Assembly (NCBI GenBank): GCA_049999805.1
Contig: JBNGIO010006129.1
Coordinates: 162,276 to 203,308, forward strand
Reading direction: 5' to 3'
DNA length: 41,033 nt
DNA from: Folioceros fuciformis
Lineage: Eukaryota
Position 1 is the first letter of the stretch. Each line of letters begins with the position of its first letter. Positions 1-41,033 of this stretch are shown one piece after another. The notes beneath the pieces were generated by a model that was given only the letters and a program-made list of their open reading frames with translations, was not told where the DNA came from and made no database searches. The position numbers and the translations under genes were made by a program.

Positions 1-372
1 CACTGACAACAATCATCTAAACTCTACTTCCGCACAAACAAGTCATCTGAATCCTCCTCCCGCTTCTACACATACATCAATCCTCTAAAACATGCTTTAG
101 CAAACATAACAGTCAGGTAAACCATGTTTCCACACCATCATCACTCACCTAAATATAAGCTTCAGTCAGCTAAACCATGTTAAAACTAAACTAGTGGGCT
201 ACCCAGAAGCACAGAGCAGCCTTGTCTAGCAAGCTAAACCCTAATTTGTGCCCAAACAACAGTACTCTAAACTCTATTTTCGTACAAACAACAAATCATC
301 TACTCGACTCTAAACAACTATCATGACCACAACGGCTAGGCTAACCGGAGTCACCATAGATCAAACATTGCG

Positions 373-412
373 TTTGCTTTGCAAGTCTATGATTTGCTTT
401 GCAAGTCTATGA
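373..412. repeat. Perfect 20-bp tandem duplication TTTGCTTTGCAAGTCTATGA x2
   Basis: Read directly: 373-392 and 393-412. Confidence 0.95.
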
Positions 413-569
413 TGGGTTCCTCAAAGCCACTCGATTTGCTTCTCTACCAAGGACTATCGACCTTCCCTAGCACCTCAGGTGCCTTGGCATTCCAAGCAAG
501 GAACGACGGATTTCCTACAAACGCCAAGGGCACAGGCAAGAGACGGAATACTTGAAAGAAGTTCACGAT

Positions 570-706
570 AGCTCGATAGCAACACAGGATAGAGGACTTC
601 GAACAGCTCGGTAGCAACACAGGATAAAGGACTTCGCACAGCTCGGTCGCAACACAGGATAGAGGACTTCGAACAACTTGATAGCGATAGAGGATGAAGG
701 ACTGCG
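570..706. repeat. 35-bp minisatellite, about 3.8 copies (AGCTCGGTAGCAACACAGGATAGAGGACTTCGAAC)
   Basis: Units start at 570, 605, 640 and a degenerate one at 675. Confidence 0.93.
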
Positions 707-1815
707 GTGCGTCTCGCGCCTCAAGGCCTTAAAGTATCCTTGCAACGGTGGCACGCGCTGCGAAACCTCTCAACATCCTACACAACCCGAGGCCTCTCAG
801 CATCATCAGACACGACAGCAGCAGCTAGGGCTAAGCGACTCAAGACAAGCCAACAAGACCTCGGAATGGCGACAACGACATGCAAGAGGCGTAGTATGCC
901 CTCCACCGATGAAGCCTCTAGAAGTACACAACAGACAACTCGACTCAAGCTTGTATAGAAGACCTAAGAAGTACGCAACAGGCGAGAGTCATGCTTCACC
1001 GACAAGGACCTTGCACAAGAGACTCCAGCACAAGAGTCTTGAGCGCAAGAGATCGAGCACAAGCGCAACTAGAGCACATTGCACATTGGAAGTTCCGGCG
1101 GCAAATAAATAGCTTTTGCTTCATGCCACCACACATATAGCTTATCATGTCTCGAGAACAACTGGTGTGAAACCGATGAGAATACTTTTATTCGTATGAG
1201 AAAGTAGAGCATAAGCACATACCTCATCTTCATATATTTTGATATCATATCTTCTTCTATGCCAAGGATAAGTGCCCTAAAGAAATATCTCTTTTATAAG
1301 TGAAGGACTTGCGGAGGTTGTTCCGTTATAACATTATCTTGCCAAAGACTGTTCTCTTCTCTATGAAGGACGTAAACAATGGTGAATATTTTTATACCTT
1401 TCTCGAGCACCAAACATTATAGACTAATTGCTCAACTTATGGTGGGAATTTAGAGTAAAATCCTTGGCCTTTAAATATATGGAACTCTTGAAGTAAATTA
1501 ATGCATCGCAATATGAAGCTGACAATGCAAAGATTCAACATTCATTAATGGAAAATCAAGCGGAAGGATAATGTGGTTCATTTCGTATTCTATCTCATAA
1601 TTTTATATGATAAATTATTTAAATAGATACCAAAAATATCACCAAAAAAATCTATTTAAATAGATATAGATATATACATAAAAAAATAAAAATGCTATAT
1701 ATTAAACCTCGGACTAATTTTGCATCCAAATTTAAAGCATGCAATTAGAGACAACATCCATTGAAATCCAGCACATCTCCTCTTCCAAATGCCATCCATG
1801 GGCTGGGCTAGTAAT

Positions 1816-1868
1816 AGGTTGTGCAAATGGTGGGCGGTAAGGTTGTGCAAATGGTGGGCGGTAAGGTT
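1816..1868. repeat. 24-bp tandem repeat, 2.2 copies (AGGTTGTGCAAATGGTGGGCGGTA)
   Basis: Read directly: 1816-1839, 1840-1863 and a partial third copy. Confidence 0.95.
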
Positions 1869-2663
1869 ATGCTGTGCAAACTCCTGTCTCATTCAAGTAT
1901 ATGGGTCCATCCTTGAAGGACAGAGTACCAAAATGGCATGGAGCATGGAGAGGTCCGTCAGGCTTTAGTTCAAAGTTTGGTGGAATGGGGGAAAGACAAG
2001 ACAAAACAACAGGGTGGTATGGCAGCGTGAGAAGGAGGAGGAAGATGGATGTGGGGAGGAGGAGATGTAATCCGATGTAATTTGAGGTTGATATTTTCAA
2101 TGGCTGACGAGTTGGTATGATATGCAGCGATGTGCGCAGAGTGGAGGAGAGGAGAGGAGAAGAGAAGAGAAAAGAGGAGGCGAGTAGGTGGACGCTCAAG
2201 ATGATTCAAACGAAAGGCAAGCGGTCGGAAAGGCGCTTGAGGTAAACAAACACTGGTGGGTAGTCTGGTGTGGTCTAATTCGGACGGGCGATGCGTCCGT
2301 AAGCCTGGTTATATTTTGCGTTTGCTTGGAGATGTCCCAGGTTGCTGTGCTTTCCTTCCCTTGTGTGGCTTGGTGGCTGGAGGTGGTGTCGCTGGCCTGC
2401 CTCGAGTCGCGCTTGTTGTGTCTTCCTTCTCCTCTCTGCCTCTTCTCTTGCCTGCGCTGCGTATTTGCGTCCTCCGCCTACCTACCTGCAGGCAGTGCGA
2501 CGCGTGCTGCCACGGGCCGGGGCATCCATCGTCGGGATTCAGACTGCTCTGCTCTCGTCGGGCGCGCTGCGCTGCCTTGGCCTTGCCGTGCGTGTGTGCT
2601 CTGGAGGTGAAGGCGAAGTTGAAGCTCCGTGCGTGTGTGTTGGTGTGTGCTGGTGTGTGTCCC

Positions 2664-2871
2664 CGTGTCCGTGTCCGTGTCCGTGTTTGCCCGTGCCCGT
2701 CCCTCCTTTCCTCGACTCCCTTCCCTTGTTTGCACATCGAAGGAAGGAAGGAAGGAAGGAAGGAAGGAAAGCCCCGGTCCCGGCCCCTTCGCCTGCCTCT
2801 GCCTCTGCCTCTGCCTCCGCAATTCGTTTGCCGTTCTTCTTTTTTCCCCCATTACCGCACGCACGCACGCA
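2664..2871. repeat. Microsatellite cluster: (CCGTGT)n, (GAAG)n at 2739-2769, (GCCTCT)n, (GCAC)n
   Basis: Read directly; lies upstream of the DUF1639-like gene. Confidence 0.9.
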
Positions 2872-4276
2872 CGGAGCATGCTGTAGCGGGCGCGGCTGCT
2901 GCAGCTGCCGAGGGGCGCATTGCCCGCAGCAGGCACGCCCGCCCCGCTGATGAGGTGAGGTGACGTGAGGTGAGGTCAGGTGGAGTGAGCACCCGGATTG
3001 TGGCCTGCCAGGGAGTGAGTGAGACAGCGGAGCTTTGGAGATTGAGCAGTTGCCAGCGCCCGGATCCTAGGCCGCCAAATTCTGCAAGAAACGCCCCGCC
3101 TCCGCATTGGACATGCGGATGTGAGCCAAGGATGGCACCACTCCGCGCGCGCTCCGTTGCCAGTGCCAGATTCCGCGGGCCAAGCTAAGCGCCTCCAAAG
3201 AAGGCGTGGGATTGCGGCACCGGGAGCTTGCGACTTAGGACTGGCACGGGCTGCCCCCGCCTCGCGCTTACTAGCTGCCAGCACATTGCTCATTCCGCCT
3301 CCAAATTTTGTGCAACGTTCCTCTGCTGCGGCGGGATGACGCCCCTCCCCTCAGGTAGGTAGCCAAGCTTGCATTGCTGCTGTTTTGCAAATTTCACTTC
3401 CCTCTCCCTGTGCTGCCTTGCCTTGCTTTGCCTGGCCTTGCTTGCTTGCCTCTCTTTCTTTCCTTCCCGGCCTGCATCGATTCCGCGATTCGCCTCTGAC
3501 AGTTAGTTCCGTCTCTCTCCTTGCCTCTGCTGCGTGCCGGGGGGAAGCTCATCATCGCAGGCTGGACGGATTTCTGGTCTCCTTCACCGATCGCCCCTAT
3601 CTTGCCTGCCTGCCTGCCTGAGCGTCCTGTCAGGTGCTCCCAGTCCAAGTACTGTGCATGGGCTAATCACGATCGGGGCTTATGGCGCAGGAATGGGGTC
3701 TTAGGCGTTCCCGCAAGTACCTAGGTGGCTTCCCGGGGAGTTGTGCTCTTGGGGCATGGCTGCTGCAACTGCAGTAGAGGCGGTACGTACTCTGCCCCTA
3801 CCCCATTGTCGTTTCTAACCATGTCGCTGCGTGGATTTGTGCGTGACGGATTCATCTTCCACTTTTTCCATGTTCTCGCACCCAGTGGCCACTCCAATTC
3901 CAGTCAACGATTCTATGCCTCTCTGTGCAGGATGAAGTTTTCAGATGGCCTCAATCTCTGGCTTTTGGGCACCAACTACAATTGTAGGAATGCCATACTT
4001 TTGCTGCTTGACCATGATTCCTCACAATTGTAGCGATCTGACATTCTCACCTCCTTGTCACCCTCACCCTGTCTGCTTACTTGGTGTAGCAGTTTCTGCT
4101 CCTGGTTCTCTCTAGGTTTCCTGCCTCTCCACGGCTAGCCTAGGGCTGCCCTCGCTTAAAACCCCTCACTACGATCCTTGTACAGCATAACATTTCGCTC
4201 ATGACTTGTCGCCCTTTTCGATTGTTGTGTGCAGTCTGCAGGAACACGCAGAGCAGTTGTCAGGAGTGAACGTTTT

Positions 4277-5923
4277 ATGGAATGGCAGCGTGAACTGAGC
4301 AGGTACTCTTTTGAACGGGACCGCTCCATGTTGTGATTTCTAGGTACCGCTCCACGTGCTGGAAGCTGTCTAACCATCACCTCTGAATACTGCATTGATT
4401 TCGTGCTTCATCTAGCTCTCGTGCAACTTACGGGGGTCGCAAACGTCATGATGATGCTGATGCTGTTGAGAATGCTGGCATCAAGAAATTCTATGGCAAA
4501 AGGTAGCATGTTTAACGACTGCCATGTTTTTCTATTGGTAGTGGTTGGCATGACATCTGGTGTATAGCAAGTTTGGCATTTCCAGGCATTGAGAATTGCT
4601 GAGACTATATCCTCCTTGTCACATTTCCAAAGGCATTCGAGTGATGAGGACGGTGTAAAGCTTCCAAGGCAGGAAGGGTCAGAGGAGCGTAATGGGGATG
4701 GCAATGAACCTGTAGTAGCTGATTCGCAGGCTACAGAGGGAACTGGCGTGAATTCAAGGCCTCGAGTCAAAAAACAGCAGCAGCACCAGCGGCAGAGGAC
4801 GGATCCCAAGAAGCAGAGTAGGAAGGAAAGTGACGCTGAACAGAAAAAGGTTTCTCAGAGCAAGGATTCTGCTGCTCCTGCGGACGGAGGAAGGATGAGG
4901 AGGTGTAAGCAGCAGGCTGCACAGCCATCCCAAACAGCTCATCCTCGACGGCAACAACAGGCACAGCAACATGATCCTGAATCACAGCAGCAGACAAGCC
5001 TCACTCAGCCCACGGCAAGGAGGAGGCAAAGGCGGGTTCCAAGGACATTCACTCCTCCAAAGGAAGAGGCTGAGAGGGAGTTAAGATCCTTGACTAGGTA
5101 CCGGCGTTGGATTCCTCAGATGGATTGTAATGGTGTAATGCATACTGATTCATTCCGAGATTGACGCAGTCAGTTTCTCCTGCATTAGGGCAGCCAGTAG
5201 AGATGCACATGGGTTGATTTGAGTCGCTACTGTGAAGACAGTCGGCTTTCATTCATCTGATTCCTCACCTGGCTTCTTGACGTGCATGAGTTGTGACATG
5301 CTTTGGCTCGAAGGGTGAACGCACAAGCATGAGCACGTCATGTGCTCACCATGGTGGTGGAAGAATGCTGACTCTCTCACTTGTCGTCTTGACGTTGTGA
5401 TAAAACTGAGCAGGAACCGAGGGAGTGAGACTCCCCCTCAGCCACCTGCAGCACCAGCTAGCAAGGCCACAAAGAGGTCCAAGCGCGTTGCTCAAAGACT
5501 GGCTCATGAGGAGCCAACGTGCACACCCCCTTTGAAGCTGCCCAAGCTCCATTTGGTGCTTACCCGGAAGGAAATTCAAGAAGATTGGCTGAAAATAACC
5601 GGACACAAGTATACCGGGAAGCCAAAGAAGTCGACTCTCATCCAACGTGTAAGTGCATGCATTTGGACTCGGGCTATTTTTGCATGTGTTTCTTTTTTGG
5701 AAAAGGTGGTGCGACCTACATACTTGTGATTCGCGGGCATCCTCTGCTCACACACGGAATGGTGATTATTGTGCAGGGACTTGGCTTGTGCACTTCACTG
5801 ACGTGCCCTTCAACCATCCGTTACCTCAATGAGCCTCAATGTAAGTGCAGCCTCATCGACGAGGATCTTGACTGATACCAGCATTCCACTTATGCTGACC
5901 TCGTTGATCATGTGTTGTCAGGA
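4277..5923 (+). CDS. DUF1639-like plant protein; join(4277-4302,4416-4502,4633-5097,5414-5648,5777-5840,5922-5923)
   Basis: Phase-consistent GT-AG exons give a low-complexity Q/R/K-rich body. The C-terminal KLHLVLTRKEIQEDWLKITGHKYTGKPKK resembles the DUF1639 motif (L-S/T-R-x-E-I-x-E-D-F/W...TG...PKK). The N-terminal exons and a possible microexon at 5189-5212 are less certain. Confidence 0.75.
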
Positions 5924-7006
5924 TTGGCATGGGAGAGCAGTGGTATGCTTATGCTGTCCATTGTTTTCCAACTTTTTGGTGCAAAGAGCAACCCATCATT
6001 CTTTGGTTCTCTCCTGCTGGAGCTCCCAAACCAAGGGAGCATACAGAGCTGGAACCAGGCGCGCATGGATGTAGAGCGGTTGGTCTTGATGTAAGAAGTA
6101 GCAGTCAAGTAGTGGCCATGGTCTGTTTGACAGTCATTCATTTTCTTATCTGGTAGCGTCTGAATTGTATGACGAATGGTGGGCTTAGACTGAAGGACAG
6201 GGTGAACTGTCCAAGTATCAAAGTCTGCGAAGACTATCCTTTGGGATGGCTTTCTCACTGCCTTGCCTGATGTGAAACCTTGTCTGGGTTTCGGCATCCT
6301 TTCTCTGGTACTGTACCCGGGTGTCCACAACTGGCACCGAGTTCGAGTTCCTGGGCTGAGAGACCACCAGAGGCGATCGAAGTTCACCTATTCGGTATCC
6401 TCTCTGTCAATTGAGAATGTACTTTATGTGTGAAATAATGACTTGTAGACACACAGAGTAGCAGCTGCTGTAAGAGTACTCTGCGGGAAACAGCAGGAAC
6501 AGTGTATCGGTTCCTCGTACGTTGCAGCGTGGGCCTTGTGGCACCATAGGGGTAGGTACCCGGTTCCATCGCACCTTACCTGTCTTTTGAAAGCTTTTGC
6601 CCTCGTAAATTATCATGTCAGCCTCCAAGTAGGTCGGCATGAACTGTAAGATGTGAGATCGCTTGGCTTTGAAGCTTGCATACCATTCTTGCCTGCGCGG
6701 GGTCTTCGAGAAGCAGTACGCCCTCCTCACACTGCCCAGCATTTGTTTACGGGATGTTGGCCAATGCGAAACTCAGGATGCTGTGATCCAAGAATCTTTT
6801 CTGACAAAAAGATGGTGGTGGACCCTGGGGACAGAATCAGATGACTTGTGTTGTTTAACGAAGGCGGAATCATCAGGCATGGAGTTACTGACAGTTCTGC
6901 CTGAACATCCAGCGGACCTGTGGCCTTCCCACAACCACAAACACGTTTTGAGATGTGGAATCGGGATCTTGAAAGCTCTTTACGCGCGCACCGATGAACC
7001 ATGCTC

Positions 7007-10000
7007 TCAGGTTAGAGCGAGTACTTGAGACACGGGAGACAGATCAGGTTTCTGAGTTTCCTTCCACATGACTGGAACTGTGAAGCTGTCGAACTTCCCC
7101 TGAGCTGGAAAATAGCCAGCCACGACCTTCCTTCCCCCGTATAGACGTCCATGCAAGGAGGTGGCTGCTACCAGCGCATATTCCTCCCGGCCGTACTCCA
7201 CAAAAATTTGGCCCCAGCTCTTGAGAGAAGTATCGCTCGTATGCCTTAAAGTGCTTGCTTGTTGGCTGGAGTCCGACCCATCTACGGCTTCACAGCTGCT
7301 TGCAATTCCGTTCGATTCGTCTTCCGTCGTCCGCTGGTTCTCTGTGAAGATTTCAAGCTCAGGTCGACATCCTAGCTCGTGGTCGTCTGTAGCTACTGGG
7401 AGGAGTGTGAAGGCTCTTACCTGTCATACCAGAGGGCGCCTTGGGCCTGGTGATGTGCATGGCTTTGATAGTGCCAAACCTGCCAAATGGGAGGCATGCA
7501 GACATGTGAGGGAGAAGTGCAAGTGAACGGCCCTGGGTCACGGGAGCCTAGGAAGCTGGGTCCCGAGCACGGGAGTACCTTGAACACTCTATCTTGATGT
7601 CCTCTATGTACTCAGCGACTTCCTCTTCTGACATGGACAAGAATTCCTCCTCCGAGACCTAGAGGTTCCCGCACCACAAACCCCAGCACAGCAACGGCTC
7701 ACTACATTTTGGGACGTCTGTTTCTCTCGGTTTTTGGAGAGGAAAGTTGAGGGGCAAACCAGGTTATGAAGTTCTACGATGCGAGTCGGAGGTTCCAAAA
7801 GCGGAACAGCAGCTTCTGGTATGCCGTAGAATGGGGTGCCTCTAGACTGCGATGGCCACTTTTCACCTTGGTTATCTTCAGCTCAGCACGGTGCTTCTTG
7901 CTAGTTAAGATGTCAAGAAAGTGAAAAACTTAAGCCAGCTGGTAGTCATCCGAGAAACCTGGGACAGGACGTCTGGCGTTGCTTGGACACATGTCAGCGG
8001 ATTGTTGGCAAGGCGTAATCCATTCAGGCCTGCACATGCTTTCAGAGTGACATCTGGATCCAAATACTGGGGCCAGGGTTACGGTACACTCGTAAGATTC
8101 CTTCGAAAGCATACACGAATACAGGACCAAAACAAAACCAGTGTCCTTCAACCCCGCTTCCAGGACTTGCAAGCTTGAAATCACACAAAGAAGCGAATGC
8201 GTGAGATTTTACTGTGCGAGTTCGTGCTTTCTATCCTATCCCCCGATCTGCAGGGAGGAAGAGGTGAAAAACTTGCCTCAAAATAAACGTATCTCTTGGG
8301 AGGGAATTGGGTTAGTACAACTTCGCAGTGAAATGCTTTCAGCTGTCCGAACGACGTGACGATTTCTTTAACCTGGAGTGGGAACCAATTGCAGGATCAA
8401 CCCTCGGGCAATTCTCCAGTGCTGCAGTAGTAGGTAGGAAGCTGACACCCATATCAAAGTTCTGGAAGTGCTCACAGCACGTACCTTTTCTGGTGATAGG
8501 GACGAGGCTATGCCTCCTAGAAATATCTGTCATCAGGAAAGCACAGGTACAGGTAAATACGAAAGTAGCTGAAGTAGCCCTGTAACGGGCGGGAGATGCT
8601 TTCACTACACCAAGCTTCTTCATGAGTCTCCACAATTGACGAGATGATCAATTTGGGGGCTTTTGATTTGAGTTACATTTCAAAGACACAATTGCAGACC
8701 ACGACCGAATAACAACCTTGCGTGGAGAGTCCGGCACCACGTTGGATACGAGGTTAGGAGCAGCGATGGTGGGAAGATTCTGTACCACAAACAGCGCTGT
8801 TAGGCAGGAGCCCTTGCACGGTTTGAATAGCCGAATCACTAAAGCAAGTCGAAACAATTATCCTCAGCGATCTAAACACAAGATATTATCCTACATGATT
8901 TGGCATCAGAAAGCGGAGGACTGGTGCAAATGTCTACCACAGGGTGCACGTAGTCTTTTGGCCTCCTGAGCTTCACGACTGTTCCATGCAACATAACACC
9001 ATCAAATGCGAGAGCAGCAGTAGTATCCTCAGGCGAAATGAATTCAGCAAAGGCATAGTTCTTCTCAGGATGGACCTGTCCAAAACAGCAGACACGGAAG
9101 CACCTGAGCAATGTGTGGTCAGCTACCGAACTAACAAATCGAAAAGACAAGCCCACCACGAGTGGCCAACACAGGCAGGATTGCTGCACAGCAACATCTG
9201 CGTCTTACTGTGCAGCTGATACAGGGCTTAGTTCCCGGGATACTGTTGATGTTGGCAGACAGTAGAGCTGCGTTCATGAACTCCAGAAACTCTCCATCCG
9301 ATACGGTGGATGGCACGTTTCCAGCATACAGCCTCCTGATGGACCGAGTGGCTTGAGTCAGAGTTAGAGACACCACCGGAACCATGAGTTGCTGCTGGAG
9401 AGCTGTGACTACCAAAGGATTGCCAGCTCCAAAAGGGGTACTGGGGAGTGGCACAGGAACCCCAGCAGCTGTATTCTGCACAGCACCACCTTGCTGAGCC
9501 TGTTGTGTAAGAGCTGCATCCCCTACAACCGGGGGCAGGTCCCAAGCACGGGACTTCTTCCTTTCGGGAGATCTCGTAGGCGGGGAGGGTGTGCTTGTGA
9601 CATCTCTTGACCTACGCCTCCTCGGGGAGTACCCGCCGAGCCCGCTTGATCCTCCTCCATACTTATGATACCGTGAGTCGTCTTCTTCCTCTCGACTGTC
9701 GCTTCTGCGGGAATGGGATTGCATTTTGTCGAACCTGTGCCTGCGAGGAGGAGGGAACTCCAAGCCTTGATCATCGTCGTACCTTCGACCATGAGGTCTT
9801 TCCGACCAACTGAATCTATACGACCTCCCCCTTGCACCATAGCCGAATCTCCCTCTCCGTCCATACCCGTCATGCCATCGAGGTGACCAGTCATAGGATG
9901 ATCTTCCAGAGTGCCTGTCGTAGCGTCCGTGGATAAAATTGTGCGCCCCTCTGTCCCAATACCTCCTTGGACGACGGAGGCCTCTGTAATAGCGTCCACC

Positions 10001-11995
10001 ATGGTGTTTGTGACGATCAGAGTCGCTGCTGGGACTCGAGCTTCTCGAGCTTTTGGAGCGTGAACTCTTGTCACTGACCGACACCGAGCTTCGACTGGAG
10101 CGACTTCTTTCCCTTCTGCGCCTTCTCCTTCTCCGTCTCCTCAGAGCCTCCAAAACGCTCTGATCGGTGTCCGAGCGTTGCGCCCCGTCCGATTCCTCGC
10201 TGGCTGCCTTCTCCGAGTCCTGCCCACTGCTGCCGATGTCTTGGGACTTGGCACTACGAGGACTGCGCTTGCCATTGCTGTCACTTGCAGCCGGAACGGC
10301 CTGGGAGTCGGTATTCTGGGCGGACGGCTCATCCTCAACCTGACGCTCTACGCTGCTGGCCTTTTCTTTCCTGTCTGTCGGAGAGCAGGGATCCTGCTTG
10401 GCATCCAGCGAGCGAGACTGCGTGCATGCTTCTTCGTGTGATTCTGCGGGAGAAGGAGGGACGTCTTGAGCAATTGTGTTTTGTATGTCATCTGGTGGGC
10501 AACCTTCTTCAGTACTGCGTGGCGCCTCAGGTCCAATCGGGGTTGGTACCGCTCCCTCTTGGCTGCTGCACTTCTTGTTCTCGATCGGGGGACTATCTTC
10601 TTGCCTGGGAGACGTGACCAGTGTTTGACCAAAAGGTTTTACAGTGCCGGTGTCTTTCTTCATGCCGGCATCAGATATGCAGGTGGTTGGTTGAACAGGC
10701 GGTCTCACCTTGACATTGCCCTGCTTCATCTCGCCATCAGCTATGCTGGTCGCAGATGAAACCGGTGTTGGAACAGGTGTTTTTACCTTGCCGTTGTCTT
10801 TCTCAATCTGGACATCAGATACGCAAGGATTCTCTCCGGGTCGTTGACTGACATCTCCATCCTTCCCACTGGAACTGGATTCCAGGGTGATAGCCGAATG
10901 CCCACCGGAATCAGACTCCCGAGGACGCCCCACTTGTTTGTCCTCGTTTAGGGCTGTCTCCTCACCAGACCACCTGCTTCCGAAATGGATGCCACTACCA
11001 GCTTCCATTCCCATGGCCAGGGACTCCTCGTTTTCCACAATTGCAGCAGCAGAAGAAGCCACTGGTTCCTCCACGCATTGCTCCTTGTCACTGCCGCGAC
11101 GCACAGGTAATGTCTCATCTGGCACGGGTGGTTGCTCTGCTTCTTTGCTGCCTACTGCCTCCACAACCGATGGCGATGGTGTAGGCAGCTGCGAATAGAG
11201 AAGCCGTACTTCATCCAAACCTGCAGCAGAAGGGCCTGGTTCCTCCATGCATTCCTCCTTTCCACTGCCGCAGCCCACAGATACCGTCTCGTCTGGCACG
11301 GATTCTTGCTCCGCCTCTCTGCTGCTTCCCACCTCTACAACGGGTTGCAATGTTGTGTGCAGCTGAGAATAGAGAAGCCATTCTTTCTCCACAATCGCGG
11401 GAGAAGGGACGGCATCCTCGCATCCCTCATCTTCACTGCCGCCGGGCACAGGTAATGTGTCATCTGGCACGAAGGTTTGCTTTTCCTCCTGCTGCTCTTT
11501 CCCGCCGACTTCTGGCTCTCCAACTGATTGCGGTGCGTTGTGCAGCTGAGAGTAGAGGAGCCATTCGGCGTATATCAACTGCTCCATCTCGTCCTCGTCT
11601 CCGACAACAGGCTCCTTTTCCTGCCTTGCTCTTTTACTGCCTGTGTCGTCCTGGTAGTCGTCATCATGCTCGTTCTCATACTCATACTCACACTCAGAAC
11701 GATGATAGCCATCTCGGTGCCTTTCATGCCTCTCAACAACCTCATCACCGGCAACATTTCTCCTCCTCCCCTCCTGTCTGCTCCCAGAACGTCCACTATG
11801 TTCCCGGCCGTGGTCTGATCTGACAGGCTTATGCCTTCCTCGCCGAGTCCCATCGCGGTGCTTATCAGAGTGTTCTCGATCTTTGTCACTCTCCTTGCCC
11901 TTTCTGCTGCCCCCTGCAGCTGGCATGTTTTCAGTCCGCTTCCTTGCCCAAGAAAATTCCTCACCCGTCTCTTCCTCCTCACGCCTGCTCTTCAT
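7007..11995 (-). CDS. U2AF large-subunit (U2AF65)-related splicing factor with a long N-terminal extension; exons 11995-9209, 9075-~8941, 8779-8717, 8526-8485, 8372-8277, 8066-7959, 7846-7760, 7658-7579, 7479-7421, 7341-7007
   Basis: RS-rich region and a KKSRAWD motif. RRM1: TQATRSIRRLYAGNVP...YAFAEF...ALAFDG...LRRPKDY. RRM2: KIFLGGI...FGQLKAF...VTLKACAGLNG. UHM-like RRM3: IVELHNL...EDIKIECSRFG...GQIFVEY...LHGRLYGGR. All exon phases are consistent. Confidence 0.9.
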
Positions 11996-12650
11996 TGCAT
12001 CATCCTCTTCCCGCTTTCCCCACCATCATGCCAACAGGCATCAGTTTCCAGAGACGGAGATAGAGCACCATCCACAAATGTTCAAATGTTGCTGCAATCT
12101 ATGTCCACCAGCTTTCACCCATTCCAAGACTGTAGAGTAGAAAAGCTGTCTCTTTCGGCATGAGGCAGCTGAGAACAAGCTGTGGGAACGGGTGAGATAG
12201 TGTGTGAAGGCTGTGTAGGCCTAACTGCCATTTGCAGCCCAAGAAATTGCCGGGCATCCCATAATTCCATCCACAGACATACAATTTACATAATATTCAC
12301 CGTTTGGCCAGGTAATCAAAATTATCATAACCATGACTGACTCCCATCCCTCATGGCTCCCGCGCGCGGTGATTTCCCGCCTGGCCGCAGATTTTCAATT
12401 CAAACAGCGGTCTACCAGATTCGTAAGAATCGATATTCCTACTACGTATCTTCGTATCGTAGACAGTGGCAAGCAAGGATCGAGTCTGTATGTGGAGCCA
12501 TGTTCTTGTGTAAGGCGGGGTAAGTGAAACCCGTGAAGAGAAACGGCATAGAAACGTGAGTCTCGCATGCGCCCGGCGTCTGCCCACTTTTTCTCCCATG
12601 ACAAGGAGTGAGCGCGAGGCGAGGCCTTTGTAACGTGCAGATTTCAAACG

Positions 12651-12766
12651 CGACGGGACGGGACGGGACGGGACGACCCGAGACTGGACGGGACGACACG
12701 AGACGGGACGGGACGGGACGACACGACACGACACGGGACCGGGCGGGACGACACAAGACGAGACGT
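12651..12766. repeat. Degenerate pentanucleotide microsatellite (CGGGA/CGACA)n
   Basis: GACGGGACGGGACG...GACACGACAC runs upstream of the U2AF65-like gene. Confidence 0.9.
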
Positions 12767-13648
12767 GGGATCACGTACCCTGCAGGCGCAGGAGCTTCCA
12801 GGAGGACCCAGAGCTCTGTGAGACGTTAAGCGATGGAGAGACATTTTGATGGGCTCACGCCTGCCCATCCTTCTCGTGCCTGAATTCAGTGCTACTTGAG
12901 TTGTCAGTCAGGCTACGTCGTTCTCATGCCTCACTGTCACTTAACTTGTGTGCCTGTGCCGACGTCCTGCACCCTTCACTGACAAAGAGAATGATGAAAG
13001 TAGTAGTACCAACTTGAAGGGCTCTAGGCGAGGCCAGGCCAGGCGTGGTCCAGCCCAGCTGGGGCTGGGAGCCTACCGGTCCTTAGCTTTCTGGGTCTTC
13101 CAGTGGGATGACGGACTTGGAAGGCAGTCAAGAGCCATCGCTCTCGCACTCTTTTGCACATTCGCGCTGTCTCTGCCAGCGCACTTGAAACTGGTGTTAG
13201 GTGGGGCTCCCGTCGCCGTCTCGTCACTCAGCTTGCTTGCTGCCTTCGCTTGCGTCTGCATTTACCACCGCTGCTTCTCCACCCAGGACTTGGTGTGTGG
13301 ACGAGGTCAGGTTCTGTCACGCCACAGCTTGGGACACTGGTCGCTGCCCGTTGCAGGCAATGACATTGCAAGCATTAGAATGATCCGTAGGATAAGGCAT
13401 GCGTAGCAGCAGTCCGGGGAAGCAGCAAGCGGAAGGAAGGGTCCGCCAGTGCGCTGTGGCAGAGTCCGACACTCCCGTGTTTTCACGATTCCCCTAATTT
13501 GGAACCTCCCCTCTGTACATGTACTTACATGCCCGGTCCGGTGGGAGTGACGGGAGTGCCCTGAACACCTTCAACTCTGCCATGCTCATTCATTGGTGTT
13601 GCTTTCCATCTTTTTGTCCCATCATTGCCTTCCATAATGTGACTCTGG

Positions 13649-13767
13649 TACTTCACTTCCGGGATTAGGGCTACATTTAAGCTCTCTATCACCACACTTT
13701 TAGCATTAGGGTTACGTTTCAGCTCTCTCTTACTTCACTTGTAGGCTTAGGGTAAAGTTTAAGTTCT
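13649..13767. repeat. 41-bp degenerate tandem repeat x3 containing TTAGGG
   Basis: TTAGGG at 13665, 13706 and 13747, each followed by a similar TTT(A/C)AG(C/T)TCT stretch. Confidence 0.8.
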
Positions 13768-14710
13768 TGATATGAGTACCAAGTACGCCACAAGTCACAA
13801 AGTATCTGTAATCTACATCATAGTGCATACTTTGCGGAGATCGTGTTATATATTGGTGTACTTTGTACAATGTGTAACAAGAATGTCCACCAAAAGAAGT
13901 GATTGGGTAAGTGTGTGTTTGTTTGTTTAGTGAGAAATGAAATGAAGTTTGATGTGATTTGCACAGTAGTGTAGTGTTGCTTGTTGGTGAGAATGAAAAT
14001 GATGTTTGAGGTCAAGTACATAAGTCAGGAAATGTGTCGACTTGACTATCGTGAGATAAAGAGATCACGAATGAGGTTGATCCATTGCATGGGTGTTGGC
14101 ACCTTTGCTAAACTGTTGGAAGATTGTACAAAGAACAAGAGATAGACAAGGTTGCTTGGGTTTCCGTCAACTTTGTTCAAGTTGTTTGTTTTTTCCTGGT
14201 AAAGTAGGGAGTACAAAAGCGCGACAAGGCTAAAGGTTGTCTTGTGGTTATGGTGGTGTCAGAGTCCCGCTAAAGACTGTCTCGTGGTTTAGTTTGGTGT
14301 CAAAGTACCAAAGCTTGACACCATGAAATTGCGAAACAAAGTACATATTGCAATTTGTTTGTTTATCTGTTGGTGAAGACAACTTGCATAAAAGCGCTTG
14401 TAGCTTGTACAAAGTCTTCATCAACAAACTGGTCAAAGATTAGATGGCCGCGACGTAGTTTGAGTATTCCTTGCTCTTTAAGGAACAACACATGAGTACA
14501 TACAACTGCCATACTTTGGTACGATTTGTGCATTTCTTGCTCAATAACAATGACTTATTTCTTTCTTATTGTGCATTTGTAGTTCTTTGTCTGTTTGTTG
14601 TATGTTGTATGAATGCTTCACTTTAGTGCAACTATTTGATTCTTGCTCAGTAAGTATTGTACAAATGCCTCACTTTTTCAATCAGAATAACATGTGTTTG
14701 TGCCATTGTT

Positions 14711-14898
14711 TGTGCTTATGCAACTGTCTGTACTTTGGTGTGATGTTTGTTGGCTCAGCTCATAAAAGCGCCATCAACCACAAAACATTTCCATTGTCCA
14801 TACATGTGCCTGTGCAATTGTCTGTACTTTGGTGTGGTGTTTGTTGGCTCGGCTCATAAAAGCACCAACAACGACAAAACATTCCCATCATCCATATA
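14711..14898. repeat. 94-bp tandem duplication
   Basis: TGCAA(C/T)TGTCTGTACTTTGGTGTG...GCTCATAAAAGC...ACAAAACATT at 14719 and 14813. Confidence 0.92.
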
Positions 14899-14986
14899 CC
14901 TTGGACAAGGGAACGACCTCAGGTCCCACCAAATCGTTCTCAAGGTCGATATGCACACGACAAGAGTTCGGTGGACACGTGTAGGT

Positions 14987-15280
14987 TGAGAAATGTTTCT
15001 CGCGGTAGATATGCTCGTGGCAAACCTTTTGATGGACAGTTGCAGCAATGACAAGGACACAAGATACAATGACCTGGATGGACAGTTGGAGCATTGAGAA
15101 GGACGTAAGATGCGATGAGAAATATTTCTTCCGGTTGATATGCTCATGTTAAACCTTGTGATGGAAAGTTGCAGCATTGAGAAGGACGTAAGATATGTTT
15201 CCTGCAACATTGAGAAGGACGTAAGATATGTTTCCTGCACCATTGAGAAGGATTGAGAAGGACGTAAAATATGTTTCCTG
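14987..15280. repeat. Nested repeats: a pair spaced 130 bp apart plus 33-bp units CATTGAGAAGGACGTAAGATATGTTTCCTGCA
   Basis: TGAGAAAT...GATATGCTC...AAACCTT at 14987 and 15117; CATTGAGAAGG at 15092, 15175, 15208 and 15241. Confidence 0.9.
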
Positions 15281-15689
15281 GCTCATCAGTCGTTGAACTT
15301 ACCACTTGTGTACAATATATATGTCTCACACTCCTAGAGGAAGGGCATCGAATATGTTTCCATGGTAGTAAGGACTTTGGCCACTATATGTTGAAAAGGA
15401 CACGAAAACTTGATCCCGTTCAATGTGTTGAGAAGGATGTGTCTACTTCAAACTCATGTTTCATATGCTCAAGGTAAGGTTTATGTCTGACATTTGTGTT
15501 GAGAAAGACAGATATAACTTTTCACGCTCTACAAACTCTGACTACTTTGTCCTTATGTCTTGGATAAGTGTGTACAAGATATGTTTCTCACTGTCAAAGT
15601 GCTTGTTCACGAGCATGACATCAAGTTCAAACAGAAGCAAGGATGTTAGACAAGGCTGAAGTACACGTGTATGAAGATTTGTGCTTTTT

Positions 15690-15910
15690 CGAATAGGTGC
15701 TGCATTGAAGTACACGTATCCTATCCTTCGAACAATGTCATGTAGTAAATTTAACATAGGTGCTACATTGTACACATGTCGTGTCCTTCGAACAATACAA
15801 CATAGAACACCCTCGAATAAGGCCTGCATCGAAGTACACATGTCTTGTCCTTCGAACAATACAACATAATAGATCTAATAAAGTTGAAGAGGTGCTGCAT
15901 CGGAGTACCA
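15690..15910. repeat. ~60-bp degenerate repeat, 3-4 copies (GGTGCTGCAT..AAGTACAC..TCCTTCGAACAAT)
   Basis: TCCTTCGAACAAT occurs three times, each preceded by a GTACAC-containing block. Confidence 0.8.
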
Positions 15911-17270
15911 TGCAAAGAAGCACAAGCTGTAGAGGGAACATCGAGAATCTTAGGGTTGTTGCAAGAAATATGAAAGAGAACCCTAATCTCTCGAATATCT
16001 TGTTGCATATGTTCTTCATTTTTATGCGGACCTAGCTGGTGAGGGAAGAAGGGGTTTGTCCGAAGTCGAAGTGGGGGAGGGCAGGAGTCGAAGTTGAGGA
16101 GGCAAGAAGAAAGATACCAAAGGCTAGGCTAGGGGTGTGTGCATGGAAGCTTTTTTTAGGTGGTAAGAGGTGGGTTCATTTGGGTTCAAATGTATGTGTA
16201 GATTGTTTGATCGCATTTTCCAGGCGGAGGCCCGGTGTGAAACTCTTTCAGGGGCGTGATGGGGGAGTAGGGGGGCCGAAGGGGCCCGAGCACGTCTAGC
16301 GGGAGGAGCTTGTAGAGAGGCCCGCGCTCGGCCGGGGCGTGTGGACCTTGGCCGCTCACCAGTCGCTTTCCCGGCTGGCTTGTAGGAGTTGTGGGACGCT
16401 TGTACCCAGTCACCTACTCCCTGCTCGCCGCTGCCTTGCTCTGCTTGCTATGTCTGCCAGCCCCGCCGTGAACGCAGTGAAGAGCAGTACGTACTTGATT
16501 CTGGGCTGGCAGGAGCCTGGCGGGCTCGCCGTCTGACTGCCATGCCCCTCTCTCCTTGCCTCCGCTGTCGTGCTGCTGGTGCTGTCACTTCTGAATTAAT
16601 TCTTCCCCTCACTCACACTCTCAGATCTGCTGCGCTCTCTGCTGCTCCCCCTACAAAATCCTCCCACTCTGCCCTTCTTCGCCACCCAATTGGGCCCTCA
16701 GGCTCTCAGGCAATTCTCCTTCGACGAGCTCTCTGCTGCTTCTTCCCCCGCCTGAAGCACCCTTCTCCTCCTTCGTCAAGAAGCGCCCTCGAGGTCCTGC
16801 CTCAGGAATGTGAGGACACGCGCTCCCACTTCTTCTCTTGTGCGCGTGCTTGCCTGCTGTATCTACCTCCTGTCGTTCCTGCTCTAATTGCTTTGGCAGC
16901 GTCGAAGACGCTGGCCTGCATTGCTCTAGTGTGTAGCAGGTTGTGGGAGCCCGTCCTTGCTCCGGGAGTCCGCTCGCGAATTCTTTTGGTGGCTCAGGAA
17001 CTCTGGTGTTGATTGCTCTCGGGAGCCTGTTTTCCTACACAAGGGTCATCCTCGATTCGCAACCTTGGTCAATTCGCCCGCGGAAGCTTCAACTGAATTC
17101 GAGTAGACTTGGAGCGTGGGGAAACGCCACAGGTAAGCGCAATTTGTGTATGCCACTGCGGGTTGTGGGAAATTTCGTTTTGCCCGTGCGATTTTCATCT
17201 TGGCTCTCGCGCATGTGTTGTAGATGCGCGACTTCGTGAGAAGCTCGAAGCCAAAGGTCCTTAGCTCTCA

Positions 17271-20200
17271 ATGAGTCAACTTATGGACATTGATAAGGGC
17301 CAAGGTTGGGTGGCACTGCGGAATCATGCTTGTAATTCTGTCTCGGACATTTTTTCTTGCTGAGTTTTCTCACATAATCCGTCAGGTGTGTCATTCTGGT
17401 GTTCTGCTTGCTAACGCACTGTTGTCTACCTGCCAGGTGCAGACTTTCTGGGACAGGCTGCCGCTGCCACGAATGCGCTTGCAGCTGTTCATACCCTCAA
17501 CCGTGGCCCTGATGTTCTCGATGCAGAAATCACCCTTTCTGCACTTGCATCAGAGGCCAATGCTTCAACGCCACCTGTGGAAGAATCTGGGAGGTCTGGC
17601 TGCATTTCAGTTTCGGTTTGCTCTCCTGACATTGCATCGAAGGTAAGCCTCACTCCAAGCTTCTCTCAGGCCGGCCATAGATGTGCATGATACGGAAATC
17701 GTTGAGGAAGAGCCGGAAGAAAATGGAGAGAGTCACGGGAGCTCGGACGACGACGACGATCACTCCTCTACTGATGGGGACTCGGATGAAGATGACACTT
17801 GTAGTGATGAGCGTCTGGAAGAGAGTGAAGCCTATGGTGACAACGATGACTCGTCCCCTGTGAGTGTAGGCTCATAACCTACTGCTTTCAAAGTTTGAAT
17901 CATGCCGTGCACCAGGTACTGGTGATCATTACCGGACTCTTATTCTGAAGTGCGTTGGACAGGTTCAGTACAGCGAGGAGAAGATCGATTATCTGATGGA
18001 ACGTCTTCTGCTGCGTGAAAGTGAGGTAGATTGCTAAACTCCCATGTGCTGCCCATCGTTTTCCGAGACATGTCCCGCTTTTGCTAATTCATTTCAAGTG
18101 GAGGGGTTTCGTCGAGTTGTGACCCTGAGTTGGAGTAGGTGTAAATTCTCTGCTGCCAAATTAGCTTTGCATTATTGATATCTTAATTCTATAAACACTT
18201 CATACACTTATGGGTCGTATACCACATGCCCACGGTGCAGCATTTTCCAGTGACTGAAAGTTGCATTCTCTCCTTTGACATGTGTTTCACAGCTCGCTGA
18301 TAGCCACGAACATCTAGAGGAGGAAACAGTCTCTCGTGTTACACAGGAGGTTACGGCAGAGCTTGCTGAAACACTGAGCGGTGCAGAGGTGAGCATTACA
18401 TGTCAATTGGTTTGTAATTTGTATTTGCTCACCCTGGGCTGACAGCTTCTTCTACTCTGTAGCTGAATGCAGCGGTGAAAGAGGAGATGGCTATCTATAC
18501 GAGAATGTGGAAAAGAAAATCCAAGAAGCTGGAGGAAAAGGCTTCCATCTTGCAGGTAAGGGGGTGCTTCTTGTCAGCTCAAAATCTGTGTCCCGTCGTC
18601 GCACAAGTCCTGTTCTGATGGGTGACAATTGAACAACGGAACAGGAGAAACTAGAAGACGCAAAAATTAGCCTCCCCGAATTTTACAGATCTCTTGACAG
18701 ACGAGCACCTGAAGAGAGCTTGACTGAGGTCTGGAAGCGAAACACACACTGGGCTGGACTTGCTGCTCCTGTAGAGGCTATCCAATTGGCCCAGCAAGCG
18801 GAACAGCACCTTCAAAGACAGCGGCCTGTGAAGAAGTATGTTGTTCTGCTAGCGCAGTGTTATCTCAGTTCATCGTTTCTAACAATCTGTCCCTGGTCCA
18901 TGGCTTTGAGTTCACCAGGGAGATTGATTTTTTTTTTTTTGGCTTGAATCTGCCTTTGGACCTTACCATCGTCCGGTGATGTCTAGCCGCCATGGAAAGA
19001 TTATCGAAGAAGGGGCGAGTGGTTTTCTCAAGAGAAAGATTGAAAGTGTTGGGGCCGATGCTCCCGATCGGCCAGTTGATGTTGATGAAGGGTGGTCTCT
19101 GATGGGTGACTATGTTGTTGGCAACAACCGTGGGGGTGGCCTGATGGGCACAGCTAGATGGGCAGCAGTGTATTCTGCAGCGACCCCAGAAGAGGCAACC
19201 AAGTTAGGCTTGAAACTCCCGGGTGAAGACAAGGTAAATCTCCATTATTTGATGGCGGCTATCATTTACTGTTCTTACTGTAGATTCTGAAATTTCTCCT
19301 CAACATTGCAGATTGAGGAGATAGGTGACCTTGATACTGTAAGTGATCCCGTGTATGTCGCGGCCGTTGCCCATGAAAGGTCCAGAGACGTGAATGTCAA
19401 CGTGAAGAAGGTTAGGGCTGGAGAATCACCCTGAAACTCCAGTGCAAAAGTCAGGTTTTTCAGTTGAACTGTCGTTGAGCATCTTGGTTTTGGTGCCTCG
19501 GTCCTCCAGGTCAGGGAAGTGGACGATATTAGAAGAACCATACGAGCGCGCCGAGTTGGGGATGGTGAAGTTCATGTCTCTAGGCGAAAACGAATTCCAA
19601 CAACAGTGAAGAGGGTAATTCTCAACATCCAGTCCTTGTTGCTAGCCAAGCCTATTCTCCTCCTCGCAATGGTAAAATCTATTTGGTGTACTGTGTTATT
19701 GTCTTGGAACTTCAACACAGCCGAGGCAGACTCCTCTTTCAGACCTTGAAAAACTGGCCGGAAACTTGCAACCAGACCCGGGAGTTCGAGACTTCCTGCC
19801 TGCTGGAGGGCATCAGGTCAACCATGTTGTTAGGGCCGAGATCAGAAATCATGGACGTCAAGACGGTGCCAATGAAGGTAGTGACCGAGAAGAATCTACA
19901 GCTGTGGCCTGGGAAGCAAAAACGTCCAGAAAGCGCCCCAGGTGGCTGCTTGATGTTCATGGGATTGCGCATGTTGATACCAGCAGTGAAGAAGGCAATG
20001 GGCAATATTTTCAACTCATACAAGGCGATTCAGAGAGTCCGAACAGACAGCTGCAGGAGGGGAAGGACCAAGAAATCATCCATGAGGTGCGAACAACAGT
20101 CGTCATTGATAGTGATGGAGAAAGAGAAGTGGAGGAGCATGTGTCTGGATCTTGGACAAGGACTCCTAGGCGCCGCAAAATTTCCAGCTTGCCTAGTACA

Positions 20201-23200
20201 GAGATGGGCCTGGTCGACCTAAACTTAGTTCCAACATTAACAGCTTCCGAGGGTATACCGGAGGCTATTCAGGACCGCCCTCACACTGTCTTGGCAAACA
20301 AGGAAGATGTCAATCCACAGCCAGATTTTAACGGTATCTTGGGGCTTGTTTCTCTGAAGGGAGAAAAGTTTTGTTGCACAGGGTGCGGTACCCTTATCCA
20401 TAAGTCTGATGTTCAGAAGCATCCCATCTTGCCCGTGGGCGTCTGCAGAGGGTGCTTCCAACGATACCATAGTGGCCCATTTACAAGGGTACGTACTGGC
20501 TGGTTACTGTCAGTTTTCAGTTGCATTTTTGTGGAATACCTTTGGTTGATACATGGAAATCTCTTCAGGGTGAGGACGGATCAGAGGCAGAGTGTCGCTG
20601 GTGTGGGGATGGGGGTAGTATTGTTTGCTGCGAAAAATGTGACAAGGTCTTTTGTAAGAAATGTATACGGCGTAATTTCGGGGAGAATGAACTCAATCGC
20701 ATACTTGGAACAGACTGGGAGTGTTATATATGCAACTCAGACCCACTGAAGTCATTGGTTCTGACAGAAACGCCTGGGGAGTTGTTGGTGCCAGTGAATA
20801 GTCGCAAGAAATCAAGGTATGTGGTGTGCAACCAAGGCCCTTATCTTGTCTGGTGCTCTTTCGCAACTAACTTTTCAGGCAGAGATTTTCAGACTCTGCC
20901 TCCAGGTCAGTCTGTGTTTGAAAGCTTGGTTTGTGGCAGATCACGTCGCCGAAATATCAGAAAGATAGCTGATGATGATGAAAAGACCAAAGAACTTCTA
21001 CAAATGGAGAAGGTATGGCTCGCTTAATTTGTGGTTGATTCACCTGGTGATGTACCCAAGCTTGTTGTATGATTTGTCACAAACCTTACAGGATCGGCAA
21101 GAAAGACAGGAGGAGTGGCTGGAGGATGCGGTCAGGAATGATGCTGCATCTATAGCCAAGAAAGCTGAAGCTGGTGAGAAGGACGAAATAGAGCTTGTCG
21201 CTGGCAAAGTTGTAGATGGATGTGTTCTTAATACAAATAAAGATGAAGAATTGGTTTGCGTGTGTCCAAGCATTTCCAGGCAGTTAAAGCCCCATCAGGT
21301 TGGATGTTCCCCTTTCTCGGTTCATGAATGTATTGCACTCTGTTTTTTCGCTGGGGCCTCTTAGCTGTGCGAGCCTGACTCGTTCTCCTCCTTTTGGTTT
21401 GTATTGCTTTCAGGTCAGTGGGGTACGATTTATGTGGCAAAATATCATTGACTCTGTGGATAGGGTGAAGTCAGGAGAGCGTGGGACAGGATGTATACTA
21501 GCCCATAGCATGGGCTTGGGAAAAACATTGCAGGTATATCCAGGAGAGCAGTTATTGCTGGATCTTTGTATGTTTTTAATTCGAAACAATCTGACTGAAG
21601 CTTATTTCTTACGTTAGCAGTCTGGCGTCTGTGGATTTTGACTCAGGTTATAGCATTTCTTCAAGCAGTATTAGCGAAGAAGGATTGGAGCCTCAAAAGC
21701 GCCCTTGTTGTAGTCCCACTCAACGTGTTGCACAACTGGCGGAATGAATTTAGGAAATGGAGGCCAGACGAGATGGCACCGGTGCCTGTATTCATGTATC
21801 AAGAACCATCCAGGCAAGGCTGATGCATTTGAGTTCGAGCGGTTTCTGGTTTTGCATTTTTTCACCAAACCTGGATTTACCATTGGCAGACGCACCATTC
21901 CATTGCATGGAAATTTGTCCCGCAGAGACGATGATCGGATTCAAGAGTTAAATAATTGGCAAGAGCAAGGTGGTGTCATGCTTATGGGATACTCATGTTT
22001 TCGGAATTTAGTGACTAAGAAACCCAAAGAAAAGGGGGAGCACCGGGAGTTATTTGTGGGCTCTTTGCAGGTACTTTCGTTCTGATGCGTTAGACCCTGT
22101 CTTTTCTTGAAACATCCTGTAACGAATGAAATGACTATTTTTTTACAGAATCCAGGGCCAGACATCCTTGTATGTGATGAAGCTCACCTGATTAAGAGCC
22201 AGGTATCGGGGATCACCAAAGCCCTGAGACGCGTTAGGACTCGTCGGCGAATTGCATTGACGGGCTCCCCACTCCAGAACAACCTCATGGAGTACTACTG
22301 TGTATGTCGTTATACTATGGCCTTGTTCAATCATGTGTTGGTGAGAGCTGTGGGTACAACGGCTTATTACCCTTTATGTCGTTCTTGTTTTCTGATATCA
22401 GATGGTTAACTTCGTGAGAGAGGATTTTCTGGGAACAGAACAAAAGTTCCGAAGCATGTAGGTGTTGTACGATAGCTAGCTATTTTCTCCTTAGGGTTCT
22501 GGTGACATGTGAGCAAGCTAAGCAGTGTTGGTGTTCTTTTCCTTGGTGCATTGGTTCCCTCGTGTGTTGATCTCTGCCTGCTGAGTTGTGCAGCTTTCTT
22601 AACCCTATCGAAAATGGTCAAATGGTTGATTCAACTCCAGAAGATGTGATGACGATGAAGGAGCAGGTAGTTGTTCTGCACAAGAGGTTGGAGGGGTTTG
22701 TACAGCGTGTGGGAAGTACTTTGTTGAAGGATGAACTCCCCCCGAAGTGTGCCTATATCATAAGTGTTCGGCTTTCACCGCAACAGCGATTTCTGTATGA
22801 AACATATCTACAGTCCAGTTCTATGCAGTCGTTGGCTGCTATTACTGAGAACGGTCGATCAAAAAAGAAAAGTCTTTTTGGGGCTTATCATACTTTGTCC
22901 AAAGTGAGAAAAGTTCTGGATCTTCTCGTTTTGAAGGTAGTGCCTTCGAGTGTATTACATGCTGGCACTTGATCTCTGACACTAGTTTCCATGGCGGCTC
23001 AGGTTTGGAATCATCCTGAAGTGCTTTGGATTGCTGAAGAGAACCGGGTTAGAGAGCCAAGCCCAGAATCAGAATTCAGCGGTGTTGGAAATGGTCAAGG
23101 GAAGTTGAAAGGTAAAGGTAAGCGTAAGGGTAAGCGTGGGCGTGGGCAGCGCCGTGGCAAGAAGGAGCTACCAGATTACAAGGACGAGATACCTGATGTC

Positions 23201-25276
23201 AAGGAGGGTGTATCAGATGTCGAGAAGGAGCTATCAGAGGTTAGAGCGAGAGTGCTTCCTTTGTCTGCCCCGTGAAAGTGCATGCCGAGTGCCTGTGACT
23301 TCGGTGGTGAAATCGTGCTGATGCGTGTGAGCTGGGTTTGATGTTAAGGGAGATGGCAGAATATGGTGGAAAGATGCCTATCCTCGTGAAGGGCGAGGGC
23401 TGCATAATACAAGTGGCAAGATCGTCGTACTGCTTCACCTGCTCTCTCTTTTCTCAGCTCGAGGAGATAAAGCTCTTGTTTTCAGTACCAGCCTTCCAAT
23501 GCTTGATCTTATTGAGAAATACCTGGGGAAAGTTCCCCGGGCCTCAGGTGGCTGTTGGACACGCGATATAGAGTGGTATAGGTACGTTCGGACTAACCTC
23601 ACTAAGGCTGTGTGGTAATTCATACCTTGCTGGCTCAGAATGAGTTGATTGTTTGAGTATGTGGGGTCTGTTATGGTTTGGCAAATGTATATGGATGTAA
23701 CCGTAGAGCCGATGCTTGGTCAGGTTTGACGGGACCACTACGGCATCAGCGAGGCAAGGGTATGTTGACAGTTTCAATAATCCGATGAATGTTACCGTTC
23801 GGTGCATGCTGATATCCACGAAAGCTGGATCACTGGGGATCAACCTACCATCAGCAAATCGTGTTGTCATGGTTGATGGTTCATGGAATCCCACACATGA
23901 CTTACAAGCCCTTTGCCGGGTGTGGAGGTATTGTTGACTTGGTTTGGAGGTTTGCAATTTTTGTTGTCAGGCATGATAGCCCTTGTGGTGCTGTGTGTTT
24001 GATGTGGGGATTCTGAGTAGGATGCAATGTTGGCGTGCAGATTTGGGCAGAAGAAGCCTGTGTATGCCTATCGCCTTTGTGCACACGGAACTATGGAAGA
24101 GAAAATCTACAATCGTCAGGCAAGTAATCCTTCCGTACGCTTCCAGGGTTCTCTTGCTTGAAGCACGTTAGGTGAAGCTGTACATGTATCCCGATTGCTA
24201 GAGGCTAAAGCGATTTTGTAGGAAACAGGTTTTCAAGGAGGGAATGGCTGCGAGGGTCCTGGATCAGGTGCAAGTGAACAGGCATTTCACTGCCATTGAT
24301 CTGTTGGCCTTGTTTAAGCTTGACAAGGACAACGATGGGTACGACTTGGAGGAGGGGAAATTTGTGGTTGAGAGCAAAGCATCAAGTTCTGTAGGTTCTT
24401 GTATGGTGACGGGAAAGGCAAGCAGTAGTTCATCTAGACTGGTGTCCGGCAATGGGCCTGTTACAGACGATGTGATGAGGGATCTTCTAGCAGAGCATCA
24501 TCCCAAGTAAGGTTCCTTAGCCGAAAGGAGGAGCTCACATGGTTGCAGACTGGTATATGTTAGATGCTTTAACATGTGGTTGTGATTGTGGATGCAGGTG
24601 GATAATTGGATACCGTGAGAACGAGCCTCTCCTTAAGGATGTGGAGGATGAGAAGCTGTCGGAGGAGGAAGTGGCTGTTGCCTGGGAGAAGTACAAAAAG
24701 CAAGAGGCGCTTGCCAGCAGCCAACAGCAACAGCGACAGCAAGCCTTGGAGGCACGTCAAGCCTGGCAGCAGCAGGAAGCTGGGAGGCAAGAGCAGCAAG
24801 CTGCGCAGCAGCAAGAGTCGGTGGCGCAGCAGCAACTGTCGGTGGCGGAGCAGCAAGGAGCTGTGCAGCAGCAGCAAGGAGCTGTGCAGCAGCAGCAAGG
24901 ATCGGTGCAGCAGCAGCAAGGGTCGGTGCAGCAGCAGCAAGGGTCGGTGCAGCAGCAGCAGCAGCATCAGCAGCACGCACAAGGAAAGTTCCCGAGGCAG
25001 ACTTGTTTCCAGCATGGCAGCAGTTCCGCCTCGGAGCTACATCAGCAGCACCAACGTGTACGTGTGCAGCAACCGCGTCGGGGGGATAGAGTGTGTGCGC
25101 AACCGGGTAGGCAGTCGGAGCAAGGTTGGATACGCAATGTTGGCTTGGTGCATCACCCGACGTGCAGTCCGGAGGATCACGCGAAGTTCTTCAGTAGAGC
25201 TCGTCTGGCACCTGGTGATCAGGTGATGTGCAACACATGCAAGCAGGTTGTGGGGTGGGATGTCGTAAACCGCTGA
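17271..25276 (+). CDS. ATRX: ATRX/CHR20 SNF2-family chromatin remodeller, more than 20 exons
   Basis: Plant ATRX N-terminal block ([12 protein letters not shown]...[19 protein letters not shown]). ADD finger (CTGC..HPIL...[34 protein letters not shown]). ATPase motifs [35 protein letters not shown] and SWNP.HDLQA..RVWRFGQ. The ATG at 17271 links in phase to the downstream exons. Confidence 0.93.
24805..24972 (+). repeat. Coding 21-nt tandem repeat encoding (QQQQG[A/S]V)n in the last ATRX exon
   Basis: CAGCAGCAGCAAGG(A/G)(GCT/TCG)GTG units, about 5 good copies plus degenerate ones. Confidence 0.92.
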
Positions 25277-26304
25277 GTTGTGATGAGACAAAGTGTTGCA
25301 AATTTTGGTGTAGCTACTGCAGCTAGTGTGGAACGAGCCATTTCCTAAACTTAAGGTTGTGTGAGGTGATGTTTGCCTCAGTCATTGACAGAGACACCCC
25401 ACACCCGCATGATAGGGTGCAAGGTTTGCTCTCTCTTGGGCATGTTTGTGTGGATCTTAGGGTAGTCTGTCCTTGGGGTCGAAAAGGGGAGTTTTGTTCT
25501 CCACCGCTTTGTGAAACAGTTTGGGCAGATAAGTGGGGTGTGTTTGGATTTGACGATATTCTACATAAATATTATGAATTATTAGGTTTTTATTTATATC
25601 GTTATGATGGGATATGTGTTATTTATGGAATGGTCACCAGCTGGTTGTAGCTCTCTGTTGAAGGAACCGAAGGAAGAAAAGACGAGCTCGGCAAGGCAAG
25701 TGGATTCGTGAATGGTGGAGTGGATGAGCAGCAGACGGTGAACTGCACACAGGCAGCGTCGCGTTGCGCCCCACTTGGTCTGCCAAAAGTGCAACAGAAG
25801 AGGCATCCGGGGTATGCTGTACTATAGGAGGCTGGAGCCTGGAGCCTCTAGAGGCTAGGGTAGGGTGGAGGTGGTATCATGGAATCCAATCCGCACACGC
25901 ACAAGCAAGCCTCTCATCCCTTTCACCCCTGGACGCTGTCCTGTCCGCAACGGGATGGGCTTGGAGACGTCTCTTTCATCCCGACAGGCGACAGGGGGCC
26001 GGGAGCACAGGGAGCTGTGTCTTGCGGGGCAGGTCAGGAATGGAAGCTTTTCCAGCGCGAGCCCCTTCACTTCACCTTCGCCTTCGCCTCCCTTCCCCTG
26101 CGACTCCTGCGACGGTGCTGCCACGCCAGGCCTGGCCTCCCATCACGGGACGGAATGGCTCGCACGCACTCTGTTGACGAGCAGCAGCAGTAACAAAAGG
26201 AAAAAGGGCCCTGGAGGCCTGCCCACCTGATCTCGCCAGTGACAGTCTTAGTCTAGTCTGATCTAGTGTAGTCTAGTCCCCCCATCCCCCTCCCCCAGTT
26301 GGAG

Positions 26305-26404
26305 NNNNNNNNNNNNNNNNNNNNNNNNNNNNNNNNNNNNNNNNNNNNNNNNNNNNNNNNNNNNNNNNNNNNNNNNNNNNNNNNNNNNNNNNNNNNNNNN
26401 NNNN
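26305..26404. other. Assembly gap (100 N)
   Basis: Exactly 100 N; both flanks carry GTTGGAG. Confidence 0.99.
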
Positions 26405-28387
26405 GTTGGAGCGTGCAGCAATTCCGAGGCGGCCGGTCCAGAATGGATCAATCTCCCTATTTGTTGCTCTCTCCCACTTGGGCCACTTCCCCTAGTTTCC
26501 AAACTTTGAATCGGAATCGGAATACGGACCCGAACCCGAATCCGTTGCAGCAGTTACCAATGACGTCATGTATGTACATACATCCGTATGTACATAACCA
26601 CAGATTTTTGTTGTTCACCGCAGCAACACAAGGCAACGTAACATAACGTAACGCAAGATAACGCGGCGCAGGGTGTCCCTAGAGGAAGAGGCCAGGGCTG
26701 GGTCAACAACACGAACCGTGGACACGGACTCTTCTCAAGGCCGTCTTCTTCGTCTCCTTCTACTCTACACCAGCCCACTGGCCGACTCGCCGACCCGCTG
26801 ACTCCACCAAGTCTCGCCGACTCCACCAAGTCTCTCACACCGACTCGGACTAGCCGCAAGCAGCCACATCCCGACCGACCAATACTACTGTAAATTAACT
26901 CTCTGTGGCCCAGTGGCCAGTCGCCCAGTCGCCCAGTCGACCCACTCCATCTCGCTCGCCGGCCTCTCTCCTTCTGCCACGCGCATCCCACGTTCCATCC
27001 ATGTATACAACCTTGTATCTACATACACAACACAACACAATGTACGGCATGCCGCTGGTTACGCTACGGTGCACTGACGCTTCTGCGTCCTGCCTGCTGG
27101 ACAGTCACTCTCCTTGTATCCTCCTCCTCCTCCTCCTCCCTCCAACGTCCCTGTAACGCCGGCCGGCTACATGGTTAGTTCAGGTGTCTCATCTGTGCTC
27201 ATCATTCAGAAAATTATGAACGTTGTGTGTACTGGCTACTGCACTGCATTTTGTCGAATGCGAGCATTGTTAATCGCCCGCCTCTACTAAGTAACGCATT
27301 ATGCTGGCTGCCGGCCGAGACCCATCTCGGATCTCCAGCGCCAGCTGAGCGAGGCTCGCGGCCCCAGGCCCCAGGCCCAGGCCGCCCCAGTTGGGCGTGG
27401 GGCCTGCTCTGCTCTGGCCTGGCCTGGCTGGGTCGGGCCGCGGCAGTTAAAAAAACAAAATGGATCCCATCCCCGATTTCACCGCGCCCAGGGACAGCGC
27501 CATGAAAGAAGGGTCCGGTCGTTGCTCACAGCACCCGCGATTTTCTCCTCTCCTTCCTCTAATGTGGGCTCTGCCTCGCGCCGGCTTACATGCGACACGC
27601 CGGCACCACACCACATAGCATCGCATTGCGTCCCCTGCCCTGCCCTCCCTTGCCCCGCCTTCACCTCGCCTGCCGAATTCCTCTTCCCCCACCTACTCGT
27701 CTCTGCTTTTCCCCTTCCCTTGCCTCCAGCTCCACTGCGCGAAATGCGCGCCTGCTGTTACCGGGGGCCTCGCACCGCACGCCTGATCTGCTCTTCCCGC
27801 TCTGTTCTGCCGTTCCGCCTTCGTCGCATTGTGCTACCTTGTCTACCTCGCTTCGCTTAGGAGCTCTTTGCTGTGCTGTGTTGCGCTGGGCTGGGCTGGG
27901 CTGGAGAGTGAGGCCAAGCGTGGGAGGGGAGCCTGCGCTGCGGCATCTGCCTCCGCCTCTGCCTCTGCCGCACCCGGACCAGGGCCCGGGCGCCTGCCGG
28001 CCATGTCCCGTGCCCATGCAATTGCCCCGCTCCTTCTTGCTCTTGGCTTTTGCTTCCGCTCCTCGTGCCAAGCCCTCGGCTGTTGAAACCATCGCTGTCG
28101 ATTGTAATCTCTGGCTGGCCGGCCCCCCTCTCTCTGCTTTTGCTAGCCGCTGCTGCCGGGAATGTACTATGTTGGATCCTCGGAGGCTGGCTGTCTCGTG
28201 CACGGCTCTGGCAGCGGCAGGTGCAGGTGGAGTGTGCTGACGGAGATGACTTGGCGTCGGGATGGCCTTGCCTTAACAACCAGCATGCGGGATAATGTTA
28301 CGGCCTCTACTGCTGCTGCTGCTCATGCCGGGGGTATGGATGTGCACCTGTAGAAGGATATGCAGTGCAGCCTGTATGTAAGCACGG

Positions 28388-28428
28388 AGGAGGAAGAGGA
28401 GGAGGAGGAGGAGGAGGAGGAGGAAGAA
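28388..28428 (+). repeat. (GAG/GAA)n trinucleotide repeat, poly-Glu if the ATG at 28360 is used
   Basis: Read directly; in frame with the PUB ORF. Confidence 0.92.
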
Positions 28429-28590
28429 GAAGTAGAAGCAGAAGAAAAGGATAAGGAAAGGGACGGAGGAAGAAACGGGGGGAATGGGACTAGGAGAAAT
28501 GCATGCGCTTTGCCAACAACAACAGCGCCTCCTCCCGGCGATGCCGCAGCACTAATAGTGCCGCCTTACCTCCCTGCGCCTCCCTCGGGG

Positions 28591-30870
28591 ATGGATCGTC
28601 GACCTGCCCAGCCTCTTCTCCAAGCCCTGGTAGACCTGGTTCAGGAACTCTCCACAATTGTGGACCATGTCACAAGTTACAGGAAAGAATGTGTCAACCT
28701 GCTCCGTCGAGCCAAGCTCTTGGCTCCCCTGTTCGAGGAGCTCAGGGATTCCGCGGCCGCTCTCCCTGCCACGGCCGTCTCCTCGCTCCGGGCCCTAGAG
28801 GCTACTCTCAAGCGCTCCAAGCTGTTGCTGGAAGAATGCAGGGACGGCAGCCGCTTTGTTCTGGTAGGTTTTGGGAACGTCACCCGCTCGCTCTTCGTCC
28901 ATCCTCTCGTGCATTTTGCATTTTCTTGCCTCATTTTCACACACGGGGGCTCGCCTGCCCTGCTCCATCAGGTTATGGACCGAGACATATTCGCTGTCAG
29001 ATTCCGGACTCTCACTGCCGACCTCAGCAGAGCTCTGGACGGTCTTCCGCTCGACCTCTTGGATGTCTCCGATGAAGTTCATGAGCAGGTGCATTTCCCT
29101 TTCGGCCCGGGCCACGCCAGTCCAGTCTGGGCCCTCTCACCAGCAACTCTTCTCCTACGTGCCATGCCCTCTGTTTGCTTACCATTTCACCGCTTTGCCT
29201 TGTTCCGTCAGGTCGACTTGTTGCATGCCCAATTGAAGAGAGCCAAAGGAAGGGTGGACACTCAAGATGAGCAGTTATACGTTGCCGTCAAAAGCATTCT
29301 CAAGAGGGAAGGAGAGCCCGCGCCCGTCCTCGACAGTATCGCGGACAAGCTCCACCTCAAGTCGGAGACTGCATGGAGGCATGAATTACAAGCGCTGGAA
29401 GCCAAGAAGGCCGGAATAGGTTCTGAGAGAGGTTGCTGGACGCACGATGAGATCGACCGGATTGTCAGAGTGGTCAAACATATTCACTGGGTGCCATCCA
29501 CGGACGCGCATGATGACGGTGTCCTTCCGGGTTGGAGGGACAAGCCTTCCAGCTCCAAGGGATTCCACGCAAGGAACGGGGTCCCCAATCCTCCTGATGA
29601 CTTCAAGTGTCCCATCTCTCTGGAGCTTCTTAAAGACCCCGTCATTGTAGCCACAGGCCAGGCAAGCCTAACTCTTCCTCCCCTTCTCTTCTGCCTTACT
29701 CCTCCATACCTCTTGTGGCACTGCTCCTTGCTGGCTCTAATTCAACCTACCTCACCTCTACTGCAGACATATGAACGAGCCTGCATCCAGAAGTGGCTGG
29801 AGGAAGGCAACCGAACGTGTCCAAAGACTCAGCAGACACTTTCTCACCTCGTCTTGACACCTAATTATGTTCTTCGAAGCTTAATTGCGCAGTGGTGCGA
29901 GGCCAATGGCTTGGAGCCACCCAAGAGGCCCGGCAATGACAAGGGAGGCAAGAATGGTGCCAAGGGTGGCGATTTTGTGGTATCCGGTGGAGACCAGACT
30001 CTAGTGGAATCTCTGCTCCAAAAGTTGAAAAGCCCTCAGCCGGAGGTGCAGAGAGCAGCAGCTGGAGAATTGCGGCTTCTTGCCAAAGTGAGCACAGAGA
30101 ACAGGGTGTGCATCGGCAAGTGTGGTGCCGTTCCGCTTCTTGTCTCAGTTCTCAGCGCTCAAGACTTGAAGACTCAGGAACATGCTGTCACGGCGCTTCT
30201 CAACTTGTCCATTCACGAAGGGAACAAGCGGGCAATTGTGTCAGCTAATGCAATCAACCCTATTGTGGAGGTGCTCAAGCATGGGAGCATAGAAGCTCGA
30301 GAGAACGCTGCCGCAACTCTCTTCAGCCTGTCCGCTGTGCAGGAAAGCAAGGCCACTATAGGAGCCTCAGGTGCCATTCCAGCCTTGGTGGACCTATTGA
30401 AGGATGGCAACAGCCGTGGCAAGAAAGATGCGGCAACCGCCCTTTTCAGCTTATGTATTTATCCAGACAATAAGGCTATCGCTGTGAAAGCCGGGATTGT
30501 TGCACCCCTCTTGGAGCTGCTAGTAGACGCGAGCATAGGCATGGTTGATGAATCTCTTGCAATCCTGTCTGTGTTGGCAACGCATTCAGAAGCAAGGACA
30601 GCCATCTCCCGATCCTGTCCCACGGCTGTGCTGGTGGATCTCATCGCAAATGGATCCTCCAAGAACAAGGAAAACGGTACTGCTGTTCTTCTCCAGCTCT
30701 GTCGTGCCAACAGCCATCATATCACAGCAGGGTTGAAGCTAGGAGCCGTCGCCTGCTTGGAGGAGCTGGCTCAAACAGGCACATCTCGAGCTAGGAGGAA
30801 GGCAACAGAGCTTCTGCAGCTCTTGAATGAACAAGAGACTGTCTCAATTGGTTGCGGAAAAGTCCGGTAA
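28591..30870 (+). CDS. Plant U-box E3 ubiquitin ligase, UND-U-box-ARM type (PUB13/SPL11-like); join(28591-28863,28972-29088,29212-29661,29767-30870); alternative in-frame ATG at 28360
   Basis: UND: RKECVNLLRRAKLLAPLFEELRD...GS. U-box: PDDFKCPISLELLKDPVIVATGQ|TYERACIQKWL...TCPKTQ...LTPNYVLRSLIAQWCE. ARM repeats: QEHAVTALLNLSI, ARENAAATLFSLS, RGKKDAATALF. Confidence 0.95.
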   Translation: MDRRPAQPLLQALVDLVQELSTIVDHVTSYRKECVNLLRRAKLLAPLFEELRDSAAALPATAVSSLRALEATLKRSKLLLEECRDGSRFVLVGFGNVTRSLFVHPLVHFAFSCLIFTHGGSPALLHQVMDRDIFAVRFRTLTADLSRALDGLPLDLLDVSDEVHEQVHFPFGPGHASPVWALSPATLLLRAMPSVCLPFHRFALFRQVDLLHAQLKRAKGRVDTQDEQLYVAVKSILKREGEPAPVLDSIADKLHLKSETAWRHELQALEAKKAGIGSERGCWTHDEIDRIVRVVKHIHWVPSTDAHDDGVLPGWRDKPSSSKGFHARNGVPNPPDDFKCPISLELLKDPVIVATGQASLTLPPLLFCLTPPYLLWHCSLLALIQPTSPLLQTYERACIQKWLEEGNRTCPKTQQTLSHLVLTPNYVLRSLIAQWCEANGLEPPKRPGNDKGGKNGAKGGDFVVSGGDQTLVESLLQKLKSPQPEVQRAAAGELRLLAKVSTENRVCIGKCGAVPLLVSVLSAQDLKTQEHAVTALLNLSIHEGNKRAIVSANAINPIVEVLKHGSIEARENAAATLFSLSAVQESKATIGASGAIPALVDLLKDGNSRGKKDAATALFSLCIYPDNKAIAVKAGIVAPLLELLVDASIGMVDESLAILSVLATHSEARTAISRSCPTAVLVDLIANGSSKNKENGTAVLLQLCRANSHHITAGLKLGAVACLEELAQTGTSRARRKATELLQLLNEQETVSIGCGKVR

Positions 30871-32931
30871 ACAACCTGTTGAATGTTGTGTCGTGTCATC
30901 TTGTACTTTGGCAAAAGCGTAGAGTAGGTGGAAGGGATGTAATTGTAGTCTCTTCAGGTACTTGATATCTTGAAGAGGGGGAATTCTCTGTTCTTCTGTC
31001 CCTCAAGGATATGTTAGTTATCAGCAGTAGCAAGTTTTGGTAACTGTGCCCAGTAAGCTGCACAAGTAGCATCACTGGGTGCCAGCTCTCTCTAGTGCCA
31101 GGTAGCAAGCTGGCCTTGAGTAGGTCTCATTAGGGGGTTGTAAAATATAGACTGCAGCTATGATGCGCTGCAGGTTCAGCAGTGTTCGTATGCAACAGCA
31201 GCAGTCGGTGTTGTTTTCTATCGTGAGTTCCGTCCTGGTGCTGACAAGGTTGGTTATGATGCTTCAATGTTGATCTGCAGTGCTGGGTTTTGGTAGCGAT
31301 AAAGGTTTCCCAGGATGGGGGCTTTGTTGCCCGATTTCACATGAGCTGCTCTCTCGACAGCTGGTGTCCACGGTGGGCGCGCACATGGCAAGGATCACTG
31401 CAATATTTGCGATGCCCTGATTGCCCATCACGTGGTTACATCACGAGCATCCAACCGGTAAGCTCAAGAGACTGACCCAAAATAGCAGTTCACTCTCCGA
31501 GTTTTGTGCAACTGTTCCGAGATGCCAGATGGTCAGGTACTTCGCGGGGAATTTCGATTAACTGTACGTAGTCGTGCCTGTCTCTAAAAGCGACTTCACA
31601 GGTAAGCACACAGCACACGAGGGAGGGGGCATTGTGCACACAGCAGGCATGGGCCGCATGGCTGTGCGTATTTCTTAGAAAAGGAAATGCAGGGAGCTGG
31701 TGCAATTATGTTAAACTACGTGCCGTGACCCGTATCAAGGTCGATCATGTCTAATTCCGATTTACCTTTTGTGTGCACCATTACCTTGACTCTGCATCGG
31801 CCCCCTACTGTACATCATACGGGCAACCCGATTCTCGTGAATGCTTCGACGTCGGCACCAGGCACGCTTGCCTGGGTGGCACGATGCACTAGGCAGGCGC
31901 TCTGGCAGCTCGGGGGTGCGTGCATTGACGTGCCGAGGTGACAGCCTATATCCGCACATCATCATAGAGCTGGCTGCAGGAGTGACCCGGTTTTCAAAGT
32001 TTCTTCCGGCCGAGAGAAAGATCAGGGACGCCGGAGTTATCAAAGATGGAAGGTCGCAGAAGAGAAGCCGGGATGTTGATGCAGCCAATGATCATGCAGA
32101 TTTGGATCCTTTCCGCTTTCAAAGCTTTTAGCCAACGAGTCTGGGATTCATCGCAGGAGCTACGTCCGTATCGTGATGCAACTTGCATCCATGTCGCTCA
32201 TCTCGTACCTGTTGCAGCGGATGCCCTCGCACAGATGCCAAGACTCAGTGGTAGGTTAACTACTGTGCGTGTCTACACATACAGTGCGGTATGTTGCCTT
32301 TCCCAAGAGGAAGCTCCTCTTCCCAGAGACAAAACATACTCACCAGGTCTTCCAAACTAGGTGTAAGATTTAGCGAACAAGCTAGCTAGGCAGGTGGCGA
32401 AGTTGTAAATAGTGTTTACACCTGTCGTACCTTCCATCAGCATGAGCTGCCTCGCTTCATCCAGTTGTTTTGCCTCCAAACATGTCCATTCGCGGACTGT
32501 TCACATGCACCTACTACGCCTCTGGACAGTGTTGCTGCCCTTCGACATACAGTTGTGCTGCCTCCAAACAGTGTGTTGCTGCCGACCCCAAACCATGTGC
32601 TTTCGATTCTAATGAGAGTCATGGGTGCCAAGTTGTCTACCTTGACAGGCTAGATAGCCCCCGATTCCAACGAAAGTCACGGACTCCAAGTTGTCTGCCT
32701 TGACCGGCTAGATAGCCTTATGTCAGAGTGCTTGGCCAGGAGATTTACCTCCCTGTGTGCGACTGTGTCAGCCAGCTGCTGGTAGCCTGCTTGACTCCGC
32801 CAGCCGCGTTCCGCTTGAAGCTGAAGCAGCAACAGTGTGTGTCTCATGGCCACATGTACAAATCGGATACGCATTCCCGAACAACTAGGATCCTTCAGCA
32901 GGGCTAGTTACGGAGCATGTCCGTCAGTCGA

Positions 32932-34131
32932 TCAGCGGAATTCAACAAGGGCCCGGCCAAGCACCTTGCCTTGACTCAAGGCCAAGTAGGCCTGATCCGC
33001 CTCCTCCAGGCTGCATCTGTGGGTGACAGCAGACTTGAGATCGACGGCCCCTGCCTGCACCAAGGCGATGACACTGGGAAGATCCTGGCGAGCCCTGGCC
33101 CCGTAAGAGCCGATGATACGAATCTGCCTCCTCACGAGGCGGGTTATGTCGATGCCAGCCACTTCTCCGAACCTTGGCAACCCCACCATGACGGCCCTGC
33201 CCCCGTCCCGCACAGCCAGCGACGCCTGCACGAAAGTCGCAGCTTTCCCCAAGGCCTCCACCGCCACATCCACCCCCTTGCCGCCCGTGATTTCCCGGAT
33301 CCTCTCCACAGCATCCTCTTCGGCCGCATTCACCGTGTGCGTAGCCCCCATCTCCCGAGCCTTCTTCAGCTTGTCCTGGTCCACATCTACTGCCACCACG
33401 ACGGTGGCGCAGAAGGCCTTGGCCAGCTGCACGCAGCCGCTGCCGACCCCGCCCCCCCCAATCACCGCCACGCTCTCCCCAGCCCGTAGGTCCGCCGCGT
33501 TCCGCAACGCCCCGTACGCGGTGAAGATGGAGCACCCCATGATGGCCGACTCTGAGTACGGGAGCTCGTCGGGGAGCACCGCCACAGCCGAGGCCGGCAT
33601 GACGCAGAACTCCGCCAGCCCGCCCATGCTGTACATGGCCACCGGTCGCCCAGACCCCGCCAGGAACAAACGCGTGTGCCCGTCGTAGAGCGCGCCGTGT
33701 GCTCGGTTGTGGCGGAAGAACTGCTCGCACAGATCCTCCTGCCCCTTCACGCAGAAGAAGCATCCTCCGCAGGGCATGATAAACGCTCCCACCGCCCGGC
33801 TACCAATTGGGAGTCTCCCGCGAGTGACCGCGTCTGTCCCCGGCCCGTGCTCCACCACCTCTCCCGCCACCTCGTGCCCCAGCACTGCGGGCAGCGGGAA
33901 CGGCTGCTCCGCCTTCATCACATGAAGATCAGAGTGGCACACCCCGCACGCCTTCGTCCGCAGCAGCACCTCCCCCAACTGCGGCCGCGGAATCTGCAGC
34001 TCCTCGATCACCATGGCTTTCCCCGGCTCCCACAGCACCGCTGCCCGCATCCTTGAAGCTCCACCCGCCGCTGCTGCCGTCGCCGCGGAGCATTGCCGCC
34101 GCATCTGCATCAGCCAGCCCCATCTCCTCAT
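32932..34131 (-). CDS. Zn-dependent MDR alcohol-dehydrogenase-like oxidoreductase (GroES-like, HER2 type), intronless, with a probable mitochondrial presequence
   Basis: Catalytic Zn motifs CGVCHSD and GHE, structural Zn CGGCFFC..LC, and Rossmann VIGGGGVG. Blocks such as GAFIMPCG, YSMGGLAE and RIIGSYGARARQDLP match the plant HER2 group. The N-terminus is Arg/Ala-rich with no acidic residues. Confidence 0.93.
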   Translation of the reverse strand: MRRWGWLMQMRRQCSAATAAAAGGASRMRAAVLWEPGKAMVIEELQIPRPQLGEVLLRTKACGVCHSDLHVMKAEQPFPLPAVLGHEVAGEVVEHGPGTDAVTRGRLPIGSRAVGAFIMPCGGCFFCVKGQEDLCEQFFRHNRAHGALYDGHTRLFLAGSGRPVAMYSMGGLAEFCVMPASAVAVLPDELPYSESAIMGCSIFTAYGALRNAADLRAGESVAVIGGGGVGSGCVQLAKAFCATVVVAVDVDQDKLKKAREMGATHTVNAAEEDAVERIREITGGKGVDVAVEALGKAATFVQASLAVRDGGRAVMVGLPRFGEVAGIDITRLVRRQIRIIGSYGARARQDLPSVIALVQAGAVDLKSAVTHRCSLEEADQAYLALSQGKVLGRALVEFR

Positions 34132-34822
34132 TCTCGTCCCTGTCGGATACCGAGCTCGGGTTCCCAGAGCTCCTTAGTCCCCCGTGGCAAGGAGCGGGGT
34201 TCCAACAGGGCTCGCACTCGGACATACTTCACCTTCCTGAAAGACGTTTCACAACCATATGTGGACAGATTTTGGACTTTTTGTGCGTAATGTTGCTCTG
34301 TCACGCTCGGATATGTCTCGACTCGTCGTCGGAGCTGGTTGGCGCGTACAGGCCGTGGACGAGATCGAGACTCGGTAAGGGACAAGTGGCTTAAGGAAAT
34401 GCGTCGACAGCAGGACCGCACGACGCGTGCCACCTCCAGCGCACGCCAACTTCCCGGTGTAGAAATCAATGCGTCACGTTACGTGCCTGACAGTGTTGTC
34501 TAACTTCATGGATATCCAAATACATCCGCCGGGTCCGCGTTTGCATGTGCTAAAGCGGTGAAAGCTCGAAAAAGTGGCAATCGAGGATTAGATGACGGCG
34601 GTACCAGCGGATGGGAAGTGCATGTGAAGGCACTGAAAAGAAATTGGTGTGATCTACTGGTTGTTACATCATGACGAATATCTTCCGGCATTGTGCAGCA
34701 TACAGCATTGCCGGGTCAAGCCAAATCAGAAAACTTGGCAAAGAAAACAAGCTGAGAGCTCCTGCTATGTCAATCCTATGAGCTCGGTGGGGTGACATAC
34801 AACTGCAAACGCACAACGAGCT

Positions 34823-35434
34823 CTAAAAGACACCGAAAAATGGGAACAGCTGCACAAACGGAGCGGCCACCAGCAGAATGAGGCCGATAGTGACCGGGAT
34901 GCCCTTCGTCTCCGCGAACGCCTTCCTGAAGCCGCCGGCAGCGTTGATGTGCTCGTAGAGGAGATAGGCACTGATACCCAGGCTGATGAAGATGGCCAGG
35001 GCAGAGTAGCGTCCTACGGCGCTGCCGTAAGCGAGGAAGTAAGGGGAAACAACCACAAGAAGGATAAGGGCCGCTGGAAGCTCCAGCACGTCGGGGAAGT
35101 GACGGGGGAAGAAAAGCTTGAGCACCACGGCGATGAAGGCGATCACCTTGCCGAAGGTTCCCCACAGCCAGTTGAAGATGAGGTCCGGAAGGTTGATGAA
35201 GAGGTAGGGAATGAGCAGCGCGGTAAGGAAGTTGGTGCGCCAGTTGGTGCGATCCAAGATGAGCAGGTAGACGGCGGCGAAGAAGGCCAGCCACAGCAGC
35301 CCGCCTGCGGCCCACGAGGCCTGCAGCACCTGGCCAGTGTGCATCGCTAGGTTGTTGACGGCCGTGGCCAGCGCCTGGACGTCGTCACTGAGCCCGTCAG
35401 TGCGCTGCGCAATGAATGTCCGCTGGAGACCCAT
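34823..35434 (-). CDS. COR413-PM: Cold-regulated 413 plasma-membrane protein (WCOR413 family), intronless
   Basis: Signature AAVYLLILDRTNWRTN.LT.LL.PY...LFFPRHFPD.LELP...YLL.EHI.A.GGF, with several hydrophobic helices. Confidence 0.95.
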   Translation of the reverse strand: MGLQRTFIAQRTDGLSDDVQALATAVNNLAMHTGQVLQASWAAGGLLWLAFFAAVYLLILDRTNWRTNFLTALLIPYLFINLPDLIFNWLWGTFGKVIAFIAVVLKLFFPRHFPDVLELPAALILLVVVSPYFLAYGSAVGRYSALAIFISLGISAYLLYEHINAAGGFRKAFAETKGIPVTIGLILLVAAPFVQLFPFFGVF

Positions 35435-35683
35435 GTCAATCCGCTCTCAAGCAGGCTCGGCGGGGGAGGGTGGAGATGGTCGGGGACAGTGCAGCGAAGA
35501 CAGCAACAACGGAGCGAAGAGGATGGAGAATGGAGAAGCTCACCTCTCGAAGAGGAATGTTCGCGCTTTTAAATGGACGCAAATTCGGGTCCAATAATAT
35601 CCCGGTCTGGTTGCTGATGGCTAGGGTATGGCTGCAATGTGGCCACCAGACGACAGGGCGCAGCGCTGGCGAGTTCATGGGAC

Positions 35684-35689
35684 CACGTG
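35684..35689. promoter_or_regulatory. G-box/ABRE-like CACGTG in the COR413/SdpI divergent spacer
   Basis: CACGTG lies 250 bp upstream of the COR413 ATG and reads GCACGTGG on the minus strand. A TTTAAAA TATA-like element lies near 35570. Motif match only. Confidence 0.4.
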
Positions 35690-36128
35690 CCGTGCTTTGG
35701 CCCCGTCCAGCTGGGGTCCCATGTTTCCAGCCAGCGCATGCTCGGGGCCAACGTTTCGGCTGAGCCTTCCCGCCTTCACTTCCCGCGCCGGGATCCGGGT
35801 GCTTACAATTCGGGCCCCGCCTCTGCTGCAAGCATTTTCAAGTCTCGAAGCTGGTACAGTAAAAATGCACATTCCAATCTGAATTTTGCATTTTATGGCT
35901 TCCGTGTTTTGGGCACGGACGGAATGACTGGTTGATGCAGGAGTGCTAGGCAGGGCAGGGGGGAATAAGCCTGTCCGTGTTGTGGCTGATAGACTTCGTT
36001 GCTCCTGTCGTGGTTTAGGGTGATGCGGTGCTGGAGGGCGTCATGAAGAGGTCGAGCATGAACGAGGAGAAGTGAGGGAGGAGGTTGAGCTCGGCAGCCC
36101 GTTCCGGGCGAGGAGGACGAAGGGCAAG

Positions 36129-36779
36129 ATGCAAGTCACGAGCTTCAAGGGGGTGCAGGCGGCTGTTTTCGCTGCGGTGCTGGGAGTGCTGTTGTCGCTG
36201 GGCTTCTTAGCATGGCTCCCGTCTTACATGGTCATATGGGGGATGCATGTGCCCCGCTTTGTGGGACTGTTTCTCATTCCCGTCGTGGGCTTGCTGCTCT
36301 CGGGGTTTCTCTCGCTCATTGTGAGCTGTGACCCGCATCTGGTTGACCATTCTTCCAACTCCCGCGCAGCCATTTGGGGTGTGGTGATTCTGCCTTCGGT
36401 GTTCGCAGTGCCGGCGCACGCTGTTGCGCTCTGGGCTAACGCCAGACACGAGGAACTCGGTCTCACCCCTTGGGTTTTTCTGTCGGGCTTGCTGCTCATC
36501 TATTTGGGAGTGATATTCAGGTATGTGGAGCAGAATTATGTGGTGGGCATCAGAGATGTGTGGACTCTCAGAAGCTCCGAGGTGTGGGAGGACACTCATC
36601 GCTGGGCTGCAGTGTTGTTTGTGATCTTTGGAGTTCTGGGCCTGGTGCTTACTTGGTTCGTGCCCGCCGGGTTCCTTCAGATAGTGACCATAGTAGGCCT
36701 CATTGTGGTCCCTAGTGTCATTTCCGTTGTGTATTCTTACATCATCAGGTCTGATAGATATCAGTACATTGTGAGGTAG
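36129..36779 (+). CDS. SdpI/YhfL-family multi-pass membrane protein (bacterial-type toxin-immunity family), CDS intronless, 216 aa
   Basis: About six hydrophobic segments. C-terminal signature G..FRYVEQNYVVGIRDVWTLRSSEVWEDTHR...F...G and terminal VYSY, versus the recalled bacterial pattern GN.LPK...NY.vGIRTPWTL..EEVW.KTHR...VYSY. N-terminal LP....W..LFLIP..DP resembles the DUF1648 region. Confidence 0.85.
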   Translation: MQVTSFKGVQAAVFAAVLGVLLSLGFLAWLPSYMVIWGMHVPRFVGLFLIPVVGLLLSGFLSLIVSCDPHLVDHSSNSRAAIWGVVILPSVFAVPAHAVALWANARHEELGLTPWVFLSGLLLIYLGVIFRYVEQNYVVGIRDVWTLRSSEVWEDTHRWAAVLFVIFGVLGLVLTWFVPAGFLQIVTIVGLIVVPSVISVVYSYIIRSDRYQYIVR

Positions 36780-37369
36780 GTTTGCCTTCCTTTATCGCTC
36801 TAAAAGACCTTTTCTAGGTACCTATTTGATATTTGGACGTCCTCCGAGCGCAACAGTATACCTATTTTGTAAGGATGAGTTTTCCAACTCTTGTGGTCTA
36901 CTGCCTTGATGAGCTGAGGACCTAGCACAAGGAGTTGTCCGTTGCTACACTCTCGTGTACATATTGTGGAACATTAAAATGTCTGCGTCAGACTTGCCCA
37001 TCTTACATTTCCTGTGCAGTTAGAGGCCCTGAAGTTAAGACAATCTACCGTGTGTTGGACAAAATCACTTTCAAACATTTGAGCATGGACATCTTGACAC
37101 GTCTGCCATCCTTTCATGCAAAGGCGTCGAAATTGAAGGACTCCCTTACATCTCATTTTTATGAAGCAAACCAGTTGGCTGAAGCCAGGTACATATACTG
37201 TCATTCGAACATGTGACAAACTGAGGAGAGTAAGACAGCCCCGCATGGATACCACAAGCGAAGCTGGTTGTCAGAAAGGCAAGGTGCTCGCTGGATGGCA
37301 CAAGGAGGCAGGGTTAGTCTGTTTGAGCGTCACTGATAGGTGGCCTACGTCGGTAGGTTAGAGAAAGGC

Positions 37370-37439
37370 TGGAAGAGAAAACAGCACCTGTCATTCCTGC
37401 TACTAAAAGCGATGGAAGAGAAAGCAGCACCTGTCATTC
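37370..37439. repeat. 27-bp direct repeat x2 (TGGAAGAGAAA[A/G]CAGCACCTGTCATTC), spaced 43 bp
   Basis: Copies at 37370-37396 and 37413-37439 with one mismatch. Confidence 0.92.
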
Positions 37440-37553
37440 ATGATACTGGACCTGCCGTGGACTAAAGCACACTTGGCACGTCATGGCCCGTGTTGCGCGG
37501 CTACCTGGACATATCACCTCAAGCCGGCTTGTTCATAGTTATGTGTGTATTTC

Positions 37554-37561
37554 TATAAAAA
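37554..37561 (+). promoter_or_regulatory. Candidate TATA box (TATAAAAA) of the NTF2-like gene
   Basis: Canonical motif 134 bp upstream of the ATG at 37688. Confidence 0.5.
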
Positions 37562-37687
37562 TCTTGGATGGCACGTACACTGCACCTTATTGTCCTCCCT
37601 CCCTGCGTGTCGGTGCGTTCCGCATTTACGCTACGGCATCTGCTCGCTCCTGCCACTAGGCAATCTGGTTTAGGGACGATCTTAGCT

Positions 37688-39053
37688 ATGGCCCAGCCCA
37701 CACATGAAGGTGTTACTCTGAGTTCTCGCTCATTTCCTCATTTGCAATATGCAGGCGCTCAATTGCTACCGCGGGGTGACCTTTTGGTGTTTGCTGTCCT
37801 GTTCCTGAAGAGGAGCCAGCTCAAAATGCTGAGGCCCCTACAGCTCGCCCGGCGGACGAGCAGAAACGACTTGGGAGCCTGGCCCGCAACATAATTCCTC
37901 ACGTTTTGAACCTGTGCATCTTCTCGCACCTTCTATCCTTACCTTTGAATGTTCATGTTCAAGTTCTCGTCTGAGTCCGAGTCCGAGTCCGAGTCCGAGT
38001 CCGAGTCCGAGTCCTCGGCTTGCATGTTACAGCCTAATCACTTCTCTACGCCCGTGCAGCTATAATTGTACAGCTACCGCAAGCGATTTCGACATCTACT
38101 CACAGGATGCCACCTTTGAAGATCCTCTCATGCGTGCCCGAGGGTAACATCTCTGCCTGTACCTCCATGCCAGGTGCTATGAAGTAGGTGGGAAGGAGCC
38201 TAGGTCGGTCAGTGACTTTATGTCGTCCTGGTTACTGCAGTGTCCCACAGATCAAGTCCGCATTCTATTCAATCCCTAAAGTAAGTGTCAGTCTTCTAGG
38301 CAGCGTCTGACGCTGCGTTCATCCTGAGAGACAGGAGTTCATGACTGTGGCAAGGTAAAAGCAGTTGAACTTGGCAGGTATTTAAAGAGGCTAAGCTCAC
38401 AGAGTATGAAGTTGAGGAGTCAGAAACAAGCTCCGGAACTGGAGAAGTGAGTTCTTTCCCGATGGTTCTTTCAGTTCTGTCGTCCCAAATAGTACACAAA
38501 TTATTCCGTGCCTCTTGTAAGCTAACCTACGCTCCATGCCTGGTGGCTTGTTTTGTTTTCGAGCAGATAAGGATCAAAAACCTGCAACATTATAAGATCG
38601 TGGGGCGACAAATCGACATGAATTCTCTCATCAAGCTGCAGGTCGGGAGTCCTAGTGCTGCTTGGCTGGTTGCATATTCAAGCTTTATACCCTCCAGTGT
38701 TCACTTTGGAAAATGGGCTGTTCACTGACAACAGGTTCAATCTGTCCCTTGCACCGGCTGATTCTTGCTGCCATCTGGACGCTGCAGGTTGAAAACGGTC
38801 TAGTTGTGAGGCATGAAGATCTGTACGTACATGTTCACCTCAAGCTTGTTATGCCACATCTTGTTATTGTCTCTTGCGTTTTCATGATTTCCTGTGCAAT
38901 CTTAGGTGGGATGAGAAACCCCTGTGGAATAAGGACACGATCAAGTGGCCCCTAGTCGGTCGTGCAGCGTCGGCATTGCGTCGAGGGAACATGTTCGTGA
39001 CTCATGCTCTCATGGGCTTTGGGAAGGATCCAAAGCCGAAGGCAGACAACTGA
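37688..39053 (+). CDS. NTF2-like (SnoaL-like) family protein, 8 exons
   Basis: Spliced product IIPHVLNLY.CTATASDFDIYSQDATFEDPLMRARGVPQIKSAFYSIPKVF...QHYKIVGRQIDM.SLIKL.VENG.VVRHEDLWDEKPL...THALMGFGKDP matches the conserved plant NTF2-like family. GT-AG phases are consistent. Confidence 0.9.
37973..38014. repeat. (GAGTCC)7 hexanucleotide microsatellite in an intron of the NTF2-like gene
   Basis: Read directly. Confidence 0.95.
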
Positions 39054-39795
39054 CATTAATCTCAGTAGTTCATAACTGCTCACGAATCCCTTGCCCGCTG
39101 TACATACAGTTACATGATCCTCTTTCGTGTGTACAAAAAATTGTGAAAAATGTGTGGCTGACCGTGGAAGTTCCGATTGCTCTCCATGGCTTTCAGTGTG
39201 CTACCGTGTCACATTTTGGTAAATCGTGTTACCAGTTGGCATGCACCTTAGAGTCTTTCCCTTGAAAGTGGAACCTCGACGAGGACAGAGCAGCCTTAGG
39301 CAAAACTTCATTCGTTGTCAACTTATCTCAAATTGAAACTTTTACAAAGCTTTTTCCTGCAAATATGAAGTATGATATTTCTATAACCAGGGCCACCTTG
39401 CGTAGACCCTGGTGCACTACCCCACTGGTAAATGGGCCAGATCGTGAAGCTGCCACTGTGCCCATGCACATGGGCATGAACATGAAATGTGGAGATTACT
39501 GAAGACAGCCTGAAACAAAACGAATGTTTCTGCCAACTGCGCAGCTCGGACACCTGGGACCTGGAAACAGGAAATGGCGTGCAGTGTGCACGCGGTCTTG
39601 CACCCCCAACTTACGGCATGGACATGGAAACATTTTAATCAGGTTATCCGGCGTACAAAATAGTAGCCAGAACACAGCTAGCAAGCAGGCAGGAGAATCC
39701 AAAGCAGGAAAGGAGAAGCCTCGCCATCACCTTATCTGGCGTACAGAATGATAGGAGTCAGAGCACAGCCAGAGAGCGGGAGTTGGACACGGAAT

Positions 39796-40999
39796 TCAAA
39801 GGGATGGAATGGAGAGCGATTCACTGCAGCCGGGGTGCGAGTGCATGCGTCGCATGAAGGCGACTTCCAGCTCCTCGCATTTCTCCCGTGTCGGGATGGC
39901 AACTGGTGCTGGGAGGATGGTGGGTGCTGGCGGCGCGTGTGCTAGCATGCGCAATCCCATCTCGTAAGCAGAGAAAATAGCAGCATTCACAATGTAGGCT
40001 CGCGCCACGGCCGCCCCTAGCCCTCGGAAAAGAACCGAGTACCCTTCCTCGCGCACGCTCTTAACGGCGCAGTCCAGAATGCCTGCATATCGGAGATTGG
40101 CACGAGTCTGGCCTTGTATCCTCGACTTGATCACGTCCAACGGGTAGCAGCACACCCAGCTCAACACCCCCGCAATGCCACCCGCGTTCAGCACCGTCAT
40201 TACGCTCTCCTTCCCCTCCTTCCTGCACCCCGGAGACAACGTCTCGCGGACGTACTCGTACGCGGCGAAGTAGACAGCGTGGCTGGGTGCGTCCCGCAAC
40301 ACGGTGATGGTGAAGCCGCGGTACAATCCCCGCAATCCTTCCGCCCGCCCAATGCTCTGCGCGAGCGCAAGCGAACCCTGTCGAGAATTTTCTGCCTGCC
40401 CCAAGCCAGTGGACAATCTTGAATCGACTTGGAGCTGTCGCCGAATTTTCAGCAGATCCACCGGCGTCAGCACGGTGGCCTGAAACGCCCCCGCCCCGGC
40501 GCCGGCGAGGGCAACCTTGGCGTACGATAATGGCTGGTCTGAGACGGAATTCGAGAGCGCGTCCTTCAGAAGTGCGAATGCTTGGAACGTGACCGCATTC
40601 TGCAGTTGTGTAACACACACGCCATTAGGCGGACTTCAAAACTGAAAAATGGTCTTGAACTTCGCTGGCTCACTCAATCCTGCAATCTGAAGGATTTAGG
40701 TGCATGGTTATGGCTGCTGGATGTTTTCCCACCTGGACAGCGATGGAAGCGAGGGGCGTGCCCATGCCCTTGAACAGGGCCAATCTGCCTTCGGACGCCA
40801 CCATTTTCCGTGCCACGGCGAATGGACAAACAGCCTCAGGCCCAGCGAATCGCTGCGGCTGCTGCAACCGGATCCTCACCGTGTCCAAGGGATGACCGCA
40901 CACAACGCCTGCCATTCCCCCCATGGCGCCAGCCAGAAACTCCTTCCCCCACGCTCCAAACACGAAGTCCCCCTCCCTCTGCTTCATGGACAGTTCCAT
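39796..40999 (-). CDS. BAC2: Mitochondrial carrier (SLC25), basic amino-acid carrier BAC2-like; join(40999-40733,40599-39796)
   Basis: Three PX[DE]XX[KR] motifs (HPLDTVRIR, TPVDLLKIR, YPLDVIKSR). Subfamily blocks WGKEFLAG, ITVLRDAP.H.VYF, YEYVRE.L.PGCRK and ARAYIVNAAIF. One GT-AG intron. The start codon is close to the window edge. Confidence 0.9.
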
Positions 41000-41033
41000 G
41001 ATCTCCGAGTTCTGGTACAATGCAGGGCGAAGG

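Follow-up and report, generated by a model that had tools for sequence, protein, structure and literature searches.

Why should a gene of a bacterial toxin-immunity family stand among ordinary plant genes, and does it keep its bacterial role there? This question is raised by a locus in DNA from Folioceros fuciformis, of which a stretch of 41,033 nucleotides, here called the window, was analysed. The source plant has a GC content of about 52% and short introns, features that, together with one COR413 gene tree including neither moss nor liverwort sequences, make a hornwort most likely. Bacillus subtilis SdpI confers immunity and transduces the signal in the SdpC-SdpI-SdpR pathway (Ellermeier et al. 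2006, via PMC2910880 and PMC11995493) and is, in the portion of PMC11995493 available, the only characterised member of its family. The family is treated as bacterial, with 0 occurrences of 'eukaryot' in the available portion of PMC2910880. A sequence-only reading of the window had proposed a domesticated bacterial gene of this family, embedded in a plant genome, which may protect against or sense microbial membrane-active peptides.

Gene structure and genomic neighbourhood

The open reading frame (ORF) begins with the ATG at 36129 and ends with the stop codon at 36777-36779, and its coding sequence for 216 amino acids is intact, as had been read from the letters. The translation contains QNYVVGIRDVWTLRSSEVWEDTHRW, VVYSYII and LPSYMVIW, i.e., all strings that were quoted in that reading. 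The gene was also described as intronless, which is correct for the uninterrupted coding part, while an intron is present in the 5' leader. The features of the locus are listed in Table 1.

Table 1. Coordinates of the SdpI-family gene, its parts and its upstream neighbour in the window.
Feature	Position	Strand	Details
COR413 gene	34823..35434	-	PF05562, E 5.6e-62; head to head with the SdpI-family gene
Region with leader exon 1	35435..35853	+	X2 record 10 covers 34619-35852; contigs strandless
Spliceosomal intron, 5' leader	35854..36018	+	165 nt, GT..AG; joint 35852>36018 'GT..AG (cut +1)' in X2
Leader exon 2	36019..36128	+	two small upstream ORFs
SdpI-family coding sequence	36129..36779	+	216 aa plus stop; X2 contig record 10 continuous over 36018-37005
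Shortened TMS1-2 loop	36219..36281	+	codons 31-51; remnant of family motif 1 / DUF1648; modelled small beta hairpin, residues 33-42
TMS4-5 loop, motif 2 core	36519..36608	+	codons 131-160; net charge -1
Tail R-S-D-R-Y-Q-Y-I-V-R	36747..36776	+	codons 207-216
3' untranslated region	36780..37005	+	X2 record 10 ends at 37005

Evidence for splicing comes from X2, a run presumed to be RNA that was made on the same organism, but in another study and from another sample than the likely source. Its contigs carry neither strand nor level, and only joints and contig spans were used from it, not depth. X2 contains eight GT..AG joints and one CT..AC joint, all missing from the DNA runs X1 and X3, and the joint of the leader intron is one of these GT..AG joints. 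A single X2 contig (record 10) spans 34619-35852 and then 36018-37005, and thus carries COR413 and the SdpI-family ORF together. Leader exon 2 harbours upstream ORFs at ATG 36023 (7 codons) and ATG 36043 (10 codons). The protein cannot begin in exon 1, as a stop codon lies in frame 108 nt ahead of the main ATG. The GC3 of the ORF is 0.668, with neighbours ranging from 0.543 to 0.809.

The window contains genes of plant type, namely COR413, a plant U-box/ARM protein and a mitochondrial carrier. The start codons of COR413 and the SdpI-family gene are 694 nt apart, and since the region assigned to leader exon 1 lies fully within the X2 contig that reaches COR413, the divergent transcripts overlap or abut. 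The downstream neighbour, a putative NTF2-like gene whose domain is distributed across short exons, shows seven GT..AG joints at 37704-38906; its spliced product comprises 231 amino acids, 48 of which are encoded by the last exon alone, and presumably resembles plant DUF2358 proteins. The placement of the ORF between COR413 and a spliced gene, as originally noted, is therefore confirmed on both sides, by PF05562 and by these joints. The SdpI-family ORF is a plant nuclear gene that is transcribed and spliced, with X2 presumed to be RNA.

Protein family, fold and remodelled loops

The Pfam model SdpI (PF13630) matches the 216-aa protein with 52 bits (E 7.9e-14), well above the gathering threshold of 28.2, and aligns residues 134-203 with positions 3-71 of its 71. 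The proposed family identity thereby stands. The related proteins P0002, P0014, P0311 and P0016 reach 48-51 bits each. An NCBIfam scan of the window protein gave nothing above cut-off, and an exact look-up of three window proteins in the protein collection found all of them absent. The AlphaFold2 model (mean pLDDT 93.3, pTM 0.88) has six long helices, comprising residues 6-25, 43-66, 76-105, 113-130, 150-174 and 182-215. A hydropathy scan agrees with it, giving the six-TMS topology that is standard for the family. The PF13630 score, the 2687 relatives found at E<=1e-3 and the confident six-helix model show that the ORF did not arise by chance. Searching the sequence against solved structures gave a best E of 0.11, Foldseek returned 0 matches in the PDB at E<=0.001 for the model, and the wide VIA-align search reached a best Z of 7.7, with none at Z>=8, a range common among helical models. 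These searches name no relative of the modelled fold, from which a novel fold would not follow.

The external loop between TMS1 and TMS2 is the proposed SdpC-binding site, according to the portion of Povolotsky et al. 2010 (PMC2910880) at hand. In the window protein the loop had appeared shortened after the first helix, and the alignment bears this out. The span from P31 to P51 comprises 21-22 residues in the four plant-clade proteins. In the 107 bacterial-type relatives it measures 26-34, most commonly 28 (83 proteins). The plant-clade loop is thus 6-7 residues short; it has lost an H that is nearly invariant across the family, and the H-W-N..G..DG core is gone. Correspondingly, DUF1648 (PF07853) has no match in the window protein at E<=1 and none in P0002, P0014 and P0311 at E<=0.01, whereas P0016 and the bacterial protein P0003 do match. 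The window protein therefore lacks motif 1 / DUF1648, one of the features of the SdpC-SdpI-SdpR system.

The cytosolic loop between TMS4 and TMS5, the proposed SdpR-binding site, presents a different picture. Family motif 2, given as ..PN[YW]F[VI]GIRTPWTLS..EVW.KT[HN]R.. in the accessible part of PMC2910880, is found in the window protein, which retains N136, G140, I141, R142, W145, T146, L147, V152, W153, T156 and H157. The basic residues and the 'TP' pair of this loop are replaced. Position 134 is K or R in 81 of 107 bacterial-type proteins and E in the plants, while T143 (93/107) and P144 (98/107) give way to D followed by V, I, L or P, the window protein having D-V. Net charges of -1, -1, -3 and -3 in the plant clade compare with a bacterial mean of +2.77, and a value as low as -1 occurs in 2 of the 107 relatives. 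The predicted charge of the loop is thus reversed from basic to acidic while the core is kept. The C-terminal tail is a further plant-clade feature: all four proteins of the clade end in the same six residues, YQYIVR, which none of the 107 bacterial-type relatives has. The Y-Q-Y-I of the tail is assumed to fit a Y-x-x-hydrophobic sorting pattern.

Relatives and origin of the gene

A full HMMER scan among 1.84 billion representatives yielded the 2687 relatives mentioned above, of which the best 150, most of them nameless, were listed. Only two matches reach E<=1e-30, and both are Sphagnum-type. P0002 is 69% identical to the window protein, a moss-like gene from a metagenome (L005) 48%, and the chromosomal Sphagnum genes 47%. 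P0016, the sister of the plant clade, shares 36% identity and sits on a long branch (1.59-1.95), and the remaining matches among the best 150 of 2687 are bacterial-type with at most 36% identity. A profile search added no further member of the plant clade. The gene was not found in the model moss and liverwort or in vascular plants, although weaker eukaryotic members could hide beyond the best 150 of 2687. Judged by sequence, the gene belongs to a small branch consisting of the source lineage, Sphagnum and a few relatives. The expectation of a mainly prokaryotic family is borne out in that the relatives outside this tiny clade are prokaryotic among the matches listed. The dN/dS ratio is 0.19-0.23 between Sphagnum-type copies, which show only 13-14 differences, and 0.14-0.28 in deep pairs, which are saturated; these estimates show the plant-clade sequence to be under constraint.

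Whether plant homologues had already been described was left open at first. They are present in databases only as 'hypothetical protein' of Sphagnum species, and in the full-text literature search no SdpI-family protein from plants or any other eukaryotes turned up, though supplementary lists of large plant gene-transfer surveys may contain one. A mention of DUF1648 in a paper on fungal peptides (PMC7329392) was rejected as an incidental domain hit in a long list, not a fungal SdpI.

A maximum-likelihood tree had been suggested as a means of assessing transfer from bacteria. Both trees recover a single plant clade, with support of 92 in a quick tree of 83 rows and 100/95 in a careful tree of 45 rows. 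The grouping of this clade with P0016 is supported at 99 and 100/98. A protein from a Myxococcales metagenome-assembled genome (MAG) adjoins the plant clade and P0016 in the 45-row tree (99/87), whereas in the 83-row tree it falls into an unresolved star, and both trees are unrooted. The suggested approach thus delivers the clade and a bacterial neighbour, but not a nesting that holds in both trees. Transfer from bacteria is a well-supported best reading of these sequences, because, among the matches listed, relatives beyond the few plant-clade proteins are prokaryotic. Its direction, like a single origin, is inferred, and the donor and date are not well supported.

Two other accounts of the origin have to be weighed against this reading. 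Bacterial contaminant DNA, mis-assembled into a plant contig, would agree with an intronless coding sequence and a bacterial family. Yet the GT..AG leader intron is spliced and the ORF shares a contig with COR413 in an independent sample, which identifies a plant gene and upholds the earlier view that contamination is unlikely. The ORF is also linked to its plant neighbours at the DNA level, as contigs bridge both sides in X1 (record 3, 34064-38002) and in X3 (records 18 and 19). In addition, the Sphagnum homologues lie on chromosomes of 16-30 Mb, and all prokaryote proteins, among the best 150 of 2687 and the named loci, are at most 36% identical. With splicing and bridging contigs in X1, X2 and X3, contamination was rejected, its probability being negligible. 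The gene sits physically in a plant genome and is expressed in the manner of a eukaryotic gene. Descent from an old eukaryotic or plastid gene, passed on vertically and lost from most plants, is very improbable as well. It would explain why the gene occurs in two or more deep lineages of plants (the source lineage and Sphagnum) with common derived features and saturated dS, and patchy distributions often reflect loss; in the available part of a re-analysis, only 29.3% of published plant interkingdom transfers were still consistent with transfer (PMC12711439). Against vertical descent stand the mere two matches at E<=1e-30 among 1.84 billion representatives, both Sphagnum-type, the profile search that adds no member, the absence of cyanobacteria among 30 named prokaryote loci, and the nearest atlas clusters, which are 100% Bacteria in 5/5 rows shown. 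The locus therefore probably represents a nuclear gene of a non-seed land plant that descended from a bacterial SdpI-family gene and is now of plant type.

Possible function and comparison with known systems

Of the 16 prokaryote loci examined, 7 carry a gene of the SdpR family immediately upstream. An SdpR HMM built from five of these neighbours recovered all seven but gave no match at E<=10 among the 892 six-frame pieces of the window, in line with the initial remark that no sdpR is present there, and none among 1222 pieces of the plant-clade loci L001-L005. The adjacent SdpR of the SdpC-SdpI-SdpR system is thus missing from the window. It is quite unlikely that the plant protein acts like B. 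subtilis SdpI, binding an SDP-like peptide at its outer face in order to protect or to signal. Bryophytes live among peptide-producing soil bacteria, and the protein is a true SdpI-family member that retains the core residues of the family, all of which would suit an immunity role. However, the outer loop is 6-7 residues shorter and without its nearly invariant H, and all four plant-clade proteins are without the DUF1648 match that P0016 and P0003 show. SdpR is absent from the window and from L001-L005. Moreover, no SdpC is known for the majority of bacterial family members, and immunity may not be the general role of the family, as far as the available portions of PMC2910880 and PMC11995493 indicate. 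The shortened outer loop, the reversed charge of the inner loop and the missing SdpR together weaken the toxin-immunity reading. Hence, the bacterial origin in the initial proposal stands as the best reading, but its protective or sensing function is not borne out, given that the proposed SdpC-binding loop is shortened and without a DUF1648 match and the cytosolic loop is remodelled. A co-regulated membrane stress pair with COR413, acting in cold or dehydration from a shared bidirectional promoter region, is also unlikely, though somewhat less so. Transcribed in opposite directions, the two genes have their start codons 694 nt apart, and a single transcript contig takes in both, so that their 5' ends overlap or abut. 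A palindromic G-box (CACGTG, 35684-35689) lies between them, with a two-strand count of 2 versus 0.17 expected from window density. P0002, the 69% relative, and P0186, the best COR413 match (60%), each stem from one Logan contig 5588 nt long, a hint that the pairing recurs in a second species, albeit an indirect one, as it relies on equal contig span alone. On the other hand, in L001, L002 and L004 the Sphagnum-type gene has no COR413 within 10 kb, no other window gene is common to the Sphagnum-type contigs, and no synteny with them exists within 10 kb. One motif is weak evidence, DRE cores and ABREs occur between the genes about as often as expected by chance, and adjacency by itself says little about a joint function. 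A complex prediction for COR413 and the SdpI-family protein scored 0.00, run without controls, and counts neither for nor against the pair.

For the preferred reading of a bacterial gene turned plant gene, the following course is proposed. The gene most likely came from an operon of the sdpR-sdpI type, of which the membrane protein alone would have been kept. After transfer it may have gained the spliced leader intron, the small upstream ORFs and a host-like codon composition. While diverging alongside the Sphagnum genes, it would have lost 6-7 residues of the outer loop, changed the inner loop from basic to acidic and added the new cytosolic tail ending in YQYIVR. The roles of receptor and immunity factor towards an SdpC-like toxin would have been given up. 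Anchored in the membrane, the protein may instead act as a platform, with its conserved cytosolic loop binding some plant partner in place of SdpR. The candidate site is a secretory-pathway membrane, and there is no transit peptide, as helix 1 starts at residue 6. This platform role is put forward tentatively as the likeliest mechanism, and the charge reversal may equally mean that a binding role was lost rather than that a new partner was gained. A more far-reaching and doubtful scenario is a single capture before the split of hornworts and mosses, followed by rewired loops and a sorting tail, with the protein becoming a divergent partner of COR413 in the hornwort-like lineage. If true, bryophytes would possess a specific membrane stress or signalling module of bacterial descent.

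The plant branch, conserved and expressed, without SdpR, presumably without SdpC, and without the toxin-facing loop, constitutes a natural experiment on the core activity of the family, and it points to the invariant cytosolic N/GIR/WT/VW/TH loop as that core. It also provides a clean, contamination-proof example for the debate on bacterial DNA kept by early land plants, and its patchy spread, covering a hornwort-like lineage and Sphagnum, bears on the choice between an ancient gain with many losses and later transfers. As a case of a bacterial gene retained by early land plants it is real, though its practical weight is modest pending a phenotype.

Among known systems, B. subtilis SdpI shares PF13630, six transmembrane helices and a loop 4-5 with N..GIR..WT..VW..TH, a likeness of features since the B. 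subtilis sequence itself was not aligned. The plant protein differs from it in lacking the outer loop with motif 1 / DUF1648 and in its reversed inner charge, and the plant gene has no sdpR neighbour, carries the YQYIVR tail and is part of a spliced eukaryotic gene. TrpP of Corynebacterium glutamicum is an SdpI-family protein from a bacterium that has neither SdpC nor SdpR, and its proposed mode of action is the binding of another protein, according to the available part of PMC11995493. Likened by description, this 3-helix protein resembles the half matching helices 4-6, for which protein-protein contact is proposed in that part of PMC11995493; it differs in its half length, its bacterial origin and its link to Fe-S cluster and tryptophan physiology. 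Bacterial and archaeal proteins combining DUF1648 and SdpI (~210-230 aa) agree in length and architecture, show 23-36% identity over nearly the full length and are the nearest non-plant proteins in the trees. They differ in their outer loop of 26-34 residues, their basic inner loop (mean +2.77) and the upstream SdpR in 7/16 loci, and their genes are often found just downstream of an SdpR-family (NF033789) autorepressor, as in Peptoniphilus, Bacteroidia, Bacillaceae and Myxococcales MAGs. The closest counterparts are the 218-aa Sphagnum proteins KAH8938003.1 (S. fallax) and KAH9537550.1 (S. magellanicum). Apart from their neighbourhood, which is without COR413 and has no gene in common within 10 kb, they resemble the window gene: they belong to the plant clade, are 47% identical and have a short outer loop, E134 and D143, and an inner loop of acidic charge; the proteins likewise end in YQYIVR, and their coding sequence is not interrupted.

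The SdpI-type protein and its relatives

The open reading frame of the SdpI-type gene lies where the sequence-only reading had placed it, with the proposed length and with every string quoted from it found in the translation. Residues 134-203 match Pfam SdpI/YfhL (PF13630) at profile positions 3-71 of 71, scoring 52 bits (cut-off 28.2 bits), which bears out the suggested family membership. The Pfam scan of the protein gave no match to DUF1648, the companion of the SdpI domain in most relatives, and an NCBIfam scan returned nothing over its cut-off. An AlphaFold2 model built from 112 aligned sequences (mean pLDDT 93.3, pTM 0.88) contains six long helices, at residues 6-25, 43-66, 76-105, 113-130, 150-174 and 182-215, and a small hairpin at residues 33-42. 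Searches of solved structures by sequence and by fold gave no relative of the protein.

Eleven proteins with E<=1e-3 were obtained among 3255 candidates in a word-indexed search. P0002 (216 aa) is 69% identical over its full length, while the remaining matches reach at most 42% with partial query cover. An exhaustive HMMER search of 1.84 billion representatives yielded 2687 matches at E<=1e-3, 52 at E<=1e-10 and two at E<=1e-30, both belonging to Sphagnum. The first, P0014 (47% identity), represents a cluster annotated as 'hypothetical protein' in S. fallax, S. magellanicum, S. jensenii, S. balticum and S. troendelagicum, with copies on contigs of 16-30 Mb; the second, P0015, is a truncated copy of metagenome origin. 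P0016 (241 aa, 36%) is the next match, followed by bacterial-type proteins, the few named ones being from Myxococcales, Anaerolineales and candidate-phyla bacteria. A search with a profile built from the plant-type sequences found no new member (12 matches at E<=1e-8, 8000 candidates scored). Scanning of metagenomes recovered four Sphagnum-type loci and L005, a contig whose protein is 56% identical to that of Sphagnum and 48% to the window protein. As L005 adds a second moss-like protein to the plant clade, at least one further plant lineage has the gene. Searching one genome for each prokaryote species returned 30 loci, which span many phyla and include one archaeon; the best is a Myxococcales metagenome-assembled genome (MAG), with 33% identity over residues 42-212. 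Among the closest protein-atlas clusters, each of the five rows listed is 100% Bacteria.

A transcribed gene among plant neighbours

Three public sequencing runs of one organism match this stretch. X1 and X3 are DNA runs of a single sample, which may be the source; X2 stems from another sample and another study, and its RNA label is only a tool's guess. Between 32500 and 40900, X2 contains eight GT..AG joints and one CT..AC joint that occur in neither DNA run, and thus holds spliced transcripts. Seven of the joints fall in the downstream gene, which had rightly been described as spliced, one in the carrier gene and one directly 5' of the SdpI-type ORF on the same strand. The latter (35852>36018, with the cut shifted one base right), being absent from DNA, reveals a spliceosomal intron in the 5' leader. 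The description 'intronless' therefore holds for the coding sequence and fails for the gene. A protein start in exon 1 is impossible because of an in-frame stop 108 nt 5' of the main ATG. Leader exon 2 contains two upstream ORFs within 36023-36075, starting at ATG 36023 (7 codons) and ATG 36043 (10 codons), which might damp translation of the main frame.

Features of the window and of the related metagenome contig
Feature	Coordinates	Strand	Details
954-aa open frame	9131-11995	-	Arg/Ser/Asp/Glu repeats abundant
Zinc alcohol dehydrogenase	32932-34131	-	399 aa, ADH_N + ADH_zinc_N, GC3 0.805
COR413	34823-35434	-	PF05562, E 5.6e-62; upstream neighbour of SdpI-type ORF
Leader intron of SdpI-type gene	35854-36018	+	GT..AG joint in X2, 165 nt
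SdpI-type ORF	36129-36779	+	ATG 36129, stop 36777-36779, 216 aa
Downstream gene	37559-39140	+	eight exons, seven GT..AG introns of 83-146 nt, 231-aa product
L005 plant-type gene	L005:360-1016		1787-nt metagenome contig, 218 aa, YQYIVR end

A single X2 contig of 2223 nt matches 34619-35852 and 36018-37005, and takes in COR413, correctly named before as the neighbour, the spliced leader, the entire ORF and a trailer of about 226 nt. Since this one contig spans both genes, they are adjacent in an independent sample, and their divergent transcripts overlap or abut. The contigs give neither strand nor local depth, so that the strength of expression is not readable from X2. DNA contigs also link the ORF to both neighbours (34064-38002 in X1 record 3; the flanks in X3 records 18 and 19), and its GC3 of 0.668 lies within the 0.543-0.809 of the neighbouring genes. 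Bacterial contamination, which had been considered unlikely, is excluded by the leader splicing, the linkage in all three runs and the host-range GC3. The SdpI-type gene is a transcribed plant gene.

Between the two start codons (35435-36128), one transcript contig covers the entire region. This region contains a single palindromic G-box, CACGTG, at 35684-35689 (counted on two strands, 2 observed against 0.17 expected from window density), while DRE and ABRE cores occur there at chance level.

The best matches of the window COR413 are P0186 and a hornwort protein (Nothoceros aenigmaticus, EukProt), each with 60% identity, compared with 53-58% for ferns and about 50% for seed plants. In a tree of 62 sequences chosen from 120 listed matches, without moss or liverwort sequences, these three form a group with support 100, separate from vascular plants. 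P0186 and the SdpI-type P0002 each come from one Logan contig of 5588 nt, so the pairing with COR413 is probably conserved in a second species, that of P0002. The 10 kb around the gene in Sphagnum-type loci contain neither COR413 nor any other gene in common with the window.

Window GC is about 52% and introns measure 83-165 nt. Taken with the COR413 grouping, these values make a hornwort the likely source plant. Further plant-type genes encode a U-box/ARM protein with plant-specific PUB domains, a zinc alcohol dehydrogenase and a mitochondrial carrier. The dehydrogenase gene is without intron, as an X2 contig is continuous over 32500-34271; about 28 additional, presequence-like N-terminal residues precede its second methionine, and a C>A difference separates X2 from the window at 33455. 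The product of the downstream gene, described before as NTF2-like and here only putatively so, has a long N-terminal leader. At about 37977-38012, contigs of X1, X2 and X3 break or have loose ends, and there is a sharp rise in word depth (132 in X1); this is the site of a GAGCCC-type hexamer repeat, which translates to Ser-Pro repeats in one frame, and is a dispersed simple repeat within an intron of the downstream gene. The end of the 954-aa frame resembles the beginning of an RNA-recognition motif, and the frame probably forms the large first exon of a gene for a splicing-factor-like protein.

Origin and constraint

In a quick tree of 83 rows, the window protein groups with P0002 (support 95), then with Sphagnum (92) and P0016 (99), and a long stem separates the group including P0016 from 77 bacterial-type rows, which form an unresolved star. 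A more careful tree, whose 45 rows include 14 named prokaryote proteins and L005, recovers the four plant-type rows as a clade (100/95), joined by P0016 (100/98) and adjoined by the Myxococcales MAG protein (99/87). Neither tree is rooted, and the P0016 row is long. In our reading, the plant clade arose once, from inside bacterial diversity. A single origin is also supported by derived characters common to all four plant-type proteins: the short first loop, E134, D143 and the terminal YQYIVR, an ending found in none of 107 bacterial-type proteins. The proposed bacteria-to-plant transfer is supported, and a myxobacterium-like donor would be a lead rather than a result. The comparison of coding sequences covered six, all of them intact. 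Sphagnum-type copies, with just 13-14 differing sites, have a dN/dS of 0.19-0.23, and deep pairs, with saturated dS, one of 0.14-0.28. By these ratios the gene is under purifying selection.

Remodelled loops and candidate function

Two motifs have been described, of which motif 1, in the external loop between transmembrane helices (TMS) 1 and 2, was proposed to bind the toxin SdpC, and motif 2, in the cytoplasmic TMS4-TMS5 loop, the repressor SdpR (Povolotsky et al. 2010, PMC2910880). The first loop, from P31 to P51, had been noted as shortened, and measures 21-22 residues in the plant clade against 28 in P0016 and 26-34 in 107 bacterial-type proteins (exactly 28 in 83). The nearly invariant H of the family is missing from it, and DUF1648 scores in none of four plant-type proteins, while P0016 and one bacterial relative do match. 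Motif 2 retains N136, G140, I141, R142, W145, T146, W153, T156 and H157. Position 134, K or R in 81/107 bacterial-type proteins, is E in plants, and T143 (93/107) and P144 (98/107) are replaced by D and V/I/L/P. Residues 131-160 carry a net charge of -1, -1, -3 and -3 in plants, compared with a bacterial mean of +2.77 and +4 in P0016; a charge as low as -1 occurs in just two of the 107.

Of 16 prokaryote loci examined, 7 have an SdpR-family gene immediately upstream. Four of these neighbours reach the NF033789 cut-off, and a local HMM recovers them together with two more and that of L016, a prokaryote locus whose SdpR is slightly below this cut-off and served as fifth training sequence. With the same HMM, no SdpR-like frame was found in the window, as had been stated, or in L001-L005. 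Given these upstream genes, the ancestor was probably one half of an sdpR-sdpI pair, from which the plant would probably have retained the membrane protein alone. Judged by sequence, features tied to SdpC and SdpR are lost or rewritten and the invariant cytosolic core is held. The suggested role in immunity is not supported, with the DUF1648/motif 1 loop shortened, its H lost and the SdpR-like frame missing from the window.

Both termini and the TMS4-5 loop are predicted to be cytosolic from a positive-inside count and the family topology (PMC2910880). The conserved tail would thus be exposed on the cytosolic side. Helix 1 of the model begins at residue 6, so the protein should be without a transit peptide and enter the secretory pathway. 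The Y-Q-Y-I of the tail would fit the tyrosine sorting pattern.

Full-text searches of the literature turned up no plant or other eukaryotic SdpI-family protein; supplementary lists of large plant gene-transfer surveys may include this one. Gene transfer from bacteria to early land plants is an established but contested phenomenon (PMC12711439). What is new here is a eukaryotic SdpI-family branch with both partner-facing loops remodelled. The lost or rewritten partner features, the retained cytosolic core and the precedent of TrpP tentatively favour, as a possibility still doubtful, a binding or signalling platform that is anchored in the membrane and has a new plant partner. TrpP of C. glutamicum is, as far as the account in PMC11995493 goes, a family member without SdpC or SdpR that is proposed to act through binding of another protein.
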